Origin: an uncultured Ruminococcus sp. | GTDB lineage: Bacteria > Bacillota > Clostridia > Oscillospirales > CAG-272 | DNA: 64,000 nucleotides | Assembly: GCA_964460165.1 (NCBI GenBank) | Contig: CAYWPS010000001.1 | Location: 9,384 to 73,383 of the forward strand | Direction of reading: 5' to 3' | Shown here: piece by piece, positions 1 through 64,000 of the stretch | Layout: each line of letters starts with the position of its first letter | How positions within the stretch are numbered: position 1 is the first letter of the stretch | Position numbers and translations under genes: made by a program | Notes under the pieces: model-generated | Databases searched by the model: none | What the model was told of the DNA's origin: nothing | Seen by the model: only the letters and a program-made list of their open reading frames with translations

Positions 1-1571
1 ACACCGGAGATAATCAATCCGTGCTCACAAGCAGGAAGAAGGTCCTCGTGCTCGGAGCGGGTCCCATCCGTATAGGACAGGGTGTTGAGTTCGACTACTC
101 CACCGTACACGCGGTCAACACCATACGCAACTGCGGCTACGAGGCGATCATCATAAACAACAACCCCGAAACCGTATCTACCGACTACACCACCGCAGAC
201 AAGCTGTACTTCGAGCCGCTCACAGTAGAGGACGTTATGAACGTGGTGGAGTTTGAAAAGCCCGACGGCGTTATCGCATCGCTCGGCGGGCAGACCGCTA
301 TCAACCTTGCGGAGCCTCTGGCAAAGCGCGGCGTTAAGATCATCGGCACAGACTGCGAAGCTATTGACAGAGCGGAAAACCGTGACACCTTCGAGAAGAT
401 ACTCGAGGAGCTCGGCATCCCCCAGCCCAAGGGTCAGGCAGTAACAAAGATCGAGGACGGTGTAAGAGTAGCTAAAGAAGTTGGCTACCCCGTGCTTGTA
501 CGCCCCAGCTTCGTTCTCGGCGGACGCGCTATGCAGCTCGTAGGCAACGAGGAGCAGCTCAGAAACTATCTCAAGACCGCTGTTGAGATCGACGAGGACA
601 AGCCCGTTCTTGTTGACCACTACATTCAGGGTAAGGAGGTAGAGGTTGATGCTATCTGCGACGGACGCGACGTATTCGTAGCAGGTATTATGGAGCTCGT
701 AGAGCGCACCGGCGTGCACTCGGGAGACTCGATCAGCGTTTACCCCGCGTTCTCCATCTCGGATAAGGTCAAGGGCAAGATACTCTCCTACTCCAAGGCT
801 CTCGGTCTTGGAATAGGCATCGTAGGTCTGTTCAACATTCAGTTTATAGTAGATGATAAAGAGGACGTATATATCATCGAGGTTAACCCCCGTTCCTCGA
901 GAACCGTTCCCTTCCTCTCCAAATCCACAGGATACAGTCTCGCGGATATAGCAACGGAGGTAATACTCGGAAAGTCGTTAAAGGAGCTCGGTATCTTCGA
1001 CCTATATCCCGAGGAGAAGAAGAGATGGTACTGCAAGGTCCCCGTATTCTCCTTCAAGAAGATCAACGGCATCGACGCTTACCTCTCCCCCGAGATGAAG
1101 TCCACGGGCGAGGCGATCGGCTACGACGACGATCTCTACCGCGCGTTCTACAAGGCGCTTCAGGCATCGGGTATGACGGTACAGAACTACGGAACGGTGC
1201 TCGTCACCCTCGCGGATTCCGATAAGGAGGAGGCGCTACCGCTTATCAGACGCTTCTACAACCTCGGCTTCAATATCGAGGCAACTCGCGGAACGGCTAT
1301 GTTCTTAAAGGATCACGGAATCAGAACCAGGATAAAGAATAAGATAAGCTCGGGATCTGACGATATACCCAACTCGATAAGACAGGGTCACGTGGCGTAT
1401 ATCATCAACACCTCTAAGCTCGACTCCACCGATACCGAAAAGGACGGATATGAGATCAGACGCCTTGCGGTCGAGACCAACACGACCATCTTTACCTCTC
1501 TTGACACCGTAAGAGTTCTTCTCGACGTGCTTGAGGATATTACGATAACTATCTCCACCATCGACAGCTAA
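1..1571 (+). CDS. carB: carbamoyl-phosphate synthase large subunit, C-terminal half (5' end outside window)
   Basis: Reading frame is open to the window edge. VLVLGAGPIRIGQGVEFDYS marks the second ATP-grasp half and an MGS-like C-terminus follows. pyr genes lie directly downstream. Confidence 0.9.
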   Translation, partial: TGDNQSVLTSRKKVLVLGAGPIRIGQGVEFDYSTVHAVNTIRNCGYEAIIINNNPETVSTDYTTADKLYFEPLTVEDVMNVVEFEKPDGVIASLGGQTAINLAEPLAKRGVKIIGTDCEAIDRAENRDTFEKILEELGIPQPKGQAVTKIEDGVRVAKEVGYPVLVRPSFVLGGRAMQLVGNEEQLRNYLKTAVEIDEDKPVLVDHYIQGKEVEVDAICDGRDVFVAGIMELVERTGVHSGDSISVYPAFSISDKVKGKILSYSKALGLGIGIVGLFNIQFIVDDKEDVYIIEVNPRSSRTVPFLSKSTGYSLADIATEVILGKSLKELGIFDLYPEEKKRWYCKVPVFSFKKINGIDAYLSPEMKSTGEAIGYDDDLYRAFYKALQASGMTVQNYGTVLVTLADSDKEEALPLIRRFYNLGFNIEATRGTAMFLKDHGIRTRIKNKISSGSDDIPNSIRQGHVAYIINTSKLDSTDTEKDGYEIRRLAVETNTTIFTSLDTVRVLLDVLEDITITISTIDS

Positions 1572-1580
1572 GGAGAAGGA

Positions 1581-2312
1581 ATGAAAGACACTTATTTCAC
1601 TTTGTTAAAGAACGAGATGATCGCCTCTAACACATACCTTTCGGTGCTCGGAGGCGACACCTCGCACATAACCGCCGCGGGACAGTTCGTCAACATAAAG
1701 CTTGACGGCTTCTACCTTCGCAGACCCATATCCGTGTGTGACGTTGAGGGCGATAAGCTCACTATCATCTACAAGGCGGTTGGCGCGGGAACAGAGAAAA
1801 TGGCGGATACCGAGGTCGGTGAAAAATGGCTCGTGCTTACGGGTCTTGGTAACGGATACGACCTCTCAAAATCCGGCGACCGTCCCCTGCTTATAGGCGG
1901 AGGCGCGGGCGTCCCCCCTATGTATTATCTGGCAAGAAAGCTGGTGGCTGAAGGTAAGACCCCCACGGTTATTCTCGGCTTCGGCAAGAAGGACGAGGTC
2001 TTCTTCAAGGATGAGTTCGAGGCGCTCGGTCTTCGCGTTCTCGTCACCACAGTTGACGGTTCAGAGGGTATTCGCGGCTTTGTTACCGATGCTATGGCAG
2101 ACCTCGACTACACCTACTTCTACACCTGCGGTCCCGAGCCTATGCTTAAAGCAGTGTACGATAAGACCGAGACGAGCGGTCAGTTCAGCTTTGAGGAAAG
2201 GATGGGCTGCGGCTTCGGCGCTTGCATGGGCTGCACCTGCAAGACGAAATACGGCAATAAGAGAATATGCCGTGACGGCCCCGTGCTTGAGAAGGAGGAG
2301 ATCATATGGTAA
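1581..2312 (+). CDS. pyrK: dihydroorotate dehydrogenase B electron-transfer (FAD/2Fe-2S) subunit
   Basis: 243 aa. C-terminal Cys cluster CGFGACMGCTC. Overlaps the pyrD start. RBS AAGGAGAAGG upstream. Confidence 0.85.
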   Translation: MKDTYFTLLKNEMIASNTYLSVLGGDTSHITAAGQFVNIKLDGFYLRRPISVCDVEGDKLTIIYKAVGAGTEKMADTEVGEKWLVLTGLGNGYDLSKSGDRPLLIGGGAGVPPMYYLARKLVAEGKTPTVILGFGKKDEVFFKDEFEALGLRVLVTTVDGSEGIRGFVTDAMADLDYTYFYTCGPEPMLKAVYDKTETSGQFSFEERMGCGFGACMGCTCKTKYGNKRICRDGPVLEKEEIIW

Positions 2313-3217
2313 ACACAAAGGTAAAGCTCTGCGGTATAGAGCTTGATAACCCTATCATCCCCGCCAGCGGAACGTTTGGGTTCGGTTATGAGTTCGCAGA
2401 ACTCTACGACATCAACATTCTCGGCTCGCTCTCCTTCAAAGGAACTACGCTTGAGCCCCGTTTCGGCAACCCCTGCCCGAGAATCGCGGAGTGCGACTCG
2501 GGTATGCTCAACGCGGTGGGACTTCAGAATCCCGGCGTTGACAAGGTCATCGAGGTTGAGCTCCCCAAGCTTCGTGAGGTTTTCAGAAAGCCCTCTATGG
2601 CAAACGTGTCCGGCTTCTCGCTTCACGAATACGTAGAAACAGTAAGAAAGCTCGACACGCAGTCGGACATCGGCTGGTTTGAGATCAACATCTCCTGCCC
2701 CAACGTTCACGGAGGCGGTATGAGCTTCGGCACTTCTCCCGAGATGGCAGAGACGGTAACGCGCGCAGTACGCGACGTGACCAAGAAGCCCATAATCATT
2801 AAGCTTTCGCCCAACGTCACCGACATCGTTTCTATCGCCAAGGCGTGCGAGGCGGGCGGCGCTGACGGTGTCAGCCTTATCAACACGCTCATGGGCATGA
2901 GGATAGATCTCAAGACGAGAAAGCCTATCATCGCCAACAAAACGGGCGGTTTCTCCGGTCCTGCGATCAAGCCCGTGGCTGTGAGAATGATATATCAGGT
3001 ATACGACGCCGTAAAGATCCCGATTGTGGGAATGGGCGGCGTATCGACCGCAGAGGACGTCATCGAGCTTATGCTCGCGGGCGCTACCGCGGTAGAGGTT
3101 GGAGCAGCCAACCTCGTAAATCCTTACGCGGCAAGGGATATAATCCTCGACCTGCCGAGAGTAATGGAAAAATACAGAATAAACTCACTCGAAGAAATAA
3201 TAGGAGGCGCACACTAA
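2306..3217 (+). CDS. pyrD: dihydroorotate dehydrogenase B catalytic subunit
   Basis: 303 aa. Class 1B DHODH motifs (NPIIPASGTFGFG, ISCPNV). pyr operon context. Confidence 0.9.
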   Translation: MVNTKVKLCGIELDNPIIPASGTFGFGYEFAELYDINILGSLSFKGTTLEPRFGNPCPRIAECDSGMLNAVGLQNPGVDKVIEVELPKLREVFRKPSMANVSGFSLHEYVETVRKLDTQSDIGWFEINISCPNVHGGGMSFGTSPEMAETVTRAVRDVTKKPIIIKLSPNVTDIVSIAKACEAGGADGVSLINTLMGMRIDLKTRKPIIANKTGGFSGPAIKPVAVRMIYQVYDAVKIPIVGMGGVSTAEDVIELMLAGATAVEVGAANLVNPYAARDIILDLPRVMEKYRINSLEEIIGGAH

Positions 3218-3915
3218 TGGGAAAGGACGTTATTATCGCTTGTGACTTCGCAAGCGCGGAGGAAACGTTTAAGTTTCTTGACAAATTTGAGGGGAAAAAG
3301 CCCTTCGTAAAGATCGGTATGGAGCTCTACTACGCCGAGGGTCCCTCTATCGTAAAAGAGATCAAGGCTCGCGGACACAAGATATTCCTCGACCTCAAGC
3401 TCCACGACATCCCCAACACCGTAAAAAAGGCAATGTCGGTGCTCTCGAAGCTCGACGTGGATATGACAAACCTTCACGCATCCGGTACGGTTGCGATGAT
3501 GGAGGCTGCTCTCGAAGGACTCACCCGTCCTGACGGCACGCGCCCCCTCCTTATCGCGGTAACTCAGCTCACCTCTACCAGCCAGGAGAGAATGGAAAAC
3601 GACCTTCTCATTAAGGAGCCTCTTGATGAGGTGGTGCTCCACTACGCCAACAATGCGAAGATCGCGGGTCTTGACGGCGTTGTATGCGCTCCCCTCGAGG
3701 CAGGCAAGGTGCACGAAAGATGCGGCAGCGGCTTCGTGACGGTAACTCCGGGCGTAAGATTCGCTGACGGCGACGTAGGCGACCAGGTAAGAGTTACCAC
3801 CCCCGAAAGAGCAAAGGAGCTCGGCTCTGATTACATCGTAGTAGGCAGACCCATCACCGCGGCTGCCGATCCCGTAGCGGCATACGAAAGATGCGTTGCG
3901 GAATTCGTGGGTTGA
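3217..3915 (+). CDS. pyrF: orotidine 5'-phosphate decarboxylase
   Basis: 232 aa. FLDLKLHDIPNT and VVGRPIT motifs. TAATG overlap with the pyrD stop. Confidence 0.9.
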   Translation: MGKDVIIACDFASAEETFKFLDKFEGKKPFVKIGMELYYAEGPSIVKEIKARGHKIFLDLKLHDIPNTVKKAMSVLSKLDVDMTNLHASGTVAMMEAALEGLTRPDGTRPLLIAVTQLTSTSQERMENDLLIKEPLDEVVLHYANNAKIAGLDGVVCAPLEAGKVHERCGSGFVTVTPGVRFADGDVGDQVRVTTPERAKELGSDYIVVGRPITAAADPVAAYERCVAEFVG

Positions 3916-3949
3916 TCGCGGTTATACGACTAAAAGGAGGATAACATTA

Positions 3950-4606
3950 ATGGAAGGCTATAAGAGAGAATTTATAAAGTTTCTTGAGGGCGCAGGCGTT
4001 CTCAAGTTCGGCGACTTCACCGCAAAGAGCGGAAGAAAGATCCCCTACTTCATCAACGCGGGCGATATAAAGACCGGTGAGCAGATCTCCAAGCTCGGCG
4101 AGTTCTACGCAAGAGCATACAAGGAGAAGCTCGGCGATACCAAGGCAGTTCTTTACGGTCCTGCGTACAAGGGCATCTCTATCGCGGTTTCCAGCGCGGT
4201 CGCGCTTGCAAGGGAGGGACTCGATCTCCCCTTCTTCTTCAACAGAAAAGAGGCTAAGGATCACGGCGAGGGCGGTATCTTCGTAGGCTACACACCCAAG
4301 GCAGGCGAGAGCATCGTAATCGTTGAGGACGTTATCACGGCAGGTACTGCTATCCGCGAGAGCATGGAGATCCTCTCCTCGCTCAAGGACACCAAGGTGG
4401 TCGCAACCTTCGTTATGGTTGACCGCAAGGAAAAGGGCAAGACCGAGAAATCTGCTATGGCAGAGGTAGGCGAGGAGTTCGGCTTCCCCGTTTACTCGGT
4501 TGTTGACGTATACGACATAATCGAATATCTCGAGGAGGACGAGGCAAACCGCGAGAACGTGGAGCGCATCAAGAGATACCTCGAGGTCAACGGAGCAAAG
4601 GCGTAA
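3950..4606 (+). CDS. pyrE: orotate phosphoribosyltransferase
   Basis: The ATG at 3950 is preceded by AAAGGAGG (3932-3940). PRPP-binding loop [12 protein letters not shown]. The track ORF start at 3896 would overlap pyrF and lacks an RBS. Confidence 0.9.
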
Positions 4607-5661
4607 TGAGAAATCTTATAGATATCCTCGACTTTTCAACGGAGGAGATAGACTCGCTCATCGAGGTGGCAACGGACATCATAGACGACCCCGACAAGTA
4701 CCGTGACGTGTGTCACGGAAAAATACTCGGAACGCTCTTCTTCGAGCCCTCGACGAGAACCAGACTCAGCTTCACCTCGGCTATGATGTCGCTCGGCGGA
4801 CAGGTGCTCGGCTTTGACAACGCGGCATCGTCGTCCACCGCAAAGGGTGAGACCGTACAGGACACCATACGTATGGTGTCGGCTTATTCGGACATTATCG
4901 CCATGCGTCATCCAAAGGAGGGAGCTCCCATTGCGGCGTCGAGAGTCGCTACCGTGCCCGTAATAAACGCGGGCGACGGCGGTCACTACCATCCAACTCA
5001 GACGCTTACCGACCTTATAACCATCAAGCGCAAATCGGGCAGATTTGATAATCTCACCGTCGGTATATGCGGCGACCTTAAGTACGGAAGAACCGTTCAC
5101 TCGCTCATCGCGGCTATGTCGAGATACGAGAACGTGAAATTCGTGCTTATCGCTCCCGATGAGCTTAAGCTCCCGGACTACGTCAAGGAGGAATTTCTCA
5201 AGTGCTCCGAGTATATCGAAACCGCGGATCTCGAGGGTGCTATCCCATCTCTTGACATTCTCTATATGACGAGGATCCAAGCAGAGAGATTCCACGACCG
5301 TGATGAATACGAGAGGCTCAAGGACAGCTATATACTTGATTTAAGTAAGCTTAAGTTTGCAAAATCCACTCTTTCTATACTTCATCCGCTCCCCAGAGTA
5401 AACGAGATAAGCGTAGACGTTGACGATGATCCGCGCGCTCACTACTTCGAGCAGGCAGCGCTCGGAAGATATATAAGAATGGCGCTTATACTTAAGCTCC
5501 TTGACTCAGAGGGCATCGACGACCGCCGTACCGTAGGTGAGGAGAACGACTCGCTGGAGTGTAAGAACCCCCACTGTCTTTCCATAACCGAAAGAGGCAT
5601 AAAGAAGCTCTTTAAAAACGGAAAGTGCATCTACTGCGACCAGACCGCAGAGAGAAAATAA
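4606..5661 (+). CDS. pyrB: aspartate carbamoyltransferase catalytic chain with a C-terminal PyrI-like zinc domain
   Basis: STRTR, HPTQ and HPLPR motifs in the first ~300 aa. The last ~40 aa read CKNPHC...CIYC, the pattern of the PyrI Zn domain. Confidence 0.9.
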
Positions 5662-5663
5662 AT

Positions 5664-5707
5664 AAAAAACGGAAGGCAAACCGACTGATCAGAGCCTTCC
5701 GTTTTTT
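5664..5707. terminator. bidirectional intrinsic terminator after pyrB
   Basis: ACGGAAGGC (5669-5677) pairs with GCCTTCCGT (5694-5702). The stem is flanked by an A6 run and a T6 run. Confidence 0.8.
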
Positions 5708-5855
5708 ATTTATCGCGATTTATCTTTTTTCGCGTATATCTTATTCTGTTTCGTATTTGCTCAATTCTTTCACTATCGTAGAGTTAAAGCATGTCGGGTA
5801 TATGTACCTATCAACGAGCTCGTCGGGTGAAAGAGCAAGTCCTCACAGTCACACA

Positions 5856-6266
5856 TCATTCACCCTTCTTCTTAGGTCCGCGGCGTTTAGCAGCGGTCTT
5901 GACTTCATTATAGGAGTTCATATAGAGGTTTATCGTGCTTTCAAGGGTTTCTCTGAGCGCCTTTCTCATCGGGTCGGGCATAGAGCGCGAGCGTCTGTAA
6001 AGCTTAAGAAGGTGCAGCTCCTCCTCGGAGAGCTCGGAGGTATCGCGCCTCAGCGGCATATCCATAAGCTCGCCGATATTGACCTTGAACTCCTCGGAAA
6101 GCCGCGGAAGCATCTTCATAAAGGAGGCAGATCTTGCGCGTCTCCAATTGTTGACGGTCTTATCGCCAAGCCCCATCGCGCGCTCAAACGCCGCGTCGCT
6201 CTCAAACTCCGACTCGATCAAAGCAAGTATCCTCGCCCTTATACGCTCTGTATTGTCCTCTCTCAT
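5856..6266 (-). CDS. HTH (XRE-like) transcriptional regulator
   Basis: 136 aa. N-terminal HTH-like segment (ERAMGLGDKTVNNWRR). ATGA overlap with the upstream flavin reductase gene. Confidence 0.6.
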   Translation of the reverse strand: MREDNTERIRARILALIESEFESDAAFERAMGLGDKTVNNWRRARSASFMKMLPRLSEEFKVNIGELMDMPLRRDTSELSEEELHLLKLYRRSRSMPDPMRKALRETLESTINLYMNSYNEVKTAAKRRGPKKKGE

Positions 6267-6985
6267 CCTTTCTTACCCCCTCGCTTAGACTTATTTCCCT
6301 TTCCTCTCGGCGCGTCGAGATAGAAGGGGCGTTTTTTGTTTTCTTCAGCATCGGTGTCTTTCGCCGCGTGTGCGCTCTTTGGCTTGTTTCCGGCGGTAAC
6401 CTTTTTCGTTGCGTCCTTCTTTTCGGAGGGCTTCTTAGTGCTGAAGCCGAAGGTTCCAACCTTGTCACCGAGGGCGAAATACTCACCGTGAGCGTATGCA
6501 AGAAGACCCGCCTTATCAAAGCGTATCTTTCCCTTCTCGTCAATGATCGACTCGTCGCAGGAGACGCTGACGATATCCGCGATAAAGACGTCGTGAGTTC
6601 CCATAGGAATAACCTCAACCACCCTACATTCGAGCGAAAGGGGACACTCGGCTATCGTGGGAACGGATACTTCCTTGCTCTTGAGCTTTGTGAGTCCGCA
6701 CTCCTTAAATTTATCTACCTTTGCGCCGGTATAAATACCCGCGTAGTCCACGACCCTCGCCTGAGAGGCGGTGGTGAGATTGATGACGAACTCACCCGTC
6801 GCCTTAAGCATCTTATAAGAATGTCTCTCGGGTCTCACCGATATGTACGTCCTCGGGGGAATGGTCGATAGTATGCCCGTCCAGCCGATAGTTATGATGT
6901 TCGAGCTTTCCATATCGCCAACCGTCACCATAACGGGCGGCAGAGGAGCGGTCAGGGCTCCCGCCTTAAAACTTTTTCTCGCCAT
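6263..6985 (-). CDS. flavin reductase-like (FMN-binding split barrel) protein with a Lys-rich C-terminal tail
   Basis: 240 aa. The first ~185 aa resemble flavin reductase domain proteins. The last ~55 aa are a K/G/A-rich low-complexity tail. Confidence 0.75.
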   Translation of the reverse strand: MARKSFKAGALTAPLPPVMVTVGDMESSNIITIGWTGILSTIPPRTYISVRPERHSYKMLKATGEFVINLTTASQARVVDYAGIYTGAKVDKFKECGLTKLKSKEVSVPTIAECPLSLECRVVEVIPMGTHDVFIADIVSVSCDESIIDEKGKIRFDKAGLLAYAHGEYFALGDKVGTFGFSTKKPSEKKDATKKVTAGNKPKSAHAAKDTDAEENKKRPFYLDAPRGKGNKSKRGGKKG

Positions 6986-7767
6986 TACTTCTCCTCTTTC
7001 CTTCCGCCCTCAAGCATACCGATCCAGAGCTTCGTCAGTATGCAGTCGGGCACAAGCTTGAAGAGCAGATGCTGAAGCTTGGTGTACCAGTTGGTAACGC
7101 ACATAGCCTTTCCCTTCACCGATGCCTTAACGCACTTTTTAACAACCTTCTCGCAGTTAAGAAGCGGCTTCATCGACTTAGGATGAGTATTACCGTTAGC
7201 GACCGACTTGCCAAGGAACTCGGTCTCTACCCAACCGGGACAGAAGCAGGTCGCTCTGATGCCGTACTTCTTAAGCTCGTAATTAAGCGACTTTGTATAA
7301 TGGAGAACAAACACCTTGCTGGATGAATAAATGTTGAAATAAGGAAGGGGCGTAAAGCACGAGCCGCTGCCGAGCTGGATAATTCTTCCGCCCGGTTCCA
7401 TAAAAGGAACGGTCATGTGCGTAAGAAGCACGAGCGCCTTGGCATTGAGGTCAATCATCCTGATGACCTCGTCCTCGGATATCTCGTCGAACGCACCGAA
7501 GTTGCCGAATCCCGACGCATTGACAAGGAAGCTGACCGACGGCTTCTCCTCCTCGAGAGCCGCGCGCACCTTGTTTACGCCATCCATAGAGGTGAGATCA
7601 GCGCCTATGATCTTAGCCTTTACGCCAAGCTCATCCGCAAGAGCCCGCATTCTTGATTCATTACGGGCTACGAACCAAAACTCATCAATAATACCGAGCT
7701 TGTTAAGCTGGCGCGCAAACTCGCTTCCTATTCCGCCGGACGCACCGGTTATAATTGCAACTGACAT
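6985..7767 (-). CDS. SDR family oxidoreductase
   Basis: TGASGGIG Rossmann motif and YSSSK catalytic motif. 260 aa. Confidence 0.85.
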   Translation of the reverse strand: MSVAIITGASGGIGSEFARQLNKLGIIDEFWFVARNESRMRALADELGVKAKIIGADLTSMDGVNKVRAALEEEKPSVSFLVNASGFGNFGAFDEISEDEVIRMIDLNAKALVLLTHMTVPFMEPGGRIIQLGSGSCFTPLPYFNIYSSSKVFVLHYTKSLNYELKKYGIRATCFCPGWVETEFLGKSVANGNTHPKSMKPLLNCEKVVKKCVKASVKGKAMCVTNWYTKLQHLLFKLVPDCILTKLWIGMLEGGRKEEK

Positions 7768-7785
7768 AGTAATTTCCTTTCAGAG

Positions 7786-8772
7786 TCAAATGTTTTCTTC
7801 TTCGAGCGCGGCGGTGAGTATTCTCTCTATCTCGCCGTACTCCGTTGCCTGATTTATCCTTGCGCGTATTGCCGCGGCACCCCTGAAGGAGTGCAGATAC
7901 GAGGCTATCTGCTTTCTTGCCTCGGGAACAGCCACACGCTCACCCTTGTCCTCGATGGCGAGTCTTAACTGCCACAGAGCCACGTTTACCTTATCCTCAA
8001 GGCTCGGCTGACAATAACTTCCGCCCTCAAGAGCGCATAGTATCTCTTTGAAAATAAACGGGTTACCGACAGCTCCGCGTCCGACGGCTATACCGTCAGC
8101 TCCGGTATATTTAAGCATCGATAGCGCTTCTATACCCGATGTTATGTCTCCGTTGGCTATAACGGGAATATGTACACTGTTTTTTACATTTTTGATAGTT
8201 TCTCTATCTACTGTACCGGCGTACATTTGAGTCTTTGTTCTGCCGTGAACGGTTATAAGAGCCGCGCCGCCGCTTTCTGCCGCCATGGCACATTCGGTGG
8301 CGTTTATATTCCCTTCGTCAATTCCCGTACGGTGCTTTACAGTTACGGGCAGGTCGGTATTATCGCTCACCGCCCTCGTAATTCTGTATATGAGCTCGGG
8401 ATCACGCATAAGAGCCGACCCCTCACCGTTTGAAAATATCTTGTGCACGGGACACCCCATGTTTATATCAATGGCACACGGTGAGGAAAAGCCCTCGCCG
8501 AAATTTCTCGTCGACAGTATCTCTGCAGCGCGAGCCATTATATCCGGCTCATTGCCGAATATCTGAAGCGCGACGGGTCCCTCGTCATGCCTTATGTTCG
8601 CGAGCGAAAAGGTCTTTTTATCCCCGAAGGTCACAGCCTTGGCGCTTATCATCTCGGTCACCGAATACTCGGCTCCCATCTCGTGACATACGCGCCGCAT
8701 CGCCCTGTCGGAAAAGCCCGCCATCGGCGCTAAAAAAATGCCGTGTCTGAGCTCAACGCTTCCTATCTTCAT
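7786..8772 (-). CDS. tRNA-dihydrouridine synthase
   Basis: MKIGSVELRHGIFLAPMAGFSD start and DINMGCP motif. The ATG at 8772 forms an ATGA overlap with the upstream gene stop. The longer track ORF start at 8922 would overlap that gene. Confidence 0.85.
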   Translation of the reverse strand: MKIGSVELRHGIFLAPMAGFSDRAMRRVCHEMGAEYSVTEMISAKAVTFGDKKTFSLANIRHDEGPVALQIFGNEPDIMARAAEILSTRNFGEGFSSPCAIDINMGCPVHKIFSNGEGSALMRDPELIYRITRAVSDNTDLPVTVKHRTGIDEGNINATECAMAAESGGAALITVHGRTKTQMYAGTVDRETIKNVKNSVHIPVIANGDITSGIEALSMLKYTGADGIAVGRGAVGNPFIFKEILCALEGGSYCQPSLEDKVNVALWQLRLAIEDKGERVAVPEARKQIASYLHSFRGAAAIRARINQATEYGEIERILTAALEEENI

Positions 8773-9287
8773 CCAAAAAGACTGAACGCGGCAGCCGACA
8801 GATCGCCGAAGGGTATATCCGTGTAATATCCGGCGTCCATGGCTCCGGTTGCGTAAAGCACTACGAGCGCCGCTATCATAAAGACGTAAATTCCAACGCC
8901 AACGATGGCGGATATTCCGCACACCTTAGCGTAATCGCGCTTGCCTATATCGTCCTTCCATACAAGCCATAGTGCCGCGCCCAAAACGGGCATACCGAGG
9001 CAAACGTTGGCAAGAGCGCCCTTAGCAGCCGAGCGAGCCTTGCCGGGTCGGCTCATTCTCCAGAAGAACCATATAATAAGTCCCACCTCCCAAAATAGGA
9101 AGGATATTATAGTGACAAGCATGCTTCCCTGCATATCGTAGGCAGGTGCGCTGTATCCGTAGGGATCGTATCCTCCGAAAGCGCCCGTATTAGTGCGCGG
9201 TCCGTCACCGCTCACGCGGGCGCCGCAGTTGGGGCAGAAAATAGCATTTTCGTCTATGCTGTTTCCGCAATATTTACAGAATTTCAT
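8769..9287 (-). CDS. zinc-ribbon domain membrane protein
   Basis: CKYCG...CPNCG N-terminal zinc ribbon followed by hydrophobic segments. The ATG at 9287 is preceded by AAAGGAGAAAAC. The track TTG start lies inside that RBS. Confidence 0.65.
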   Translation of the reverse strand: MKFCKYCGNSIDENAIFCPNCGARVSGDGPRTNTGAFGGYDPYGYSAPAYDMQGSMLVTIISFLFWEVGLIIWFFWRMSRPGKARSAAKGALANVCLGMPVLGAALWLVWKDDIGKRDYAKVCGISAIVGVGIYVFMIAALVVLYATGAMDAGYYTDIPFGDLSAAAFSLFG

Positions 9288-10179
9288 GTTTTCTCCTTTC
9301 AAAATGGTTATCCGTCTCAGAGCACAGTGCTGACAATACGGATATTTCAGATACGTCGATCTCAGAACCGTCGGAGGAAAGAGCGCCCAGCCTTACCGTC
9401 TTATTCTCTCCGTGATAATCACTGCCGCCGGAGACCAAAAGCCCCATATCCGTCGCAAGCGATACGAGCATTTTCTCATCATCTGACGAGTATCTTGAGT
9501 AGTAGCACTCAAGACCGCGGAGTCCGAGCTCCGAAAGGGCTTTCACTCGGGGCAAGAGCTCATCCCGTGTAAGCCGTTTCTCTCTTTCTCCGCCTATTGG
9601 ATGCGCGTACACGGAAATACCGCCCGCCGCCTCGATAGCGGCTAACGCCTCGCCCGCATCTATCCTGTCATCGGGGAAGCCGTCGCCCTTAAGATAGGTA
9701 TCCATAGCCGCAGCCATATCCAAGGCGTATCCGCGCTTGACCAAAAGCCCGGCAAGGTGCGGTCTTGCGGCTGAATTCAGAGAGTGAAGCCAGTCAAGAT
9801 CATCCTTGCAAAAGCTTATGCCGAAGCTCTCTCTGAGATAACGCAATCTTGCCTCAAGCTTGGCAAGGCGCATTTCCCTGCCGTGCGCGATAGCGTCAAG
9901 AAGCGCGGGTGAGTCAGGGTCAAAGCCGTAGCCGAGAATGTGACAGTCAAAGCCTCCCTCTCCATGATGGTGGCAGGAGAACTCTATACCCGTGATGATT
10001 TCAACGCCGTCATCCGACAGCTTGATCGCCTCGGCAGAGCCCGCGAGAGTATCGTGGTCAGTCACCGCTATTACGTCGATCCCCAGCGCTCCGGCTCGGG
10101 AGACGAGCTCGGCGGGTGTATCCGAGCCGTCCGATGCCGTGGTATGAAGATGAAGATCTATTCTTTTAAGCATTTTCAC
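9274..10179 (-). CDS. PHP domain phosphoesterase
   Basis: DLHLHTTASDGS and VTDHD motifs. 301 aa. Confidence 0.8.
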   Translation of the reverse strand: MKMLKRIDLHLHTTASDGSDTPAELVSRAGALGIDVIAVTDHDTLAGSAEAIKLSDDGVEIITGIEFSCHHHGEGGFDCHILGYGFDPDSPALLDAIAHGREMRLAKLEARLRYLRESFGISFCKDDLDWLHSLNSAARPHLAGLLVKRGYALDMAAAMDTYLKGDGFPDDRIDAGEALAAIEAAGGISVYAHPIGGEREKRLTRDELLPRVKALSELGLRGLECYYSRYSSDDEKMLVSLATDMGLLVSGGSDYHGENKTVRLGALSSDGSEIDVSEISVLSALCSETDNHFERRKHEIL

Positions 10180-11500
10180 TTTTTTTCTTCTCCGTCCTGC
10201 AAAGAAGCCAAACGCAAGCTATAAGCAGACAAGCCGTGACAGCTCCCGCGAGGAATATCTCGGGAGCGGGAATGTACTCTGTAGTCATAGCGTCAGCGCC
10301 CGCATTCTCAAGAGGAACGTTCATTGCCTTGTTTATACCGTTGCCTATCATAGGACCGACGATCATCGGGATGAGAACGCTGAACACCATTCTCACGCCC
10401 TGCAGCTTACCCGCTGACTCAGGGGGCGTGTTATCTCTTACGATAGCTCCCGTGAGAGCCGACACGAAGATATATCCCGTTATCATAACGAAGCCCGCAA
10501 TGCCAAAGAGAATGAGATCCGCAGCGTGCCCCATGCCCTTCGCGAGATACATGGCAAAGAGTCCCGCAGCCATGACCGAGGATGCGACGTAGAGCAGCCG
10601 CTTCTTATCCGTTCTGTCGGAAAGTCTGCCGAGAAACACGTTTATTACCGCACCTGCGGCGATAGCGACTCCGAAGACCGCGCTGTACTCTATCACGCTG
10701 AAGCCGAGATAGGTCTTCATATAGATTATGAGATAAGGCATGAATATCTGACACGCGATGCCGTAAACGAGAATGATAAGAAAGGCTGCGTAAAGACTCT
10801 TGTTTCTCTTAACCACCGACGGTCTGAAGCCGTAGAATATATCCTTAAGCGTTCCGTTTTTCTCAAGCTCATCGCTGTCCTTTATAATGAACATACCGAC
10901 GATACCGCAGATAGATATCACGACGCCGAGTAGAAGGAACACGGCGGAGTACCCGCCCAGAAGATCTACGAGGATGCCGAAACCGCCCGCGACTATAAGC
11001 ATAGCGATGAGCGGCAGAATAGCGAGCACGCCCTCGACCGTGCCGCGGAATGAAGGCTTCGTGTTATCCGTGACCCAAGCGTTGAAGCACGCGTCGTTTG
11101 CGGTTGAGCCAAAGAGGGTCATAACGCAGTCGCCGACGATAACCGCCGCGAGCGTAACGGACACCGCCCTCTCAAGCTCCAAGCCGAAGATGCTCATGGC
11201 GAGCGCGGGCGAAAGGTAGCCGAAGATCGCCACGGTCACGCCCCAGATGGCGTATCCGACGGAAATAAACTTACGTCTGTTGCCCACTCTGTCCGAGAGC
11301 GCTCCAGCAACGAGAGTTGCAACCGTTGCCATAACGCCGCTGAGCTGAACCATAAGGGTGATAGCGCCGAGATCCGCCGCGACCGTGTCGAATACAAAGA
11401 GGTTGAAGTACATATTCTCAACGCTCCACGCCAGCTGTCCGACAAGTCCGAACAGTATGAGTATCACCCAATTGCTTTTGCCGAAGGTTTTATTATCCAT
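10166..11500 (-). CDS. MFS transporter
   Basis: 444 aa with about 12 hydrophobic segments and an LSDRxGNRRK-type loop. Confidence 0.8.
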   Translation of the reverse strand: MDNKTFGKSNWVILILFGLVGQLAWSVENMYFNLFVFDTVAADLGAITLMVQLSGVMATVATLVAGALSDRVGNRRKFISVGYAIWGVTVAIFGYLSPALAMSIFGLELERAVSVTLAAVIVGDCVMTLFGSTANDACFNAWVTDNTKPSFRGTVEGVLAILPLIAMLIVAGGFGILVDLLGGYSAVFLLLGVVISICGIVGMFIIKDSDELEKNGTLKDIFYGFRPSVVKRNKSLYAAFLIILVYGIACQIFMPYLIIYMKTYLGFSVIEYSAVFGVAIAAGAVINVFLGRLSDRTDKKRLLYVASSVMAAGLFAMYLAKGMGHAADLILFGIAGFVMITGYIFVSALTGAIVRDNTPPESAGKLQGVRMVFSVLIPMIVGPMIGNGINKAMNVPLENAGADAMTTEYIPAPEIFLAGAVTACLLIACVWLLCRTEKKKSENA

Positions 11501-11512
11501 AGTAATCTACCG

Positions 11513-13315
11513 TCAGTTGTTTTTCTCGTAGATCTCGCGGAACTGACGTACGCAGTCGCTGAAATCGTCTATCGCGCTGGTGATGACCTCGGGCTTGGTC
11601 ATATCGATACCGGCTACGAGAAGGCTGTCAAGAGGCGACTTGGAATTACCGCACTTGAGGAAGTCGATGTACTGCGAAACGTAAGACTCGCCCTCGTTCT
11701 CTATTCTCTTTACGATAGCCGAAGCCGCGGAAATACAGGTAGAGTACTTGTAAACGTAGAAGCAGGTGTAGAAGTGAGGTATTCTCATCCACTCGTAAGC
11801 GATCTGCTTATCCACCGCAACATCCTTGCCGAAATATCTCTTGACGAGCTTATAATACTTCTTGTTGATAAGCTCGGCGGTGAGAGGCTCGCCCTTTTCA
11901 ACGAGAGCGTGCATATCTCTCTCAAACTCCGCGAACATAGTCTGACGGTACAGAGTACCCTTATAGGTCTCCATAAGCTCGTTGAGAATGTAGAGCTTCT
12001 CGGTATCACTCTTTGACTCGCGCAGCTTCTTGTGAGCCATAAGGAGCTCGTTGACCGTGGACGCTACCTCAGCAACGAAGATGCGGTAGCTTGAGTTGTG
12101 GGGCTCGTTATACTTTATGGAGAAGTAAGAATGCATTGAGTGACCCGCCTCGTGAGCAAGGGTGGAAACGTTATCGAAGGTACCGTTGAAGTTAAGAAGG
12201 ATATAGGGCTCCGTGCCGGGACAGCCGGAGGAGAACGCGCCGCCTCTCTTGCCCTTGGTAGGATATACGTCTACCCAGCCGCGCTCGGTAAGACCTGCCT
12301 TGAGGGCGTTGTAATACTCATCGCCGAACACCTCGACAGCCGCGAGAGTCTCCTCCACCGCCTCCTCGTAGGTGTACTTCTTGTCAAGCTCGGAGATAAG
12401 CGGAGCGTATACGTCATACATGTGAAGCTTGTCAACTCCGAGAACCCTTCTCTTGAGCTCGTAGTAGTCGTAAAGAGGCTGAAGCCCCTTGTTGACCGCG
12501 GAGATAAGATTGTTATAAATAACCGGAGTTACCTCGTCGGAGAAGGTATAGGACTCTATGGAGCTCTTGAAGTTTCTCGCCTTTGCGAGAGTGGTGCTCT
12601 CCTTGATGTGATTTGAATAAAGAGACGCGAAGGTATTGCCAAACTGCTCGTAGGTCTTATAGAGCGTTCTGAACGCGGACTGGCGCACGCGTCTGTCCCG
12701 GCTCATAAGGAAGGGGACGTAGTTGGTGTCGGTAAGCTCTACCTGCTTGCCATCCTCGTTTCTGATCTTGCCGAACCTGAGGTCCGCGTTTGCGAAAAGG
12801 CTGCGGGTCTGACTGTTTCCGCCGAGGAAGTCCTCCATCTTGGACATGAGCTGCTCACACTCGTCGGAGAGAATGTGTGCCTTATATCTGACGCTGAGCT
12901 CTACGGTACGGCGATAGGTCTCGAGCGCGGGATATTCCTCAAACCACTTGTCGAGAGTTTCCTTTTCGATCCTGAGAAGATAAGGGGATACGAACCAGGA
13001 AGCAGTGCCCGCCATGACAGCAAGATTTCTCACTCTGCCGTCGAGCGCCTGATACGCGTTGTTGGTCGTCTCAACCGAGAAGTTGAGGGACGCGTATTGC
13101 CAGAGCTTTTCGATAACAGCCTCTATGTCAGTCATAGCCTTGAGCGTATTGTAAAGTCCCTCAGCGCCCGAGAGCATCGTCTTCTCGTGTGCCGCGAATG
13201 CTTTAACCATCTTTTCCGCCTTGGCGTAGTCCTCAAAGAACGCAGTCTCATCCTTGTATATTACGGACAAGTCCCATTTGTATTTCTTATCCACGTCTTT
13301 TCTTTCAAGTGTCAT
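11513..13315 (-). CDS. pepF: oligoendopeptidase F (M3B)
   Basis: 600 aa. HEAGH zinc motif. Typical PepF N-terminus (WDLSVIY). Confidence 0.9.
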   Translation of the reverse strand: MTLERKDVDKKYKWDLSVIYKDETAFFEDYAKAEKMVKAFAAHEKTMLSGAEGLYNTLKAMTDIEAVIEKLWQYASLNFSVETTNNAYQALDGRVRNLAVMAGTASWFVSPYLLRIEKETLDKWFEEYPALETYRRTVELSVRYKAHILSDECEQLMSKMEDFLGGNSQTRSLFANADLRFGKIRNEDGKQVELTDTNYVPFLMSRDRRVRQSAFRTLYKTYEQFGNTFASLYSNHIKESTTLAKARNFKSSIESYTFSDEVTPVIYNNLISAVNKGLQPLYDYYELKRRVLGVDKLHMYDVYAPLISELDKKYTYEEAVEETLAAVEVFGDEYYNALKAGLTERGWVDVYPTKGKRGGAFSSGCPGTEPYILLNFNGTFDNVSTLAHEAGHSMHSYFSIKYNEPHNSSYRIFVAEVASTVNELLMAHKKLRESKSDTEKLYILNELMETYKGTLYRQTMFAEFERDMHALVEKGEPLTAELINKKYYKLVKRYFGKDVAVDKQIAYEWMRIPHFYTCFYVYKYSTCISAASAIVKRIENEGESYVSQYIDFLKCGNSKSPLDSLLVAGIDMTKPEVITSAIDDFSDCVRQFREIYEKNN

Positions 13316-13433
13316 AAGTAAAATCTCCTTTTTAAAAAATATTTTTCTTTCATTCTAGCACACTTTCGTATTTTTTACAATAGAATTTTGTTATTTTACG
13401 AATTGTTCGTTTTTTGTCTTTATTTTGGCGCGA

Positions 13434-13460
13434 AAAAACGCTTGATACCAAAGCGTTTTT
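13434..13460. terminator. terminator-like A/T-flanked hairpin in a divergent intergenic region
   Basis: AAAAACGCTT (13434-13443) pairs with AAGCGTTTTT (13451-13460). It lies between the divergent pepF and ABC gene starts, so its role is unclear. Confidence 0.35.
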
Positions 13461-13557
13461 ACCTTACATTTACAAAAATTTATTATAAATATAACATAAA
13501 TGTTCATATTTGTATGATACAATATCGGAGTAAATCACGTAAAGGATCATTTGGATT

Positions 13558-16437
13558 ATGTTAAACTTGAAATCGATTAAAAAGGATTACGTTACCTCAT
13601 CCGAGACGGTGCACGCCTTAAAGGGTGTTTCCATCTCCTTCAGAAAAACTGAGTTCGTGTCAATTCTAGGTCCTTCCGGCTGCGGAAAGACAACCTTGCT
13701 TAACATTATAGGCGGTCTTGACCACTACACAGACGGCGACCTGATGATAGGCAGCCGAAGCACGAAGGAATACGGAGACAGAGACTGGGACGTATACAGA
13801 AACCACAGAGTCGGCTTTATCTTCCAGAGCTACAATCTCATCCCCCATCAGACCGTGCTCGGAAACGTCGAGCTCGCCCTTACCATCGCGGGTATAGAAA
13901 AGGAGGAGCGGATCAGAAGAGCCAAGACGGCGCTTGACAGAGTCGGACTCGCAGGACAGTACTATAAGAAGCCAAATCAGCTCTCGGGAGGTCAGTGCCA
14001 GAGAGTCGCTATCGCAAGAGCGCTCGTAAACGATCCCGAGATACTCCTTGCCGACGAGCCCACCGGCGCACTCGACACCGTCACGTCGGTACAGATAATG
14101 GAGCTTATCAAAGAGATCTCCAAGGAAAGACTCGTCGTTATGGTAACGCATAACCCCGAGCTCGCGGAGCAGTACTCCACGAGGATCGTAAGACTTCTCG
14201 ACGGCGAGGTGGTAGAGGACACCAACCCTATGACCGACGATGAGATCGAGACCGAGATAAGAGCCGAGGAGGCTGAAAGACTCGCCGAGGCGGCGGCAAT
14301 TAACGCTCTGCCCGAGCCCGAGAGAAAAAAGAAGATCAAGCAAAACAAAAAGAAACGTGAGAAGGCAAGGATGTCCTTCTTCACCTCCTTTAAGCTTTCG
14401 GCAAGAAACCTTCTTTCCAAAAAAGGCAGAACGGCTATGGTCGGATTCGCAGGATCTATCGGTATCATCGGTATCGCTATGGTTCTCGCCTTCTCCGCGG
14501 GTATCAAGGGCTACGTCGCATCGATGCAGGACGATATGCTCTCGGGCAACCCGATAACCATATCCGAATCAGCATACGACTTTGATATTATCACCGAGAT
14601 CATGAACGATACTCTGACCGACGAGGATACCAAGGAAAAGCACAAGGTGTATATCGACTCCTTGGTGGAATACATCGCTACGATGAGTAAGTTCTCAAAC
14701 TCGTTCTTTTTCAAAAACGAGCTCACCAAGGATTACATAGACTACGTAAAGGCTATGCCGAGCGAATACTACAACGCCATGACGTTAGGCTACGGCATCG
14801 ACCCCACGTACTCGATCTACACCAATTTCACTCATCTTGATGAAAACGGCAACGAGGTCACCTCCCGCATCTCCGTAGCGGCTCTTACGAGCATCTATAC
14901 CTCGGTGCTCGCGGAAACCGAATACAGCGAATACGCAAGCTATATAACCCAGCTCGCGCCCTCGTTCCAGCAAGCACCCAACAATTCCGATTACATAGCC
15001 CAGCAGTACGACGTTTACGGCGAGATCGCAGACGAGTACGACGAGGTAATGCTCGTGCTCTCAAAGAGTCAGGAGGTATCGGATATCCTCCTCGCAAGAC
15101 TTGGAATTTACACGGAGGCTCAGTTCTACAACCTCATATATAAGGTCGGCAGCCAGTCCTCAAAGAGCGAGGATCAGATGACCGAGGAGGAGAAGAAAAA
15201 TCTCGAGGAAATGAAGGCTCTTTACAACCCCGAGCTTGACGTCGATTATTTCGATTACGACTACCTTCTCTCCGAGGATCTTACGTTTACCTGGTATCCA
15301 AACGACTCTATATACACGGCAAACGCAGGTATAACGCTTCCCGACGGCACGGTCATCAACGCCAGCCCCTTCTCTTACGCTTATGACGCCAAGGATGTAA
15401 GCGGCGGCGGAATAGATCTGCGCATCACGGGTATACTTATCGCCAATGAGAATACCAGCTTCGGCTGTCTTTCCTCGGGTATTTATTACACCGAGGCGTT
15501 GACAGATCTCATTCTTGAAGAAAACATGGACAGCGAGATCGTTAACTACATCAACGAGAACGGACCTATCACCTCGATGAAATACGGCGGCGCGCCCATA
15601 GGTGTGCATTACAGCTACGATTACAGACACATCAAGCCCCTCACGCTGGAGGACGGCAGCACCGAATGGATAGGCAATGACACCGCTTACGTAGGAGAAG
15701 CCATCAACGTAACCGATATGATGAGCTCCGCGGGAGGCTCCGGCGACAGCTCAGAGAGCGGCTCGCAGAGCAGCGGTATGGACACCGCGACGCTCATGCA
15801 GATGAAGACGGTATCGCTGAGAATGCTCGGCGGTAACGACGTAGCGAACACAGTATCCATCTATCCGCTGAGCTTCGACTCCAAGAATCTCGTCACCGAG
15901 TATCTGGATAAGTGGAACGGCGAGGATGCTATAAGCGTCGGAGACAAGACGATCGACGCGCAGACTCGATCAGACGTGAAATACACCGATACCCTCGAGA
16001 TGATAATCAATATGATCAACACCATGATAGACGTTATTTCCTACGCTCTTATCGCGTTTACCTCGATATCTCTCGTTGTATCCACGGTCATGATCGGTAT
16101 TATCACCTACGTATCCGTGGTTGAAAGGATCAAGGAGATCGGCGTTATCCGCTCGCTCGGAGGACGCAAGAAGGACGTAAGCCATCTCTTCAACGCCGAA
16201 ACATTCATTATCGGCTCGCTAGCGGGTCTGTTCGGCGTGGGTGTGACCTACTTCATCTCGTTTATAGTAAACCTGATACTCAAGCCGCTTATCGGTTACT
16301 CGAGCATTGCGGCTTTGCCGATAGGTCAGGCAGTGCTTCTCGTTGCGCTCAGCATCGCCTTGACGCTCATCTCGGGACTTATCCCCGCGTCAAGCGCCGC
16401 AAAGAAGGACCCCGTCGTAGCGCTCAGAACCGAATAA
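13558..16437 (+). CDS. fused ABC transporter ATP-binding protein/permease (MacB/FtsX type) with a large extracytoplasmic domain
   Basis: Walker A GPSGCGKTT, signature LSGGQ, Walker B LLADEPT. One TM segment, a ~500 aa insert, then a C-terminal FtsX-like three-TM block. Confidence 0.85.
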   Translation: MLNLKSIKKDYVTSSETVHALKGVSISFRKTEFVSILGPSGCGKTTLLNIIGGLDHYTDGDLMIGSRSTKEYGDRDWDVYRNHRVGFIFQSYNLIPHQTVLGNVELALTIAGIEKEERIRRAKTALDRVGLAGQYYKKPNQLSGGQCQRVAIARALVNDPEILLADEPTGALDTVTSVQIMELIKEISKERLVVMVTHNPELAEQYSTRIVRLLDGEVVEDTNPMTDDEIETEIRAEEAERLAEAAAINALPEPERKKKIKQNKKKREKARMSFFTSFKLSARNLLSKKGRTAMVGFAGSIGIIGIAMVLAFSAGIKGYVASMQDDMLSGNPITISESAYDFDIITEIMNDTLTDEDTKEKHKVYIDSLVEYIATMSKFSNSFFFKNELTKDYIDYVKAMPSEYYNAMTLGYGIDPTYSIYTNFTHLDENGNEVTSRISVAALTSIYTSVLAETEYSEYASYITQLAPSFQQAPNNSDYIAQQYDVYGEIADEYDEVMLVLSKSQEVSDILLARLGIYTEAQFYNLIYKVGSQSSKSEDQMTEEEKKNLEEMKALYNPELDVDYFDYDYLLSEDLTFTWYPNDSIYTANAGITLPDGTVINASPFSYAYDAKDVSGGGIDLRITGILIANENTSFGCLSSGIYYTEALTDLILEENMDSEIVNYINENGPITSMKYGGAPIGVHYSYDYRHIKPLTLEDGSTEWIGNDTAYVGEAINVTDMMSSAGGSGDSSESGSQSSGMDTATLMQMKTVSLRMLGGNDVANTVSIYPLSFDSKNLVTEYLDKWNGEDAISVGDKTIDAQTRSDVKYTDTLEMIINMINTMIDVISYALIAFTSISLVVSTVMIGIITYVSVVERIKEIGVIRSLGGRKKDVSHLFNAETFIIGSLAGLFGVGVTYFISFIVNLILKPLIGYSSIAALPIGQAVLLVALSIALTLISGLIPASSAAKKDPVVALRTE

Positions 16438-16454
16438 TAAGCATAATAAGCTTT

Positions 16455-16492
16455 CCCCTACCCGCAATTTTCAACACGGGTAGGGGGTTTTA
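16455..16492 (+). terminator. intrinsic terminator after the ABC gene
   Basis: CCCCTACCCG (16455-16464) pairs with CGGGTAGGGG (16477-16486), followed by a T run. Confidence 0.75.
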
Positions 16493-16503
16493 TAATTATA
16501 CGA

Positions 16504-16532
16504 TTGACTTTTTCGCGCTCAGATGATATACT
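16504..16532 (+). promoter_or_regulatory. sigma-A type promoter for the GTPase-NYN gene
   Basis: TTGACT (16504-16509), 17-nt spacer, TGATATACT extended -10 (hexamer at 16527-16532). Confidence 0.6.
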
Positions 16533-16564
16533 GTTCTTAAAGCTTTACGAAAGGAGAAGTGAGT

Positions 16565-19156
16565 ATGAAGAATATCGTAATGGGCATTATCGCTCACGTC
16601 GACGCCGGCAAAACGACGCTTTCAGAGGCACTGCTCTACACGAGCGGCGCGATAAGAGAGCTCGGCAGAGTAGACAGACGCGACGCGCATCTGGACACCT
16701 ATTCGCTCGAAAGAGAGCGCGGCATCACCATATTCTCAAAGCAGACCGTGCTCGACTTCGGTGACACGCACATATCGCTTATCGACACGCCCGGTCACGT
16801 AGACTTCTCCTGCGAAACGGAACGCTCACTGTCGGTACAGGACTACTGTATACTGGTTATAAGCGCAACCGACGGCATTAAGCCGCATACAAGGACTCTC
16901 TGGCAGCTGCTCGCCGCAAGGCGTATTCCCACCTTTATCTTCGTAAATAAAACTGATATCTCGGACAGGACGAGAGACGAGCTCTGCGCCGAGCTTCGCA
17001 CCGTGCTGTCGGATAGGTGCGTAAGCTTTACGCGTCCCGACACATACGAGTTCTACGACGAGGTCGCGAGCAAGGACGAGTCACTCATCGAGGAGTTTCT
17101 GGAGACGGAGACGCTGTCAGACGAAAGCATTGCCTCGGCAATAAGAAAAAGACTCGTATTCCCCTGTTTCTTCGGCTCCGCCTTAAAGCTAAAAGGAGTT
17201 GAGGAGCTTCTCGCGGGAATAGATCGATTTGTGCGTGAAACGCCCTACCCCGTGTCGCTTTTCGGCGCTAAGGCGTACAAGATAATGCGCGATCAGAACG
17301 GCAGGAGAATGACACTGGCGAAAATCACGGGCGGAACTCTCCGTCCCAAGACCATGATAGAATACAGGACCGGAAGCGGCGATACCGCCATCGAGAAGGT
17401 GGAGGAGATAAGGCTTCTTACCCACGATAGATCCAGACCGCTCAAGGAAGCCGAGCGAGGCACTCTGTGCGCCATAATCGGACCCATGGGCACCATGGCA
17501 GGCACGGGCATGGGAATTGAGGCTAATGACACCGCTATGCTGTCACCCGTGTTAGATTACCGAATGATCTTACCAAAGGACGTCAGCCCCTACGACGCGT
17601 ATCTGCGGCTCGCGTCTCTCTCGGAGGAGGACCCCTCGCTGGGTATCAGCTGGGAGACCGGCGCGAAGGAGATCCGCGTCAGCCTTATGGGAGAGATACA
17701 GCTCGAGGTGCTCAAGCGGATGATACTCGAGCGATTCGGCATGGCGATCGAATTTGACGAGGGAAGCATACTCTACCGCGAGACCGTGGAGGATGTGGTG
17801 ATAGGATCGGGACATTTCGAGCCGTTAAGACACTACGCCGAGACGCACGTGAGAATCGAGCCCCTGCCGGAAGGATCGGGTACGGTATCAGCAAGCGACT
17901 GCTCCGCCGACATCCTTTCTTCAAATTGGCAAAGACTCGTGATGACGCACATAGACGAGCGCGTTCACCGCGGAGTTCTCATCGGCGCTCCCCTGACCGA
18001 CGTTAAGATAACGCTTATAGCGGGCAAGGCGCATCTCAAGCACACCGAGGGCGGAGATTTCCGCCAGGCGACCTATCGCGCGATAAGGCAAGGACTTATG
18101 AAGGCGAGATCGGTCATACTCGAGCCCACATTTGACTTCCGCATAGAAGTACCGACCGAATATCTTGGCAGAGTCATGACCGACGTGACCAATATGCACG
18201 GAACGTCAAAGGCGCCGGAGATATACGAGAACGTGTCCGTGCTCGAGGGCAGCTGCCCCGTAGCTACTATGCGCTCCTACGCAAGCGAGCTACGAGCCTT
18301 CACCAGAGGGGATGGCAAGATAACCATGAACGTCGGTGCCTACGTCCCCGCACATAATCAAGACGAGATAATCGCAGGATCGGGATACGATCCCATGCTC
18401 GACGAGAAAAATCCCTCAAGCTCGGTCTTCTGCAAAGCCGGCGCGGGATATGCCGTACCATGGGACGAGGCGGATGCTCTTATGCACGTACGCACCGACG
18501 GCGGAAACGGCGATGCGAGCGAGGGTACGTCGGACGTGCCCGCGAGAGCAAAAGCCGTAAAATACGGAGGCACTGCCGAGGAGGATAAGGAGCTGATGCG
18601 TATCTTTGAGGCGACCTACGGCAAGATCAAGCCGAGAAGGGTAGCCGAGAGAAAGGAAAACAAGGCTCCCGAGGAAGCTCCGCGCAAAAGAGGTAAGGCG
18701 TACAAAAATCTTGAGGAGCACGTCATCCTTGACGGATACAACGTCATCTTCGCTTGGGACGAGCTGAGCAAGACGGCACAGATCGATCTCTCGCTCGCCA
18801 GAGATATTCTGACGAGAATAATGTGCAGCTACACCGCCTTCCGAAAATGCGAAGCAACCATCGTATTTGATGCATACAAACGACACGGCGGTGAAGGAAG
18901 TGAGGAAAAGTGCGGTAACGTGACCGTGGTGTACACCAAGGAGGCAGAGACCGCCGATGCGTATATCGAGAGGGTAAGCAAGGCTCTCGTCAGCGACTAT
19001 ACCGTCAGAGTCGTAACCTCCGACCTCGAGCAGCAATACGTCGTGCTTGGAAACGGGGCGCTCCGAGTCAGCGCCAAGGAATTCCGCCGTGAGATCGAAA
19101 ATACGACGAGCGAAATAAATGAAGCTGTCGATAAAATGAAATATAAGTCAAAATAA
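16565..19156 (+). CDS. TetM/EF-G-like translational GTPase fused to a C-terminal YacP/Rae1-like NYN ribonuclease domain
   Basis: G1 AHVDAGKTT, G3 DTPGH, G4 NKTD. The C-terminal ~146 aa read LDGYN / VFDAY / ETADAYIE / VTSDLEQ / GALRVSAKEF. The ATG at 16565 lies 7 nt after GGAGA; a GTG at 16559 is an alternative start. Confidence 0.85.
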   Translation: MKNIVMGIIAHVDAGKTTLSEALLYTSGAIRELGRVDRRDAHLDTYSLERERGITIFSKQTVLDFGDTHISLIDTPGHVDFSCETERSLSVQDYCILVISATDGIKPHTRTLWQLLAARRIPTFIFVNKTDISDRTRDELCAELRTVLSDRCVSFTRPDTYEFYDEVASKDESLIEEFLETETLSDESIASAIRKRLVFPCFFGSALKLKGVEELLAGIDRFVRETPYPVSLFGAKAYKIMRDQNGRRMTLAKITGGTLRPKTMIEYRTGSGDTAIEKVEEIRLLTHDRSRPLKEAERGTLCAIIGPMGTMAGTGMGIEANDTAMLSPVLDYRMILPKDVSPYDAYLRLASLSEEDPSLGISWETGAKEIRVSLMGEIQLEVLKRMILERFGMAIEFDEGSILYRETVEDVVIGSGHFEPLRHYAETHVRIEPLPEGSGTVSASDCSADILSSNWQRLVMTHIDERVHRGVLIGAPLTDVKITLIAGKAHLKHTEGGDFRQATYRAIRQGLMKARSVILEPTFDFRIEVPTEYLGRVMTDVTNMHGTSKAPEIYENVSVLEGSCPVATMRSYASELRAFTRGDGKITMNVGAYVPAHNQDEIIAGSGYDPMLDEKNPSSSVFCKAGAGYAVPWDEADALMHVRTDGGNGDASEGTSDVPARAKAVKYGGTAEEDKELMRIFEATYGKIKPRRVAERKENKAPEEAPRKRGKAYKNLEEHVILDGYNVIFAWDELSKTAQIDLSLARDILTRIMCSYTAFRKCEATIVFDAYKRHGGEGSEEKCGNVTVVYTKEAETADAYIERVSKALVSDYTVRVVTSDLEQQYVVLGNGALRVSAKEFRREIENTTSEINEAVDKMKYKSK

Positions 19157-19171
19157 AAAACAGAGCAAGAA

Positions 19172-19362
19172 TAGCGTGATACTCTTAACGGAGCATTCAC
19201 GCTAAACGATGTTTGCCCTTGCGGGCAAGTGATGTTCACTTCGTGAATGATGTTGTGCCTTCGGCACAGTGCGCAAACATCACATCACTGCGAGCATTTG
19301 CGAGCAACATCATTATGCGTAGCATAACATCACTTTTGCGTCAGCAAAAACATCACTAACAG
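19172..19362. repeat. foldback array: GTGATGTT motifs (x3-4), then AACATCAC motifs (x4), separated by short unrelated hairpins
   Basis: GATGTT at 19208, 19231 and 19249. AACATC at 19276, 19306, 19326 and 19349. Hairpins at 19172-19204, 19214-19227, 19237-19245, 19255-19267, 19314-19326 and 19334-19349. Confidence 0.6.
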
Positions 19363-19418
19363 AAAAAAGAGCAAACATTCAAGATTTTTCGTCTTGCGTG
19401 TTTTGCTCTTTCTGTTTG
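19362..19418. terminator. bidirectional terminator between convergent genes
   Basis: AGAGCAAACA (19368-19377) pairs with TGTTTTGCTCT (19399-19409), with an inner CAAGA/TCTTG helix. A6 lies upstream and a T-rich tract downstream. Confidence 0.65.
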
Positions 19419-19558
19419 TAATAGGGGTTTGGGCTTAGCCCATACTTGCATTTGACCGGTCAAATGCGATGCTTGCACTTTTGGTAAATTGTGAATTCTC
19501 CGCTAAGGATATCACCCTATAGAATGAATCTCCTTTTTACTCTTACTCTTTTTGTGTT

Positions 19559-20509
19559 TTATAGCGATAATGTAAAGAACGTTTTACTTTCAGTGCGTCT
19601 TATCGGCTCCATATACTTGGAGGTCATTTTAATTGATTTTTCATTTTCATTCAGAATTTCAGCCGTGAGAGTTGATAATCCTATGCGTCCGGCAAGCTCT
19701 ATCAACGCCCTCGTAGCACGAGAGCCGATGCCTCGCGAGTGGCGATCCCTCATGACCCTGACCGCTATGGACGCCTTGCCGCGATAATCAAAGCCGTATA
19801 TCGTCGCCTCGCCGGCAAGCTCGCCGCCCTCACGCACGGCAAGGGTAATGGCTACGCCGTCAGCAAGCTCGCGCCTTACAACCTCGAGATAGAAATCCGC
19901 GTCGCCCTCGGGATTATCACTGTCCACGTCGTAACCCCAATATTTGTTGAGATCACGGTCGCGGCAAAGCTCCGCGTATCTCTCCCTGTCTGCATCGGAG
20001 AGCTCGTCAAGCGTAATGCCGTCAAGCTCTATCGAGGGTATTTCGTCGAGCATATCACACTCATTATTGACCTTAACGAAGAAAGCGTCCTCATCATCCT
20101 CATAGGCGTAGGCGTCTACGTGCGGAAAGACCGAGCATAAAAACTCAAGCTCGTCCCTCGGAACGTCGGTAATTATCAGCGGCACCATCTCGCGCGCGGA
20201 ATACGCGGCAAGACTGATACACGCCCCCTCGGCATCCGCTCCGTCGGTCAGCATAAAGGGCAGCGGAAACACGTACCTTTCTCCGTCGTATACGCGGGCG
20301 TATAGCACCTCGTCGCAGTATGCGAGCGCAAGCGACATATTCTCGCCTATGGATTCCGCAAGACCGAGGATTATCTCAAGCGCGTCGCCCGAAAGCCCGT
20401 CCGGGATGGATAATATCTCTTTTATTCTTTTCTCGTTACAAACTCCTTGAGCTTCTGCCAGGTCCTCGCCGAGAATTTCTTGAATTTTTCGAAAACGGAT
20501 ATCAGCCAC
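19559..20509 (-). CDS. GNAT family N-acetyltransferase with an N-terminal domain of unknown function
   Basis: The C-terminal ~150 aa have a GNAT-like core (RHSRGIGSRATRALIELA). The start is uncertain because the ORF overlaps the upstream histidine kinase gene by 88 nt. Confidence 0.65.
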   Translation of the reverse strand: MADIRFRKIQEILGEDLAEAQGVCNEKRIKEILSIPDGLSGDALEIILGLAESIGENMSLALAYCDEVLYARVYDGERYVFPLPFMLTDGADAEGACISLAAYSAREMVPLIITDVPRDELEFLCSVFPHVDAYAYEDDEDAFFVKVNNECDMLDEIPSIELDGITLDELSDADRERYAELCRDRDLNKYWGYDVDSDNPEGDADFYLEVVRRELADGVAITLAVREGGELAGEATIYGFDYRGKASIAVRVMRDRHSRGIGSRATRALIELAGRIGLSTLTAEILNENEKSIKMTSKYMEPIRRTESKTFFTLSL

Positions 20510-22023
20510 TCACGGATACCTCCTCTTTCTTCTGCCGATCTCTCATCAGTGTATTCAATGACAGGAATAATGGGTACGAACATCAAGGAGGTAAACACGC
20601 CGTCCTCTTCCTCAGAGGAAAATCTGATGTCCATGGCGTTAGCGAGCTTCATGCATGACCTAAGTCCTATTCCGTTCTTTTGCGCTTCATCAGGGTTAGA
20701 ACGCACGAAATTGCTAACTTTAATTGTCATTTCATCAACCCCGGCGTTAGTATAGATGGTTACAGGTCTTTCCTTGTCTGCGTATTTCATAACGTTGGAC
20801 AGGACGTTTTCCACTATTCTCATAAGCTGCGGAGGGTCTGTAACCACGACAACGTCGGAGAGAAAATCGTTATCCTCCCCCTCAAAGTTGAAGTCTATCG
20901 TATACCCCTGCTCGCGAAGCAGGAAAACGTGTCCCGTAAGCATCTGATCGATGAGAGTGCGCGCCTCGCACTCTTGTACCTCGACCTCGACACCTCCCCC
21001 GTAAACGAGGAAATATCCGAACATATCGTCGGACATTTTCTTAAGCCTCAGAGCGGTTCTTTCCGATGCCTCAATGTATTGCTGCATATCTCCGTCAGGG
21101 GCATTCAGCTTCATTATATCGATATATCCGAGAAGCACCGTAAGAGGAGTTCTTATGTCGTGTGACATAGCCGTTATAAGCTCTCTGTTCGCCTCAAGGG
21201 CAGCGCGCTCCTTATCTATATTCTCCAGCATCGAGCTTCTCATATATTCTACGTCGGAGCAAAGCCTTGTTATCTCATCCTCGCCGTCTGCCGTTATCGT
21301 GCGCGTCACGTCTCCGTCCGCAACGGCGGTGACCTCTCTGCCAAGTCTCGTGATCCTCTTGGTGATCTCATAGAAGTAGAGCCACATGACCAGAATAAAT
21401 CCGGCGAACGCAAGCACGATGGACACGATATTGAAAATGTCGTAATAGAGATACTCGGTATAATCCGCAATTGAGGCGAGCAGATCCCCGTCCTTCGTCT
21501 GGATCTTATAAGATCCTCCGGCGATAGCCTCTGCTATCAGCTCCTCCCTGGTAGGAGTCTTCACCGTGATCCCGGACGTTCCGCTCGAGGAATCAACCCC
21601 TTCATTTTCTACCGTTTTTTCGGTATCATCATCTGCATTTTCTTTGTTTTCTCCCATTTCCGAGCCATTTTTCTCATCATAACGCCCCGATTCGTACAAA
21701 AGGTCGTCGCCCTTGTATATAAGGAGATATAAATACTTATGCTTCTCCGCCCATTCGGCTATTTTACCTATATCATCGCATCCGAGTCCTTCTTCGGTAA
21801 CGTAGTTCTGAAGCTCGTCCTTGTAGCTGCTTGCTCTCTCCGCCTTGCTATTCTCCGACAGATATTTTGCCTCTATGCAATAGTCGGATATAAAGTTTGA
21901 GACGAGAAACAGCGCAAGCGCAACGCCCAGAGCGAAAAGAAGGGTACTGAGCATCGTAAGTCTCAGCGAGACGTAAGATTTCGAGGAGCGCGACTCAATA
22001 TGCTTAATTTTCTCTCTAATCAA
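20422..22023 (-). CDS. sensor histidine kinase
   Basis: Two TM segments, HAMP-like region, H-box AMSHDIRTPL, HATPase_c region. 8-nt overlap with the response regulator gene. Confidence 0.85.
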   Translation of the reverse strand: MIREKIKHIESRSSKSYVSLRLTMLSTLLFALGVALALFLVSNFISDYCIEAKYLSENSKAERASSYKDELQNYVTEEGLGCDDIGKIAEWAEKHKYLYLLIYKGDDLLYESGRYDEKNGSEMGENKENADDDTEKTVENEGVDSSSGTSGITVKTPTREELIAEAIAGGSYKIQTKDGDLLASIADYTEYLYYDIFNIVSIVLAFAGFILVMWLYFYEITKRITRLGREVTAVADGDVTRTITADGEDEITRLCSDVEYMRSSMLENIDKERAALEANRELITAMSHDIRTPLTVLLGYIDIMKLNAPDGDMQQYIEASERTALRLKKMSDDMFGYFLVYGGGVEVEVQECEARTLIDQMLTGHVFLLREQGYTIDFNFEGEDNDFLSDVVVVTDPPQLMRIVENVLSNVMKYADKERPVTIYTNAGVDEMTIKVSNFVRSNPDEAQKNGIGLRSCMKLANAMDIRFSSEEEDGVFTSLMFVPIIPVIEYTDERSAEERGGIREWLISVFEKFKKFSARTWQKLKEFVTRKE

Positions 22024-22708
22024 CCTGATATCCCTTTCCCCATACGGTTCTTATAACCTTCTGCCCGCTGGCGCTGTCCTCAAGCTTTCTTCTGAGATTA
22101 AGTATATGAACGGTTACGTTATTGCCCGACGAGGCAAGAGGTATTTCGCCCCATACGGCGCGGTAAAGCTCATCGGAGCTAACGACTCGTCCGCGGTTTT
22201 TGACCAGATAGATAAGAACGTCGACCTCTTTGTCTCTCATATCTATTTTGACGCCGTTCTTGGCGACCTCGCGCGTATCCATATTAACTATTACACCCGC
22301 GTTGAGTCTTTCGCCTTCGACGACATCATCCGCTTTGACGCCGTAAGAGTTATAACGTCTCGTAAGAGCCTCGACCTTCATAAGCAGCTCCCCTGACGAG
22401 AAGGGCTTAACGACGTAATCGTCACCGCCGCTTGAATATGCCATAGCCTTATCGCGAGCCATCGACTTAGCCGTCAAAAACAGCACGGGAACAGGCGAGA
22501 AGCCGCGAATCACGGACGTAGCCTCGATGCCGGTCATATTAGGCATCATAACGTCCATAATACAAAGGTCAATGCTCCTGTCATTCTTTATACACTCTAT
22601 TGCAGAAAGACCGTCCTGAGCCTCAATTACCTCGTACTTAGCCTTTTCAAGAAGGATACGCAAAATTCTTCTTATATCCGCTTCGTCATCAACAATTAAT
22701 ATACGCAT
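22016..22708 (-). CDS. OmpR-family response regulator
   Basis: Receiver domain (MRILIVDDE, DLCIMDVMMP) plus a winged-helix C-terminus (TVWGKGYQ). Confidence 0.9.
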   Translation of the reverse strand: MRILIVDDEADIRRILRILLEKAKYEVIEAQDGLSAIECIKNDRSIDLCIMDVMMPNMTGIEATSVIRGFSPVPVLFLTAKSMARDKAMAYSSGGDDYVVKPFSSGELLMKVEALTRRYNSYGVKADDVVEGERLNAGVIVNMDTREVAKNGVKIDMRDKEVDVLIYLVKNRGRVVSSDELYRAVWGEIPLASSGNNVTVHILNLRRKLEDSASGQKVIRTVWGKGYQVD

Positions 22709-22798
22709 TTTCCCTCCAAAGTAGATATTTTCTTTAGTATATCATAAATATTTATTCTTTGCAACTTATGTTTTGTGAATTTAAATTAAAAATGCGCC

Positions 22799-22831
22799 AA
22801 AAAAACGACGGAAGCCGTCACAGCCTCCGTC
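22799..22831 (-). terminator. intrinsic terminator of the nagA operon
   Basis: The 22807-22815 / 22823-31 stem has a G-U pair on the minus strand but an A-C mismatch on the plus strand. T7 follows on the minus strand (A-run 22799-22805). Confidence 0.6.
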
Positions 22832-22838
22832 CCGTTTT

Positions 22839-23990
22839 TTATATTACCGTCCTGCCGCCAACGAATACGCGCTTAACGTTGACGTCGGCATCAAATATGA
22901 CGATATCCGCGTCCTTACCCACGGCTATTTCACCCTTGTCGCCAAGCCCCATGACTCTAGCGGGGTTCAAGGTGATAAGCTTGACGGCTTCGGTCAGCGG
23001 AATATCCGCCTCCTTGGTCAAAACACGTAAAAGCACGTCCGCAGTAGCTATACTGCCCGCAAAGGCACTGCGGTCAAGAAGCTTACAGACTCCGTCTTCA
23101 ATAATAAAGTCCGTCGATGACATCCTGCCGGTCTTTACATCAGTACCCGCAAGCGAAAGACTGTCGGTCACGGCAACGATGCCGTCAGCGCCCTTGATCT
23201 TATATATCATACGGATCAGCTCAGGGGGCAAATGCTTGCCGTCGGCTATGATCTCTGCCGTGATACCGTCCTCAAGGAAGGCGCTTTCAATAACGCCGAG
23301 CGAACGGAAGCCTTGCTTTCTCGTCACGGTAGACGTGCAGGAGTAAAGATGTGTTACAAGACCGCACCCCGCATCGAGAGCCGCCTTCATATCCTTGTAG
23401 GTCGCGTTAGTGTGTCCTGCCGATGTGACGATGCCCGCATCTCTCATATAGCTTGCGAACTCCGCGCCTTCATCGTGCTCGGGCGCATACGTCCAGCGCG
23501 CAAGCACTCCGCGATACTCGTTAACTATGGAGATATAGTCGCTTTTTATCGGAAAAGTGATACACGCCCCCGCCTGTGCGCCCGTCTGAGCAAGCGAGAG
23601 GTACGGCCCCTCAAGATGCGCGCCTATTATATTCGCAAGGACTCTTTCGTCCTTCATAGCGCTCTGCACATTAGCAAGAGAGCGGCGCATATCGTCTATC
23701 GGAGCGGCGGATATGGTCGGACAAACAGAGGTAGTGCCATGCTTGAGATGAAAATTCACGCCTCCGACGATATCGTCAACCGAGCCCTCGAAGGGATAGC
23801 CTCCGCCGCCGTGAGTGTGTATATCAATAAATCCCGCGCTGACAAAATCACAGCCCGCATCGTATTCCTCATCAAAGGGGAGCTCCGTATCGGTAACGGC
23901 GCTGATCTTGCCGTCCTCGAAATAGACGTAGCCGGATAATATCCCGTCACACGTTACTATATTACTGCTTTTTATCCTTTTCATATTCAA
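22839..23990 (-). CDS. nagA: N-acetylglucosamine-6-phosphate deacetylase
   Basis: 383 aa. GFIDIHTHGGGG metal-binding motif. 4-nt overlap with nagB. Confidence 0.9.
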   Translation of the reverse strand: MNMKRIKSSNIVTCDGILSGYVYFEDGKISAVTDTELPFDEEYDAGCDFVSAGFIDIHTHGGGGYPFEGSVDDIVGGVNFHLKHGTTSVCPTISAAPIDDMRRSLANVQSAMKDERVLANIIGAHLEGPYLSLAQTGAQAGACITFPIKSDYISIVNEYRGVLARWTYAPEHDEGAEFASYMRDAGIVTSAGHTNATYKDMKAALDAGCGLVTHLYSCTSTVTRKQGFRSLGVIESAFLEDGITAEIIADGKHLPPELIRMIYKIKGADGIVAVTDSLSLAGTDVKTGRMSSTDFIIEDGVCKLLDRSAFAGSIATADVLLRVLTKEADIPLTEAVKLITLNPARVMGLGDKGEIAVGKDADIVIFDADVNVKRVFVGGRTVI

Positions 23991-24745
23991 AGAAGCGACG
24001 CGCTGTCGGGATCAAGATAAAGCGTCGCGCACTCGTGAGTACGTAAAACGCTTGCGGGGCAGCTCGGAGTTATATCTCCGTTTACGGTTTCGTAAACAGC
24101 CTTTGCTTTGGTCTTGGCAGGAACGATGCAATACAGCTCCTTTCCCGACATGAGCGCGGGTACTGTGAGAGTGAGCGCGTGAGTGGGCACCTCGTCGATA
24201 GATGCGAAGCAACCGTCGTTCACCTGCTGATTTCTGCATACCTCGTCAAGCTTTACAGCTTTAACGAGCTTGGCGTCGTCGAAGTCGGCGAAGGGCGGAT
24301 CGTTGAATGCGATATGACCGTTCTCTCCAATGCCGAGCACCACGATATCCACGGGATTGCGACGAAGGAGCTCAGAGTATCTCTCACACTCCTCGTCCGC
24401 GTCCGGAGCATCTATTCTTATGTAATTCACGCTCGCGAAGGGCGCTATACCGAATATGTGGTCGCGGAGAAAATTACCGAACCCCTGCGGCGCATTCTTA
24501 TCAAGACCGATGTATTCGTCCATATGGAATGCGTTAACACGCCCCCACGGTATCTCCTTATCAGTCGCAAGATTCGCGAGCACCTCGTTCTGCGAGGGAG
24601 CGGCGGCAAATATCATGTTTATGCTTTCCTTCTCGCTAAGAGCTCTGAGGATCGCCGCCTTGACGTCAGCCGCAGCGGCAGCGCCCATCTCGTCTCTCGA
24701 GGAATAAACGTTGACCTTTAATTTATCCTTGGTAAAGTTTTTCAT
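23987..24745 (-). CDS. nagB: glucosamine-6-phosphate deaminase
   Basis: 252 aa. NagB/6-phosphogluconolactonase fold motifs (FHMDEY, LGIGENGHIAFN). Confidence 0.85.
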   Translation of the reverse strand: MKNFTKDKLKVNVYSSRDEMGAAAAADVKAAILRALSEKESINMIFAAAPSQNEVLANLATDKEIPWGRVNAFHMDEYIGLDKNAPQGFGNFLRDHIFGIAPFASVNYIRIDAPDADEECERYSELLRRNPVDIVVLGIGENGHIAFNDPPFADFDDAKLVKAVKLDEVCRNQQVNDGCFASIDEVPTHALTLTVPALMSGKELYCIVPAKTKAKAVYETVNGDITPSCPASVLRTHECATLYLDPDSASLL

Positions 24746-25590
24746 ACAGGTAAAAGCTCCTTTAGTTTATGTACTGCGTCGGAAAACGCTGTTTTCTCAT
24801 CACTGTACTTGTAAGGATTTTCAAAGCTGCGTCCTACAAGGGCGTTAAGTCCCGAGAAAAGCTGAAGATGAGGCTCCACCGACACGAAGAAGTCCTCTTT
24901 TGCGTATTTCACGTGAGCGGCAAGTATATCCTTTATGCGCGCCTCGCCGCATCCGGGAGGAACGATAGCCCCCTGCGAGAGAGCGTCCTTGATATGAAAA
25001 TAAGCGATATCGTCCTTGAGAAGCTCGTACGCCTCCGGATAAGGATTTACACCCTCGAGAACGTAGTTGCCCATATCAAAAACAGTCTTTATCTCGCCGC
25101 CGAAGACGTCGTGTATTTCGCGGCACCGAGAGGGGATATCTCCGTATATCTTAGCCTCGTTTTCGTGACAAAGCACCACCCCGTGCGACTTCGCGAGGCT
25201 TACAAGTCTGCCAAGCTCGTCAAATACGCGCGCCTTATGATCAAGGATGCTCTCCCCCTCGGGAGCGTAGAAGCTGAACATTCTGACATATTTTGCGCCA
25301 AGCTCGTTCGCCGTCTCGAATACACGCTTTGCCATATCGAGATGACCGTCAAGATTGCCGTCAAGGCGTACCTTGCCGACAGGCGAGCCGATAGCTGATG
25401 CTCTGATTCCGTAAGCATCAAGCTTTCTCTTGACCTCTGCAACCTCGGGTCGAGTAAGTGCAGATACGTTCTTGCCGTCAACTCCGCGCACTTCCACGTA
25501 ATTTATGCCAAAACCCTGCATTCCCTTGAGCTGCTCGGCAAATTCAGCTGAGTACTCATCGGCAAACGCTGAAAGTATGATTTTTCCCAT
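24742..25590 (-). CDS. sugar phosphate isomerase/epimerase (xylose isomerase-like TIM barrel)
   Basis: 282 aa. AP endonuclease 2 / TIM-barrel family features as read by eye. Stop and start overlap in the operon. Confidence 0.75.
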   Translation of the reverse strand: MGKIILSAFADEYSAEFAEQLKGMQGFGINYVEVRGVDGKNVSALTRPEVAEVKRKLDAYGIRASAIGSPVGKVRLDGNLDGHLDMAKRVFETANELGAKYVRMFSFYAPEGESILDHKARVFDELGRLVSLAKSHGVVLCHENEAKIYGDIPSRCREIHDVFGGEIKTVFDMGNYVLEGVNPYPEAYELLKDDIAYFHIKDALSQGAIVPPGCGEARIKDILAAHVKYAKEDFFVSVEPHLQLFSGLNALVGRSFENPYKYSDEKTAFSDAVHKLKELLPV

Positions 25591-25598
25591 TTTTCCTC

Positions 25599-26474
25599 CT
25601 ATACCGTATAGGTATTGACACGCTCCTCCTTACCGGACGCGAGCGAGCGCACGATAGCGTTCATAACGAAGACGGAGGAGATGAGATCCTCATAGGACAC
25701 GGGCGACTCACCGCCGTGGAGCAAAGCGTAGTATTCGTCAAACTCACTCTTGAACCAGTTGTGCTCATCTGTGCTCTCAAGGCTCATGCCCTTGACCGAT
25801 TTATCGGCAAAACGACAAGCATAATATACATAATTGTGCTCTATGAACATTCCGTCAACGGTATAGCCATCATAATTAAATTTAACGGAAGTGATATCTC
25901 CCTTCTTTCTTGCCTCAACCGAGAGAGGATATCTTCCAAATATTTCAGAGACGACCTCAACAAGATGAGGCGCATAGAAGTAGAAACCGCCGTAAACGCT
26001 CGCCGTATCTATGGGAGCTCTTACGTAACCGCCGAGAGTATTTCCGTCAACCGACTCCTGTCTTTCCTTCTTAAGCGTCTTTACACCGAAGTCGTGCTTC
26101 AAGGACGAGCCGCCCGACACTCTCGTGCCGCGAGCCTTAAGCTCTTTCATAAATTCGACAGCCTCGCTCTCCTTTATGGTAACGGGCTTATCGATAAACA
26201 TAGGAATACCGCTGTCAAGATACGGCTTTGCATATTCGTAATGCAGATCTCCGTGGCGTGCGGTTATGATAAGACCGTCGATCTTTCCCACCGCGTCGGT
26301 ATAATTCTCAAGAACGGGTACGCCGAACTTCTCGTTCAGCGCCTTTGCAGCCGCGGGATCGTTGCTGTAAACGCCCACTACCTCAACGTCACGGTAGCAG
26401 TCGGTATTGTAAATAAAATCAAGGAATGTAGCGGCGTGTGAATTTTCACAGCCGAGAATAGCAATTTTCTTCAT
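25599..26474 (-). CDS. Gfo/Idh/MocA family oxidoreductase
   Basis: N-terminal Rossmann segment MKKIAILGCENSHA. 291 aa. Confidence 0.75.
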   Translation of the reverse strand: MKKIAILGCENSHAATFLDFIYNTDCYRDVEVVGVYSNDPAAAKALNEKFGVPVLENYTDAVGKIDGLIITARHGDLHYEYAKPYLDSGIPMFIDKPVTIKESEAVEFMKELKARGTRVSGGSSLKHDFGVKTLKKERQESVDGNTLGGYVRAPIDTASVYGGFYFYAPHLVEVVSEIFGRYPLSVEARKKGDITSVKFNYDGYTVDGMFIEHNYVYYACRFADKSVKGMSLESTDEHNWFKSEFDEYYALLHGGESPVSYEDLISSVFVMNAIVRSLASGKEERVNTYTV

Positions 26475-26482
26475 ATTACACC

Positions 26483-27553
26483 TCAGAATTTAACAGGCAT
26501 AGGGTTTTCGCGGTGAGCGGTCTCTATTACGGAAATAACCTCTCTCGCCATCTCGGGAGTGACCGACATGGGTTTATTCTCGGTCAGCTTGAAGTAAAGC
26601 TCCTTATAAAGCGCGGGGGTACCTATCGAGAATGCGTCGCCGGGGAAGTCGCCCTCCTCAACGTGCTTCTTGAGATCCTCTCGGCAGTAAGCGGGATTGC
26701 GGTTTTCGTCCTCAAGGAAGGTCTCGATGACCGGACGCTCGGGATTCTCTCCGTCAACGATGTAGGTCATATTATACTTCAAGGTAGTGGACTTATACGT
26801 GCCCTTGGAGCCGATGAGCTTGAGGTTATAATCGCAGTAAGCATCCGAGGATATGACCTCTATATCCACCACGGGTCTGCCGGGCGCGTTGATGATAACC
26901 TTGGCGTAGTCGTCGGAGTCGCCGCTGGTGAGTGCTCTGTCAAGTCTGGTGTAGACCACCTTGTATTCGGGATCAAAGTCGATAAGACCGAGACCGATGC
27001 CTACGGGGTGAGGACCTGTGTTGTAGAGACCGCCCGCTATCTTCTTCTGAAGCGTCTGCCAATCCCAACGTCTTGAAAATCCGTTGAATCTCACGCTGAT
27101 CTGCTTAAGCTCACCGATCTTACCCGAGTCGATCACCTCGCGGGCAAAGGTAAATATGGGAGCGAGATTGGACTGCTGGAACACGGCAAGGGTCAGTCCC
27201 TTTTCGTTAGCTATCCCGATCAGTCTGTCGCACTGCTCCTTGGTTTTCGCAAAGGGCTTCTCCACGAGGACGTTAAAGCCGTGGAGCAAAAGATCCTCGG
27301 TTATAGAATAGTGCATCTCGGAGTAGGATGCGTTGACAACGATATCTACGTCGCTCTTATCAAAGAGCTCGCGGTAATCAGCCAGCGTCTCGCAGCCGGG
27401 ATATATCTCCCTTGCAACCCCACGTCTGTATTCATCGGCATCAACCACGTATTTTACGTTATAATATTCGTTTTTCTCGCTTCGGTAGTAAAGACCGTGA
27501 ATGTCCTTACCGCTCCTTCCCTGACCTATTACGGCAAGATTGAGTTTTTTCAT
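26483..27553 (-). CDS. Gfo/Idh/MocA family oxidoreductase
   Basis: N-terminal KLNLAVIGQGRSG and the EKPF motif typical of the family. 356 aa. Confidence 0.8.
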   Translation of the reverse strand: MKKLNLAVIGQGRSGKDIHGLYYRSEKNEYYNVKYVVDADEYRRGVAREIYPGCETLADYRELFDKSDVDIVVNASYSEMHYSITEDLLLHGFNVLVEKPFAKTKEQCDRLIGIANEKGLTLAVFQQSNLAPIFTFAREVIDSGKIGELKQISVRFNGFSRRWDWQTLQKKIAGGLYNTGPHPVGIGLGLIDFDPEYKVVYTRLDRALTSGDSDDYAKVIINAPGRPVVDIEVISSDAYCDYNLKLIGSKGTYKSTTLKYNMTYIVDGENPERPVIETFLEDENRNPAYCREDLKKHVEEGDFPGDAFSIGTPALYKELYFKLTENKPMSVTPEMAREVISVIETAHRENPMPVKF

Positions 27554-27646
27554 ATCATATCTCCTTTATTTAGATATTAATGTTATTACGTCTTTATTAT
27601 AAAATTTAGTTTATGAAAAATAAATAGCATAAATTGGACATTTATA

Positions 27647-27675
27647 TTGCAAAAACTATACTAACGTGCTATAAT
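27647..27675 (+). promoter_or_regulatory. sigma-A type promoter for the AraC gene
   Basis: TTGCAA (27647-27652), 17 nt, TGCTATAAT (hexamer at 27670-27675). Its position argues for the ATG at 27706 rather than 27634. Confidence 0.6.
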
Positions 27676-27705
27676 GAAGTAAATCACAGAAAAGGGGCGC
27701 GCCAT

Positions 27706-28500
27706 ATGCAAAAGGATTACTCATACGAAAGTGAAAATCTGTTCTTCAAGCACGAGGTAAGCCGCAATATGCCGAAGGATGCGTATTCTATGCACTCGCA
27801 CAATATGTACGAGCTTCTCTACTTCGTCAGCGGCGACGCGACGCACGTCATAGAGGACAGAAAATACAAGCTGAAGCGCGGCGACCTCGTGCTCATACGC
27901 CCCTCCAAGTACCACTTCATACAGATAGACTCCGACTGCGATTACGAGAGATACGACATCCTTTTCAGTGATAAGACGAAAAATATAGACGGCCTTTCCC
28001 TGCTCGACACCGCGCCCGAGGTTATCAACCTTGAGGAATATCCGATGGCTACCGAGATCGTAAAAAAGACCGACTTTTATTATAAGCATTTCGGAGGCGA
28101 GGACTTCGAAAGGATACTTACAGGGCTTCTGTGCGAGCTTTTTTATCTGCTCAGCGTTACTCCCGCAACGGAGAACACGGATGCTCCGAGCGTCACCTCG
28201 CCGACCCTCTCGCTCGCCCTCTCGTACATAAACGATAACCTCACGACTCTCTTGAGCGTCGAGGAGGTGGCGAAAAGCTGCTTCGTAACCGAGAGCTACC
28301 TGTTCCGCCTCTTTAAGAAAGAGCTGCGTAAGACCCCCGCAAAATACATAGCGTCAAAGCGGCTTTTGCTGGCGGAGAGAATGATATCCGACGGAGAAGC
28401 ACCGACTGCGGTATATGAAAAATGCGGTTTTGCCGACTATACGACCTTTTACCGCAACTACCGTTCATTCTTCGGGCACTCGCCATCAGAAACAATTTAA
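27706..28500 (+). CDS. AraC family transcriptional regulator
   Basis: Cupin-like N-terminus plus a C-terminal double HTH (GFADYTTFYRNYRSFFG). Confidence 0.8.
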   Translation: MQKDYSYESENLFFKHEVSRNMPKDAYSMHSHNMYELLYFVSGDATHVIEDRKYKLKRGDLVLIRPSKYHFIQIDSDCDYERYDILFSDKTKNIDGLSLLDTAPEVINLEEYPMATEIVKKTDFYYKHFGGEDFERILTGLLCELFYLLSVTPATENTDAPSVTSPTLSLALSYINDNLTTLLSVEEVAKSCFVTESYLFRLFKKELRKTPAKYIASKRLLLAERMISDGEAPTAVYEKCGFADYTTFYRNYRSFFGHSPSETI

Positions 28501-28535
28501 ATCATTTTTTGAAAATAATAGTTTACAAAATCAAG

Positions 28536-29276
28536 TTATAACGCTCTGTATTTGGTCGGCGATATACCAAAGTGCTTCTTGAACAATCGGCTAAAATAGA
28601 ACAGATCATCATAGCCCACCAAGAGCGCGATCTCCGATACGGTCAGCATCTCATTTTTTAAGAGACTCGCCGCGGTATTCATACGAAGGCTGATTACGTA
28701 CTGCGTGGGAGTCAGACCGTACGAGCCGCGAAAGAGATTATTGAAATACTTTCTTCCACCCCCCTTCGGCATAGCCTCTTCAAGATCGAAATCGGTTCTT
28801 TGATAATTACGCGCTATGAAGTCGCGTAAGGACTCTACGTCGTCACGCTCAGCCGACATACGTGCCGTTTGTCTGTCGCTTATTATGGAAAACAGCTCGT
28901 ATATTGCGCTGACGGCTTTATATTTATCTCCATCCACACAGATATCTCTGTTCTTCATTATCTTATTGAATAACGTGCGCGCCCTTGGGTCATTGCTTAC
29001 GTCAACCGCAAGGGTTGGTATATCCGTATCTGCCGCGAAGCACACACAAAGCGAGCTGCCCTGCTCTATGCATTCCACCGAGTAGGAATCCTTCCGGTTT
29101 ATGAAAAAGAGCGTATCCGCACTGACCTCTATCCTTTCACCGTTCACGGTATGATCGTACCTTCCCGAGAGCTGATATGAAATAATGTGCCCAGGCTTGT
29201 CCGATGAATTATCCCGCCGCATACGCTTTGTCATATACTCATATACGGAATACACGTCGGTAACCACTAGTCTCAT
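28536..29276 (-). CDS. AraC family transcriptional regulator
   Basis: C-terminal AraC HTH (VGYDDLFYFSRLFKKHFGISP). 246 aa. Confidence 0.8.
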   Translation of the reverse strand: MRLVVTDVYSVYEYMTKRMRRDNSSDKPGHIISYQLSGRYDHTVNGERIEVSADTLFFINRKDSYSVECIEQGSSLCVCFAADTDIPTLAVDVSNDPRARTLFNKIMKNRDICVDGDKYKAVSAIYELFSIISDRQTARMSAERDDVESLRDFIARNYQRTDFDLEEAMPKGGGRKYFNNLFRGSYGLTPTQYVISLRMNTAASLLKNEMLTVSEIALLVGYDDLFYFSRLFKKHFGISPTKYRAL

Positions 29277-29676
29277 AGCATCCTCCCTTTTCCCTATTGT
29301 CCATAATTATATCTTCTTTTTTTGTAAAAAGTCAATATTCCTGTTCCGTTTTGTGCAAATGTGCGTTATTGTGTATTCTCCCGTATGGATGAATATGCAA
29401 AAGAACACCCCTCTGACAGCTCGTATAAGATGAAGGCGAAGCTCTACGAGAGCATAGCCGACGAGATCGAGCCAATATTATTTGAGGATATCCCGTTCTT
29501 CTTCGAGACCGGCGCGCTCACACCGTCTAAACATGAAAGCATAGGCCGGAGCTTCTCATTGCTTTAGTTTAGTTTTTGCAAGGTGTATGTTCAATTACTG
29601 CTATTTATTTTGCACGGTAAAGATCTTATAATTAAGATAAAATCACTACAAATCACGCAAAAGCGAGGAAAAGGCT

Positions 29677-32004
29677 ATGTATATAGGCACTATCGGAAAT
29701 AATACCCAACCGAGATTTTATCACGCAGGTACAAACGTTCCTTTCGAGCCCGAGGTGTGCGACGGTGCAGCCGTGTGGAGATGGACCGATATTTACGATT
29801 CTGCGGTAGATGTAAAATACTCCTTTAAAAAGGAGCATTACATTGGCACTGTGGATATCAAGGTAAGCGGTGCTTTGGACGTTGCTTTTTTCGTTGACGG
29901 AGTTAAGGTCGCGGTCAAGAACGCATCAGCTCCCGTTCACGTTAACCTTTACGGCAAGGAAGCGGTGATCCGATTGCGCGGTAACGTTGCCGACCTGACG
30001 TTCTCGGGTGCGGAGATATTCGGATTCTTACCGGATGATAACGAGCCGTTTATCCTGCCCGTCCCAAAGAAAATAGAATACTCGGATAAGTTAATGCCCG
30101 TAGGAAGCATCGTCGGCATCGGCACGGACGGTGAGTTTGCCGCAGAATTCTTAAAGGACAGCCTTTCCGAAAGATATGAACAGCTCCCCGACGGTGAAGG
30201 GATCAAGCTCTCCTTTGCCATCTGCAGTGAGTACGAAAGCGAGAGATACACCGTCACGGTCACGGAAAGCGGAGCCGAGGTAAAAGCAAGCACCAGACTC
30301 GCGCTTTTGTGGGGAGCGTGTCGAGTTATCGACCTCTGGTCTGACGGACACCTGCCGACAGTAAGTATAGACGATAAGCCGGATACCGAGATGCGCGGCT
30401 TCCATATGGGTCTGCCGACCGTGGAGCGAATGGAGTTTGTAAAAAGGCTCGCGCGCTACGTTCTCTTACCTCTCGGATATAACCACGTTATTATAGAATT
30501 TAACGGCGCTATGCGCTTTGACCGCCACCCCGAGATCAGTGAAAAATGGCTTGAGTCCGAGCGTCTTTACGAAGAAGGCAAGGGCGCGAGAGTAATGCAC
30601 GCGGATATCGGCGCGGAGGGTACGCTTCTCGAAAAGGCACAGGTGCGTGATCTTTTATCGGTGTTTGAGAGCTACGGCATCGAGGTCATCCCCGAGGTGC
30701 AGAGCCTCGCGCATATCGAATACATAACCAACGCATACCCCGAATTTGCTGAGCTCGGAAAATTCGCGAAGGAAGCATCCGACGGGGAGATGGCAAAGAT
30801 CAACCACACCAACATCATCGACCATTGCTATTGTCCGCACCAAGAGGGCTGCATGGATATCATCTACGATATCATTGACGAAATAGTCGAGGTCGTAAAG
30901 CCCAGGAGATACGTGCACATCGGTCACGACGAGGTATATCACATCGGTCTGTGCCCCGAGTGTAAAGCCAAGGGCGGTCCGCGTGTGTATACAGATCATG
31001 TCAAAGCTCTCCACGACTACATAGAGAAAAAGGGCCTCGGTACTATGCTTTGGTCGGATATGTTCCACACGGATATGTACTACACGGGTGAGGACTACGC
31101 ATCGGTAAAGCTCGAATTGCCGAAGGACCTCGTGCTCCTCGACTTCACGTGGTACTACCATCTTGACAAGGATATCGAGGACGACCTCCTGCCCGAGGGC
31201 TACAGGATAGTTATGGGCAATTTCTACTCCTCGCATTACCCCAGATTTAAAGAGAGGATCGCCAAAGACGGAATGATAGGCGGAGAGGTCTCCACGTGGA
31301 CGGCTGTATCCGAGGAAAAATTCGCAGAGAACGGTAAGTTCTTTGACCTGCCATACGCCGCAGAAATGCTCTGGAACGCAAGCACCTACGATGAAAGAAA
31401 CCGCGATGCTCTTTCAGCTCTTATAGGTCAGCTTGTGATCCCCGAAATGCGCGATCTTGTTCACGGACGTTACGATCTCTATCTCAAAACGGATATATAT
31501 ACCGCAGACTATGCAAGCTTCCCCGGAGACGATACACGAGTTCCCGAAGAGCTCTTGCACCTGGGACTCGTAGAGCCCAAGGGTAAAATCAAGGCGGGTA
31601 AGAGATACGACAGACTCATTTTCTCCCACGCGACTCTCAATCCCGCTCCCCGTATCTGCTGGCAGGAGCTTATTCCCGTGGGTAAATACACCGTAACATA
31701 TAAGGACGGCGAAGCAGTGGATATCCCCGTAAATTACGCAGGCGGAGTCCTTCACGTTCACTCAGGCTTCGGACTCCCGATGCCTCAGCACTACTATCGC
31801 CATCAGGGCTACGTCGGTACTTGGTTCGCCGACCCTACCTACGAGCACCGCACCGCCGAGGGTGAGCCCGTTCTCTTGCTCGGTCAGGTCTGGGATAACC
31901 CCCGCCCCGAAAAGAAAATAGCCTATATCACCTACACCCCCGACGAAAACGACTGCGCTGTTCTTGTCAGCGGCGGCGTGATGGGCATCAAGGCATCTCG
32001 ATAA
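29677..32004 (+). CDS. GH20-like glycoside hydrolase family protein (putative hexosaminidase-like)
   Basis: 775 aa. MRGFHMG and HIGHDEV resemble the GH20 R-G-x-H-x-D and H-x-G-x-D-E catalytic regions. The assignment is tentative. Confidence 0.55.
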   Translation: MYIGTIGNNTQPRFYHAGTNVPFEPEVCDGAAVWRWTDIYDSAVDVKYSFKKEHYIGTVDIKVSGALDVAFFVDGVKVAVKNASAPVHVNLYGKEAVIRLRGNVADLTFSGAEIFGFLPDDNEPFILPVPKKIEYSDKLMPVGSIVGIGTDGEFAAEFLKDSLSERYEQLPDGEGIKLSFAICSEYESERYTVTVTESGAEVKASTRLALLWGACRVIDLWSDGHLPTVSIDDKPDTEMRGFHMGLPTVERMEFVKRLARYVLLPLGYNHVIIEFNGAMRFDRHPEISEKWLESERLYEEGKGARVMHADIGAEGTLLEKAQVRDLLSVFESYGIEVIPEVQSLAHIEYITNAYPEFAELGKFAKEASDGEMAKINHTNIIDHCYCPHQEGCMDIIYDIIDEIVEVVKPRRYVHIGHDEVYHIGLCPECKAKGGPRVYTDHVKALHDYIEKKGLGTMLWSDMFHTDMYYTGEDYASVKLELPKDLVLLDFTWYYHLDKDIEDDLLPEGYRIVMGNFYSSHYPRFKERIAKDGMIGGEVSTWTAVSEEKFAENGKFFDLPYAAEMLWNASTYDERNRDALSALIGQLVIPEMRDLVHGRYDLYLKTDIYTADYASFPGDDTRVPEELLHLGLVEPKGKIKAGKRYDRLIFSHATLNPAPRICWQELIPVGKYTVTYKDGEAVDIPVNYAGGVLHVHSGFGLPMPQHYYRHQGYVGTWFADPTYEHRTAEGEPVLLLGQVWDNPRPEKKIAYITYTPDENDCAVLVSGGVMGIKASR

Positions 32005-32065
32005 ACAGGCAGCAAATAGACCTTCCAAAATCAAACAAATATTCTGATGGCATTACCATCGCGAT

Positions 32066-32103
32066 AAAAAGGCGAGGATACGCAACTTCAGCGCATCCTC
32101 GCC
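32066..32103 (-). terminator. intrinsic terminator (T-run on the minus strand)
   Basis: GGCGAGGAT (32071-32079) pairs with ATCCTCGCC (32095-32103). The A5 run at 32066-32070 gives U5 on the minus strand. Confidence 0.6.
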
Positions 32104-32111
32104 CAATTTAT

Positions 32112-32341
32112 TTATTCTTTAGCTTCTTCATTCGGAACAAACTCTAAAAGATCCTCTATCTTGCAATTAAGAACAGTGCATATCCTCGCTAAAACGTCAA
32201 TGTCCAGCCTTGCTATCCTATTATTGCAATGGTTGTTGATCTGCGAGCGTTGCATTTCCGCCATGTGACTCAGCTTATTCTTGCCGATTCCCTCTTTTTT
32301 GATTAATTCATCAAGCTTGATTATAATTTTTCCGTATTCAT
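32112..32341 (-). pseudogene. small XRE/Cro-like HTH gene without an in-frame canonical start (possible 1-nt frameshift in an A5 tract)
   Basis: A 71-codon open frame reads IIIKLDELIKKEGIGKNKLSHMAEMQRSQINNHCNN...EDLLEFVPNEEAKE. The ATG at 32341 is out of frame and stops after 6 codons. The two frames are joined by an A5 run (32327-32331). Confidence 0.5.
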
Positions 32342-32361
32342 ATCATTCAGCAAATTAAGTA

Positions 32362-32390
32362 TTGACTTTTAATTATAAACAAGTTATAGA
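32362..32390 (+). promoter_or_regulatory. candidate promoter reading into the tandem repeat
   Basis: TTGACT (32362-32367), 17 nt, TATAGA (32385-32390). The predicted start falls at about 32397, the first base of repeat unit 1. The -10 is weak. Confidence 0.35.
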
Positions 32391-32395
32391 AAAAT

Positions 32396-32634
32396 CTACC
32401 TATCGCGAGCTTGACGACAATCTGCCGAGATTGCCAAAATGTAAGTGAAAATTACACGCAGTAATTTTGATGAAGATCGGTCGAGCGGAGCCCGAAGCAA
32501 TAGCTACCTATTGCGAGCTTGGCGACAATCTGCCAAGATTGCCAAAATGTAAGTGAAAATTACACGCAGTAATTTTGATGAAGATCGGTCGAGCGGAGCC
32601 CGAAGCAATAGCTACCTATTGCGAGCTTGGCGAC
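32396..32634. repeat. 108-bp tandem repeat: two full units plus 23 bp of a third
   Basis: Unit 1 is 32396-32503 and unit 2 is 32504-32611; they differ at 3 of 108 positions. 32612-32634 is identical to the start of unit 2. All six frames contain stops. Confidence 0.9.
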
Positions 32635-32655
32635 GGTCGGCCGATATTCGCAAAA

Positions 32656-34830
32656 TTACAAGTGTAAGACTCTTTCCTGGATCTCTTGGGTACGCCCCTG
32701 ATTCCAATACTGCGTACCGATATATCCGCAGGTACGTCTTGCGACGTTCATCTTGGACTGATCGCGGTTGTGACAGTTCGGACACTCCCAAACGAGCTTA
32801 CCGTCCTCGTCGTTAGTGATATCTATCTCTCCGTCGTAGCCGCAGACCTGACAGTAGTCACTCTTGGTATTGAGCTCAGCGTACATAATATTGTCGTAGA
32901 TGAACTCCATTACGCCAAGGACGGCGTCAATATTGTTCTGCATATCGGGAACCTCTATGTAAGAGATAGCGCCGCCGGGCGAGAGCTTCTGGAACTTTGC
33001 CTCAAGGGCAAGCTTCGCAAAAGCGTCGATAGGCTCGGTAACGTGGATATGATAAGAGTTTGTGATATAGTTTCTGTCGGTAACACCCTTTACTATACCA
33101 AAGCGGTTCTGCAAGCACTTCGCAAACTTATAGGTAGTGCTCTCAAGGGGAGTTCCGTAGAGGGAGTAATCAATATTCTCGGCTGCCTTCCACTTGGCGG
33201 TGTACTCGTTAAGCTTTCTCATTATCTCAAGACCGAGCTCCTCGCCCTCACGCTCGGTGAGCTTCTTGCCGTTGAGAGCGTATACGCACTCCCAAAGACC
33301 CGCGTAGCCAAGAGAAAGAGTGGAGTATCCGCCGTGGAGATACTTGTCGATGGTCTCACCCTTCTTAAGACGGGTGAGCGCGCCGTACTGCCAAAGGATA
33401 GGAGCGGCATCGGAGAGCGTGCCGGTAAGTCTCTCGTGACGGCACTGAAGCGCTCGGTGACAAAGCTCCATTCTCTCGTCAAAGATCTGCCAGAACTTGT
33501 CCATATTCTTGCCTGCGGAGAGCGCGATATCTACAAGGTTGACGGTAACGACACCCTGATTGAATCTGCCGTAGTACTTCGGCTTGCCATCCTCGTCAAT
33601 ATAGGGAGTAAGGAAGGAACGGCAGCCCATACAGGTGTAGCAATGTCCCTCTCCGTTCTTGTCTATCTTACTCTCGAGCATTATCTTCTCGGAGATATAG
33701 TCGGGAACCATACGCTTTGCGGTACACTTTGCCGAAAGCTCGGTGAGGTAGTAGTAGGGGGAATCGGGATGAACGTTCTGCTCCTCAAGCACGTAAATAA
33801 GCTTGGGGAAAGCGGGAGTGATCCATACACCCGCCTCGTTCTTAACGCCCTGATATCTCTGAAGGAGAGTCTCCTCGATGATGAGCGCGAGGTCAGCCTT
33901 CTCCTGCTCGTTCTTCGCTTCGCCGAGGTACATAAACACGGTGATGAAGGGAGCCTGTCCGTTAGTGGTAAGGAGGGTCACGACCTGGTACTGAATACAC
34001 TGAACACCGCGGCGGATCTCCTCGCGAAGACGGGACTCGGTGATCTTTGCTATAGCGGACGCGTCGGTTACTCCGACCTCCGCGAGCTCCTTGGCGACGG
34101 TCTTGCGGATCTTCTCGCGGCTGACGTTGACGAAGGGGGCAAGGTGGGTAAGGCTTATGGACTGACCGCCGTACTGGTTGGACGCAACCTGCGCGATGAT
34201 CTGAGTAGCTATGTTACAAGCGGTGGAGAAGCTATGAGGCTTTTCTATCATAGTACCGCTGATAACGGTACCGTTCTGAAGCATGTCCTCAAGGTTTACA
34301 AGATCGCAGTTATGCATATGCTGAGCGAAATAATCTGCGTCGTGGAAGTGGATAAGCCCCTCCTCGTGCGCCTTTACGATAACCTCGGGAAGAAGGATTC
34401 TTCTGGTAATGTCCTTGGAGACCTCGCCCGCCATATAGTCACGCTGAACGCTGTTAACGGTGGGGTTCTTGTTAGCGTTCTCCTGCTTAACCTCCTCGTT
34501 GTTGCACTCGATGAGCGACATGATCTTATCGTCGGTAGTATTGGACTTACGGATAAGCTCTCTCTTGTATCTGTAAGTGATGTACGCCTTGGCAAGATCA
34601 AACGCGCCAAGCTTCATAATTTCCTTCTCTACAAGGTCCTGTATCTCCTCAACTCCCGCGGAGCGAACCATAGTAAGACAAAGTCTCTCAACCTCGAGAG
34701 CTATATTTTCAATATCCTCGGGGGATATTCTCTGTTTTTCATCAATCGCCTCATTGGCTTTAGCCACAGCGACGGATATCTTCTCTCTGTCGAAGATAAC
34801 CTCTGAGCCGTTTCTCTTAATAAGCTTCAT
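32656..34830 (-). CDS. nrdD: anaerobic ribonucleoside-triphosphate reductase
   Basis: ATP-cone N-terminus (MKLIKRNGSEVIFDREKI), C-terminal Zn site CQVCG...CPNC and glycyl-radical motif RRTCGYIG. The ATG at 34830 is preceded by GAGAAAGGAAAG. Confidence 0.95.
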   Translation of the reverse strand: MKLIKRNGSEVIFDREKISVAVAKANEAIDEKQRISPEDIENIALEVERLCLTMVRSAGVEEIQDLVEKEIMKLGAFDLAKAYITYRYKRELIRKSNTTDDKIMSLIECNNEEVKQENANKNPTVNSVQRDYMAGEVSKDITRRILLPEVIVKAHEEGLIHFHDADYFAQHMHNCDLVNLEDMLQNGTVISGTMIEKPHSFSTACNIATQIIAQVASNQYGGQSISLTHLAPFVNVSREKIRKTVAKELAEVGVTDASAIAKITESRLREEIRRGVQCIQYQVVTLLTTNGQAPFITVFMYLGEAKNEQEKADLALIIEETLLQRYQGVKNEAGVWITPAFPKLIYVLEEQNVHPDSPYYYLTELSAKCTAKRMVPDYISEKIMLESKIDKNGEGHCYTCMGCRSFLTPYIDEDGKPKYYGRFNQGVVTVNLVDIALSAGKNMDKFWQIFDERMELCHRALQCRHERLTGTLSDAAPILWQYGALTRLKKGETIDKYLHGGYSTLSLGYAGLWECVYALNGKKLTEREGEELGLEIMRKLNEYTAKWKAAENIDYSLYGTPLESTTYKFAKCLQNRFGIVKGVTDRNYITNSYHIHVTEPIDAFAKLALEAKFQKLSPGGAISYIEVPDMQNNIDAVLGVMEFIYDNIMYAELNTKSDYCQVCGYDGEIDITNDEDGKLVWECPNCHNRDQSKMNVARRTCGYIGTQYWNQGRTQEIQERVLHL

Positions 34831-34949
34831 AGTCTTTCCTTTCTCAAAATCTCGTTTATCGTAAGCCGCGCAGGTCAAGCGCGGCGGCTTCGTAAGGGTT
34901 AAAAAAACGATCCCTCCCAAGTATTGCCCGGGAGCGACGTCCGTGAGTC

Positions 34950-34978
34950 ATTATACACTATATTTAGTGTTTTGTCAA
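34950..34978 (-). promoter_or_regulatory. consensus sigma-A promoter of nrdD
   Basis: On the minus strand: TTGACA (34978-34973), 17 nt, TATAAT (34955-34950). Confidence 0.7.
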
Positions 34979-35002
34979 GGGTCGAATTACTATATCTTGT
35001 GT
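34955..35002 (-). promoter_or_regulatory. two NrdR boxes
   Basis: ACACTATATTTAGTGT (34955-34970) and TTACTATATCTTGTGT (34987-35002). Their starts are 32 bp apart. Box 1 fills the promoter spacer. Confidence 0.7.
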
Positions 35003-35217
35003 TTTTTGGATATACAAAAAATGGTAAACACATAAGTTTTCAACAAATTAAATTGTCGAATTTTGGTGATTTTACCACTTGATTTTCCGCCCCTTAAAAT
35101 AAAGCGTGGCAGATTAATTTTAACCTTGTTGATTTTTTACAAAATCGAGTGGTTTTTTTCTATAATATTCTATCTCAAATTTCATTTTTATTTTTTGAAA
35201 AAGCGCGCCGTACGTTA

Positions 35218-35246
35218 TTGACATCGCATGACCCAAGTGGTAAAAT
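35218..35246 (+). promoter_or_regulatory. sigma-A type promoter for the EamA transporter gene
   Basis: TTGACA (35218-35223), 17 nt, TGGTAAAAT (hexamer at 35241-35246). Confidence 0.55.
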
Positions 35247-35274
35247 ACTTTTATATCAAAAAAACGGAGAACTT

Positions 35275-36204
35275 ATGAAGCTTAAAAAATATATATCCCC
35301 CGCCCTGCTGTTTGCGGCAGCGGTAATATGGGGCTTTGCATTCGCGGCTCAGGACGCCGCGTCGGATATGAACGCCTTTTCGCTTGGCTTCTGGCGCAGT
35401 ATCGTAGCGGGCGTCTTCCTTATCGGCGCGGTCGTGCTGCTTGATAAGCTCATGGGGACGGGCAGACGCCTCATCTCAAGAAAAGGCATCGACCTTAACA
35501 GAAACGAGATCATCGGCGGTATTATCCTCGGCACCGTGCTTGTCGCGGCGTCAGCATTACAGCAGTTGGGAATAAACGCGGGAACGGACGGAGGAAAGGC
35601 GGCGTTTATAACCGCGCTTTACGTCGTGCTAGTGCCGGTGTACGCTCTCGCGCTCAAAAAGAAAGCTCCCATGAACGTATGGGTAAGCATAGCTATCGCT
35701 ATCGTGGGCTTCTATCTTCTGTGTATCAAGGAGGACCTGACGGTTGCCCCCTCGGACCTGCTTGTCGTCGGAGCCTCAATGATCTTCCCCATACATATTC
35801 TGACGATAGACAGCTTCTCGCCTAAATGCGACGGAGTGAGAATGTCTATGGTGCAGTTCTTCACCGCGGCAATTCTCAATCTTGCGGCAGCAATCATCTC
35901 TGGGGGCGTATCCTGCCTCGGCTTCACCGCCGCAAACGTCCTGCCAATACTGTTTCTCGGCATCGGGTCGAGCGGTATCGCCTACACGCTGCAAATACTC
36001 GGTCAAAAGGGAGTTAACCCTGCCGCAGCATCAATCATACTCTCGCTTGAGTCGGTATTTGGAATAATCGGCACGGCACTGTTTCTCGGTCAGACGCTCA
36101 CACCGCGCGAATATCTCGGGTGCGCCGTTGTTCTTGCGGCGGTCATACTCTCGCAAATAGACATCGGCTCAATAAGAAAAAAGCCAAGCAAATCGGATAA
36201 ATAA
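35275..36204 (+). CDS. DMT (EamA) family transporter
   Basis: About 10 TM segments. The ATG at 35275 follows GGAGA and lies downstream of the predicted promoter. Confidence 0.8.
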   Translation: MKLKKYISPALLFAAAVIWGFAFAAQDAASDMNAFSLGFWRSIVAGVFLIGAVVLLDKLMGTGRRLISRKGIDLNRNEIIGGIILGTVLVAASALQQLGINAGTDGGKAAFITALYVVLVPVYALALKKKAPMNVWVSIAIAIVGFYLLCIKEDLTVAPSDLLVVGASMIFPIHILTIDSFSPKCDGVRMSMVQFFTAAILNLAAAIISGGVSCLGFTAANVLPILFLGIGSSGIAYTLQILGQKGVNPAAASIILSLESVFGIIGTALFLGQTLTPREYLGCAVVLAAVILSQIDIGSIRKKPSKSDK

Positions 36205-36217
36205 TCAGATACGCCAA

Positions 36218-36266
36218 TAAAAAAGAGCAAGAATTTTGGGAGACCCCTCTGTTCCTGCTCTTTTTA
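36218..36266. terminator. bidirectional terminator (AGAGCAAGA stem family)
   Basis: AGAGCAAGAA (36224-36233) pairs with TTCCTGCTCT (36252-36261). A-run upstream, T5 downstream. Confidence 0.6.
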
Positions 36267-36280
36267 TATCCGATTCGCAC

Positions 36281-37051
36281 TTACGTGCGGATATGTTTAA
36301 ACTCGGACGGAGATATTCCGTAATGACGCTTAAAGCTCTTGGAAAAATTGAACTCGTCCTCATAACCGACGAGATGCGCGCTCTCGCCTACCGTATATCC
36401 CTCACTCAAGAATCTCTTGGCAAACTCCATACGCACTTCGGTGATGTATTCCTTTATACCTACTCCGTAACGCTTCTTGAATATCCTGTAAAGATAGCTT
36501 CTCTCAAAGCCGAAGCTATGCGCAAGAGAGGTAACGCGCAGATCTTCCATATAGTTGTACTGTATATACTGCCGTATCCTGTACAGCTTATCGTCGGTAG
36601 CTGCATCCGTACTCTTCAACGACAGTCGGTATATCAGCTCGTATATGAGAGATATGTATATCTCCGGCGAAGACACCCCCTGCCTTATCAGCTCACTGAT
36701 ACGCTCTCCCATCCCCTCGGGAGTCTTGTAAACCGAAAGCGCGCCGGCGAATACGTCCGCACGTCTGCCCGAGAAGGCTATCCAGCGATAGCTCCACGGC
36801 GTTTTTTCATCTGCGGTGTAGGTGGTTATCTCACCCGGGCGAATTATGAAAAGCTCTCCGCCTGATATCCTGTGCACGCCGTTTTTGTCACGGAGAACTC
36901 CGCATCCCGAGGTGCAAAAGTGTATAAGATAGTACTCTCTCACATAAGGACCGAAGGAATGACCGCTGCCGCAGTCGTGCTCGCCGACAAATATCGGATA
37001 TACGTCTGTAAAATCTGCGCCGCACTCTATAACGTGCTGTTTAGCCTCCAT
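36281..37051 (-). CDS. AraC family transcriptional regulator
   Basis: C-terminal AraC HTH (VGYEDEFNFSKSFKRHYGISP). The ATG at 37051 is preceded by AAGGAG. Confidence 0.8.
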   Translation of the reverse strand: MEAKQHVIECGADFTDVYPIFVGEHDCGSGHSFGPYVREYYLIHFCTSGCGVLRDKNGVHRISGGELFIIRPGEITTYTADEKTPWSYRWIAFSGRRADVFAGALSVYKTPEGMGERISELIRQGVSSPEIYISLIYELIYRLSLKSTDAATDDKLYRIRQYIQYNYMEDLRVTSLAHSFGFERSYLYRIFKKRYGVGIKEYITEVRMEFAKRFLSEGYTVGESAHLVGYEDEFNFSKSFKRHYGISPSEFKHIRT

Positions 37052-37164
37052 ATAAAGCTCCTTTTTTGCTTTTAACAACATTTTACCATGTATAAGACAC
37101 AAAAATCAATACAAAATACACATTTTTTATGGTACAGTAAAGAAAAAAGCAAAGGAGACCACTT

Positions 37165-38484
37165 ATGAAAATCACATTTATGGGCGCGGGAAGCACCGTT
37201 TTCGCCAAAAACGTGCTCGGTGACGTTCTGCTCACCCCCGCTCTTAACGAGGATCTTGAGATCGCTCTTTACGACATCGACGGAGATAGGCTCGACGAGT
37301 CACGCATGATAATTGACGCGCTCAACAGCAAGTATAACGGCGGTAAGGCAAAGATCGGGAGCTACCTGGGTGTCGAGAGCCGCAAGGATGCGCTCCGCGG
37401 TGCTAAATTCGTAGTCAACGCAATACAGGTAGGTCTTTACGACCCCTGCACTATAATCGACTTTGAGATCCCCAAGAAGTACGGTCTTCGCCAGACTATC
37501 GGCGATACGCTCGGTATAGGCGGCATATTCAGAGGGCTTCGTACCATACATGTTCTCAAGGGCTTTGCCGAGGATATGGAGGAGGTCTGCCCCGACGCAT
37601 ATTTCCTTAACTATACCAACCCCATGGCTATTCTTACCGGATATATGCAAAGATACACCAAGATAAAGACAGTCGGTCTTTGCCACAGCGTGCAGGTGTG
37701 CACGTCGGATCTGTTCCGCGGACTCGGTCTTGACCACTCAAGCATAGGCTCTGAGCTTATCGCGGGCATAAACCATATGGGATGGCTTATCGACGTACGA
37801 GATAAGGACGGAAAGGATCTCTACCCCGAAATACGCCGTCTTGCCAAGGAGATGAATGAAAGAGAAAAGCACTGTAATATGGTGCGCTTCGACTACATCG
37901 ATAAGCTCGGCTACTACTGCACGGAGAGCTCGGAGCACAACGCGGAGTACAATCCTTTCTATATCAAGTCCAAGTACCCCGAGCTGATCGACCGCTTCAA
38001 CATTCCGCTCGACGAGTATCCCCGCCGCTGCGTAAATCAGATAGCCAAGTGGCAGGAGCAGAAGGAGCAGCTGCTCAACGGAGGCGATATCGAGCACGCG
38101 CGCTCCAATGAATACGCCTCAAGAATAATGGAAGCGATAGTGACCGACACCCCCTACAAGATAGGCGGCAACGTGCTTAACACGGGGCTTATCGATAATC
38201 TGCCCGCCGATGCCTGCGTCGAGGTTCCATGTATGGTAGACGGCGGCGGTATCCATCCGACTCACGTCGGCAGACTGCCCGTTCAGCTCGCTGCTATGAA
38301 TATGACGAACATCAATCCTCAGCTCCTCACGATAGAGGCGGCTGTCACAGGCAAGCGCGAGCATATCTACCACGCCGCTATGCTTGAGCCGCATACCGCG
38401 GCAGAGCTCTCGATCGATGACATCATCGCAATGTGCGACGAGCTCTACGAGGCGCACACGAAAGCGGGATATCCGATATTGTGA
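37165..38484 (+). CDS. GH4 family alpha-galactosidase/alpha-glucosidase (NAD/Mn-dependent)
   Basis: MKITFMGAGSTVFAKN Rossmann N-terminus and GLCHSV motif. 439 aa. Confidence 0.85.
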   Translation: MKITFMGAGSTVFAKNVLGDVLLTPALNEDLEIALYDIDGDRLDESRMIIDALNSKYNGGKAKIGSYLGVESRKDALRGAKFVVNAIQVGLYDPCTIIDFEIPKKYGLRQTIGDTLGIGGIFRGLRTIHVLKGFAEDMEEVCPDAYFLNYTNPMAILTGYMQRYTKIKTVGLCHSVQVCTSDLFRGLGLDHSSIGSELIAGINHMGWLIDVRDKDGKDLYPEIRRLAKEMNEREKHCNMVRFDYIDKLGYYCTESSEHNAEYNPFYIKSKYPELIDRFNIPLDEYPRRCVNQIAKWQEQKEQLLNGGDIEHARSNEYASRIMEAIVTDTPYKIGGNVLNTGLIDNLPADACVEVPCMVDGGGIHPTHVGRLPVQLAAMNMTNINPQLLTIEAAVTGKREHIYHAAMLEPHTAAELSIDDIIAMCDELYEAHTKAGYPIL

Positions 38485-38582
38485 TCAGTTATTATCGCCC
38501 GATGGGCAATCCATGATCTCACTTTGTGAAAGCTGTGAGTTAGCGTTGCTAACTTTATGAGTGCCGCGCGCGTTGATAAAAA

Positions 38583-38636
38583 CAAAAAGCAAGAGCTTTG
38601 GCATTTTACCATTTGCTCTTGCTTTTCCTTTTTCTT
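38583..38636 (+). terminator. intrinsic terminator after the GH4 gene
   Basis: AAGCAAGAGC (38587-38596) pairs with GCTCTTGCTT (38615-38624), followed by a T-rich tract. Confidence 0.7.
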
Positions 38637-38763
38637 GCTTTTCCTCTTGGATGCTTCGGCTTTTATCAAGCGGAGGAATTTTGAGATAGTTCTCGCGTTC
38701 TTCTAACAGGAGGCGTACATACGGGTACGCCGAGCTTGGCAGAAAACGGGGAAATATCCGAAA

Positions 38764-38991
38764 TTACTCAGCGAGCCAAGACTCAGCGTTCTTCTTGGAA
38801 ACTCTCGCGATCTTCTCGCTAGGATACTTCGACTCCGCACCGCCGTTGGTGTAGAGGAAGTACTTACCGTCAGCAGTAACGTAGAGAGTCTCCTCGTAGC
38901 CCGCGGGATCGCCAAAGTAACCGTTGGTTACCTTCTTAACTACGGTAGATGCAGCGGTATCGTACTCGGTTCCGCAAATGATCTTTTTCAT
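38764..38991 (-). CDS. small hypothetical protein
   Basis: 75 aa with coding-like composition. GGAAG-type RBS upstream. No family recognised. Confidence 0.5.
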   Translation of the reverse strand: MKKIICGTEYDTAASTVVKKVTNGYFGDPAGYEETLYVTADGKYFLYTNGGAESKYPSEKIARVSKKNAESWLAE

Positions 38992-39050
38992 TCTTTTTCT
39001 TCCTTTCCTATATTTTTACTTCACACGCCCCATAAGCAAGTCAGATCGGA

Positions 39051-39977
39051 TCAACCCTGATCCTGAATCTTTGCAATATCGTAAGGCGTAGTCTGGTAAA
39101 CAAAGTAATTGAGCCAGTTGGTGAACAGAAGCGTTGCGTGAGCGCGCCATGTAAGCATGGGCGGCTTCGTATCGTCGTCACCGGGGTAATAATTCTTCGG
39201 CACCTTCGGATTAATACCAAGTGCCTTATCTCTCTGATACTCCTTCTCAAGAGTTACAGCGTCATATTCGGAGTGCCCCGTGAGAAAGACCTGCTTTCCG
39301 CCGGGAGTAATAACGGCGTAAACACCCGCCTCCTCGGATGAGGCAAGTATCTTCAAAAGAGGAGTGTTCTCGATATCCTCGCGCAAAACGGTGGTGTACC
39401 TCGAATGAGGAACGTAGAAGACCTCGTCAAAGCCACGGAACAAAATCGAGCGCTTATAGTCAACCGTGTGAGGATACACGCCCGAGAGCTTTTCCTTCAT
39501 CAGATGCTTCTTTATGCCGAAGTGGTAGTAAAGACCTGCCTGCGCGCCCCAGCAAATATGCAAAGTGCTGTGCACGTGAGTCTTCGACCACTCCATTATC
39601 TCGACGAGCTCATCCCAATACTCAACCTCCTCAAACTCCATCTTTTCAACAGGAGCTCCGGTGATTATCAATCCGTCAAAGTATCTGTCCTTCACGTCGG
39701 AGAACTCCTTGTAGAAGGCGAGGAGATGCTCCTCGGATACGTTCTTTGATTTATGGGTAGAGGTATGTATAAGCTCTATCTCCACCTGGAGCGGAGTGTT
39801 GCCGAGAAGGCGGGATAATTGCGTCTCCGTGTCAACTTTAGTTGGCATTAAATTCAAAACGAGTATCTTAAGAGGACGAATGTCCTGAGTTATAGCTCTC
39901 GTTTCCGTCATAACAAAGATGTTCTCCGCCTCGAGAGCTCTCACGGCGGGAAGCTCGTTGGGAATCTTGATAGGCAT
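39051..39977 (-). CDS. metA: homoserine O-acyltransferase (MetA family)
   Basis: [11 protein letters not shown] start and MetA-type active-site region (HICWGAQ). 308 aa. Confidence 0.9.
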
Positions 39978-40003
39978 TATTTTTCTCCATTAAAGCGTAG
40001 TCA

Positions 40004-41293
40004 TTATATACTCTCAAGAGCAGCTTTGAGATCGGCGATGAGATCGTCCTTGTTTTCTATGCCGCAGGAGTAGCGCACGAGGTCGCTAGATACGCCGGCG
40101 GCGATAAGCTCCTCGTCGTTCATCTGTCTGTGAGTTGCGGACGCCGGGTGCAGACAGCAGGTACGCGCATCGGCAACGTGCGTCTCAATAGCACCGAGCT
40201 TCAAGTTCTTCATAAACTTCTCCGCAGCCGATCTTCCGCCCTTGACGCCGAAGCTGATAACACCGCAGGTTCCCCTCGGCATATACTTTTTAGCGAGGGC
40301 GTAATACTTGTCGCTCTCAAGTCCCGGATATCTTACCCAGGAAACGTTCTCGTGAGACTCAAGGAACTTAGCAACCGCGAGAGCGTTCTCGCAGTGTCTT
40401 TCCATACGGACGTGGAGGCTCTCAAGCCCAAGTCCGAGGATAAACGCGCTCTGAGGCGACTGAGTACAACCGAAGTCACGCATCAGCTGAGCGGTACACT
40501 TGGTTATAAACGCGCCCTCCTTGCCAAACTTCTCGGCATAGGTAATGCCGTGGTAGCTGTCGTCGGGAGTACAAAGACCGGGGAACTTATCCGCATGTGC
40601 CATCCAGTCAAAGTTACCGGCGTCAACGACGCATCCTCCCACCGCGCTGCCGTGACCGTCCATATACTTCGTGGTCGAATGAGTTACTATATCCGCGCCC
40701 CACTCGATAGGTCTGCAATTAATGGGAGTCGCGAAGGTGTTATCTATGATAAGCGGAACGCCGTGAGCATGCGCGCACTTTGCGAAGAGCTCTATGTCGA
40801 GGACGTTGAGCGCGGGGTTGGCGATCGTCTCGCCGAATACCGCCTTGGTATTAGGTCTGAACGCCGCATTGATCTGTTCTTCTGTGGAGTCGGGAGAAAT
40901 AAAGGTAAAGGAGATACCCATCTTCTTCATAGTAACGGCAAAGAGGTTATAGGATCCTCCGTATATTGTGGACGAGGATACAATGTGATCGCCTGCCGAC
41001 GCTATGTTGAACACCGCGAAGAAGTTAGCCGCCTGACCGGAGGATGTAAGCATAGCGGCGCTGCCGCCCTCAAGCTCGCATATTCTCGCCGCAACGGTAT
41101 CGCAGGTGGGATTTTGCAATCTCGAATAGAAATAACCGGACGCCTCGAGGTCAAAAAGCTTGCCCATATCCTCGCTAGTAGCGTATTTAAAGGTCGTGCT
41201 CTGCACTATCGGAATCTGTCTCGGCTCACCGCTTTTAGGGGAATATCCGCCCTGAACGCAGCTGGTTTCTATCGCAACTTTTCTTTCTTTCAT
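40004..41293 (-). CDS. metY: O-acetylhomoserine sulfhydrylase (PLP-dependent)
   Basis: Cys/Met metabolism PLP enzyme with the HSTTKYMDGHG lysine motif. The ATG at 41293 is preceded by AAAAGGAG. Confidence 0.9.
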   Translation of the reverse strand: MKERKVAIETSCVQGGYSPKSGEPRQIPIVQSTTFKYATSEDMGKLFDLEASGYFYSRLQNPTCDTVAARICELEGGSAAMLTSSGQAANFFAVFNIASAGDHIVSSSTIYGGSYNLFAVTMKKMGISFTFISPDSTEEQINAAFRPNTKAVFGETIANPALNVLDIELFAKCAHAHGVPLIIDNTFATPINCRPIEWGADIVTHSTTKYMDGHGSAVGGCVVDAGNFDWMAHADKFPGLCTPDDSYHGITYAEKFGKEGAFITKCTAQLMRDFGCTQSPQSAFILGLGLESLHVRMERHCENALAVAKFLESHENVSWVRYPGLESDKYYALAKKYMPRGTCGVISFGVKGGRSAAEKFMKNLKLGAIETHVADARTCCLHPASATHRQMNDEELIAAGVSSDLVRYSCGIENKDDLIADLKAALESI

Positions 41294-41334
41294 TTTTCTT
41301 ATCTCCTTTTCAGATATTAAAAATCCGACGGCAA

Positions 41335-41583
41335 AACAAAAAACGCCACCCGTTCTCAGTCTTGAGACGAATGACATCTGTCAGCCGCGGTACCACTCAA
41401 ATTCGCGCTTACGCGCCTCGGGGACTCAACCAAGTCCTGCACCGATAACGCTGTGCTTGCGGATCGCCCTACATATCGAACGATCGGCTCGGGAGCCATA
41501 GACCATCACCCTTCAGCTGCCGTCTCTCACCAACCGCGGCTCTCTTTGAGCTTATCTGTGATATCCTCTCCGTCATCGTCTTT
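41335..41583 (-). promoter_or_regulatory. T-box leader (tRNA-sensing riboswitch) with terminator
   Basis: On the minus strand: AUGA...AGAGGA GA-type motif, AGAGAG bulge, the conserved T-box sequence AAUUUGAGUGGUACCGCGG (41403-41385), then a long stem followed by U6 (41376-41335). Confidence 0.8.
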
Positions 41584-41589
41584 ACGATA

Positions 41590-41618
41590 ATTCTATCATA
41601 CTGTACAAAACTTGTCAA
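41590..41618 (-). promoter_or_regulatory. sigma-A promoter of the T-box-metY-metA unit
   Basis: On the minus strand: TTGACA (41618-41613), 17 nt, TGATAGAAT (hexamer at 41595-41590). Confidence 0.65.
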
Positions 41619-41765
41619 GTAGTTTCGTTAATTCTTTACAAAAAATAACCTGCGCTCACACACGTGCGAGAGGTATATTGCTCCATCTATTGAAAAAACT
41701 TGAATTTTATACACGAAAAAGCTCTTGCCCGGTACAAAACTTTACCCCATTTTTCTTGACTATTA

Positions 41766-41794
41766 TGAAAAACTGTGGTAGAATATATATCCTA
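41766..41794 (+). promoter_or_regulatory. sigma-A promoter for the mgtC-family gene
   Basis: TTGACT (41766-41771), 17 nt, TGGTAGAAT (hexamer at 41789-41794). Confidence 0.6.
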
Positions 41795-41838
41795 ACTACA
41801 ATCCGTCTCGCCGTGAGGCGAAGAAAGGAGATACGTAT

Positions 41839-42549
41839 ATGAATTTTTTGCTTTCGTCATACAGCCCGTCCTTTTCATTCCATGATCTTGGTGTTGCGGC
41901 GTTCAGAATACTCATCGCGCTCATAGTAGGCGGTATCATCGGTATGGAGAGAGGCCGTCAGGGGCGCGCGGCAGGCATGCGTACGCACATACTAGTATGT
42001 CTTGGCGCAACGTTGACGTCCATGACGGGAATGTACGCATTTGACGTGCTCGGTGTCGGCAACGACCCCTTGAGGATCGCGGCGCAGGTGATCTCAGGCA
42101 TAGGCTTCCTCGGCGTCGGTACGATCCTGATAAAGGGCCGCTTCCAGATCACGGGACTTACCACGGCGGCGGGTATATGGTGCGCGGCTACCATCGGCAT
42201 CGCGCTCGGCATCGGATACTACGAGGGCGCGCTCGTCACCTTTATCGCCTCGGTAATCGCGGTTACCGTTATGCACAAGCTCGAATACAGCATCGCAAGA
42301 CAGCACACGCGCTTCGGCATGTATGTGGAAATAACCTCCGCCGACAAGGTCAGACCGACCGTAGATTTTCTTACGGAGAACTACCGCTCCACAGACGTGC
42401 AGATAACTCCTCCGCGAAGCGGTACGGCGGGCTACGTCGGTATCGAGGTCAATATTCACCCCTCGGCAAAGCACCCGTTCACACCCTCCGGTGTTGCAAA
42501 GGAGCTTGAGGAGCTCGAGGACGTAATATTCGCGCTCGAGTCGATTTAA
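41839..42549 (+). CDS. mgtC: MgtC/SapB family membrane protein
   Basis: N-terminal MgtC TM domain (GIIGMERGRQGRAAGMRTH) plus a C-terminal ACT-like domain. 236 aa. Confidence 0.85.
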   Translation: MNFLLSSYSPSFSFHDLGVAAFRILIALIVGGIIGMERGRQGRAAGMRTHILVCLGATLTSMTGMYAFDVLGVGNDPLRIAAQVISGIGFLGVGTILIKGRFQITGLTTAAGIWCAATIGIALGIGYYEGALVTFIASVIAVTVMHKLEYSIARQHTRFGMYVEITSADKVRPTVDFLTENYRSTDVQITPPRSGTAGYVGIEVNIHPSAKHPFTPSGVAKELEELEDVIFALESI

Positions 42550-42606
42550 AAATTCAGCTTAACAGCATACAAGGATGCGTTCTCCGCCCGAGAGCGTCGG
42601 AGGAAG

Positions 42607-42698
42607 GAACCCCGAATTTTCGCTCTAAATCCCCCTATCCCCTGCGCAAAAGAGGCTAGCTCAAGTTTTTCGAACTTGAGCTAGCCTCTTCTTTTGTT
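42607..42698 (+). repeat. dispersed ~90-nt element, copy 1 (C-rich tract plus 17-bp terminator hairpin); candidate sRNA 3' module
   Basis: Near-identical to 48385-48476, with one C indel and differing T-tails. The stem pairs 42651-42667 with 42673-42689. Confidence 0.85.
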
Positions 42699-42763
42699 AA
42701 ACTTATATGTTAAGCTATTTTTATTATTCAACCGACTCTTTTTTCGGTTACGCCTGAATTTTC

Positions 42764-44566
42764 TCAGATGGAGTACACCGAGGAGTATTCCTTATACATC
42801 TGCTCGAAGTCCTCACTGTTGTGATTCTTTCTGTTGTACTTGTGCATCTCGAGCGCATCGTACTTAGCGATCTCTATGACGCATCCTCCAATGTTGGCAC
42901 AGTGGTCGGAAACGCGCTCAAAGTTATTGAGTATATCAGAAAGAACGAAGCCGTGCTCGATGGTGCACTCACTCTTTTGAAGTCTGATGACGTGATTGAG
43001 CTTGATCTTGTCGCACAGATCGTCAACGACCTGCTCGAGAGGATCTATCTTGGACGCGGCATCGAGATCATTCTCGGAAAACGCCTTGTATGAAAGCTCA
43101 AGTATATCGCTGACCGCGCGGCTGAGAACTCCAAGCTCTCTGGTTGCCTCGTCGGAGAATGCGATCTTCTTGTCTCTGATCTCCTCGCAGGACTCAACGA
43201 TGTTGACAGCGTGGTCTGAGATGCGCTCGTAGTCACCGATTATGTGAAGGAGCTTCGTTACCTGCTCGGAATCACTCTGGTCGGTCGTATGAGCGGATAC
43301 CTTGATAAGATAAGAGCCGATAGCGTCCTCAAGGTTATCCACCTTATTCTCTACGTCGCGGATGCTGTCCGCGAGCTTGGCATCAAAGTTGCCAAAGAGG
43401 GAGATCGAGTCGATGATCGACTTAGTAGAAAGCTCTGCCATGGAAGCAACGACCTGAGTCGCACGGCCAACCGCAACGCCGGGCGTGGCGAGAAAACGGT
43501 CGTCGAGAAGCGTCGAGGTCTCCTGATCATCCTTGGAATCCTTGATGATGAGGGTGGAGAGCTTAGCGAGCTGCTTATAGAAGGGACTGATAAGAGCAAC
43601 GCATATAAGCTTAAAGAGGGTGTGAACGATAGCGACTCCCCACGCGTCGATAGCAGTCCCGAGGAACGCGAAGTTCACGAATGCGTTGAGCGTATAGAAA
43701 ATAACCGACACGAGCACAACGCCTATGATATTGAAGGATAGATGGACTATCGCCGCGCGCTTACCGTTTTTGTTTGCGCCGAGAGAGGAAAGCATAGCGG
43801 TAACGCAGGTGCCTATGTTCTGACCCATTACGATCGGAATCGCCGCGCCGTAGCTGATAGCGCCCGTGACCGTAAGAGCCTGAAGAATACCTACCGATGC
43901 GGAGGAGGACTGAACGATAGCGGTGAGGACGAGACCTGCCATAATACCGAGTATTGGATTCTCGAACATCATAAGTATCTTTGCGAAGTTAGGGTCACCC
44001 TTAAGAGGGCTGACCGCGTCGGACATCATCGTCATACCGGTCATAAGAATTGCAAAGCCGAGGAGTATCGCGCCGATATCCTTCTTCTTGCCGCGCTTGA
44101 CGAACATAACGAGGCAGATACCGATAACCGCAACGATCGGCACCCAGGAGTCCGGCTTAAGTATACCCAGCAGCTCCACCGCGTCAGACCCGCTGCCGCC
44201 AAGGCTGTTAAGAGCCGTAAGCCACGCGGTGATAGCGGTACCGACGTTTGCGCCCATAATAACGCCTACCGACTGGATGAGAGTCATCGTGCCTGAGTTA
44301 ACGAAGCCGACGACCATAACCGTTGTAGCCGAGGAGGACTGGATCACGAGAGTTACGCAAAGTCCGAGAAGGAAGCCCTTGACGGGGTTGGTAGTCATTT
44401 TGCCAAGGAAGGTCTTAAGACTGCTTCCCGCGCTCTTTTTAAGGGAATCGCCCATAATGTCCATGCCGTACAGGAACAAAGCAAGACCGCAAAGCAGCGC
44501 AAGAATATCACCGAAGCCAAAGGTCGCCGCCTGTGTCGACAGAGTGAAATTCAACAATTTTTTCAT
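42764..44566 (-). CDS. Na/Pi cotransporter family protein with C-terminal PhoU-like domains
   Basis: 600 aa. N-terminal multi-TM Na/Pi cotransporter repeats and a C-terminal helical PhoU-like region. Confidence 0.85.
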   Translation of the reverse strand: MKKLLNFTLSTQAATFGFGDILALLCGLALFLYGMDIMGDSLKKSAGSSLKTFLGKMTTNPVKGFLLGLCVTLVIQSSSATTVMVVGFVNSGTMTLIQSVGVIMGANVGTAITAWLTALNSLGGSGSDAVELLGILKPDSWVPIVAVIGICLVMFVKRGKKKDIGAILLGFAILMTGMTMMSDAVSPLKGDPNFAKILMMFENPILGIMAGLVLTAIVQSSSASVGILQALTVTGAISYGAAIPIVMGQNIGTCVTAMLSSLGANKNGKRAAIVHLSFNIIGVVLVSVIFYTLNAFVNFAFLGTAIDAWGVAIVHTLFKLICVALISPFYKQLAKLSTLIIKDSKDDQETSTLLDDRFLATPGVAVGRATQVVASMAELSTKSIIDSISLFGNFDAKLADSIRDVENKVDNLEDAIGSYLIKVSAHTTDQSDSEQVTKLLHIIGDYERISDHAVNIVESCEEIRDKKIAFSDEATRELGVLSRAVSDILELSYKAFSENDLDAASKIDPLEQVVDDLCDKIKLNHVIRLQKSECTIEHGFVLSDILNNFERVSDHCANIGGCVIEIAKYDALEMHKYNRKNHNSEDFEQMYKEYSSVYSI

Positions 44567-44673
44567 TAATTTTTCCTTTCATGTAAACGGAGATGAATGT
44601 TTCATCGTTGTAATTATACAATAGCATGCCAAGAATTGTCAAGTGACAATTTCGACATATTATGATACCGGGC

Positions 44674-45336
44674 TTAAAGCAGGGTTTGTCCGTTTATCAC
44701 AAGGCTGAAGCGTAAACCGATCGCCTCCGCCGCCTGACGCGACATCTGCATTCTGCCGATAAAAATGCGGAAATAGTCTATCACAGCGCTTATCGAGGTG
44801 TCAACGTCGAGCTCAAGGATTATAGTACTCCTGTCCTCGCTTATCCTGAGGCTTGAGCGCTCAACCGAATAATTTACTCTGTCGTGTATATCAAACGCGG
44901 ACTTGTCGGAATTTCTAACACGGGTGCGCCTTACGTCGCATTTGTCGGCGATAATGAGCGCGGCGGATACGGGGTTTACGGGCACGCCCGTGCCCTCGTC
45001 GTGATTGCCTATCGCGGTGACCACGGTGGCTATCTCATCGGCATCCATACCGAGCTTGTCAAGAATACGGAAAGCCATTACCGCCCCGCTCTGCGAGTGG
45101 TCAACGCGGTTAACAAGATTGCCTATATCGTGCAGATACCCTGCCATTCTCGCGAGCTCGACAGTCCTCTCGTCATATCCGAGCGTCTCTAGAATATAAG
45201 CCGCTCCCTCGGAGACCTTACCTACGTGAGCAAAGCTGTGCTCGGTATAACCAAGAGCGATAAGCGACTCATCCGCCTTGGTTATATAAGTTTTGATGTC
45301 TTCGTTTTTTCTGATCTGTTCAAAAGTAACCTTCAT
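44674..45336 (-). CDS. HD domain phosphohydrolase
   Basis: HSFAH...HDIG...GNHDEG motifs. The ATG at 45336 is preceded by GAGGAG and begins 8 nt after the upstream stop. Confidence 0.75.
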   Translation of the reverse strand: MKVTFEQIRKNEDIKTYITKADESLIALGYTEHSFAHVGKVSEGAAYILETLGYDERTVELARMAGYLHDIGNLVNRVDHSQSGAVMAFRILDKLGMDADEIATVVTAIGNHDEGTGVPVNPVSAALIIADKCDVRRTRVRNSDKSAFDIHDRVNYSVERSSLRISEDRSTIILELDVDTSISAVIDYFRIFIGRMQMSRQAAEAIGLRFSLVINGQTLL

Positions 45337-45343
45337 AATCTCC

Positions 45344-46534
45344 TCAGATCGATCCCACGATCGTGTCAACAAGCATGTCAATTTCCCGAGAGCCCTCACC
45401 GCGCAACGCGGATTTAAATGAAAGGTCCTCACAGATAAATTCGGTTTCCTTAAGAGACGAGAGTATCTCCCTCATACCCTTACCGGCGCTGAGTGCCCAG
45501 GAGCCGCTCTCAATAAGGGCTATTTTTCTGCCCTTGACAGCGTGCGCCGTAAGGTCGCGGAGTAAATTCTCCATATTCACAAACACACCGCCGTTATAGG
45601 TAACCGAGGCAAATACGAGATGGCTGTACTTGAAGGACTCGGCTATAATGTGCGAGTGCTCGGTCACCGAGACGTCGTACATAACGCACCTCACTCCCCT
45701 CTCGCGAAGGCGGCACGCAAGGATGTTAGCGGCGTTTTCGGTATTGCCGTAAACGGATGCGTACGCGATCACAACGCCCTTCTCCTCGGGGGTATACGTA
45801 GCCCAGTGCATATATTTATTTACATAATAGCCAATATTATCTCTCCAGACGAAGCCGTGCAAAGGGCAGATCCTCTTAATATCAAGCGCCGACGCCTTGT
45901 TAAGCAGCTTCTCAACCTGCATGCCGTACTTGCCTACGATATTTGTATAGTATCTTCTCGCCTCGTCAAGATAATCCCTGTCAAAATCAACCTCGTCGGC
46001 AAAGAGCGCGCCGTTCAAAGCGCCGAACGTACCAAAGGCATCAGCCGAGAAAAGAGTACCGCTCGTCAGATCGAACGTCACCATGACCTCGGGCCAATGC
46101 ACCATGGGTGCGGAGATGAAGGTGAGCCTGTGCTTACCAAGCTCGAGCACGTCCCCCTCTTTGACAGTGAGAGCATTGACCTCTCTGCCCTTAAAGGCGC
46201 GTATCATATCGAGAGTCATTTTATTACACACCACGGTACACTCCGGGTGGCGCAAAAGCACGTCGAGCAGAGTTGCGGAGTGGTCCGGCTCCATATGCTG
46301 AACGACAAGATAATCAAGCGATCTGCCGTCAAGCGTATGCTCCACGTTCTCAATAAACGTATCCGTAACGGCTCTGTCGGCGGTATCTATGAGCGCCGTT
46401 TTTTCATCAAGTATCAGATATGAATTATAGGATATTCCGCGAGGTACGGAGTAGACCGCCTCAAAGAGCGCGAGCCTTCTGTTATCCGCGCCGACCCAGA
46501 TCATATCCTCGTCAATTTTTCTTGTACAATACAT
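45344..46534 (-). CDS. flavodiiron protein (FprA-type; metallo-beta-lactamase plus flavodoxin domains)
   Basis: 396 aa. HMEPDHS diiron motif and a flavodoxin-like C-terminus (VIAYASVYGNTE). Confidence 0.85.
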   Translation of the reverse strand: MYCTRKIDEDMIWVGADNRRLALFEAVYSVPRGISYNSYLILDEKTALIDTADRAVTDTFIENVEHTLDGRSLDYLVVQHMEPDHSATLLDVLLRHPECTVVCNKMTLDMIRAFKGREVNALTVKEGDVLELGKHRLTFISAPMVHWPEVMVTFDLTSGTLFSADAFGTFGALNGALFADEVDFDRDYLDEARRYYTNIVGKYGMQVEKLLNKASALDIKRICPLHGFVWRDNIGYYVNKYMHWATYTPEEKGVVIAYASVYGNTENAANILACRLRERGVRCVMYDVSVTEHSHIIAESFKYSHLVFASVTYNGGVFVNMENLLRDLTAHAVKGRKIALIESGSWALSAGKGMREILSSLKETEFICEDLSFKSALRGEGSREIDMLVDTIVGSI

Positions 46535-46734
46535 GCTGCTTCCTTTCTTTTCGAACGATCGTTGGGCTTTTGCCCACCTTATATATTATTGCACATTTGC
46601 GCGCGCAAAGTCAATAGTTTTTTTCACTTTGCAACGGCGCTTTGAAACGGCGCGCACTCTTTAGACACTTTTCGCGGAGTGTCTCACTGAAAGAAAAATA
46701 TCGGAGCAACAGCGGTAAGTTTTTCTAAAACCTC

Positions 46735-46763
46735 TTGCCAAATTCGGAAAAATGATATATAAT
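46735..46763 (+). promoter_or_regulatory. sigma-A promoter for the decarboxylase beta-subunit gene
   Basis: TTGCCA (46735-46740), 17 nt, TATAAT (46758-46763). Confidence 0.55.
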
Positions 46764-46806
46764 TGTGGCGTATGTAAAAACAAAAAACAGAAAAGGACAA
46801 AAAACC

Positions 46807-47928
46807 ATGAAAGAACTTCTCAGTCTTTTTGACGGTCTGCTCGCCTTCTGTCAGGATGGCAACTGGAAGATGATAGTGATGTGGGCGATCGGCGGCGTGC
46901 TGATCTACCTCGCTATCAAAAAGGAAATGGAACCCACTCTCCTGCTCCCCATCGGCTTCGGTTGTATCATCATGAACTTCCCCGGCTCCGGCGCCGCAGG
47001 TCCGCTTTCAACGCTCTACAACGCGGGTATTGCCAACGAGCTCTTCCCTCTCATTCTCTTTATCGGTATCGGCGCGATGATCGACTTCGGTCCTCTGCTC
47101 TCTAACCCCAAGATGATGATATTCGGCGCGGCGGCTCAGTTCGGTATATTCTTCACTCTCTGTATGGCATCGATATTCTTCCCCGACTTCAGAGATTACG
47201 CTTCCATCGCGATAATCGGCGCGGCGGACGGCCCTACCTCCATCGTCGTCGCTAACAAGCTCGGCTCGCAGTACGTCGGCGCTATCACGGTCGCGGCATA
47301 TTCGTATATGGCACTCGTGCCTATCATTCAGCCGCCCGTGATCAAGGCTCTCACCACCGAAAGTGAAAGAAAGATAAAGATGACGTACAAGCCCAAGAAT
47401 GTTTCAAAGACCACGAAGATCCTCTTCCCCATTATAATCACCGTGGTAGCTTGTATCTTCGCTCCCGACGCGGGCGCTCTTATCGGCTTCCTTATGTTCG
47501 GTAACCTTATCCGCGAGTGCGGAGTTCTCGACTCTCTCTCCGAGACCGCTCAGAAGGTGCTTGCAAACCTTATCACCATCTTCCTCGGTATTACCATTGC
47601 TTTCAATATGACCGCGGAGCAGTTCCTTAACGTGAATACCCTTCTCATCATGGGTCTCGGTCTCGTCGCCTTCATCGTCGACACGGCGGGCGGCGTTCTC
47701 TTCGGCAAGCTCTACAATGTATTCGCCAAGGAAAAGATCAATCCCATGATCGGCGCGGCAGGTATATCCGCATTCCCCATGGCGGGCCGTATAGTACATA
47801 AAATGGGTCTTAAGGAGGATCCGCAGAACTTCCTTCTTATGCACTCCATCGGCGTAAACGTTTCGGGACAGATCGCTTCCGTTATCGCGGGCGCGCTTAT
47901 CCTCAAGATATTCGTTCCAATGCTTTGA
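46807..47928 (+). CDS. sodium ion-translocating decarboxylase beta subunit (OadB/GcdB/MmdB family)
   Basis: About 373 aa polytopic membrane protein with family-typical segments (IGAADGPT, AGISAFPM). The ATG at 46807 lies downstream of the promoter. Confidence 0.85.
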   Translation: MKELLSLFDGLLAFCQDGNWKMIVMWAIGGVLIYLAIKKEMEPTLLLPIGFGCIIMNFPGSGAAGPLSTLYNAGIANELFPLILFIGIGAMIDFGPLLSNPKMMIFGAAAQFGIFFTLCMASIFFPDFRDYASIAIIGAADGPTSIVVANKLGSQYVGAITVAAYSYMALVPIIQPPVIKALTTESERKIKMTYKPKNVSKTTKILFPIIITVVACIFAPDAGALIGFLMFGNLIRECGVLDSLSETAQKVLANLITIFLGITIAFNMTAEQFLNVNTLLIMGLGLVAFIVDTAGGVLFGKLYNVFAKEKINPMIGAAGISAFPMAGRIVHKMGLKEDPQNFLLMHSIGVNVSGQIASVIAGALILKIFVPML

Positions 47929-47946
47929 TCGTAAGGAGGATCTGAA

Positions 47947-48108
47947 ATGTTGAATTTTTACTTTGCACCCATTGAATTCGTAAAAAATCTTAAGTATATG
48001 GGCATCGGCATGCTCGGCGTATTCATTATCGTAGGCGTTATCATGGCGGCGACATATCTCACCAGCTATCTTACGAACAAGCTCACAAAGCCGAACGACG
48101 AGGATTGA
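47947..48108 (+). CDS. small single-TM protein, OadG-like (decarboxylase gamma-type subunit)
   Basis: 53 aa, MLNFYFAPIEFVKNLKYMGIGMLGVFIIVGVIMAATYL..., below the ORF-track size cutoff. A strong RBS AAGGAGG lies 6 nt upstream. Begins 19 nt after the beta-subunit gene. Confidence 0.6.
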   Translation: MLNFYFAPIEFVKNLKYMGIGMLGVFIIVGVIMAATYLTSYLTNKLTKPNDED

Positions 48109-48384
48109 TCACAAAGATCTTATAAAGGCACGGCATGAGCCCGCTAAATAAAATCAAGAGACTTTAAAATTACGGTCAAGCCCCTTATAACAACTGAAAG
48201 GGGCTAGCGCATTTAGGCGCAACCGAAAATGACACGTAAGAAGATAAAAAACTCAAAAATTAACGAATGAGCTGAAACTTTTTCTATAAGGTTGCAATTC
48301 TGCGAATTTCTCCATTACATCAAGGTCATTTTCTATTCGCGTTTCCCTCCCTCAACGTATTTTTATACGTCTCTCGGTCGGGAG

Positions 48385-48476
48385 AACCCGAATTTTCGCT
48401 CTAAATCCCCCTATCCCCTGCGCAAAAGAGGCTAGCTCAAGTTTTTCGAACTTGAGCTAGCCTCTTTTTGTTTGCT
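48385..48476 (+). repeat. dispersed ~90-nt element, copy 2 (C-rich tract plus 17-bp terminator hairpin); candidate sRNA 3' module
   Basis: Near-identical to 42607-42698. The stem pairs 48428-48444 with 48450-48466, followed by TTTTTGTTT. Confidence 0.85.
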
Positions 48477-48575
48477 TCGGTTCAGCGCGATGTCCTTAAC
48501 AGGTAAGTCATACTAAAGGCTAACCGTTGTTTACATTTTAGGTTATTTTGCTTGATTATTGGAAATCCGCGAGAA

Positions 48576-49109
48576 TTAATAATTCTCTTTTCTGACCTCA
48601 AAGTAGGACTGAGGATGAGCGCATACGGGACAAGCCGCGGGAGCCTTGGTGCCCATCACGAGATGTCCGCAGTTACGGCACTCCCACATAGTCATCTCAG
48701 ACTTTTCAAATACCTTCTGAAGCTCTACGTTGTTAAGAAGCGCTCTGTATCTCTCCTCGTGAGCCTTTTCGATAGCGGCAACGGCTCTGAACTGACGCGC
48801 AAGGGCGGTGAAGCCCTCCTCCTCCGCTTCCTTAGCAAAGGTGTCGTACATGTCGGTCCACTCGTAGTTCTCACCCTCTGCTGCCGCAAGAAGATTGCCT
48901 GCTGTATTACCAAGTCCGCCAAGAGCCTTGAACCAAAGCTTTGCGTGCTCCTTCTCGTTTTCCGCGGTCTCAAGGAAGATAGCCGCGATCTGCTCGTAGC
49001 CCTCCTTCTTAGCAACGGACGCGAAATAGGTGTACTTGTTTCTTGCCTGAGATTCGCCCGCAAATGCGGTCATAAGATTCTGTTCTGTTTTAGTGCCTTT
49101 AAGATTCAT
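48576..49109 (-). CDS. rbr: rubrerythrin
   Basis: N-terminal diiron four-helix domain ([12 protein letters not shown]) plus a C-terminal rubredoxin CRNCG...CPVC. Confidence 0.9.
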
Positions 49110-49171
49110 AATAGTTCTCCTTGGGAAAAATTCTTTCTTAATTATTTGCTTTTTACGTGACGGTTATGCAC

Positions 49172-49555
49172 TCAGATGTCTGCACAACGATCGGCGCGAG
49201 CCTTGCAGGCATCGCATAGATAACGAACCTTAAGCTCGTACGAGTTGAATTCGGAGCCGATGGCATCGGATAACAATTTGTCAAAATTCCTGAGATTGAA
49301 ATCCTTAACTCCGCCGCACTCCTCGCAGATCATATGACCGTGAGGCACATAGGAATTATCATACCTGTCCGAAAGCGAATCTCCCGTGATCCTTCTGATC
49401 AGCTTTTCAGCCTCGAGCACCTTAAGGTTGTTATAAACCGTAGCTCTTGAGATCCCGGGGAGCTTCTCCTTGGCAAGCGTGAAGATCTCGTCCGCGGTAT
49501 GGTGACACATATCCGAGCGAATCACCTCCAGGATAACTGCTCTCTGCTTTGTCAA
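49172..49555 (-). CDS. perR: Fur family peroxide-stress regulator (PerR-like), TTG start
   Basis: 127 aa. Winged HTH plus two CxxC pairs (CEECG, CDAC). The TTG at 49555 lies 8 nt after GGAGTG. Rubrerythrin follows with no intervening promoter. Confidence 0.8.
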   Translation of the reverse strand: MTKQRAVILEVIRSDMCHHTADEIFTLAKEKLPGISRATVYNNLKVLEAEKLIRRITGDSLSDRYDNSYVPHGHMICEECGGVKDFNLRNFDKLLSDAIGSEFNSYELKVRYLCDACKARADRCADI

Positions 49556-49585
49556 AGTGTATCACTCCGTTCAATTGATTGAATG

Positions 49586-49606
49586 AATTTAGACTCATTC
49601 TAAATT
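49586..49606 (-). promoter_or_regulatory. 8-5-8 inverted repeat, candidate PerR/Fur-type operator
   Basis: AATTTAGA-CTCAT-TCTAAATT with perfect 8-bp arms, directly downstream of the -10 hexamer of the perR promoter. Confidence 0.55.
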
Positions 49607-49607
49607 T

Positions 49608-49636
49608 ATTATACACCAAAAAAACTTGCTTGTCAA
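49608..49636 (-). promoter_or_regulatory. consensus sigma-A promoter of perR-rbr
   Basis: On the minus strand: TTGACA (49636-49631), 17 nt, TATAAT (49613-49608). Confidence 0.7.
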
Positions 49637-49658
49637 CACTTTTCAGAAAAAATCCAAA

Positions 49659-50603
49659 TTATTTTTTATATCCCGCTATATCGCGCTCGGGTATAAACTC
49701 GTTATCAAGAGCTATCCCGTAAACGCGCTCGTAGCAATCTCGCTTTGCCTCGGAGTCAGCGCCGCGAAGTCTGTCCCTCGCTTCCCGTTTTTCAAGCGAC
49801 GGGTCGGGATATATCGGAGGCATAATATGGAGAATGTGCTTCACCTTATAAAATCCCGCGCTGTTGACCTCGTCCGTATTTCTCATCTCAACGAAGCACG
49901 GAATTATCGGCACGCCAAACTCCGCCGCATAGTGATACGCGCCTATACGAAGCTCTCTCGGCTTCTTGTAGTTATACCACATCTCCTGCTCGGGATATAT
50001 AAGCACGAGCTCTCCGTCCGAGAGCTTCTTTTTTAAGGCGGGCTTCAGATTTTTCGCCATATACGAGGGGCTTGATGACACGGGCATCGTCCTGCAATTT
50101 CGCATCAAAAAACCGAAGAACCCCCTCATAAAAACGTTTTTCTCCTGAATGACTATATTAAGCTCCCTCTCTCTGCCGCCGCACATCGCCATAAGCCAAA
50201 TTATCGTACAGTCCGTCGGATTAAAGTGGTTGGAGGTGATTATAGCGCCCTCCTTGACCGAAGCCAGATTTTCAAGTCCGACTATCTCGGTCTCTTCGTT
50301 AAGCGCCGCTGTCGCCCTGTCTGCTATCCTGACCGCGACCGCCGTCTTAAGTCTGCTCAAGGGCTTCCTTCTCAAATTATCAAACGGCAGGATGACTCGT
50401 TTGATCTCTCTGTCGGTGGGTAATGGATCGTGAAGCTCGACCTTGCGAAAGCTGTCGCCGTCCTTCAAGGCGCGCGAAATATTATCTATAACGGCGAGCC
50501 TATCCCTTCTTTTTCTTTCGTTAATTTTAGGCACGGCGTCCCCCTGCAAGAGCTTCAAGCGCACATTCGTCACAATCAGCAAAGCCTCCGCTCCGTCCAG
50601 CAA
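49659..50603 (-). CDS. lysophospholipid (1-acyl-sn-glycerol-3-phosphate) acyltransferase family protein
   Basis: NHFNPTD is an H(x)4D acyltransferase motif. 314 aa. The start is uncertain because of a 77-nt overlap with the upstream GT8 gene. Confidence 0.7.
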   Translation of the reverse strand: MLDGAEALLIVTNVRLKLLQGDAVPKINERKRRDRLAVIDNISRALKDGDSFRKVELHDPLPTDREIKRVILPFDNLRRKPLSRLKTAVAVRIADRATAALNEETEIVGLENLASVKEGAIITSNHFNPTDCTIIWLMAMCGGRERELNIVIQEKNVFMRGFFGFLMRNCRTMPVSSSPSYMAKNLKPALKKKLSDGELVLIYPEQEMWYNYKKPRELRIGAYHYAAEFGVPIIPCFVEMRNTDEVNSAGFYKVKHILHIMPPIYPDPSLEKREARDRLRGADSEAKRDCYERVYGIALDNEFIPERDIAGYKK

Positions 50604-51498
50604 GCTCCCACGCGCGCTGAACGAGCCTTACGCCGCCCTCGGCATCGCGCTCCCTTTCCTCGTCCGTATATTCAACAAACTCTCTGACCATATCCGCGTA
50701 ATAAGGAGTCGTACGCGCCACATCCCAGAATACGTCCGAGTATGGAACGCCGTCGTAGTGCCACGGCTTTTTATAAAAATTGTAGTGTATAAGATGCTGC
50801 TCCGCCGCAGGAAGCGGATCATCCGCCATGGGATGCTTGTTCCAGCCGCCGTCAAGATAATGTATCCTGCCGCGGCACAGATAGTTCAAATAGTCCTGAT
50901 CCGGAGCTACCGTGTCAAAATTTTTCTCGACAACGAGCCTCTCAAACCTCTCAAGTATGCGGCACCGTCTGTATGCGCTGAGGTTAATGAGCAGCACTCC
51001 CGAATTAATGTAGTCGCGCGCGGGAACTCCCACCCAGTTTCTTACGTAATCCGAGAATTCGGGAACGCGGGCAACGGACTCGTCGGTAACGGCGCCGAGC
51101 ACGCTGTCACCTATATTGGTAAAGTAGAGCTTAGCGATGTCGTCAACGAGAACTACGTCACAGTCGATATAGACCGCGCGGGCAAGCCTCGGATACATGG
51201 ACGCTATAAACATTCTGTAAAAGATAGCCTCGGAGTAATAGTCGCGGAGCTTACGCGACAGGTCACCGCCAAAGCCCGATATCGCTCTTTCTACGTTAAC
51301 GAGCATTATATTGATATTTTTCACATCAAGGTGTCTGAGCTTTCTGACGTTCTGAGGCGCAAGTCCTTTGTTAAGAACGTAAATATCGTATACGTAATTA
51401 TCACTGGAATGTAGCGAGACGGATTTAACCGTAACCATAAGATACGGAACGTAATTATCGTCCGTAGCGGTAAATATATGCACGTGTTTTTTATTCAT
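50527..51498 (-). CDS. glycosyltransferase family 8
   Basis: HIFTATDDNYVPY start and DCD (DxD) motif in YIDCDVVLV. 323 aa. Confidence 0.8.
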   Translation of the reverse strand: MNKKHVHIFTATDDNYVPYLMVTVKSVSLHSSDNYVYDIYVLNKGLAPQNVRKLRHLDVKNINIMLVNVERAISGFGGDLSRKLRDYYSEAIFYRMFIASMYPRLARAVYIDCDVVLVDDIAKLYFTNIGDSVLGAVTDESVARVPEFSDYVRNWVGVPARDYINSGVLLINLSAYRRCRILERFERLVVEKNFDTVAPDQDYLNYLCRGRIHYLDGGWNKHPMADDPLPAAEQHLIHYNFYKKPWHYDGVPYSDVFWDVARTTPYYADMVREFVEYTDEERERDAEGGVRLVQRAWELAGRSGGFADCDECALEALAGGRRA

Positions 51499-51690
51499 TT
51501 ATTTTCCTTTCGAATGTTAGCATAAATAGTGTAAGCGGTGTTTTTTTCCGGTATCACCTCCTCTTGCTTGTATTTTACAAACGGAGGCTGAAAAAGAAAA
51601 GGACATCCGGCGATATTTTTCACTAAACATTGTGGATGCCAAATTCTCATCAAAGTTCAACTCCACAAAACCGAGAATTTCCCGCTCGTG

Positions 51691-51719
51691 TTGACAAAAC
51701 GCGTCATAAGTGTTATAAT
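51691..51719 (+). promoter_or_regulatory. consensus sigma-A promoter for the XRE-M16 operon
   Basis: TTGACA (51691-51696), 17 nt, TGTTATAAT (hexamer at 51714-51719). Confidence 0.65.
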
Positions 51720-51778
51720 TATAGTACGCAAAAGTAGAAATGTAAACTATATTTTACTATTTATGTTAGAGGTCAAAA

Positions 51779-52375
51779 ATGGAGAATGTCAAGGAAACAA
51801 TAGCAAAGAATTTAGTCGCGCTTCGCAAAAGTCACCGGCTTACCCAAGGGGCGCTCGCCGAAAAGCTCAACTATTCCGACAAAGCCGTATCAAGATGGGA
51901 GCACGCGGAAACGCTGCCGGATATCGAAACGCTCTGCCGGATCTGCGAGATCTACGGCGTAAGCTTTGAGTATCTTTTGCAAAGAGACGCGAAGGAATGC
52001 GGGGACAAATTCGTTATCAAAGCCGAAAGCCGCGCGCGCCGCGTGATCATATGCCTTATCACGATATGCACAGTATGGCTCGCCGCTACGCTGTCCTTCA
52101 CGACAGCCAAAGCGGTATGGGGGATCAATCTCTGGCAAGCGTTTATCTGGGCGATACCGGCGAGCCTTGCCGCCGTCACGGTCTTCAACGGTCTGTGGTG
52201 GAAAAGCAAGGTGTGCTCCGCTCTCGCGGTATCCTTCGGCGCGTGGACTCTTATACTCGCTTTGTATCTTCAAACGATCGCGCACAATTTATGGACTCTT
52301 TTTATAATCGGAATTCCAATTCAGGCTCTTATCATTCTTATCGTAACCATCCCCGCAAGAAAGACCGACAGGTGA
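51779..52375 (+). CDS. membrane-anchored XRE family HTH regulator
   Basis: N-terminal HTH (LRKSHRLTQGALAEKLNYSDKAVSRWE) followed by about 4 hydrophobic segments. 198 aa. Confidence 0.75.
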   Translation: MENVKETIAKNLVALRKSHRLTQGALAEKLNYSDKAVSRWEHAETLPDIETLCRICEIYGVSFEYLLQRDAKECGDKFVIKAESRARRVIICLITICTVWLAATLSFTTAKAVWGINLWQAFIWAIPASLAAVTVFNGLWWKSKVCSALAVSFGAWTLILALYLQTIAHNLWTLFIIGIPIQALIILIVTIPARKTDR

Positions 52376-52379
52376 AATT

Positions 52380-55262
52380 ATGAATATAAACGAAATCAAA
52401 TACGGCTTCACTGTCACGTCCTCGTCACGCATCGATGAGGTGGATGGAACGCTCTATGACCTCAGCCATAAAAAAAGCGGCGCAAGGCTTCTTTATCTCG
52501 ACAGACGCGACGAGAACAAGACCTTCGCCATAAGCTTTAAAACCATACCGACAGACGACACCGGGGTATTTCACATTTTAGAGCACTCCGTGCTGTGCGG
52601 CTCAAGAAAATTTCCCGTAAAGGATCCGTTTACCGAGCTTATCAAGGGATCCATCACCACCTACCTCAACGCATTTACCTCCGGAGATAAGACGGTCTAC
52701 CCCGTGTCGAGCAAAAACGATAAAGCGTTTCTCGGCCTCGTGGACGTATATCTCGACGCCGTCCTCCATCCGCTCGCCCTGGAGAATCCCTTTATATTTA
52801 TGCAAGAGGGGCACCGCCGCGAGCTTGATGACGAAGGCAAGCTCTCCCTCACCGGTGTAGTGTATAACGAAATGAAGGGCGTTTATTCCTCGGCTGACGA
52901 ATACGCCGATTACCTCATAACTAGGAGAGTATCGCCCGGCGGCACTTACAGCTACGATTCCGGAGGAAATCCCGATTTTATTCCGCAGCTCAGCTACGAG
53001 GACTTCAAACGGGCGCACGAGAGATTCTACCATCCGTCCAACTCCTGTCTGTTCCTCGACGGCGAGGTAAGGCTCGACGAAATATTGCCGCTTATCGACT
53101 CATATCTATCGGAATACGAAGCGCGGAATAACGACATCAGCATAGACGACGGCACTTCACCGCTGACCGAGCCTCTCGTCGCCTCATACCCGATAGAGTC
53201 CGAGGATGATCCAACCGACAAAACGAGAATTTACATCTGCCACAACAGCTTCCGCCACGGAGACAGATACAAAAACTCCGCGCTATCGCTGGTATGCGAG
53301 GCGCTCGCCGACTCCAACAATGCCCCCTTGACCAAGAGAATACTCGACACGGGGCTATGCGAGAGCTTCACCTTCTTCTCCACGCGCTCGTACAGCCTCA
53401 ACGCCCTGAACGCCATCTTCATAGGAGTTAAGGACGGGATGGAAAAGGAGCTGCTCGAGGAATATAACAAAGCGATAGCCGACACGCTCCGCGAGGGTAT
53501 CCCGAGAGATAACTTATCCTCGGCATTGGACAGACGTGAGTTTCACGTCAGAGAGTCCGACTTCGGAACCTACCCTGCGGGCATGGTGTATATGAGCTCC
53601 TGTATAGAATCGGCTCTGCTCGGAGAAGACCCCGCTGAGTCGTTAAGATACGAGGACCTGCTCGCGTTTCTCAGGGAAAATCTCGACACGGGGTACTGTG
53701 AGAAGCTGCTCAGAGAGGTTCTTTCCTCACCCGCGGCAACACTCGTGTTGCACCCCGACGCAAGCTTTGCCGAAAGGAAGGAGTCCGAGCTCCGGGCGAG
53801 GCTTGACGAGACGCTAAGGAATATGAGCCCAAAAGAAATTGCCGATCTCAAGGAAACGGGCGCGCTCTTTAATAAATGGCAGCAAGCGCCAAGCACCGAC
53901 GACGAGCTCGCGACGATACCGACTCTCTCGAAGGAGGATCTTAAGACCGAGCCGCGCAGGATCCCCACCGAGATACACCGCGCGTGCGGAAGAGAAATAA
54001 TCTCGCACCCCTTACACACCGGCGGAATATCCTACCCCGAGCTGTACTTCGACGCAAGCGACGCCCCGCCCGAGGATATACCGTATATAAGACTCTTTAC
54101 CGACCTTATGCCGGAATGGGATACCGAAAAGGGCTCAGTCTCCGACTTCCGCAACCGGATCAAAGGGCAGCTCGGCGCCTTCTATCTGACCCCTCACCCT
54201 ACCAAGAACGGAGATAACGTCAAGCTCTATCTCGCCCTGAGGATCTCATGCCTCGATTCAAAAAAGGACGCGGCGCTCGAGCTTATAGACGAGTATCTTT
54301 ATTCAACACTTTTCAACAACAAGGAGCTTCTCGCCAAGAACGTCAAGCAGCTCTACACGTATTCGATTGAGAGTATCGTGTCCAGAGGCGATGCCTTCGC
54401 TATGATGCGCGACGCGGCAAAGCACTCGGAGTTCGAGGCTCTGTCCGAGGCGCTGTTCGGATACAGCTATCACGTATTCATCAAGAAGCTGTCGGAAAAT
54501 ATAGAAGACAGAGCCGAAGAGGTGCTCGCTCGCTTCGAGATGATAAGAGACAGATATTTCCGCCGCGAAAGGCTGACCGTCGGAATAACCGAGCCGGACG
54601 GACTTCCGTTTGCATACAGGATCATCCGCCTGATACGAGAAGGCGGAAGCAACGCCGGCGCATGTCGGATCCGGGCGTTGCCGAAGCTCAACGAGGGCAT
54701 TGCCGCTCCCGTAACCGTTTCCTTTGCCGCGAGGATGGGAAATCTCCACGAAATAGGTAAAGATCTCTACACGGGTGCCTTCTCACTGCTCTCCAATATC
54801 GTGTCATTCGAGATCCTGTGGGATGAGATACGCCTGAAAAGAGGCGCATACGACACCGGCTTTACCGCAAAAGCGAACAGCGGAACGGTTGGCTGCTACT
54901 CATACCGCGACCCCTCGCCGGAGAGCTCGGTTGAATTTTTCGGACGCATAAATGAGCAGACAGACCTTTTTCTTGCCGACTCTCCGAGTCTGATAAAATA
55001 CATCATAGGAGTAATTGGCTCGAGCGATACGGTGTCCACGCCGAGAAACGACGGGGCGAACGCCACCAAGCGATATCTCGCGGGCAAGACGCACGATGAC
55101 CTCGTGAGATCGCGCAACGAGTGCCTGGAGGCAACGCACGGGGAGCTCACAAGACTCTCCGCCCTGCTCGGCGAGGTGATGAAAAGATCCACCTTCACGG
55201 TAGTCGGTCCGCGCGACACGCTCGAGGGCATCAAAGATATTGACGCGGTGCTTGATATCTAA
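52380..55262 (+). CDS. M16C (PreP-like insulinase family) zinc metallopeptidase
   Basis: 960 aa. Inverted zinc motif HILEHSVLCGS. The size is typical of M16C. Starts 4 nt after the XRE gene stop. Confidence 0.85.
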   Translation: MNINEIKYGFTVTSSSRIDEVDGTLYDLSHKKSGARLLYLDRRDENKTFAISFKTIPTDDTGVFHILEHSVLCGSRKFPVKDPFTELIKGSITTYLNAFTSGDKTVYPVSSKNDKAFLGLVDVYLDAVLHPLALENPFIFMQEGHRRELDDEGKLSLTGVVYNEMKGVYSSADEYADYLITRRVSPGGTYSYDSGGNPDFIPQLSYEDFKRAHERFYHPSNSCLFLDGEVRLDEILPLIDSYLSEYEARNNDISIDDGTSPLTEPLVASYPIESEDDPTDKTRIYICHNSFRHGDRYKNSALSLVCEALADSNNAPLTKRILDTGLCESFTFFSTRSYSLNALNAIFIGVKDGMEKELLEEYNKAIADTLREGIPRDNLSSALDRREFHVRESDFGTYPAGMVYMSSCIESALLGEDPAESLRYEDLLAFLRENLDTGYCEKLLREVLSSPAATLVLHPDASFAERKESELRARLDETLRNMSPKEIADLKETGALFNKWQQAPSTDDELATIPTLSKEDLKTEPRRIPTEIHRACGREIISHPLHTGGISYPELYFDASDAPPEDIPYIRLFTDLMPEWDTEKGSVSDFRNRIKGQLGAFYLTPHPTKNGDNVKLYLALRISCLDSKKDAALELIDEYLYSTLFNNKELLAKNVKQLYTYSIESIVSRGDAFAMMRDAAKHSEFEALSEALFGYSYHVFIKKLSENIEDRAEEVLARFEMIRDRYFRRERLTVGITEPDGLPFAYRIIRLIREGGSNAGACRIRALPKLNEGIAAPVTVSFAARMGNLHEIGKDLYTGAFSLLSNIVSFEILWDEIRLKRGAYDTGFTAKANSGTVGCYSYRDPSPESSVEFFGRINEQTDLFLADSPSLIKYIIGVIGSSDTVSTPRNDGANATKRYLAGKTHDDLVRSRNECLEATHGELTRLSALLGEVMKRSTFTVVGPRDTLEGIKDIDAVLDI

Positions 55263-55276
55263 AAACATCTTCAAAT

Positions 55277-55330
55277 AAAAAGAGCAAGAGTAAAAGGAAA
55301 CACTGATCCTTCTATTCTTGCTCTTTCTCT
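55277..55330. terminator. bidirectional terminator (AGAGCAAGA stem family)
   Basis: AGAGCAAGA (55281-55289) pairs with TCTTGCTCT (55316-55324). A-run upstream and a T-rich tract downstream. Confidence 0.6.
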
Positions 55331-55339
55331 TATACCCTT

Positions 55340-55702
55340 TTAATTTCGGTTTGAGGTCGCGACCACGTTTACTCCGGTGCCGCAAACGTCCTCGATAACC
55401 ACGTCGCCAAGCCTGATGCCGTTCGGCGCGACGACCGCGTTTACAGCCGCCATGACCTCAAAGATCTTGCCCTTAGGGACGGGCGCGGCGGTCTTTACCG
55501 CAACGACCTCTCCGTCCTCACAGCGTACGGTGGTAGTGACTGTACGCACGGGCGCTGTACATTCAGCGTATGCGTAATCCTTTCCTCGCGGGCAAGTGTA
55601 CCCCGAGATATTTTTTATTGTGCCCTGCTCGTCAAACTCCACTGTAAGCTCACAGCCCTTGGGGCACACGATGCAGGTCAGCTTTCTTTCCTTGATGTTC
55701 AT
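55340..55702 (-). CDS. DUF1667-like protein (third gene of the GlpA-like cluster)
   Basis: 120 aa. N-terminal CIVCPKGC...CPRG Cys motifs. 4-nt overlap with the upstream oxidoreductase gene. Confidence 0.7.
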   Translation of the reverse strand: MNIKERKLTCIVCPKGCELTVEFDEQGTIKNISGYTCPRGKDYAYAECTAPVRTVTTTVRCEDGEVVAVKTAAPVPKGKIFEVMAAVNAVVAPNGIRLGDVVIEDVCGTGVNVVATSNRN

Positions 55703-56979
55703 TTCTTTACATCCTCCAGCGAAAAGGTTATCTCAGCATCAGCGGCGCAAGCCGAAAGCATATCCGCGGTAAGAAGGACCGTCTCCATCTCACCCGGCGC
55801 TACCTTCTGCTTTCTTTTCTCAAGTATCACGCGCTCCCCCTCCTTCACGACGATCTTCACGTCGCGGTAAACGTTGGCAACTCTGAAGTAGACCTTCGTC
55901 CTCTGCGCCGAGGTGATCCTCTGGGGTACGGTGTATCTGATTCTTCCGTCGGTAACGAGACTAAGGTCGATACCGTGTGATTTTTCGCCATTTATATATC
56001 TTACTGCCGCTTCGCCCGCAATGACCGCTTCCTCGGAAACGTAATCAACGAGGTCGTGAACGTGAAGAACGTTACCGCAGGCAAATATGCCGGGGATCTC
56101 AGTCTCTCTGTCACCGTCAACGACGGCTCCGCCCGTAACTCTGTCAAGCTGAATACCCGATGCCTTGGTAAGCTCATTCTCCGGAATAAGTCCGCAGGAG
56201 AGGAGGAGCGTGTCGCAGGGGATATACTCTGCCGTCTCGGGTATAGGTCTTCTGTTCTCGTCGACCTTGGCGATCGTCACGCCCGTGAGCCGGTCCTTGC
56301 CGTGTATCTCCACGACCGTGTGACTTAAATAAAGCGGAATACCGAAGTCGTTAAGGCACTGCTCTATATTTCTTGCAAGACCGCCCGAGTAAGGCATAAG
56401 CTCGCATACCGCCTTCACCTCAGCGCCCTCAAGCGTCATTCTCCTTGCCATGATAAGTCCGATATCTCCCGAGCCGAGAATAAGAACCTCGCGTCCGGGC
56501 ATAAGACCCTTCATGTTGACAAACTTTTGCGCCGTACCGGCAGTATAAATACCCGCGGGACGTGTTCCCGCTATATTTAGCGCGCCCTTAGGTCTTTCGC
56601 GGCAGCCCATAGCGAGAACTATAGCTTTCGCCTCGATCTTGAAAATTCCGCGCTCACGGTTCATAGCGGTGACTACCTTGTCTTCATCCACGTCTATGAC
56701 CATGGTGTTGAGCATATAGGGGATCCCGTATTCCTCGACCTGCTTCTCGTATCTGTACGCGTACTCCGGACCGGTGAGCTCCTCGCCGAAGCGATGCAGA
56801 CCGAAGCCGTTGTGTATACACTGTCGGAGTATTCCGCCGAGAGCGTCGTCTCTTTCGAGTATAAGTATATCTCTGAGCCCATTTTCATACGCGCTGACCG
56901 CGGCAGCCATACCTGCGGGACCTCCGCCGATAACGACGAGATCTGCGCGTCTTACGTTAGTAATCTCTGCCATATCCAT
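55699..56979 (-). CDS. NAD(P)/FAD-dependent pyridine nucleotide-disulfide oxidoreductase family protein
   Basis: VVIGGGPAGMAAA and ILGSGDIGL dinucleotide-binding motifs. 426 aa. Confidence 0.8.
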   Translation of the reverse strand: MDMAEITNVRRADLVVIGGGPAGMAAAVSAYENGLRDILILERDDALGGILRQCIHNGFGLHRFGEELTGPEYAYRYEKQVEEYGIPYMLNTMVIDVDEDKVVTAMNRERGIFKIEAKAIVLAMGCRERPKGALNIAGTRPAGIYTAGTAQKFVNMKGLMPGREVLILGSGDIGLIMARRMTLEGAEVKAVCELMPYSGGLARNIEQCLNDFGIPLYLSHTVVEIHGKDRLTGVTIAKVDENRRPIPETAEYIPCDTLLLSCGLIPENELTKASGIQLDRVTGGAVVDGDRETEIPGIFACGNVLHVHDLVDYVSEEAVIAGEAAVRYINGEKSHGIDLSLVTDGRIRYTVPQRITSAQRTKVYFRVANVYRDVKIVVKEGERVILEKRKQKVAPGEMETVLLTADMLSACAADAEITFSLEDVKK

Positions 56980-56991
56980 CCTTTCCGCCGA

Positions 56992-58428
56992 TCATTCAGC
57001 GCCCTTTTCCGTCTTACCGACGTTAATATAGGATGCTCCGCCCGACTTGGTCACCTCTGTTACGTCGATCCCCATCTCTCGAGCGAGAAGCTCCACCATA
57101 TAAGGCGTGCAGAAGCCGCCCTGACATCTGCCCATAGAAGCCCTCGTTCTCCTTTTTATGCCGTCTATGCTCGTGGGGCGCGGATTAGTCCTTATTGCCT
57201 CGATTATCTCGCCTGCCGTAACCGTCTCGCAACGGCATACCACGTGTGCGTAATCGGGATTACCCCTTATTATCTCGTTCTTCTCGTCAATGCCGAGCTC
57301 ACGGAAATAGTGCGCGGGACGGCGAGTACCGTTGAAGCTCTCGTTTTTCTCAAGCCTTACGCCCTCGCTCCCGAGCATATCGACCACGTACGTCGCGATA
57401 GCGGGCGCGGACGTGAGTCCGGGGCTCTCTATGCCCGCACAGTTGACAAAATTCTTCTTGGGAGTATTAATTATAAAGTCACCCGTCGAGCCCGTTGATC
57501 GAAGACCCGTGAAGGAGGTTATCACCTTTCCCAGCTGAATACCCTTCACCTGCTCGGCAGCGAGAGCCGAAAGATGCGAAAGTCCCGCAGCGGTCGTAGA
57601 CGTATCGTCCTTATCGTCGATATCCTCCGCGGTGGGTCCGAGAAGCAGATTACCGTCAACCGTGGGAGTGACCAGCACGCCCTTGCCCATCTTCGAGGGA
57701 CAGCGGAACACGGTATGTCCGACGAGAGCGCCGCACTCCTTATCAAGAAGCATATACTCTCCTCTCCTCGGGCGTACCGAGAAGCTACCGTCACCAACCA
57801 TCCTTGCTATCTCATCCGAGAACACGCCCGCGCAGTTAACAACGGCTTTAGCCTCGACGCACTCGTTTTTTGAATATATTTTATACACGCCGTTGGCGTA
57901 TTCTATTTTTTCCACCTTAAATCCAAGCTTCAGCTCCGCACCGTTATCCATGGCGTTGCCGACCGCAGCCATACAAAGCTCATAGGGACAAACGATAGCA
58001 CCGGTCTCGGCTCTGAGGGCACATGTCACACCGTCACCAATGTTCGGCTCGAGCTTAACCAGCTCATCTCTCTCCATAAAGGAAAGACCCTTTACCCCGT
58101 TCTTGAGTCCTCGCTCAATAAGGGAATTGAGAGTGCTTGCATCCTCGTCGTTAAAGCCGACGACCAACGAACCGTTCCTCTTATATTTGACACCGAGCTC
58201 GCGGCATACGTCCTGCATCATCTCGGAGCCCTGAACGTTGAGCTTCGCCTTAAGCGTGCCCTCCTTGGCGTCGAATCCCGCGTGAACTATCGCGCTGTTC
58301 GCTCTGGTAGCCCCCATCGCGACGTCGGACTCTTTTTCTAAAATACACACCGAGAGCTTATATTTCGTGAGCTCGCGGCTGACAAGACCGCCGACTACTC
58401 CGGCGCCTATCACTACGCAATCAAACAT
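56992..58428 (-). CDS. FAD-dependent oxidoreductase (GlpA-like glycerol-3-phosphate dehydrogenase with a BFD-like 2Fe-2S domain)
   Basis: CVVIGAGVVGG FAD motif. C-terminal CRCE...CQGGFC Cys pattern. The ATG at 58428 is preceded by GGAGGAAAA. Confidence 0.8.
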   Translation of the reverse strand: MFDCVVIGAGVVGGLVSRELTKYKLSVCILEKESDVAMGATRANSAIVHAGFDAKEGTLKAKLNVQGSEMMQDVCRELGVKYKRNGSLVVGFNDEDASTLNSLIERGLKNGVKGLSFMERDELVKLEPNIGDGVTCALRAETGAIVCPYELCMAAVGNAMDNGAELKLGFKVEKIEYANGVYKIYSKNECVEAKAVVNCAGVFSDEIARMVGDGSFSVRPRRGEYMLLDKECGALVGHTVFRCPSKMGKGVLVTPTVDGNLLLGPTAEDIDDKDDTSTTAAGLSHLSALAAEQVKGIQLGKVITSFTGLRSTGSTGDFIINTPKKNFVNCAGIESPGLTSAPAIATYVVDMLGSEGVRLEKNESFNGTRRPAHYFRELGIDEKNEIIRGNPDYAHVVCRCETVTAGEIIEAIRTNPRPTSIDGIKRRTRASMGRCQGGFCTPYMVELLAREMGIDVTEVTKSGGASYINVGKTEKGAE

Positions 58429-58456
58429 TAGTTTTCCTCCGCTTATTTTACACGTA

Positions 58457-59695
58457 TCAGGGCTTAACGGGCATTTTCTCGCTCGCCGCGACATCGCCCG
58501 CTATCCTGACCAGCAGATCCGTAATCTTATCCATCGCCTCGACGGACACGTACTCGAACCTTGAGTGGAAGTTCGCGCCGCCGGTGCAGAGATTGGGACA
58601 AGGCAATCCCATAAACGAGAGTCTCGAGCCGTCCGTGCCGCCTCTGATGGGCATAACGATGGGCTCTATGCCAAGCGAGCGCATGGCAGTCTTGGCTCGT
58701 TCTACCACGAAGATATTATCCTCTATCCTCTCTCGCATGTTGTAGTAGGAATCCTTTATATTGACCGTCACGGTGCCATCGCCGTACTCGGCGTTCATTT
58801 CCCTCTCAAGCTCGAGAAAAACGGACTTCTTTTTTTCAAATTCAGCTCTGTCGTGGTCACGGATAATGTAGACCAGCTTTGCCTCCTCGGTAGCGCCCGT
58901 GACAGATAAAAGATGGTGGAAGCCCTCGTAACCCTCGGTCCTCTCGGGGATCTCATCCTTCGGAAGTCTTGAGTCAAACTCCGCGGCTATTCTCGCCGCG
59001 TTCTTCATTCTGCCCTTTGCGGAGCCGGGATGGATCGACACGCCCCTGACCTCAACTCTGCAGGACGCGGCGTTGAAGTTCTCGTACTCGAGCTCTCCGA
59101 GTCCGCCTCCGTCAACCGTATAAGCGTATTCCGCGCCGAATCTGTCCACTCTGAAATTATCCGCGCCCTCGCCTATCTCCTCGTCGGGAGTGAAGGCGAC
59201 GGATATTTTTCCGTGGGGTATATTCTTTTCCGAAAGCACCTCAAGAGCCGTCATTATCTCCGCGATGCCCGCCTTATCATCCGCGCCTATAAGCGTCGTG
59301 CCGTCGGAAACGATAAGAGTCTCACCCTTATGCTCCTCGACGTAAGGATAATCCGAGACCTTAAGCCAGATGCCCTTCTCCTCGTTGAGAAGTATGTCTC
59401 CGCCCTCGTAGCTGACAAGCTTCGTTTTTATATTCTCATCCGACGCCTCGCTCGAGGTGTCCATATGCGCTATAAAGCCTATATCATTGCACACGGCATC
59501 GGTGTTAGCGGGCAGAGTGGCATAAACGTACCCCCACTCGTCAACCTCTACCTCAGACATTCCCATATCGGCAAGCTCGCGCGCAAGCTCCTTTGCCAGC
59601 GCAAGCTGCTTTGCGGTAGAGGGATGCGTGCCCGTCTCCTCGCTCGACATGGTGGGATACGCCGCGTACCTCAGGAATCTTTCGTATGCTCTCAT
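58457..59695 (-). CDS. pepT: peptidase T (M20B tripeptidase)
   Basis: MRAYERFLRYAAYPTMS start and M20 metal-binding motifs (HMDT, GADDKAG). The ATG at 59695 is preceded by GGAGG. Confidence 0.9.
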   Translation of the reverse strand: MRAYERFLRYAAYPTMSSEETGTHPSTAKQLALAKELARELADMGMSEVEVDEWGYVYATLPANTDAVCNDIGFIAHMDTSSEASDENIKTKLVSYEGGDILLNEEKGIWLKVSDYPYVEEHKGETLIVSDGTTLIGADDKAGIAEIMTALEVLSEKNIPHGKISVAFTPDEEIGEGADNFRVDRFGAEYAYTVDGGGLGELEYENFNAASCRVEVRGVSIHPGSAKGRMKNAARIAAEFDSRLPKDEIPERTEGYEGFHHLLSVTGATEEAKLVYIIRDHDRAEFEKKKSVFLELEREMNAEYGDGTVTVNIKDSYYNMRERIEDNIFVVERAKTAMRSLGIEPIVMPIRGGTDGSRLSFMGLPCPNLCTGGANFHSRFEYVSVEAMDKITDLLVRIAGDVAASEKMPVKP

Positions 59696-59942
59696 AAATA
59701 CCTCCGATCTGCCGGGCAAGTCCGCCTTTTGCTTGTATAGCACGGCATTATACTGATATTGTAGCATATTATCCGAAAAAAATCAACTGCGGGAGGGGTG
59801 TATTTTATTCCAGCTCTTCCAAGTAAGATCCGGCCGATCGCCGAAAAAATGACAAATACGGGCTTGCGCGGCGTTAATGCGGCACGTTTTTCCGAAAAAA
59901 CGATGTTTTTTACATTTTTTCCACAATATTTTAATATATTTA

Positions 59943-59971
59943 TTGACAAGCGTGCGTGTGTGTGCTAAAAT
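59943..59971 (+). promoter_or_regulatory. sigma-A promoter for the PC4-like gene
   Basis: TTGACA (59943-59948), 17 nt, TGCTAAAAT (hexamer at 59966-59971). Confidence 0.6.
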
Positions 59972-60031
59972 AAATAAAAATAGACAATTTAAAATTAAAT
60001 CATTAATATACTACATAAGGAGAACACCAAA

Positions 60032-60256
60032 ATGCCTGAAATCAAGTATGAAGTAGTTGACAAGATCGGCATCGTAAGCGAAGGCAACAACGGCTGGAAC
60101 AAGGAGCTCAATCTTATCAGCTGGAACGAGAGAGAGCCCGTTTATGACATCCGCACCTGGTCTCCCGATCACGAGAAGATGGGTAAGGGCGTTACCATTT
60201 CCGTTGAAGAGGCTAAGGCTCTTCGCGATATGCTCAACAAGCTCAACCTCGACTAA
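60032..60256 (+). CDS. YdbC/PC4-like small ssDNA-binding family protein
   Basis: 74 aa. The pattern WNKELNLISWNEREPVYDIRTWSPDHEKMGKGVTIS matches what I recall of bacterial PC4-like YdbC proteins. Confidence 0.65.
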   Translation: MPEIKYEVVDKIGIVSEGNNGWNKELNLISWNEREPVYDIRTWSPDHEKMGKGVTISVEEAKALRDMLNKLNLD

Positions 60257-60278
60257 TCAGAATTTTTCGCACATCTAT

Positions 60279-60318
60279 AAAAGAAAACGGACTCGCTGTC
60301 GGGTCCGTTTTCTTTTTT
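60279..60318. terminator. bidirectional intrinsic terminator
   Basis: GAAAACGGAC (60283-60292) pairs with GTCCGTTTTC (60303-60312), followed by T6. Confidence 0.75.
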
Positions 60319-62332
60319 ATTCGGCTTTATCGTCTCCGGTCGGCTGTAACCGGTCGGCCTTGCTTTTTTGCTTTTGCGGCATTTTTGACTTTATCCTATC
60401 CACTATCTCACCGAGAAATCCGCGCTGGTTTTCGTCGGGCTCCTCCTCGCGCAAGAGCTTATCTATGATAGTATCGATCACCTTGACAGTCTTCTCGCCC
60501 GCCTTCTTCTTCTCCCTCTCCTCGTCCATTATGCGCGTGTAGTTTTCAGAGCCTATACGCGCTCCTATAAGGCTTGGAGCGAAAGCATCGGTCACGCGCT
60601 TGTTCGCGGCGTTCTTTCCTATTTTCTTCTCTATGAGATCCATATAAGCGGACATCTTGGGATTCGTGCCGTTCATCTCCTTCATAAACACGCCCGCGAT
60701 ACTTTCGTTTGGCATCTCGGACATGCGCATGAGAAGCTGATCCTCATCCGTGAAGGAGAGCTTTATCATACGGGTGTTGGGAAGCTCGGGGAACAAAAGC
60801 TCAAGCTTGTAGAGCATATTTCTGTCCTCGTCCTCCATCGCCTCACCCATCACTCGGACGATATACCTCTCGCCGTGCAGATCTATAACGCTCTCTTTGA
60901 AGTCGGAGAAGCCTATCTCAAGCCGATAGGATACCCCGCCCTCAGCGTATACGAAGAACAGCGAGTCGCCCTCCCGCGCGATCTCCACGCCGTCAATCGA
61001 GCTGCGGAGATTATTCTGCATGGCTCTCGTGACGAGCGGCACCATTCCCGCGTTATTCTTAGGGAAGTGATACTTTCCTATAATATCCTTCCACTCCTCC
61101 GGATAATGAGAGTGCGAGCGCAATCCCAACCTGTGTCCAAAGCCGCGCTTGGGCTGATACGGTCTTATCCAATGTCTCGACTCAAGAAAATGCTTTTCGG
61201 CGTACCTTAGATCAAGAAGATCGCCGCTGAAGCAGGACTCGGAAAGATCGTTGCTCAGATCGATCGACAGATATTTTTCGATTATGGAGCGCGTAGGGCT
61301 GTTCTGGAAAAGCTCGTTGTTGCCCGAGAGGACGACCACGACCAAATCGTTATCGGGACAGATCCAGACGTTCTGACCGAGCATGCCGTTAAAGAGGTAA
61401 TCCTTACCCTCGCCGGAGGTCCAGAGCTGATATCCGTAATCAAATCTTCCGATGGTGTCGGGAGTCGCCGCGTGCTTCTCGTGAGACTCGCGCGCCCATT
61501 TTTCCGACAGTATTCTCTTGCCCTCGAAAACGCCGCCGGAAAGCATCATATATCCTATCTTTGCCCAGCTCTCGCAGGAGAGGTACAGACCCCATCCGCC
61601 CTTCTCGACGCCCTCGGCGCTGACCTCCCAGAACCTATTGGTTATATGCAGAGGACCGAAAAGACGCTCGTCAAGGAATTGCGTCAGGCTCTTGCCCGAC
61701 AGCTTAACGGCTATCCTTGCGAGTATATATGAGTTCATGCTGTTATAAGCGAAATCCGTACCCGGCTCAAACGAGCAGGATGAGGCAAAGAATGCTTCCG
61801 TCCATTTTGATTCCGTGACCGAGCCCGCCTCCGAGAACTTGATTCCGCTGGTCATGGTGAGCAGATGCTTTACCGTTATCTTATCGAAATTAGGGTCCTT
61901 GTACGCGCGCTCGGGGAAAATATCGCACAAGCGCGTATCAAGACCCAGCACACCGTCGTCAACGAGCATACCGATCGCTATGCCCGTAACCGTCTTCGAC
62001 ATGGAGTGCGACAGATGCCACATATTGACGTCGTATCCGGGATGCGAGCACTCGCAGATGACCTCGCCGTCCTTAAGACACATGAGAGAGTGTACGTTTG
62101 CGCGCTTATCCTTTTCAAGAGCCCTGAGCATAGCCAGTAGTCTGCCCGAGGAAACGCCCTTCTTTTCCGGGTACGTCCTATGGAAGTACTGCTCCTCCTC
62201 GCCCGATATCTCCGTCTTCTGAGGATAATAAGGAATGACCGAGGGATTGCTCTTGCCCGTGAATACGAGTCCCGCTCCGAGCTCAATAGTTCTTTTTATC
62301 CATCTTTCCATACCTTCCTCCCTTCGTGACAC
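60317..62332 (-). CDS. serine hydrolase (class C beta-lactamase/PBP-related) with a long C-terminal extension
   Basis: SxxK motif SMSKT in the N-terminal ~330 aa. About 300 further aa are of unknown function, ending in a charged tail. An alternative start is the ATG 21 nt downstream. Confidence 0.75.
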   Translation of the reverse strand: MSRREEGMERWIKRTIELGAGLVFTGKSNPSVIPYYPQKTEISGEEEQYFHRTYPEKKGVSSGRLLAMLRALEKDKRANVHSLMCLKDGEVICECSHPGYDVNMWHLSHSMSKTVTGIAIGMLVDDGVLGLDTRLCDIFPERAYKDPNFDKITVKHLLTMTSGIKFSEAGSVTESKWTEAFFASSCSFEPGTDFAYNSMNSYILARIAVKLSGKSLTQFLDERLFGPLHITNRFWEVSAEGVEKGGWGLYLSCESWAKIGYMMLSGGVFEGKRILSEKWARESHEKHAATPDTIGRFDYGYQLWTSGEGKDYLFNGMLGQNVWICPDNDLVVVVLSGNNELFQNSPTRSIIEKYLSIDLSNDLSESCFSGDLLDLRYAEKHFLESRHWIRPYQPKRGFGHRLGLRSHSHYPEEWKDIIGKYHFPKNNAGMVPLVTRAMQNNLRSSIDGVEIAREGDSLFFVYAEGGVSYRLEIGFSDFKESVIDLHGERYIVRVMGEAMEDEDRNMLYKLELLFPELPNTRMIKLSFTDEDQLLMRMSEMPNESIAGVFMKEMNGTNPKMSAYMDLIEKKIGKNAANKRVTDAFAPSLIGARIGSENYTRIMDEEREKKKAGEKTVKVIDTIIDKLLREEEPDENQRGFLGEIVDRIKSKMPQKQKSKADRLQPTGDDKAE

Positions 62333-62429
62333 GGCGGTTATACTAACATTTTAGCGTAAAAATATTAAAATTTATACCTATATTTATTATAAATGAGTGG
62401 CTTTCATATTGTTTCACATTTTCCGGCGA

Positions 62430-63389
62430 TTATATAAGCGAAATGCCGATAATATCGGCAAGGAGTCCGAAGACCGCGCCTGTCAGAAGAAGCACAGCTG
62501 CTATGACGGCGTTCTCCTTTACGCGCTTATTCATTTTAAAGAGCACGAGAAGACCGACACCCGCGCCCGCAAAGAGTCCCGACATCATAGCTCCCGTCGA
62601 TATAACTCCGGACATCGCCAGCTTCGTAAGCGCGACCGACGAGGCGCAGCTGGGAATAAGTCCCACGGCTGCCGCGAGCACGTGGCTTACGACGGGCAGA
62701 GTAAGGAGCGAGCCCGAGAGCTGCGCGTCACCGACAAAGAATAGCAGCGCGTTCACACATACCGTTACGGCAAGAATAAATAAGGATACGCTAACGGTGT
62801 GATGGAGTGCCGAGAGCGCTATCCCCCGCTCGCAATGACAGTCATCAACGTCGCATATCTCGTCAATGTTGATCTCGCCCTTCTCCATCTTCATAATTTT
62901 CATAACCGCGTCAATAGCAAAGCCCATCGCTATTCCTACCGCGCATTTGTAAACTACTATTGTCAAAATCTTGCCAATTTCCAGATTTCCTGCTATCATG
63001 ATCGGGAGCATCTCATCCGAGGTGGAGAGAAAGACCGCGACAAGCGTGCCGAGCGTTATGACCCGTCCGGTGTAGAGGTTGGCTGCCGCGGCAGAAAATC
63101 CGCACTGCGGAACGGCGCCGAATATACCGCCTACGGCAGGTCCGAAGCCGCCCGCGCGCGCCATGAAGCCCTTGACCTTATCCGACGCCTTATGCTCTAT
63201 GAACTCCATAAGAAGATAGGTCAGAAACAAAAGCAGCGTCAGCTTTAGGGTGTCGATAAAGGCGTGAAGAAGCACCTCGTCTATAAACTCACCGACCCTG
63301 CCGAGCTTTTCGGATAAAAATTCAGCAGTCCCGCCGTGCGAGGAGTGCTCGGAGTGCAGAGCGGCAACGGGAGAGATCAAGCGCGTCAT
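62430..63389 (-). CDS. polytopic permease (ArsP_2 / putative metal transporter-like)
   Basis: About 8 hydrophobic segments, the CGFSAAAANLY motif and a His-rich N-terminus (HSEHSSHGG). The ATG at 63389 forms an ATGA overlap with the Fur-family gene stop. Confidence 0.6.
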   Translation of the reverse strand: MTRLISPVAALHSEHSSHGGTAEFLSEKLGRVGEFIDEVLLHAFIDTLKLTLLLFLTYLLMEFIEHKASDKVKGFMARAGGFGPAVGGIFGAVPQCGFSAAAANLYTGRVITLGTLVAVFLSTSDEMLPIMIAGNLEIGKILTIVVYKCAVGIAMGFAIDAVMKIMKMEKGEINIDEICDVDDCHCERGIALSALHHTVSVSLFILAVTVCVNALLFFVGDAQLSGSLLTLPVVSHVLAAAVGLIPSCASSVALTKLAMSGVISTGAMMSGLFAGAGVGLLVLFKMNKRVKENAVIAAVLLLTGAVFGLLADIIGISLI

Positions 63390-63784
63390 ACCGTTACCCC
63401 CTCGGCGCACTCACGGCAGGTGCCGAACAGGAACGTCCCCTCCTCGATAGAAAAGCCGCCTATATCGAATATTTTTCTTTCAAGACTGTGCGAAACGTTC
63501 TCATCAAGATGTATCAGCTTACCGCAGCCGTTGCACTTCAGATGAAGATGCGCGTGACAGTGCTCACCGCCGACGTACTGATAGGTGCAATGCCTCGTCT
63601 TTCCGTCGGATATCCTCTTTACCGCGCCTTCGGCGACAAGCTCGGATACGAGTCTGTATACCGTGCTCCTGCCGCGTCCCCCATCGGTAACGGAGGCGCA
63701 TATTTCCTCAAGCGTGTAAGACGCGTCGGCGTTTGTGCGAAGCAACGCCGTTATCCTCTCTTTTTTTCCCGTCGTATATCTCAT
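63386..63784 (-). CDS. Fur family metalloregulator
   Basis: 132 aa. Winged HTH plus HCHAHLHLKCNGCG and CRECA metal-site motifs. The ATG at 63784 is preceded by GGGAGA. Confidence 0.8.
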   Translation of the reverse strand: MRYTTGKKERITALLRTNADASYTLEEICASVTDGGRGRSTVYRLVSELVAEGAVKRISDGKTRHCTYQYVGGEHCHAHLHLKCNGCGKLIHLDENVSHSLERKIFDIGGFSIEEGTFLFGTCRECAEGVTV

Positions 63785-63795
63785 AATATCTCCCA

Positions 63796-63816
63796 AAATG
63801 AGAATTACTCTCAATT
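63796..63816 (-). promoter_or_regulatory. 8-5-8 imperfect inverted repeat, candidate Fur-family operator
   Basis: AAATGAGA-ATTAC-TCTCAATT with 7 of 8 arm positions paired, between a candidate -10 and the Fur-gene start. Confidence 0.4.
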
Positions 63817-63884
63817 TTTCTTCTTTATACTACTACAAACGAGCGCGTTTGTCAATCCTTTTTTAATATTTTGCGTACGATTAA

Positions 63885-63913
63885 TTGACAGGTGGTCATT
63901 TTTATGTTAGAAT
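63885..63913 (+). promoter_or_regulatory. sigma-A promoter for the gene at the window end
   Basis: TTGACA (63885-63890), 17 nt, TGTTAGAAT (hexamer at 63908-63913). Confidence 0.55.
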
Positions 63914-63945
63914 ATCTGTTGAAAATACAATCTGACGGAGAAAAC

Positions 63946-64000
63946 ATGAATATTTCCGACTTAATTTTAAACGTAGCGATACTCTTTATAATGATGGTGC
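63946..64000 (+). CDS. start of a membrane protein (3' end outside window)
   Basis: The ATG at 63946 follows GACGGAGAAAAC. A hydrophobic N-terminus MNISDLILNVAILFIMMV runs into the window edge. Confidence 0.35.
   Translation, partial: MNISDLILNVAILFIMMV

Follow-up and report, generated by a model that had tools for sequence, protein, structure and literature searches.

One gene of the window (the whole 64-kb stretch of DNA analysed here, from an uncultured Clostridia MAG lineage) encodes an 863-aa protein in which an EF-G-like translational GTPase is tethered to a YacP/Rae1-type NYN endoribonuclease. By its domain order and motifs the protein is a member of an already described fusion family, and we favor, with moderate confidence, the reading that it is a ribosome-docked Rae1 that would cleave mRNA on stalled or collided ribosomes. 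The architecture itself has been in print since 2015, so the present analysis has its value in the link to new Rae1 biology rather than in a new architecture. Features of the gene and its product are listed in Table 1.

Table 1. Features of the fusion gene and of the encoded protein, with positions in the window.
Feature	Residues	Position	Strand	Evidence
Hairpin plus T-run		16455..16491	+	CCCCTACCCG / CGGGTAGGGG then TTTT, read from sequence
Promoter-like sigma-70-type site		16504..16532	+	TTGACT, 17-nt spacer, TATACT, TG extended -10
Ribosome-binding site AAAGGAG (GGAG core)		16550..16556	+	8 nt before ATG, read from sequence
Complete coding sequence	863 aa plus stop	16565..19156	+	Uninterrupted 863-codon frame; ATG 16565, stop 19154-19156
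G domain	4-223	16574..17233	+	Pfam GTP_EFTU, E=4.7e-49
Domain II beta-barrel	about 234-317	17264..17515	+	AF2 secondary structure, pLDDT
EF-G domain III	349-397	17609..17755	+	Pfam EFG_III, E=8.5e-8
EF-G domain IV	402-514	17768..18106	+	Pfam EFG_IV
EF-G domain V	518-599	18116..18361	+	Pfam EFG_C, E=5.5e-17
Family-specific GTPase extension	600-641	18362..18487	+	Conservation, pLDDT about 82-86
Tether, 76 aa	642-717	18488..18715	+	AF2 pLDDT, family conservation
YacP/Rae1-type NYN endoribonuclease	718-863	18716..19153	+	Pfam NYN_YacP, PDB match

A preliminary description of this locus had proposed that the GTPase and the nuclease are fused in one open reading frame, and this is confirmed: all 863 codons are open, and the Pfam models GTP_EFTU, EFG_III, EFG_IV, EFG_C, and NYN_YacP all match. 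The motifs it quoted are likewise present, namely AHVDAGKTT (residues 10-18), DTPGH (74-78), and NKTD (128-131) in the GTPase, and VILDGYNVIFAW (720-731, nt 18722-18757), IVFDAY (766-771), ETAD (795-798), VVTSD (816-820), and GALRVSAKEF (831-840) in the nuclease. Misassembly, a missed stop, or a frameshift is refuted by an identical 863-aa protein on the independent Logan assembly of run SRR14307642 and by more than 270 homologs of the same architecture. GTPase domains and PF05991 lie in one protein in 120 of the 120 best database matches (62-100% identity, many samples), the single-ORF architecture recurs in 140 of 150 distant cluster representatives, and it is also found in complete genomes of cultured strains. 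We found nothing that speaks for an erroneous joining of two adjoining genes during assembly or sequencing, and against this evidence such an artifact can be set aside.

Its domain content makes the GTPase an EF-G-like five-domain translational GTPase, with the G1-G4 motifs, the catalytic His, and domains II-V of the superfamily. The G domain motifs are intact (G1 AHVDAGKT, G3 DTPGH including the catalytic His78, G4 NKTD) and invariant over 89 family members, and for domain II either PF22042 or PF03144 is recorded in some homologs. In a Foldseek search the body of the AF2 model groups with ribosome-bound EF-G and TetM structures (E ~1e-42 to 1e-49); the whole model only recovered EF-G again. 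Alignment shows a short G' insertion, like that of TetM, with most of the region missing relative to B. subtilis EF-G. The tip of domain IV carries two near-invariant, family-specific motifs, GHFEPLRHYAE (416-426) and HLKHTEGGDFRQ (490-501), whose counterparts in an alignment with TetM, TetO, and EF-G are GGRGQFGH and YHDVDS in EF-G and PPNPFWAS and YYSPVS in TetM.

Over the GTPase, identity is 31% to TetM/TetO, 28% to EF-G, and 44-49% within its own subfamily. Scores also fall short of the EF-G cutoffs (TIGR00484, 281 bits vs. 659; PRK12740, 304 vs. 583). Of the "TetM/EF-G-like" label given in the preliminary description, the EF-G-family part stands, but the TetM type does not, given the 31% identity and the missed cutoff of the Tet model (see below). 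We assign the GTPase on these sequence criteria to a separate subfamily that is not a tetracycline protection protein. Lactobacillaceae and Subdoligranulum have members of this subfamily in a nuclease-free form.

Behind domain V lies a 42-aa extension without a Pfam model over residues 600-641, which AF2 confidently predicts to fold as a helix, a beta-hairpin, and a helix. Its motif is YDPxxDxxNPxxSVFCxxGAGyxVPWxE....MH, with Y608, D613, N616, F622, C623, G626, G628, V631, W633, and H641 invariant. The extension occupies the place of TetM's C-terminal helix, to which its sequence is unrelated, and it is also present in the NYN-less proteins of L. salivarius and S. variabile. The tether that follows had been described as a linker of ~70 aa; a tether is indeed present, but the gap between EFG_C and NYN is ~118 aa, of which the extension takes up the first ~42 aa and the tether the other 76. 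The tether consists of two low-complexity, weakly conserved spacers rich in K, E, R, S, and A (pLDDT <50 at 646-657 and 688-714) around a conserved amphipathic helix, EDKELMRIFEATYGKI (residues 673-688, nt 18581-18628; AF2 predicts a helix at 671-685). Across 141 family members the tether ranges from 42 to 144 aa (median 87), and the motif ELxxIFxRTYG recurs in it. The AF2 model as a whole has confident EF-G-like and NYN domains with disordered segments between them.

The nuclease domain matches Pfam NYN_YacP (PF05991) over residues 720-860 with E=7.7e-45 (153.3 bits vs. a cutoff of 24.6), and the B. subtilis YacP crystal-structure sequence (5mq8/5mq9) with E=2e-22. Four acidic motifs had been claimed as those of an active nuclease, and all four are intact: D723, D769, D798, and D820 align with the catalytic D7, D53, D81, and D104 of Rae1, and of 141 family members, 139-141 retain each of these Asp residues. 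With 41% identity, the domain is as distant from B. subtilis Rae1 as is the stand-alone Rae1 of C. difficile. By these alignments the fused nuclease is an orthologue-grade Rae1 and is predicted to be catalytically competent. The window protein presumably shares Rae1's chemistry and its ribosome-dependent action, by analogy with the B. subtilis enzyme. The two differ in setting: Rae1 is a free, single-domain 170-aa protein that binds ribosomes transiently and is encoded between rlmB and sigH in the cysS-mrnC-rlmB-yacP-sigH cluster, whereas in the window protein the NYN domain is permanently tethered to a translational GTPase and encoded elsewhere. The window protein also lacks the ~25-aa C-terminal tail of stand-alone Rae1, which some family members have.

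The same fusion, under the name "Tet-NYN_YacP," was described in Clostridia by Atkinson 2015 (BMC Genomics 16:78; PMC4342817, Additional file 8) and again by Matelska et al. 2017 (NAR 45:6995; PMC5499597), so that the fusion was already known. The preliminary description knew of no characterized example, and in agreement with it we found no experimental study of any fusion-family member in the searchable literature. Both papers note the architecture only, and neither discussion ties the fusion to ribosome-dependent mRNA decay (PMC4342817, PMC5499597). The published Clostridial fusions (e.g., YP_004106010 of Ruminococcus albus 7) have the same domain order as the window protein and show no essential difference from it; GHFEPLRHYAE, AHLKHTEGGDFRQA, SVFCxxGAG..VPW, ELMAIFERTYG, and LLVDGYNIIFAW are common to both. 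Compared with these and with 140 representatives, the window protein agrees in domain order, domain IV motifs, extension, and linker helix.

Among related stretches in GTDB species genomes, the best 80 of 575 are all full-length and span Oscillospiraceae, Acutalibacteraceae, and Lachnospiraceae; the nearest GTDB species has a protein 86-87% identical to that of the window. Cultured carriers include Coprococcus comes, Faecalicatena contorta, Oscillibacter ruminantium, and Merdimmobilis hominis, and the fusion is also carried by Monoglobus, Agathobacter, Ruminococcus albus, A. thermocellus, and Desulfitobacterium. The 141 family representatives are only 37-56% identical, and the retention of invariant G motifs and nuclease Asp residues at this distance points to purifying selection on both activities. 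Gene context is chromosomal and variable. A conserved operon partner was rejected after ORF clustering of 81 loci, where synteny was limited to close relatives. A search of 72,556 plasmid records gave only two full-length matches, of 252 kb and 518 kb, both typed non-mobilizable. To judge from this distribution, the family looks large, vertically maintained in Clostridia, and housekeeping-like.

Stand-alone yacP belongs to the cysS-mrnC-rlmB operon of rRNA-processing and rRNA-modifying genes, and in C. difficile and B. subtilis it directly follows rlmB; given this old link with mrnC and rlmB, rRNA stays a conceivable substrate. PLSDB includes chromosome fragments listed as plasmids, and in these yacP is missing from the rlmB loci of Vescimonas and of the fusion carrier Monoglobus; among Monoglobus PLSDB records, whose genome coverage is uncertain, the fusion alone matches Rae1. 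The rlmB loci are suggestive of the fusion replacing stand-alone Rae1 in its carriers, and the fusion protein could also be a specialized paralogue rather than "the" Rae1. No second NYN gene lies within 10 kb of the fusion gene in any examined locus, or elsewhere in the window.

The GTPase module also exists on its own. "Translation factor GTPase family proteins" from L. salivarius pMP118 (LSL_RS10690, WP_164920261) and Subdoligranulum variabile belong to the same subfamily (42-44% identity over residues 1-643) and have the same domain IV motifs and extension, but are only 640-660 aa long and end directly behind the extension, so that tether and nuclease are both missing. No Rae1 gene adjoins the NYN-less Lactobacillaceae genes in the neighborhoods examined; in the one other Lactobacillaceae record examined, of Latilactobacillus curvatus, a separate NYN-domain gene lies beside rlmB. 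Since NYN-less members exist, the GTPase must have a function of its own, possibly one unrelated to mRNA cleavage.

The preliminary description proposed that the GTPase could bring the nuclease to the ribosomal A site, and treated action of Rae1 in the A site as established. Delivery to the ribosome is still the best reading of the architecture, but as a target the A site has lost its favored place: that model of Rae1 had rested on docking, and in 2025 it was withdrawn by the same laboratory and replaced. Rae1 is now described as delivering collided ribosomes to tmRNA (PMC13622287). It binds ribosomes transiently, no ribosome-bound structure exists, and the manner in which it recognizes stalled or collided ribosomes is explicitly posed as a question, one on which the fusion bears (PMC13622287).

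In the mechanism we propose, the five-domain body in its GTP form would dock at the ribosomal factor-binding site, like EF-G-family factors, and the domain IV tip together with the C-terminal extension would sense what state the decoding region is in. Ribosomes bound by TetM are non-rotated with an empty A site, and those bound by EF-G are rotated PRE ribosomes; the ribosomes selected by the fusion may be stalled or translocation-blocked ones, and the trailing ribosome of a collision is our guess at the docking target. During the dwell of the GTPase, the tethered NYN domain would cut mRNA at or beside the docked ribosome, most likely, by analogy with free Rae1, between the stalled ribosome and the one behind, with the cleaved stretch on the factor-site/mRNA-entry side of the trailing ribosome. 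GTP hydrolysis would then free the factor, and the truncated mRNA would pass the ribosomes to trans-translation. So conceived, the protein would be a Rae1-type collision/no-go decay nuclease that has its anchor built in, which we hold to be somewhat probable.

Known systems offer partial parallels, by functional analogy only. In the A-site factors Hbs1-Dom34 and eRF3-eRF1, a GTPase brings an effector to the ribosome; the effector of Hbs1, Dom34, is a separate and non-nucleolytic protein, whereas that of the window protein is covalently joined. SmrB of E. coli and Cue2 of yeast cleave mRNA endonucleolytically at stalled or collided ribosomes; their SMR fold is unrelated to NYN. No characterized counterpart of a covalent fusion between a translational GTPase and a nuclease was found.

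The natural tie between Rae1 and a GTPase points to the factor-binding/mRNA-entry side as the place where Rae1 works. Through GDPNP or mutation of His78, the fusion should also provide a complex that can be trapped and so studied biochemically and by cryo-EM. A broader version of this reading, which we think rather unlikely, is that the GTPase subfamily, whether or not the nuclease is attached, serves as a dedicated sensor for ribosomes that have collided or are blocked in translocation, with free GTPase and free Rae1 acting as partners in Lactobacillaceae and others. Were it true, the Clostridial fusion would be the Rosetta stone for an unrecognized translational-GTPase arm of collision rescue, alongside Rae1 and trans-translation, and a GTPase-dead or GDPNP-trapped fusion would yield the first stable ribosome-Rae1 complex.

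It is unlikely that the substrate is instead rRNA or tRNA, with the protein docking on defective, immature, or idle ribosomes for quality control, turnover, or maturation. A nuclease tethered at the factor site would be surrounded by rRNA, the operon of stand-alone yacP fits such a role, and Atkinson 2015 raised "rRNA RNase ability" for the fusion (PMC4342817). Against this, every Rae1 substrate so far defined by experiment is an mRNA, and linkage to rRNA-processing genes was seen in 0 of 81 fusion loci.

We regard as quite unlikely the A-site version, in which the GTPase would insert or deliver the NYN domain into a vacant A site for a RelE-like cut of the codon there. Domain IV of the EF-G family and the C-terminus of TetM reach the decoding centre, the tether begins immediately after the extension behind domain V, and the shortest tethers of the family, at only 42 aa, favor a nearby target. 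Besides losing its docking-based precedent in Rae1, however, this version would have to fit a 145-aa NYN domain into a 30S A site that the protein's own domain IV would presumably fill, leaving scant room.

NCBI annotation of homologs as "TetM/TetW/TetO/TetS family" implies a tetracycline-type ribosomal protection protein to which the RNase is an accessory, and a "novel mechanism of resistance" was brought up by Atkinson 2015 (PMC4342817). The five-domain body and reduced G' region do resemble Tet(M)/Tet(O), and the best-scoring NCBIfam model is tet_protect (NF012153). Its score of 387.4 bits, however, compares with a cutoff of 775, and the protein is far under every Tet-type exception model (e.g., tet_protect_M_W, 272 vs. 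1100). In place of YYSPVS, the domain IV loop III that in TetM dislodges tetracycline according to the literature, AHLKHTEGG is aligned and is conserved in the fusion family. The short basic C-terminal helix of TetM, which like the loop serves to displace tetracycline, is replaced by the unrelated extension, comparison of the upstream sequence shows no tet(M)-type leader peptide 5' of the fusion gene, identity to TetM/TetO is hardly above that to EF-G, and the broad, chromosomal distribution looks vertical and is not associated with conjugative elements. A role in tetracycline protection is therefore very unlikely. Members from gut Clostridia and Lactobacillaceae are nonetheless labeled "TetM/TetW/TetO/TetS tetracycline resistance protein," a widespread annotation error, as they fail the defining Tet features, and one that could inflate resistome counts.

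Least probable of the functional alternatives, to the point of being remote, is an anti-phage or toxin-like abortive system that would stop translation through RNA cleavage on ribosomes. A nuclease held at the ribosome could be toxic, and Tetreault et al. speculated that Rae1 might act on invader mRNAs, but PADLOC models matched the fusion protein in 0 families, no conserved adjoining immunity, antitoxin, or sensor gene was found, and the few matches in "phage" records cover only part of the protein and resemble pieces of host sequence. A mobile or defense origin was rejected on the PADLOC and "phage" results together with the non-mobilizable plasmid records, and no mobile or defense-island context surrounds the gene in the window.

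As to its expression, the fusion gene is predicted to have its own promoter, a site with 10 of 12 consensus matches (and the TG) that is partly conserved 5' of the orthologs in L003 and L006. The hairpin upstream is likely the terminator of the preceding ABC-FtsX gene, which would leave the fusion gene transcriptionally isolated. GTG at 16559 was rejected as a longer start because it is excessively near the ribosome-binding site. The 5' UTR is only ~30 nt, and a search for a regulatory RNA or attenuator 5' of the gene gave no Rfam match. None of cysS, mrnC, rlmB, and nusG lies near the gene; its neighbors in the window are the ABC-FtsX gene, a GNAT gene, and a two-component system, and its codon composition resembles that of the adjacent genes.

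The anatomy of the fusion was drawn from a 141-member family alignment and an AlphaFold2 model (mean pLDDT 79.8); features are listed in the table. Of the Pfam families that the preliminary description had proposed as a check, GTP_EFTU, EFG_III, EFG_IV, EFG_C and NYN_YacP were matched. The three units it had described (GTPase, linker, nuclease) stand, but five parts are seen, among them a folded extension and a tether that contains a helix. The body consists of EF-G-like domains G and II–V; its G1, G3 (including His78) and G4 motifs are invariant, its G' region is short, and by Foldseek it resembles ribosome-bound EF-G and TetM (E about 1e-42 to 1e-49). Domain IV has two near-invariant motifs at its tip, and the conserved extension, covered by no Pfam model, is confidently folded as helix, beta-hairpin and helix (YDPxxDxxNPxxSVFCxxGAGyxVPWxE....MH). 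The tether is mostly disordered (pLDDT <50), K/E/R/S/A-rich, broken up by a conserved amphipathic helix, and 42–144 aa long across the family (median 87). The expected YacP/Rae1-type C-terminus with four acidic motifs was recovered by the NYN_YacP match, by crystallised B. subtilis YacP/Rae1 (5mq8/5mq9), which matches the last 145 residues (E=2e-22), and by alignment of Rae1 D7, D53, D81 and D104 with D723, D769, D798 and D820. Because these four catalytic Asp are retained in 139–141 of the 141 members and the G motifs are invariant, purifying selection acts on both predicted activities, GTPase and nuclease, throughout a deep family. The analysis shows a trGTPase body and a Rae1 nuclease, each predicted to be competent, joined by a flexible tether of constrained length and deeply conserved.

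Features of the fusion protein (residues) and its surroundings (window nucleotides)
Feature	Position	Strand	Details
ABC-FtsX gene	13558-16437	+	upstream neighbour; 959-aa single-chain ABC ATPase and FtsX-type permease (MacB-like)
Fusion gene	16565-19156	+	863 sense codons; ATG 16565, stop 19154-19156; GGAG 8 nt 5' of ATG
GTP_EFTU	4-223		Pfam, E=4.7e-49
EFG_III	349-397		Pfam
EFG_IV	402-514		Pfam
Domain IV tip motif 1	416-426		GHFEPLRHYAE
Domain IV tip motif 2	490-501		HLKHTEGGDFRQ
EFG_C	518-599		Pfam
Extension	600-641		
Tether	642-717		76 aa
Tether helix	673-688		EDKELMRIFEATYGKI
NYN_YacP	720-860		Pfam, E=7.7e-45; 153 bits vs. gathering score 24.6
3' gap	19157-19560		400 nt
Gut-1-like (RF01706), best	19204-19276	+	sub-threshold; 36.2 bits vs. 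gathering score 50, E=3.4e-4
Gut-1-like (RF01706), second	19302-19358	-	sub-threshold

Rae1 proteins that stand alone end in a C-terminal tail of ~30 aa (..L.E..L...E..R.G..), and some fusion-family members retain a similar one (NYLFD..E....LEEIRLG); the window protein ends without a tail (19100-19153 compared with records from other genomes, L087:4977-5504 and L096:224-736).

The preliminary description knew of no characterised example. Our literature search likewise found no experimental study, but the fusion itself is in print twice (Atkinson, 2015, PMC4342817; Matelska et al., 2017, PMC5499597), and neither discussion links it to Rae1 ribosome-dependent mRNA decay. The window protein has every family motif in common with the sequences published in 2015 (R. 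albus 7, E. rectale, E. eligens, B. proteoclasticus, C. cellulolyticum, C. lentocellum, L. phytofermentans, C. thermocellum and D. hafniense; PMC4342817) and is an additional member of a known, uncharacterised family. The Rae1 field was revised in 2025: the free enzyme cleaves mRNA at the tail end of a ribosome that has stalled, between it and the trailing one (PMC12407103). Collided ribosomes become tmRNA substrates via Rae1, whose recognition of them is an open question in the field; its binding is so short-lived that no structure on the ribosome exists (Tetreault et al., 2026 preprint, PMC13622287). The words GTPase, TetM and Clostridi- are absent from both papers, which therefore do not mention the fusion. 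Set against these results, the fusion gives a specific and testable lead as to how Rae1 reaches ribosomes.

We lean toward a ribosome-docked, tethered Rae1 that would cut mRNA. In its GTP form the protein would dock at the factor-binding site, the domain IV tip and the extension, both specific to the family, would pick the ribosome state (stalled or translocation-incapable), the tethered nuclease would cleave nearby mRNA, GTP hydrolysis would release the factor, and the truncated mRNA would send ribosomes to trans-translation. The factor site is on the mRNA-entry side of the ribosome. Since free Rae1 cuts between ribosomes, this location favors, as our guess by analogy and the most economical model, a factor that docks on the trailing ribosome and cleaves the mRNA between the two. 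The 2015 paper proposed that the protein might be an rRNA RNase or represent a novel mechanism of resistance (Atkinson, PMC4342817); an rRNA or tRNA target for the nuclease seems unlikely to us. Slightly less likely still is cleavage of A-site mRNA, as first proposed: the domain calls and the idea of delivery by the GTPase hold, but the A-site premise for Rae1 is wrong or outdated after the 2025 data (PMC12407103), and domain IV would itself occupy the A site.

With respect to resistance, the top NCBIfam model was tet_protect (387 bits, below the cutoff of 775), and the cutoffs of the EF-G models were failed too. Over residues 1–645, identity is 31% with Tet(M)/Tet(O) and 28% with the EF-G of B. 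subtilis, vs. 38–49% within the subfamily. In an alignment with Tet(M), Tet(O) and EF-G sequences from annotated plasmid records, AHLKHTEGG stands in place of the TetM loop YYSPVS, the 42-aa extension replaces the TetM C-terminal helix, and the 127-nt upstream gap lacks a tet(M)-type leader peptide. The earlier “TetM” label must accordingly be dropped: judged by these features, the GTPase does not belong with the TetM-type protection proteins, and antibiotic protection is an improbable function. Subfamily database names, with or without NYN, are inconsistent (“TetM/TetW/TetO/TetS family tetracycline resistance protein”, “Tetracycline resistance protein TetM from transposon Tn916”, “elongation factor G”, “GTP-binding protein”), and by curated cutoffs the Tet names are unjustified; a gene common among gut bacteria is thus systematically mis-annotated as a determinant of tetracycline resistance.

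Lactobacillaceae widely encode 640–660-aa chromosomal subfamily proteins without tether or nuclease (“elongation factor G”, “GTP-binding protein” or “TetM/TetW/TetO/TetS family”). A 658-aa ORF of Subdoligranulum variabile (OY725836.1, 1768-3744) stops directly after the extension, without tether or NYN; this species belongs to the Oscillospiraceae, so both architectures exist inside Clostridia. Because NYN-less forms exist, GTPase plus extension is an autonomous unit and the nuclease an add-on. Together with a separate NYN-domain gene in Latilactobacillus curvatus (the one other Lactobacillaceae record examined), the NYN-less Lactobacillaceae GTPases fit a Rosetta-stone relationship between GTPase and Rae1. 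On L. salivarius pMP118 (5402-7920), the NYN-less gene lies divergently beside a paralogue of rpsN (ribosomal protein S14) and a tiny “putative metal homeostasis protein”, a hint that in this species it may be tied to the regulation of alternative ribosomes or of metal stress; this linkage was not seen in Companilactobacillus or Levilactobacillus (L091-L093).

C. difficile and B. subtilis share the order rlmB-yacP-sigH. The genes that follow rlmB in the fusion carrier Monoglobus (locus L088) and in Vescimonas (L089) are unrelated ones, not yacP and sigH, and the cysS-mrnC-rlmB-yacP-sigH cluster is dissolved there. The fusion is the only Rae1 match in the Monoglobus records of the plasmid collection, and its NYN domain is 41% identical to B. 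subtilis Rae1, vs. 42% for the stand-alone C. difficile protein. These observations suggest that the fusion may be the carriers' Rae1.

With one genome scanned per GTDB species, at least 575 related stretches were obtained, the best 80 of which are all full-length (46–87% identity) and lie in genomes of the Oscillospiraceae, Acutalibacteraceae and Lachnospiraceae and in Ruminococcus-like ones. Among the cultured carriers are Coprococcus comes, Faecalicatena contorta, Oscillibacter ruminantium, Merdimmobilis hominis and Dysosmobacter; the fusion also occurs in Monoglobus pectinilyticus and Agathobacter rectalis. Among the loci compared, neighborhood conservation is limited to close relatives, with no family-wide partner gene and no second NYN gene nearby. 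The window neighbors are ordinary chromosomal genes (Dus, PHP-domain protein, MFS transporter, PepF-like M3-family oligopeptidase, ABC-FtsX fusion, GNAT acetyltransferase, two-component system, and NagA/NagB-like amidohydrolase and glucosamine-6-phosphate isomerase-family protein), and the codon composition of the fusion gene is like theirs. PADLOC defence models gave zero matches, and no convincing phage or mobile-plasmid copy was found. This distribution, together with the neighborhoods, the PADLOC and mobile-copy results and codon composition, marks the fusion gene as one inherited vertically, with a housekeeping or stress role, rather than as a resistance cassette or defence island; we regard a defence or toxin role as very improbable.

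The 863-aa frame reads uninterrupted, as claimed, with all quoted motifs in place. Joined genes can practically be dismissed, and misassembly with them: the same protein, residue for residue, comes from an independent read assembly (Logan, SRR14307642), the 120 best matches in a 5.8-billion-protein collection (62–100% identity, many samples) all carry the same domains in a single chain, and of the 150 best representatives of clusters at 50% identity (37–56% identical), 140 are fusions of 820–1000 aa. The 127-nt gap 5' of the gene contains a promoter-like site (TTGACT-17-TATACT), a ~30-nt UTR and a terminator-like hairpin of the upstream gene; the hairpin separates the ABC-FtsX gene from the GTPase-NYN gene. 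The 3' gap, not conserved downstream of orthologues at three comparison loci (L002, L003, L006), is packed with imperfect inverted repeats built from CATCAC/GATGTT words and includes the sub-threshold Gut-1-like RNA matches.

Follow-up and report, generated by a model that had tools for sequence, protein, structure and literature searches.

A hairpin-array element in the loop of an intrinsic terminator of a gut Clostridia genome, and its likely kinship with the Gut-1 motif

The array and the element that contains it

The stretch of DNA analysed here (the window, 64 kb long) comes from an uncultured Ruminococcus sp. and carries a GTPase-NYN gene with its stop codon, TAA, at 19154-19156. An array of short motifs in the 3' flank of this gene had been described in an earlier note, and its motifs, mini-hairpins and repeats were all recovered by reading the sequence at 18900-19700 and with a repeat finder. 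The forward motifs are present, although their starts had been placed 1-2 nt off: they are CGATGTT (19207-19213), GTGATGTT (19229-19236) and ATGATGTT (19247-19254). The reverse motifs, AACATCAY, begin at 19276, 19306, 19326 and 19349, as reported. Also confirmed were three inverted-repeat pairs (19228-36/19326-34, 19246-55/19305-14 and 19208-14/19348-54), an 8-bp stem at the left end (19172-79/19197-204), two copies of the direct repeat TGCGAGCA (19289 and 19299), imperfect direct repeats around the array (19152-68/19358-74, 82% identical) and a hairpin with arms at 19366-75/19402-11 that had been called a terminator. The clustering of the motif is not due to chance; RTGATGTT occurs nine times in the 64-kb window, six of them inside 19229-19356, against a mean of 2.7 per 64 kb in shuffled sequences, where 0 of 100 reached nine. 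Folding the array gave z-scores of -6.3 on the plus strand and -7.0 on the minus strand. The motif sets form two opposed arrays with a junction at 19268-19288, and the conserved unit reaches about 160 bp further right than had been noticed, to 19520.

Alignment with independent copies sets the boundaries of an element of 349 bp (19172-19520), larger than the feature first described and without a gene. Its terminal inverted repeats (TIRs) match at 24/29 positions (19172-19200 versus the reverse complement of 19491-19519), with an alignment score of 19 compared with 5.5±1.3 (maximum 12) in 2000 random 34-mer pairs. The TIR sequence has only two matches in the 64-kb window, the element's own ends. 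No ORF of at least 50 aa was found wholly within 19172-19520, while a minus-strand ORF (18997-19239) overlaps the left end. The whole element with its flanks folds with z = -8.2, the TIRs closing the structure. Its parts and borders are as follows.

19157-19171, plus strand: remnant of the host terminator's 5' arm (A-tract and stem), aligning to the L130 sequence AAAAACGGAGCAAG, part of an intact terminator at this orthologous locus
19172-19204, plus strand: left end module, with the TIR (19172-19200, matching its partner at 24/29) and its own hairpin
19205-19269, plus strand: left hairpin array, with a sub-threshold Gut-1 match and compensatory changes in homologous hairpins
19268-19288, plus strand: centre, the junction of the two arrays, conserved in sequence across copies and part of a long-range helix
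19276-19357, plus strand: right hairpin array with reverse-complemented linkers (AACATCAY), a weak minus-strand Gut-1 match and covariation in H5-H7
19358-19418, unstranded: internal terminator-like long hairpin, folded, lying between an A-tract and a T-tract, present in other copies
19419-19490, plus strand: right internal module, conserved in L003, L010, L069 and L125; L069 has it again in another, larger element
19491-19520, minus strand: right TIR and element end, with homology to other copies stopping at about 19520
19521-19540, plus strand: host terminator's 3' arm and T-tract in decayed form, from the flank alignment to L130

Homology with four other copies (L003, L010, L069 and L021) begins exactly at 19172. 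In the left array, linkers of the form (A/G/C)(T)GATGTT (19205-13, 19228-36 and 19246-54) alternate with hairpins H1 (19214-27), H3 (19237-45) and H4 (19255-67), and most relatives have one hairpin more than the window copy. The centre supplies the 3' strand (19271-19281) of a long-range helix whose 5' strand (19208-19218) comprises the first linker and the 5' arm of H1. The right array holds H5 (19289-19306), H6 (19314-26) and H7 (19334-49); H5 bears a tandem G.A/A.G mismatch and corresponds to the direct repeat mentioned above. The long hairpin at 19358-19418 has arms GAGCAAACA/TGTTTTGCTC in the window, L122, L124 and L125, and GAGAGGACA/TGTTCTCTC in L003, L010 and L069, the two sets differing by compensatory changes. 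This predicted terminator probably now ends both convergent transcripts. The right internal module contains GGGCTTAGCCC (19431-41), which forms a small hairpin, and a perfect palindrome of 18 bp, CATTTGACCGGTCAAATG (19449-66), whose centre varies as a loop would (CCGG, CCTG, CGAT or CTAG).

Insertion into a terminator loop and copies elsewhere

Five syntenic orthologous loci share the gene order of the window (ABC, GTPase-NYN, then convergent GNAT and HK), with GTPase-NYN genes that are 86-87% identical. A search of these five loci with the array profile gave no match, and the element is an insertion relative to them, which explains why the GTPase-NYN/GNAT spacer is 402 bp here versus 60-141 bp in the relatives. 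One of these empty sites, L130, retains an intact terminator. Its 5' arm matches window positions 19157-19171, which places the element in the terminator loop. When the window flanks are joined without 19172-19520, they align to the L130 terminator (AGAATGAAT--CTCC-TTTTT versus ACTTTGACTTGCTCCGTTTT). The bidirectional intrinsic terminator that separates the convergent genes GTPase-NYN and GNAT thus bears the element in its apical loop. The suggestion of a MITE-like foldback insertion into a terminator was therefore essentially right, with the terminator misidentified and the boundaries misplaced: the hairpin at 19363-19411, taken for the local terminator, lies inside the element and is conserved in other copies. 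The sequence at 19155-19171, previously read as a left direct repeat, is the 5' arm of the interrupted host terminator.

Related arrays are widespread among the loci that were fetched. The array profile matched 36 of 120 genome loci retrieved by pattern scan and all four metagenome loci, while only two of 120 viral loci matched, both weakly. In every record whose title was read, the carrier was a gut Clostridia MAG, with Oscillospiraceae, Acutalibacteraceae, Ruminococcus, Faecousia and Avispirillum among the lower ranks named. Copies occupy unrelated sites, usually splitting a terminator hairpin, and some adjoin tRNA genes. Identity between copies is 98-99.5% (L030, L072 and L118) or 73-85% (subfamily 1), while their flanks are 44-59% identical, the level of random sequence. 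Pairing between a copy's two flanks averages -20.6 kcal/mol, against -9.6±3.7 for mismatched flanks, and this strong pairing of own flanks indicates split terminators. The flanks of the window copy, unlike those of other copies, are weakly complementary (-7.3 kcal/mol). These copies document that an element with a terminator-like hairpin of its own has repeatedly and precisely come to occupy terminator loops.

Junction direct repeats are not consistent, with a possible TA duplication in three of six copies (the window, L003 and L124 only). Clustering of flanking ORFs at about 36 loci revealed no recurrent transposase, neither a transposase nor any other enzyme turned up near a copy, and no autonomous partner with the same TIRs was identified among the copies examined. 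Subfamily 2 bears a separate TIR, ACGGCGACCTGCGATAAAGCAGGT. An identical array type also occurs between different end modules, and the L123 copy is a chimera, both of which are odd for a simple TIR transposon. This genome's 64-kb window holds one copy, whereas two or three lie within 6-8 kb at L069, L107, L088 and L060.

Hairpins, linkers and associated genes

The core of the array consists of mini-hairpins of 4-7 bp, in two opposed sets, separated by a conserved 8-nt linker. Across 61 tested pairs, 93.2% were paired, compared with 27-50% in slid controls, and both sides had changed in 27 of the 61, against 13.3±2.1 in shuffles (0/500 as high). Local hairpins account for much of this signal, with 25 of 37 pairs covarying, and are maintained by compensatory substitution. 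By contrast, the nested long helix with stacked four-way junctions that had been predicted is compatible with the sequences, but 22 of its 24 linker pairs never covary and copy L124 breaks three of the linkers. The long-range helix at 19208-18/19271-81 (columns 4-14/92-102 of alignment A2) is 98.6% paired and has compensatory change in four of 11 pairs, with 0/500 shuffles as high.

Nearly all stem pairs are Watson-Crick, with wobbles making up about 1%. On the AACATCA-sense strand, the loops are GAA (22), AAA (9), GTA (7), GCA (5), GTCA (4), GTAA (3) and GCAA (3), and the tandem G.A is kept in 14-16 of 19 copies. These c-GNA-g/GNNA loops and tandem G.A pairs lie on the AACATCA-sense strand in both halves, and hence on opposite physical strands, each running 5' to 3' toward the nearer end of the element. 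In L124, all three right linkers have changed and the left linkers have not, which fits no simple model. The covariation equally supports a folded RNA; the strand argument for DNA rests on the loop types, the G.A pairs and the lack of wobbles.

Several of these features recall the Gut-1 RNA motif (Rfam RF01706; Weinberg et al. 2010, PMC2864571). The Gut-1 model matches the window at 19204-19276 on the plus strand with 36.2 bits (E 1e-5), below the gathering score of 50, and at 19302-19358 on the minus strand with a weak 24.4 bits, again below 50. No match at gathering level was found in 18 related loci, and no TGATGTT-type copy attains the threshold. The window array nevertheless has the Gut-1 architecture of at least three variable hairpins with a repeated GUGAxxU linker: in both, three or four small, sequence-variable hairpins are joined by a conserved 7-8-nt linker beginning GUGA, and both originate in gut-derived Clostridia-type sequences. 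The same architecture is seen in canonical GTGAAAT/ATTTCAC arrays (L121 and L271-L283). With their flanks included, the Gut-1 seed loci display the left array, centre, complementary right array and split hairpin of the window family, and lie after a tRNA and terminator or inside a split hairpin. The differences are that the window linker is GUGAUGUU, compared with GUGAAAU or GUGAUAUU in Gut-1, that TIRs bound the element in which the window copy lies, and that the Rfam model covers no more than the left half, which it presents as a functionally uncharacterised sRNA. Judged by sequence and architecture, the left array is a variant of the Gut-1 motif, and Rfam's orphan 'sRNA' proves to be half of a module of two inverted arrays with the behaviour of a repeat element.

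Other relatives of the array are linked to genes for Avd-like four-helix-bundle proteins (PF05635). For P0198 and P0199, all 20 places fetched match the array profile directly upstream of the gene. In the L121-like clade, arrays lie upstream in 11 of 12 places inspected, and the twelfth (L284) has merely 27 nt of upstream sequence. Further examples are L031, L098, L107 and L111. In L121, for instance, the arrays span 4783-4954 and the PF05635 gene starts at 5017. Where upstream sequence is long enough, the order is terminator, arrays, promoter and PF05635 gene, with the last linker touching or overlapping the -35 box of the promoter. Linker type follows protein clade, with GTGATGT accompanying L031-like proteins and GTGAAAT accompanying L121-like proteins; a decayed copy in L088 has GTGATAT. 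Such co-variation could be explained as plain linkage by descent. The linkage itself is tight and previously unremarked, and the function of Avd-like proteins outside diversity-generating retroelements is unknown. That linker sequence tracks protein clade provides a concrete, testable binding hypothesis.

Interpretation and comparison with known systems

Taken together, these observations make it reasonably probable that 19172-19520 is one gene-less copy of a gut Clostridia repeat-element family, and we lean, with similar confidence, towards a hairpin-array module of Gut-1 type that is present as a MITE-like, non-autonomous copy. Such an element may spread as a non-autonomous unit aimed at terminator or hairpin loops. 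It would be tolerated there because its ends pair, its interior folds on itself and it brings along an A-tract/T-tract hairpin (19358-19418) that could terminate both incoming transcripts. The hairpins presumably act in single-stranded nucleic acid, with DNA more likely than one RNA given the near-pure Watson-Crick stems and the stabilising features on opposite physical strands. Identical linkers are putative recognition sites for a lineage-specific trans factor, for which the best candidate would be the PF05635 protein encoded directly downstream of gene-linked arrays. A wider and rather doubtful proposal is that Gut-1-type arrays are the cis element of an undescribed system in which the PF05635 protein reads 8-nt linkers between DNA (or RNA) mini-hairpins, linker and protein co-evolve, array-plus-gene cassettes beside tRNA genes are parental, and TIR-bounded copies in terminator loops are gene-less, trans-dependent derivatives. 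If true, this would assign a function to the orphan Gut-1 motif and likewise to Avd family members outside DGRs, and a class of hairpin-loop-homing elements would emerge (terminators here, rRNA helices in classical intervening sequences).

Alternatively, a functional structured ncRNA, either a Gut-1-type sRNA or a 3'-UTR domain transcribed from one strand, could use its exposed 8-nt linkers to base-pair with a second RNA or to titrate a protein that binds RNA. Such an RNA would fit the covarying hairpins and long-range helix, the very negative folding z-scores (-6.3, -7.0 and -8.2) and the resemblance to Gut-1, which its discoverers graded as certainly an RNA (PMC2864571). The window array is probably transcribed, as it lies downstream of a gene and ahead of a terminator-like hairpin, and tandem G.A pairs and GNRA loops also occur as RNA motifs. 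However, no promoter was found in or next to the element, little transcription is expected between terminator and promoter where gene-linked arrays lie, and a wobble share of about 1% is unusually low for an RNA family. The stabilising features lie on opposite strands in the two halves. Orthologous presence/absence, TIRs and unrelated flanks show a distribution typical of a repeat element, and a functional ncRNA is unlikely. The idea of a protein-binding array may hold for the 8-nt linkers. As a full account, in which double-stranded, iteron- or operator-like sites lie about two helical turns apart and the palindromic spacers are secondary, it draws on the 18-23 bp motif spacing and on linkers that are uniform inside one array and vary between arrays or lineages (GTGAAAT, GTGATAT, GTGATGT, CGATATG in L060 and AACTTCAC in L124). 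The last linker at the -35 box would also fit an autoregulatory operator. This account is quite unlikely, as it gives no reason for the 25/37 compensated spacer pairs, the GNA/GNNA loops or the conserved tandem G.A, and leaves the TIRs and terminator-loop insertion unexplained.

The analysis also removes a link that had seemed tempting, that of the NYN nuclease with a structured RNA. The earlier note had considered a structured 3' UTR or ncRNA, possibly a substrate or decoy for the nuclease. In its gene-specific form, with the array in the 3' UTR of the GTPase-NYN mRNA as a substrate, decoy or stabiliser for the nuclease, this idea is suggested by position alone: the array starts 16 nt past the stop codon, and the gene encodes a YacP-type NYN domain. 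Among about 40 homologous arrays, none adjoins a GTPase-NYN gene; the array is absent from the five close orthologues despite conserved synteny, and the same element sits in unrelated terminators and beside tRNA genes. A cis-regulatory element that co-occurs with orthologues of the adjacent gene was thus rejected. This reading is very improbable, and the GTPase-NYN gene is a bystander.

Among bacterial MITEs and foldback repeats are Correia/NEMIS of Neisseria, pneumococcal BOX/RUP/SPRITE and ERIC. Like such repeats, the element is small (349 bp), lacks coding capacity, is intergenic, strongly self-folding and bounded by TIRs, and varies in presence/absence, with multiple copies at unrelated sites. 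It shares their modular build, in which internal units vary in number (compare boxB in BOX), and terminator-like hairpins are possible in both. It differs in that the flanking ORFs of about 36 loci yielded no cognate transposase or related autonomous IS for the same ends, that there is no clear target duplication, that internal units are conserved in structure and linker rather than in hairpin sequence, and that insertion is specifically in terminator loops. BOX, RUP and SPRITE elements are described in PMC3049150.

REP/BIME/REPIN sequences with RAYT are likewise extragenic palindromes at gene 3' ends, forming hairpin mosaics in opposed orientation, with a short conserved single-stranded motif beside each hairpin and a single-stranded-DNA hairpin logic. 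IS elements also target REP hairpins, namely IS1397 and the IS110-family ISPpu9/ISPpu10 (PMC8450116, PMC12288879), so that hairpin loops serve as insertion targets there too; here, however, the hairpin-bearing element is the inserted thing and not the target. REP stems are conserved in sequence and 20-40 nt long, whereas the stems here are 4-7 bp and vary freely, and no RAYT, IS200/IS605 or IS110 genes were seen near copies. Membership in REP/BIME was rejected on these short variable stems, on linkers that alone are conserved and on the lack of a recurrent RAYT-like gene.

Intervening sequences (IVS) of 23S rRNA carry PF05635 'S23p'/Avd-like four-helix-bundle ORFs. To our knowledge, RNase III processing of window-type elements is not known, unlike that of IVS. 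The biology of IVS (PMC10053308) offers a parallel: there too, a functional RNA hairpin has in its apical loop an insert with complementary ends, which extends the stem. Loop insertion and pairing ends are both present here, and related arrays are tightly linked to PF05635 genes. The host hairpin, however, is a transcription terminator instead of an rRNA helix, no ORF lies in the window copy, and the PF05635 gene flanks gene-linked arrays without being demonstrably within a split hairpin.

The arrays also leave a mark on genome data. Assemblies break inside them, with L001 stopping at the position equivalent to 19211 and similar breaks in L262-L270. Arrays of this kind interrupt short-read assemblies of gut Clostridia, and annotation may mistake them for sRNAs or terminators.

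Insertion into the loop of a host terminator

The array belongs to a gene-less repeat (the element; 19172-19520, 349 bp) lying between convergent GTPase-NYN and GNAT genes. The upstream ORF (16565-19156, +) encodes an EF-G/TetM-like GTPase with a YacP-type NYN nuclease domain fused at its C terminus, and its called start is the ATG at 16565, not a GTG. At least 8000 homologues were found at E<=1e-50, some of them labelled TetM/TetW/TetO/TetS ribosomal protection proteins by NCBI, with the nuclease domain ignored.

The element is an insertion relative to its closest relatives. At five orthologous loci, GTPase-NYN is 86-87% identical and the order ABC, GTPase-NYN, convergent GNAT and histidine kinase is kept, but the convergent-gene spacer measures 60-141 bp versus 402 bp in the window, and the array profile found no match. 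One orthologous site without the element, L130, has an intact terminator (AAAAACGGAGCAAG-ACTTTGA-CTTGCTCCGTTTTTT), to which the window flanks align once 19172-19520 is removed (AAAAACAGAGCAAGAA / AGAATGAAT--CTCC-TTTTT, with the slash at the junction). By this alignment, the element occupies the loop of the host terminator, the 3' arm of which has decayed since. The outer limits come from comparison with loci L003, L010, L069 and L021, where homology runs from 19172 to about 19520 and the flanks are unrelated. These limits carry terminal inverted repeats (TIRs): 19172-19200 and the reverse complement of 19491-19519 are identical at 24 of 29 positions, with an alignment score of 19 against 5.5±1.3 (maximum 12) in 2000 random 34-mer pairs, and these two are the only TIR matches in the window.

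The earlier note had offered a MITE-like insertion into a terminator as one reading, and this is borne out by the relatives, the TIRs and the terminator loop, with boundaries corrected from 19155-19418 to 19172-19520. Its bracketing direct repeats do not represent a target duplication, because the L130 alignment identifies one as the 5' arm of the host's own terminator and the other is an arm of an element-internal hairpin; no consistent target-site duplication was found at the element junctions. The competing proposal of a gene-specific RNA tied to GTPase-NYN, expected to co-occur with its orthologues, is rejected, since the five orthologous loci lack the array and related arrays elsewhere are never near a gene of this type. 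The feature is very probably a repeat element that inserted into a terminator and has no connection with the NYN gene.

A stand-alone terminator, AAGAGAGAACAxTTCGG...CCGAAATGTTCTCTCTT, was also observed at L129 (5146-5190, an orthologous empty site), L021 (about 3777) and L069 (about 6415). Its sequence almost matches that of the hairpin inside element copies L003, L010 and L069, which suggests that in these genomes terminator hairpins are themselves shared or exchanged modules.

Architecture and selection on the fold

Features of the array and its surroundings (method or evidence in brackets)
19154-19156, +: stop codon of the upstream gene (sequence inspection, 18900-19700)
19152-68/19358-74: repeat, 82% identical (repeat finder)
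19172-79/19197-204: 8-bp stem (repeat finder)
19207, +: forward motif CGATGTT (sequence inspection and repeat finder)
19229, +: forward motif GTGATGTT (sequence inspection and repeat finder)
19247, +: forward motif ATGATGTT (sequence inspection and repeat finder)
19276, 19306, 19326 and 19349: reverse motifs AACATCAY (sequence inspection and repeat finder)
19289 and 19299: TGCGAGCA, twice (repeat finder)
19358-19418: long A-tract/T-tract hairpin, the 'terminator' of the earlier note (compensatory differences between copies)
19431-41: small hairpin
19449-19466: perfect 18-bp palindrome CATTTGACCGGTCAAATG of the right module (arms kept in other copies, central four bases variable)

From left to right, the element consists of an end hairpin, a left array, a centre, a right array, the long A-tract/T-tract hairpin, the small hairpin and the palindrome, which might form a hairpin or be bound by a dimer. 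In the left array (19205-19269, +), a conserved 8-nt linker alternates with a hairpin three times; the right array (19276-19357) repeats this design as the reverse complement, so that the two are opposed. The motifs, mini-hairpins, 8-bp stem, TGCGAGCA pair and 82% repeat described earlier were all recovered by sequence inspection and repeat finder, although the starts reported for the forward motifs were 1-2 nt off. RTGATGTT occurs nine times in the 64-kb window, six of them inside 130 bp at the array, while shuffles averaged 2.7 and none of 100 reached nine. On either strand the region is far more stable when folded than its shuffles (z -6.3 and -7.0), and the element with its flanks reaches an MFE of -136.5 kcal/mol (z -8.2) in a fold closed by the TIRs.

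The hairpins and one long-range helix are under selection. In a 19-sequence alignment of the array core, the 61 pairs tested were 93.2% paired, compared with 27-50% in slid controls, and 27 pairs changed on both sides versus 13.3±2.1 in shuffles (0/500). The compensatory changes sought in the local hairpins are present, with 25 of 37 pairs covarying in this alignment. The long-range helix joins the first linker and the 5' arm of the first hairpin, H1, (19208-18) to the centre (19271-81), with 98.6% pairing and compensatory change at 4 of its 11 pairs, a level attained in none of 500 shuffles. The same pairing of first linker and H1 with the centre is found in arrays of the GTGAAAT type. For the nested linker-linker helices proposed earlier, pairing holds (95-99%) but covariation does not: 22 of 24 pairs never covary, and changes are confined to the R/Y position, with exceptions. 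In L124 (4811-4983, -), the three right-array linkers all read AACTTCAC rather than AACATCAC while the left array still reads TGATGTT, a concerted change without compensation. Because of both observations, the nested linker fold is possible but unproven.

Stems and loops have a recurrent make-up. The TGCGAGCA pair folds into a hairpin in which a tandem G.A/A.G mismatch is conserved, a motif also seen in the next hairpin of longer variants. Wobble pairs amount to about 1% over 83 distinct hairpin units. On the AACATCA-sense strand, loops are mostly GAA, GTA, GCA, GTCA, GTAA or GCAA, closed by C-G. Both DNA and RNA hairpins gain particular stability from loops of the c-GNA-g and GNNA types and from sheared tandem G.A pairs. 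In the two halves of the element, the stable-loop and G.A features lie on opposite physical strands, each running 5' to 3' toward the nearer end. Wobble pairs were no guide to the strand. Unfiltered, they numbered 15 against 6 in the left array and 2 against 4 in the right; 10 of the left array's 15 came from two pairs, situated at a linker boundary or in a poorly aligned column, so that about 5 against 6 are left. A two-strand energy comparison of the hairpins was set aside as biased by asymmetric added context.

Copies, flanks and Gut-1 kinship

Related copies occupy unrelated sites. Scanning a genome collection for three spaced motifs gave at least 120 loci, many being unrelated coding or tandem repeats; the array profile matched 36 of the 120 listed. 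Matching loci whose titles were inspected were all gut or rumen Clostridia MAGs, including Oscillospiraceae, Acutalibacteraceae, Ruminococcus, Faecousia and Avispirillum, and metagenomes gave four more copies. The flanks of other copies are mutually complementary and carry A- and T-tracts, marking them as split terminators: for example, AAAAACTCTCCGTC and GAACGGAGAGTTTTT flank the copy at L003, AAAAAAGACCACCCGTG and CACGGGTGGTCCTTTTTT that at L069, and L030, L104, L092, L124 and L125 are arranged likewise. Duplex energies averaged -20.6 kcal/mol for a copy's own flanks versus -9.6±3.7 for mismatched flank pairs, the window copy being the exception (-7.3 kcal/mol).

In a second subfamily, the same arrays are enclosed by different TIRs (ACGGCGACCTGCGATAAAGCAGGT). 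Second-subfamily copies from three species-level MAGs are 98-99.5% identical, with flanks at random level, and L123 is a chimera of the two subfamilies. Some loci hold two or three copies inside a few kb, and assemblies break inside arrays (L001, which ends at 19211, and L262-L270). Linkers are uniform inside one array and differ between arrays, even at one locus: at L060 (3765-4100), neighbouring arrays have the linkers TGATGTT and CGATATG, each after the same GGGGCGAGCATTGCTCGTCC hairpin module. A larger element at L069 (5750-6750, -) shares its right end and palindrome module with the window element; its left end hairpin is a variant, and about 330 bp of unrelated sequence stand where the arrays would be.

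Plasmid and phage collections yielded no BLASTN match to the element. In a viral-contig pattern scan, the 120 matches listed were unrelated tandem or coding repeats with no hairpin-type array, and the array profile gave only two weak matches on viral contigs (E about 1e-4 to 1e-3). When the ORFs flanking the copies were clustered all against all, no transposase recurred, and all that emerged were PF05635, BspA-type LRR and MatE proteins.

At gathering thresholds, Rfam gave no match in the window and only tRNAs at 18 related loci. A permissive scan placed Gut-1 (RF01706) at 19204-19276 (+; 36.2 bits, E 1e-5, gathering score 50), with a weaker match on the minus strand at 19302-19358 and none elsewhere in the window. 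The same window has a T-box leader match at 41360-41585 (-; 80.9 bits versus gathering 93, E 6e-16). Gut-1 is on record only as a motif from human-gut metagenomes with no assigned function (43 sequences), its consensus comprising three variable hairpins between GUGAAAU linkers; the window array shares this design with a different linker. In the published alignment, several Gut-1 seed loci with flanks show a Gut-1 array, a centre and then a second array with the complement linker (GUGAUAUU ... AAUAUCAC), after a tRNA and terminator or between two complementary flanks. The element is kin to Gut-1, being a sequence variant of it that falls under that model's threshold.

PF05635 genes and a candidate mechanism

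In gene-bearing forms, the arrays are linked to genes for PF05635 (Avd-like four-helix-bundle, '23S rRNA IVS') proteins. At L031, L098, L107 and L111, a PF05635 gene (115-119 aa) comes after the right array on the same strand. For two L031-like proteins, the array profile has a match immediately upstream of the gene at all 20 fetched places; wherever enough upstream sequence is available, terminator, left array, centre, right array, promoter and gene follow one another in this order, and the last linker touches the -35 box. The L121-like clade is 52% identical to L031. Of its 12 inspected places, 11 have GTGAAAT, the canonical Gut-1 linker, and ATTTCAC in the right-hand array, and the twelfth has too little upstream sequence to judge. 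L121 itself shares this layout. L088 has a decayed gene after a GTGATAT array. Across both clades (L251-L284, L031, L098, L107, L111, L121; no copy in the window), a terminator, two-array module and promoter precede the gene wherever sequence reaches, and linker type, GTGATGT or GTGAAAT, tracks the PF05635 clade. Such genes are extremely abundant, with at least 8000 matches at E<=1e-10; the best 120 clusters listed are mostly on contigs <2 kb.

Terminator, arrays, PF05635 gene and a small ORF make up a block of roughly 1.1 kb whose neighbours vary on either side; tRNA genes and recombinase-bearing islands often lie next to it. For instance, comparing L251 (1255-2347) with L252-L258 gave at least five different left and three right neighbours, and the block lies beside tRNA genes, tRNA-3'-end-like remnants and serine-recombinase islands; both ends of the L251 block read CAACAAAAAAG, and its overlapping ORF encodes 145 aa. 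The ORF downstream of the PF05635 gene was rejected as a conserved partner, since it varies between cassettes (145, 90, 67, about 103 aa, or none).

The window feature is of an ordinary kind, a copy of a repeat element. It works like bacterial MITE or foldback repeats (Correia, BOX, ERIC), albeit without a known transposase or target duplication, and resembles REP/BIME mosaics in position and hairpin logic, although it falls outside the REP definition because its stems vary. Its loop-insertion logic and PF05635 association recall 23S rRNA intervening sequences. Searches of open-access literature on Gut-1, MITEs in terminators and the PF05635 protein turned up no account of this element. Its architecture, target, Gut-1 kinship and link to Avd-like genes set it apart as a variant that deserves a dedicated census.

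The element may be mobile but non-autonomous, homing to the loops of terminators and bringing a bidirectional terminator-like hairpin. Because its ends pair and it supplies such a hairpin, the cost to the host would be low. The hairpins would act in single-stranded DNA, and the uniform linkers could be read by a lineage-specific factor. Stated in full, this explanation seems moderately probable to us. The PF05635 protein is the best candidate for the factor, although this step is doubtful. A figure legend of a CRISPR-discovery study (PMC10910872) counts '23S rRNA IVP' among the proteins that it newly links to CRISPR adaptation modules.

Follow-up and report, generated by a model that had tools for sequence, protein, structure and literature searches.

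Organization of the nrdD 3' flank

The window, that is the whole 64,000-nucleotide stretch of DNA analysed here, comes from an uncultured Ruminococcus sp. and carries an nrdD gene that starts with ATG at 34830. The encoded NrdD is 100% identical to a database protein (P0122); the top match, P0121, is an 848-aa NrdD in which 124 aa are duplicated internally, and it has no bearing on the present case. The features of the gene and its 3' flank are as follows.

32656-34830, minus strand: nrdD, anaerobic ribonucleotide reductase gene, 724 aa (Pfam NRDD 7e-192, ATP-cone, Gly_radical)
32656-32658, minus strand: nrdD stop codon UAA, pairing with the 3' arm of unit a1
32548-32655, minus strand: unit a1, the copy adjoining nrdD, whose first base is the base after the TAA stop
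32605-32622, minus strand: apical hairpin of a1, GCAAUAG-GUAG-CUAUUGC, an inverted repeat
32440-32547, minus strand: unit a2, equal to a1 except at unit positions 6, 7, 11, 13, 17, 20 and 21
32497-32514, minus strand: apical hairpin of a2, an inverted repeat identical to that of a1
32396-32439, minus strand: unit a3, truncated within the apical hairpin, of which it keeps the first half in addition to the 5' arm
32362-32390, plus strand: vestigial promoter TTGACT-17-TATAGA of a lost AbrB/MazE-like gene
32112-32341, minus strand: XRE/Cro-type HTH pseudogene (Pfam HTH_26 1e-17)
32070-32104, minus strand: first intrinsic terminator downstream of nrdD, a 14-bp stem then TTTTTAT (terminator scan)

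Tandem Repeats Finder delimited an array at 32396-32656 with a period of 108, 2.4 copies, 93% matches and a score of 459. Its end at 32656 is the first base of the nrdD stop codon. The units 32396-32503 and 32504-32611 differ only at unit positions 9, 19 and 32, and the partial third copy is identical over its first 23 nt, then 79% similar over 53 nt, reaching 32656. An earlier note on this DNA, made from the sequence by eye, had described the 108-bp repeat with its three differing positions, a third partial copy that decays after 23 nt, three hairpins, and stops in every frame of both strands. The repeat finder and the unit comparison reproduced its exact coordinates, the decay corresponds to the weaker similarity just given, the three hairpins are all present as inverted repeats, and all six frames are closed. 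Outside the array, the 18- and 21-nt hairpin sequences are absent from the window, with a chance expectation of 0 to 0.07 matches.

When the array is divided from the nrdD side, as in the list, a1 comprises an imperfect hairpin about 86 nt long and then a spacer of 22 nt, and is homologous to the single copy found in the closest relatives (L024/L025). The differences between a1 and a2 all lie in the 5' arm, and two of them are C-to-U changes that keep the pairing as U.G. A covariance model of the unit, R1, scored 105.8 bits (E 1.7e-26) for a1 on 32559-32655 and 101.6 bits for a2 on 32451-32547. Unit a3 shows three differences from a2 and ends at a deletion junction, where ...GCGATAGGTAG adjoins ATTTTTCTATAAC; in the alignment of the window with L024, homology beyond a3 picks up again only at TATAACTTGTTTATAATT. 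The 2.4-copy state without the AbrB-like gene was seen in this window only, in a single assembly. On the minus strand each unit contains a 34-codon ORF with a TTG start. A protein-coding repeat was nevertheless rejected, since the unit lengths across the family described below (86, 87, 88, 89, 98 and 108 nt) do not vary in steps of three, and stops occur in all six frames.

The surroundings had been called AT-rich, and the GC content, 0.33-0.40 across about 32000-32400 and about 0.5 on either side, agrees with this. The absence of an nrdG activase from the window was likewise upheld, because no ORF of at least 120 aa contains a CxxxCxxC motif. The XRE gene, rightly described as defective, has suffered a 4-nt deletion relative to L024 (ATGAATGAATACGG to ATGAATACGG) that throws its ATG out of frame; a TGA lies just before the reading frame, which has no usable start codon. 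Intact XRE homologues begin MNEYGKI. The terminator scan found no terminator between nrdD and the XRE remnant; the one at 32070-32104 lies past this remnant. In relatives a terminator directly follows the element.

In these relatives a perfect promoter, TTGACA-18-TATAAT (12/12 matches), is followed by a conserved 5' UTR and a gene for an AbrB/MazE-like protein of 59-61 aa, and a bidirectional terminator lies between this gene and the element. By comparison, the window has lost the gene, its 5' UTR and the shared terminator. In its own promoter, the -35 hexamer is 1 nt and the -10 hexamer 2 nt short of the sequence in the relatives, and a consensus promoter scan rejects it because the final -10 base is not T. 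By this comparison, TTGACT-17-TATAGA is the decayed promoter of the AbrB/MazE-like gene deleted here. The promoter-like element of the earlier note thus exists at 32362-32390, but the antisense role given to it is not supported. The idea that the nrdD 3' end holds a relic of rearrangement fits the deleted gene, 5' UTR and terminator and the XRE pseudogene. Comparison of the nrdD flanks, which had been proposed for defining an insertion boundary, placed a deletion junction beside the truncated a3 and yielded no clean pair of filled and empty sites.

A repeat family dispersed over three loci

The repeat unit is not confined to the nrdD 3' flank. A second copy lies elsewhere in the window:

38764-38991, minus strand: gene for a 75-aa protein, with its TAA stop directly before the second family member
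38666-38763, minus strand: second family member, single and more degenerate (R1 60.5 bits, E 9e-14)

Three host genes have been found so far, namely nrdD, the 75-aa gene and a PFOR-like gene, two of them within the 64 kb of this genome, and the homologues at these three loci, present in several assemblies, refute uniqueness of the unit to its place. At all three loci the family copies begin 0-1 nt past a TAA stop, on the sense strand of the gene, and lie upstream of an intrinsic terminator wherever one remains. Such terminators 3' of the element were found in L018 and L024; at the 75-aa locus of the window a downstream terminator is seen by eye and was not flagged by the terminator scan. Within a genome, copies from different loci agree in only about 55-60% of their sequence, as judged by eye.

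The 3' flanks of about 20 related nrdD loci were compared. The element is absent from L014 and L028, whose NrdD is almost identical, and reduced to a 25-nt stub in L005/6. One copy is present in L024/25 (NrdD 98% identical) and in L010/11, a single copy whose apical hairpin is damaged in L007 and L009/13, and 1.3-1.4 copies in L003/4 and L023/26/27. The close relatives thus form a series of 0, 0.3, 1 and 1.3-1.4 copies, to which the window adds 2.4. At the 75-aa gene, L014 has 2.3 copies and L028 has 2, and a stub is present in L003; the window's version of this locus recurs with 100% identity in the sequencing runs SRR14307639, SRR14307658 and SRR14307659. The PFOR-like gene of L018, from another metagenome, is followed by 1.9 copies of an 88-nt unit. 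Copy number therefore turns over quickly between strains.

The check in related genomes suggested by the earlier note thus gave homologous units in relatives, and no Rfam family. With Rfam 15, the whole window returned 0 matches at the gathering threshold, the region 31900-32900 gave two chance matches at E up to 10, both outside the repeat, and in L014, L018 and L024 no match at E up to 1 fell on the element, which bears out the earlier statement that no known RNA family is recognizable. No tRNA or tmRNA was found in the region, the array had no blastn match in phage and plasmid collections, and a literature search for the core sequence returned no paper. Scanning metagenomes with the conserved core gave one true match (L018) and six chance matches in high-GC coding DNA; two core patterns run against viral contigs gave nothing, or a chance match in GC-rich coding DNA (L029). 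The 21-nt hairpin AAAATTACACGCAGTAATTTT belongs to a part of the unit that is specific to the window, and in the genome collection it matched once by chance, at a terminator in Chryseosolibacter (L001). An R1 match at window positions 48422-48485 (E 0.19) is an ordinary terminator hairpin and not a family member, and the 91 kb around a more distant XRE homologue (L033-L039) contain no family member. No intrinsic terminator was called inside 32396-32655, where the hairpins are followed by CUUCGG or CACUUACA and not by a U-tract. Judged by these comparisons, the array unit is a member of a dispersed, previously undescribed repeat family in a clade of uncultured gut and rumen Clostridia.

Conserved pairing that includes the stop codon

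Each unit is predicted to fold into a long imperfect hairpin that spans about 86 nt with about 29 bp. It comprises an apical 7-bp hairpin, an adjacent invariant CUUCGG and a base paired with the stop codon. In the apical hairpin all 7 pairs are kept in 12/12 family members (100% paired), and four of them show compensatory changes (CAAUAG/CUAUUG, CCGUAG/CUACGG, UCGUAG/CUACGA, GCGUAC/GUACGC). The apical loop is variable, being GUAG but also GUAA, GUUA, GCAU or GUAU. The outer helix joins the 5' and 3' arms by 17 pairs, about 90% paired among the 12 members, and the units end in UUUUG/CAAAA or UUUCG/CGAAA. Pairing of the stop codon can be read directly from the sequence, G-UAA-UUUUG facing CAAAA-UUA-C; in L024, UAA-A-UUUUG faces CAAAA-U-UUA, which is a compensated one-base insertion.

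We quantified the pairing in two alignments. In a MAFFT alignment of 9 units, 89.7% of the cells were paired, compared with 33-42% when partners were slid, and 16 pairs had changed on both sides, compared with 4-5 in the slid controls; the observed values were reached by 0/500 shuffles. In the 12 members aligned to the model, 91.1% of the cells were paired (35-43% in slid controls), with 16 compensatory pairs (3-6 in slid controls). All 29 pairs of a1 are standard, although the structure was itself derived from a1. The paired fraction is inflated because the structure was first derived from one aligned sequence; the compensatory changes are unaffected. The array is thus non-coding and structured, as had been proposed, with stops in all frames and compensatory pairing among the members.

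Single-sequence folding of the window gave z-scores of -5.5 for the plus strand and -3.1 for the minus strand and does not discriminate between them, a long palindrome folding equally well on both. One U.G pair is invariant in 12/12 members, and on the sense strand G.U pairs outnumber A.C pairs by 26 to 10. This strand test is significant only because of that one invariant column: without it the counts are 14 and 10, which is not significant.

A possible cis-acting element of the nrdD mRNA

A stable hairpin begins within 15 nt of the upstream stop codon, on the sense strand, at the nrdD, 75-aa-gene and PFOR-like loci. Since the family members lie on the sense strand, 0-1 nt after UAA and before terminators, they would form part of the 3' UTR of those mRNAs. 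The relevant transcript would be the minus-strand nrdD mRNA, because the family is sense-oriented and lies between stop codon and terminator where the latter is kept. We think it likely that a REP/BOX-like structured repeat, locally amplified to 2.4 copies in head-to-tail order, makes up the array in the nrdD 3' UTR and acts in cis.

One copy, as in the closest relatives, has been amplified to 2.4 copies in this genome, presumably by unequal recombination or replication slippage. A later deletion took away what remained of the third copy together with the nrdD terminator and the AbrB/MazE-like gene, including the 5' UTR of that gene, and the same event left the crippled promoter adjoining the array. 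Transcripts of nrdD would now extend across the array and the XRE pseudogene as far as the terminator at 32104-32070. By analogy with the REP elements of E. coli, the element may function in cis on the nrdD transcript, where it could block 3' exonucleases or be the target of a double-stranded RNase. Its start at the stop codon could in addition make it an obstacle to terminating ribosomes, by which NrdD output would be tuned. Any such function would be dispensable, because L014 and L028, with almost identical NrdD, are without the element and L007 and L009 are without the apical hairpin.

A bolder version of this proposal, which we regard as distinctly unlikely, is that of a new class of cis-acting 3'-UTR RNA with UAA in the basal helix. 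A terminating ribosome would have to open the UAA-containing hairpin, so that termination would be coupled to mRNA fate through a block to exonucleases, cleavage by RNase III, or the stalling and rescue of ribosomes. CUUCGG and the U.G pair would form a protein-binding site, and copy number would be a fast-evolving dial on oxygen-sensitive anaerobic enzymes (NrdD, PFOR).

Alternative explanations

The units might instead be non-autonomous mobile (MITE-like) or selfish or neutral palindromes without an RNA-level function, which we hold to be rather unlikely. The hairpin would then be kept for a transposase or the replication machinery, or by self-correction of the palindrome, and the placement after stop codons would be merely where insertions are tolerated. 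Indeed, the family is scattered over unrelated genes, near-identical strains differ in its presence or absence, and internal deletions are seen in some copies. As a whole, the unit amounts to a single long terminal inverted repeat, the 17-pair outer helix supplying the terminal repeats of a MITE, both strands fold, and the wobble bias is weak without one column. The window and L024 can moreover be read as TA/ATTTTG...CAAAAT/TA, i.e. with a TA target duplication. However, TA at both ends is found in the window and L024/L023 and is missing in L003, L010 and L018. No clean filled/empty pair with a target duplication was found, the empty sites of L014 and L028 being strongly diverged. The limited likeness between loci, about 55-60%, gives no sign of recent transposition, and no transposase gene adjoins any copy. 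Growth by head-to-tail arrays also argues against mobility, as does the position of every first copy, 0-1 nt after a stop and in sense, which random TA insertions in AT-rich spacers would not produce.

The earlier note had considered a plus-strand RNA started from TTGACT-17-TATAGA, in which the repeats would regulate the nrdD 3' end in antisense or be processed into repeat RNAs. A -35/-10 pair with 17-nt spacing does lie directly upstream of its unit 1, and the plus strand folds strongly (z -5.5). The relatives' perfect promoter nevertheless serves an AbrB-like protein gene that a bidirectional terminator parts from the element, and in the window the promoter has lost bases in both hexamers, with a final -10 base other than T. 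The other loci have no promoter facing the array, and at 3/3 loci the units are sense to the upstream gene, which makes this reading very unlikely. The related comparison with antitoxin RNAs encoded by repeats, as at a type III toxin-antitoxin-like locus, draws on tandem structured repeats downstream of a promoter-like element. It fails because no toxin gene follows the array: neither strand has a ToxN/AbiQ-like or other toxin ORF there, the array running into antisense nrdD (plus) or the XRE pseudogene (minus). With units of 86-108 nt, and with terminators and unrelated genes but no toxin partner at the other family loci, its probability is practically negligible. A recent private duplication of unique intergenic DNA, or an assembly artefact, is suggested by the 2.4-copy array minus the AbrB-like gene being found in this window only; it is made extremely unlikely by the homologues of the unit that many independent assemblies contain at three loci, several of them in tandem. 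The three copies also differ at defined positions, which a collapsed or expanded repeat assembly would not yield.

Implications and comparison with known repeat systems

With the covariance model, a new repeat family becomes available for the annotation of Clostridia genomes from rumen and gut, and spurious short ORFs in such arrays are accounted for; the nrdD 3' flank is a rearrangement hot spot in the clade. The 0 to 2.4 copies behind almost identical nrdD genes are a natural series on 3'-UTR structure, mRNA stability and protein yield. If the family is merely selfish or neutral DNA, it is an ordinary case of a bacterial interspersed palindromic repeat.

Integron attC sites were rejected as a match. 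Their core sites, R''/R' RYYYAAC ... GTTRRRY, stand at the ends of an imperfect palindrome after a cassette ORF; here the ends are TTTTG...CAAAA and the upstream genes are core genes (nrdD, PFOR-like), not cassettes. ToxI-type repeats are also tandem, structured and non-coding, with units of about 36 nt upstream of a toxN-family endoribonuclease gene, whereas no family locus has a toxin gene. The BOX elements of Streptococcus pneumoniae are built of boxA, boxB (repeated) and boxC modules. Like the present family, they are intergenic repeats of a Firmicute that fold stably, are transcribed with their neighbours and contain a tandem module of variable number; compared by description only, boxB alone is repeated in BOX and the whole unit here. 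To our knowledge, no fixed relation of BOX to stop codons has been described.

The Correia repeat enclosed elements of Neisseria and the ERIC/IRU (RU-1) elements of enterobacteria are long imperfect palindromes, and Correia hairpins are RNase III substrates that alter the expression of adjacent genes (PMC2649163, PMC2759123). They are about 100-150 nt long, are transcribed into hairpins, and share with our family an intergenic and dispersed distribution and strain-variable presence. Their terminal inverted repeats and TA target duplications are well defined and their orientation is not fixed, whereas the few known copies of our family are uniformly oriented, form tandem arrays and carry TA at both ends in only some cases.

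The closest likeness in position is to the REP/BIME elements of E. coli, which are dispersed extragenic imperfect palindromes, mostly at gene 3' ends and often in copy-variable clusters. REPs are 20-40 nt long, GC-rich, present in hundreds of copies mostly as inverted pairs, and linked to RAYT transposases; REP/BIME palindromes carry a conserved GTAG or CGTC tag at one end (PMC3733652). The family described here has no sequence similarity to REPs and is not of this class: its head-to-tail units of 86-108 nt, with a hairpin of about 86 nt and 29 pairs, are not short GC-rich palindromes, and they end in UUUUG/CAAAA or UUUCG/CGAAA, GUAG occurring only as a variable apical loop. REPs are co-transcribed with the upstream gene and stabilize its mRNA, and those at most 15 nt from the stop codon make ribosomes stall, with less translation as the result (Liang, Rudd and Deutscher 2015, summarized in PMC12306157); an nrdAB transcript is among the stop-codon-proximal cases (PMC12306157). 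If our family acts on RNA, it would be a Firmicute counterpart of these stop-codon-proximal REPs, whose hairpins are far shorter and do not take in the stop codon as the one described here does.

Tandem array at the 3' end of nrdD

At 32396-32656, Tandem Repeats Finder returned an array of 2.4 copies with a period of 108 (93% matches, score 459); no other tandem repeat of the 64-kb window comes near it in strength. The only other one scoring at least 60 is a 23-nt repeat at 19306-19357 (2.4 copies, 84% matches, AACATCACTTATGCGTCAGCAAA). As the earlier note had described, the two 108-nt units at 32396-32503 and 32504-32611 differ at three unit positions (9, 19 and 32), all three hairpins claimed in the repeat are found in the sequence, and stops interrupt six of six frames. 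A partial third copy, identical over its initial 23 nt and diverged in the remainder, reaches 32655, the base adjoining the nrdD stop codon. The AT-richness reported for the surroundings corresponds to a GC content of 0.33-0.40 over 32000-32400 vs ~0.5 in the flanks, and the absence of nrdG from the window agrees with our search, which found no radical-SAM CxxxCxxC ORF of at least 120 aa. Between nrdD and what is left of the XRE gene, the window retains no terminator. The features concerned are:

32104-32070, minus: first minus-strand terminator downstream of nrdD
32112-32341, minus: HTH_26/XRE reading frame without a start codon
32440-32547, sense orientation (nrdD strand): unit a2
32548-32655, sense orientation (nrdD strand): unit a1
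32656-34830, minus: nrdD
38666-38763: single degenerate family copy after the 75-aa gene
38764-38991, minus: 75-aa gene, the same gene as in locus L014

Upstream of nrdD (34955-35002, minus strand), two NrdR-box-like 16-mers, ACACAAGATATAGTAA at 35002-34987 and ACACTAAATATAGTGT at 34970-34955, have a centre-to-centre distance of 32 bp, the latter lying within the spacer of a TTGACA-17-TATAAT promoter. This pairing matches the usual NrdR operator layout.

A conserved hairpin that includes the stop codon

The unit folds into one long imperfect hairpin of ~86 nt. Its outer helix pairs 5' UUUUG... with 3' ...CAAAA, one U.G pair in its middle helix (AGCUC/GGGCU) is invariant across all 12 members, and its 7-bp apical hairpin is followed by a nearly invariant CUUCGG. 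The apical hairpin is unbroken in all 12 members and has four different stems (CAAUAG/CUAUUG, CCGUAG/CUACGG, UCGUAG/CUACGA and GCGUAC/GUACGC), two of which are found in adjacent copies of one array.

Pairing in the 9-unit MAFFT alignment and in the 12 model-aligned members. The outer helix was derived from one aligned sequence and the second alignment was fitted to the covariance model, so that the paired fraction is flattered; the compensatory changes are not.
Standard-paired cells: 89.7% (MAFFT); 91.1% (model-aligned)
Standard-paired cells, 3' partners slid by 1-3 columns: 33-42%; 35-43%
Pairs altered on both sides: 16/29; 16
Pairs altered on both sides, slid control: 4-5; 3-6

None of 500 shuffles of the MAFFT alignment reached the observed values, and the same held for the model-aligned set except for further pair types (25/500). 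The stop codon lies in the base of the helix, in the window as G-UAA-UUUUG paired with CAAAA-UUA-C. In L024, the 3' arm has gained a U opposite an additional A just past the stop, and reading of the sequences indicates that most of the remaining first copies pair at least the AA of UAA with UU.

Loss of a neighbouring gene and its terminator

The window was compared with ~20 related loci, taken from metagenomes of rumen and gut and from a single NCBI assembly; the way to them was through proteins homologous to NrdD and to the XRE protein. The usual order at most of them is EamA transporter, nrdD, AbrB/MazE-like gene and XRE gene, the AbrB/MazE-like gene (59-61 aa) being convergent with nrdD and divergent from the XRE gene; the AbrB-like/XRE pair is missing at a few (L023, L026, L027 and L028). 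A bidirectional terminator (GGTCGAAGG...CCTTCGACC) separates nrdD from the AbrB-like gene, and the nearly invariant AbrB-like/XRE intergenic region carries the promoter of the AbrB-like gene, a perfect TTGACA-18-TATAAT.

Pairwise alignment with L024, the closest such relative (NrdD 98% identical), revealed continuous homology from nrdD across the first repeat copy. Beyond it, 1.4 more units in the window stand in place of the L024 terminator, AbrB-like gene and 5' UTR of that gene, and homology restarts at TATAACTTGTTTATAATTAAAA. The window genome has thus lost the neighbouring gene together with the terminator. Relative to L024, one base is missing in the -35 (TTGACA to TTGACT), two in the -10 (TATAAT to TATAGA) and four at the XRE start (ATGAATGAATACGG to ATGAATACGG), the last causing a frameshift; the XRE gene of the window is a pseudogene. 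The TTGACT-17-TATAGA element that the earlier note had proposed as an antisense promoter is present at 32362-32390, but promoter decay and gene loss identify it as the decayed promoter of the deleted AbrB-like gene.

The XRE gene (window 32112-32341, minus) normally pairs with the AbrB-like gene, as at L003:5797-6327 and L024:4815-5345; the ~100 bp between the two are rich in inverted repeats, and the genes flanking the pair vary among strains. In a more distant organism (L033:9636-10231), the XRE homologue is paired with a divergent 78-aa gene without Pfam match, and a gene for a PemK-like toxin and three for serine recombinases are close by. Because of this conserved spacer, the shifting neighbours and the distant context, the pair has the look of a regulatory module belonging to an integrated element. 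In L007, the pair is followed by a protein of 444 aa bearing RNase III and dsRBD domains.

Copy number and origin of the array

In relatives the homologous element begins 0-1 nt past the nrdD stop, on the nrdD strand, and its amount varies.

Copies of the element at nrdD in the related loci and the window.
L014, L028: 0
L005/L006: 25-nt stub
L024/25, L010/11: 1
L007, L009/13: 1, apical hairpin damaged
L003/4, L023/26/27: 1.3-1.4
Window: 2.4

L014 has the same GH20-XRE-nrdD synteny as the window. The nrdD 3' flank of L007 (4600-4790) holds, with its damaged copy, ~190 nt of additional DNA containing several more hairpins, which include a perfect terminator (GGGCTGAAAATCACTTGATTTTCAGCCC). At L002:100-215 (nrdD 3' flank, nrdD sense strand) the family element is absent; four GTGAAAT units directly follow the stop, each succeeded by a short GC-rich hairpin whose stem differs every time (e.g. 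TTGCC-TTCG-GGCAA). The position is occupied here by a structured array of a second type, unrelated to the family. Locus L022 (2004-4550, protein P0121) encodes an 848-aa NrdD with an internal 124-residue tandem duplication (NGQAPFIT...YVDENGQ twice); this is either genuine, as an in-frame duplication within the catalytic barrel, or an artefact of assembly.

Within the window, a1 and a2 show seven differences, all in unit positions 6-21, and are identical over the other 87 nt; two of the seven are C-to-U changes that retain pairing as U.G. In its 5' arm, a1 is similar to the one copy that L024 has; the 5' arms of a2 and of a3, the copy farthest from nrdD, resemble the L003 type. A simple recent duplication accounts for this pattern less well than unequal recombination among variant copies or partial homogenisation does. 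The deletion that took the AbrB-like gene cut the last window copy within the loop of the apical hairpin, and the terminal copies of the L014 and L023 arrays likewise stop at or near this hairpin.

A dispersed family

Scanning metagenome contigs for the conserved core revealed 1.9 tandem copies of an 88-nt unit directly after the stop of a PFOR-like gene in L018, on the sense strand of that gene and with a strong terminator downstream. L014 carries a 2.3-copy array 3' of the stop codon of the 75-aa gene; at this gene's locus L028 has two copies and L003 a stub. The 75-aa protein has no Pfam family on record and is conserved beside the EamA/nrdD region in several relatives, with 0.5 to 2.3 family copies 3' of its gene. 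Three Logan runs (SRR14307639, SRR14307658 and SRR14307659) contain its locus at 100% identity, so the window strain occurs in those samples.

A covariance model built from nine units found three members in the window, the two full nrdD units (105.8 and 101.6 bits) and the 75-aa-gene copy (60.5 bits), and recovered all copies of the relatives; applied to 91 kb from an organism farther removed, it found none. A weak match at 48422-48485 (plus strand, E 0.19) was rejected as a member: its perfect 22-bp hairpin (AAAAGAGGCTAGCTCAAGTT...AACTTGAGCTAGCCTCTTTTT) has A and T runs at its sides, which makes it a bidirectional terminator. Searches of Rfam and of phage and plasmid collections gave no match to the element, nor was it found in the searchable literature.

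Strand and alternative explanations

Fold energies cannot decide the strand, since both fold well (z of -3.1 for minus and -5.5 for plus). On the gene-sense strand G.U pairs outnumber A.C mismatches 26 to 10 (p ~0.01), or 14 to 10 without the single invariant U.G column, a weak argument for the sense strand. Position is a stronger one: at three of three loci the first copy lies on the sense strand of the upstream gene and adjoins that gene's stop codon, and loci that keep the terminator have the array upstream of it. This arrangement would make the element part of the nrdD mRNA 3' UTR. Among the loci examined, the only promoter facing the array is the vestigial one of the window, and a plus-strand antisense RNA is contradicted by the origin of that promoter as a relic of the deleted gene. 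A type III antitoxin array is also contradicted, as is a private duplication, since homologous units occur in relatives and at three loci. From the earlier note, the structured non-coding repeat and the rearrangement relic at the locus hold, while strand, promoter and uniqueness of the unit had to be given up.

The main rival to a 3' UTR element takes the units for palindromic DNA that is MITE-like or neutral. They are indeed dispensable, and TA|ATTTTG...CAAAAT|TA can be read in two lineages; however, their orientation and distance to stop codons are fixed, arrays grow head-to-tail, and copies at separate loci of one genome are little alike. The comparisons establish a dispersed family with a conserved hairpin, a stop-codon-abutting position and fast copy-number change.

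Comparison with known repeats

The element may act in cis on the nrdD transcript. Its ~29-bp hairpin is a plausible candidate RNase III substrate; Correia elements have been described as RNase III substrates (PMC2649163). The nearest functional precedent is the E. coli REP. REPs shield upstream mRNA against 3' exonucleases. Those within 15 nt of the stop stall terminating ribosomes and reduce translation (Liang, Rudd and Deutscher 2015, as summarised in PMC12306157). The feature is a new family among the interspersed structured repeats of bacteria, a kind already known, and is unusual in having the stop codon built into the hairpin and whole units in tandem arrays.
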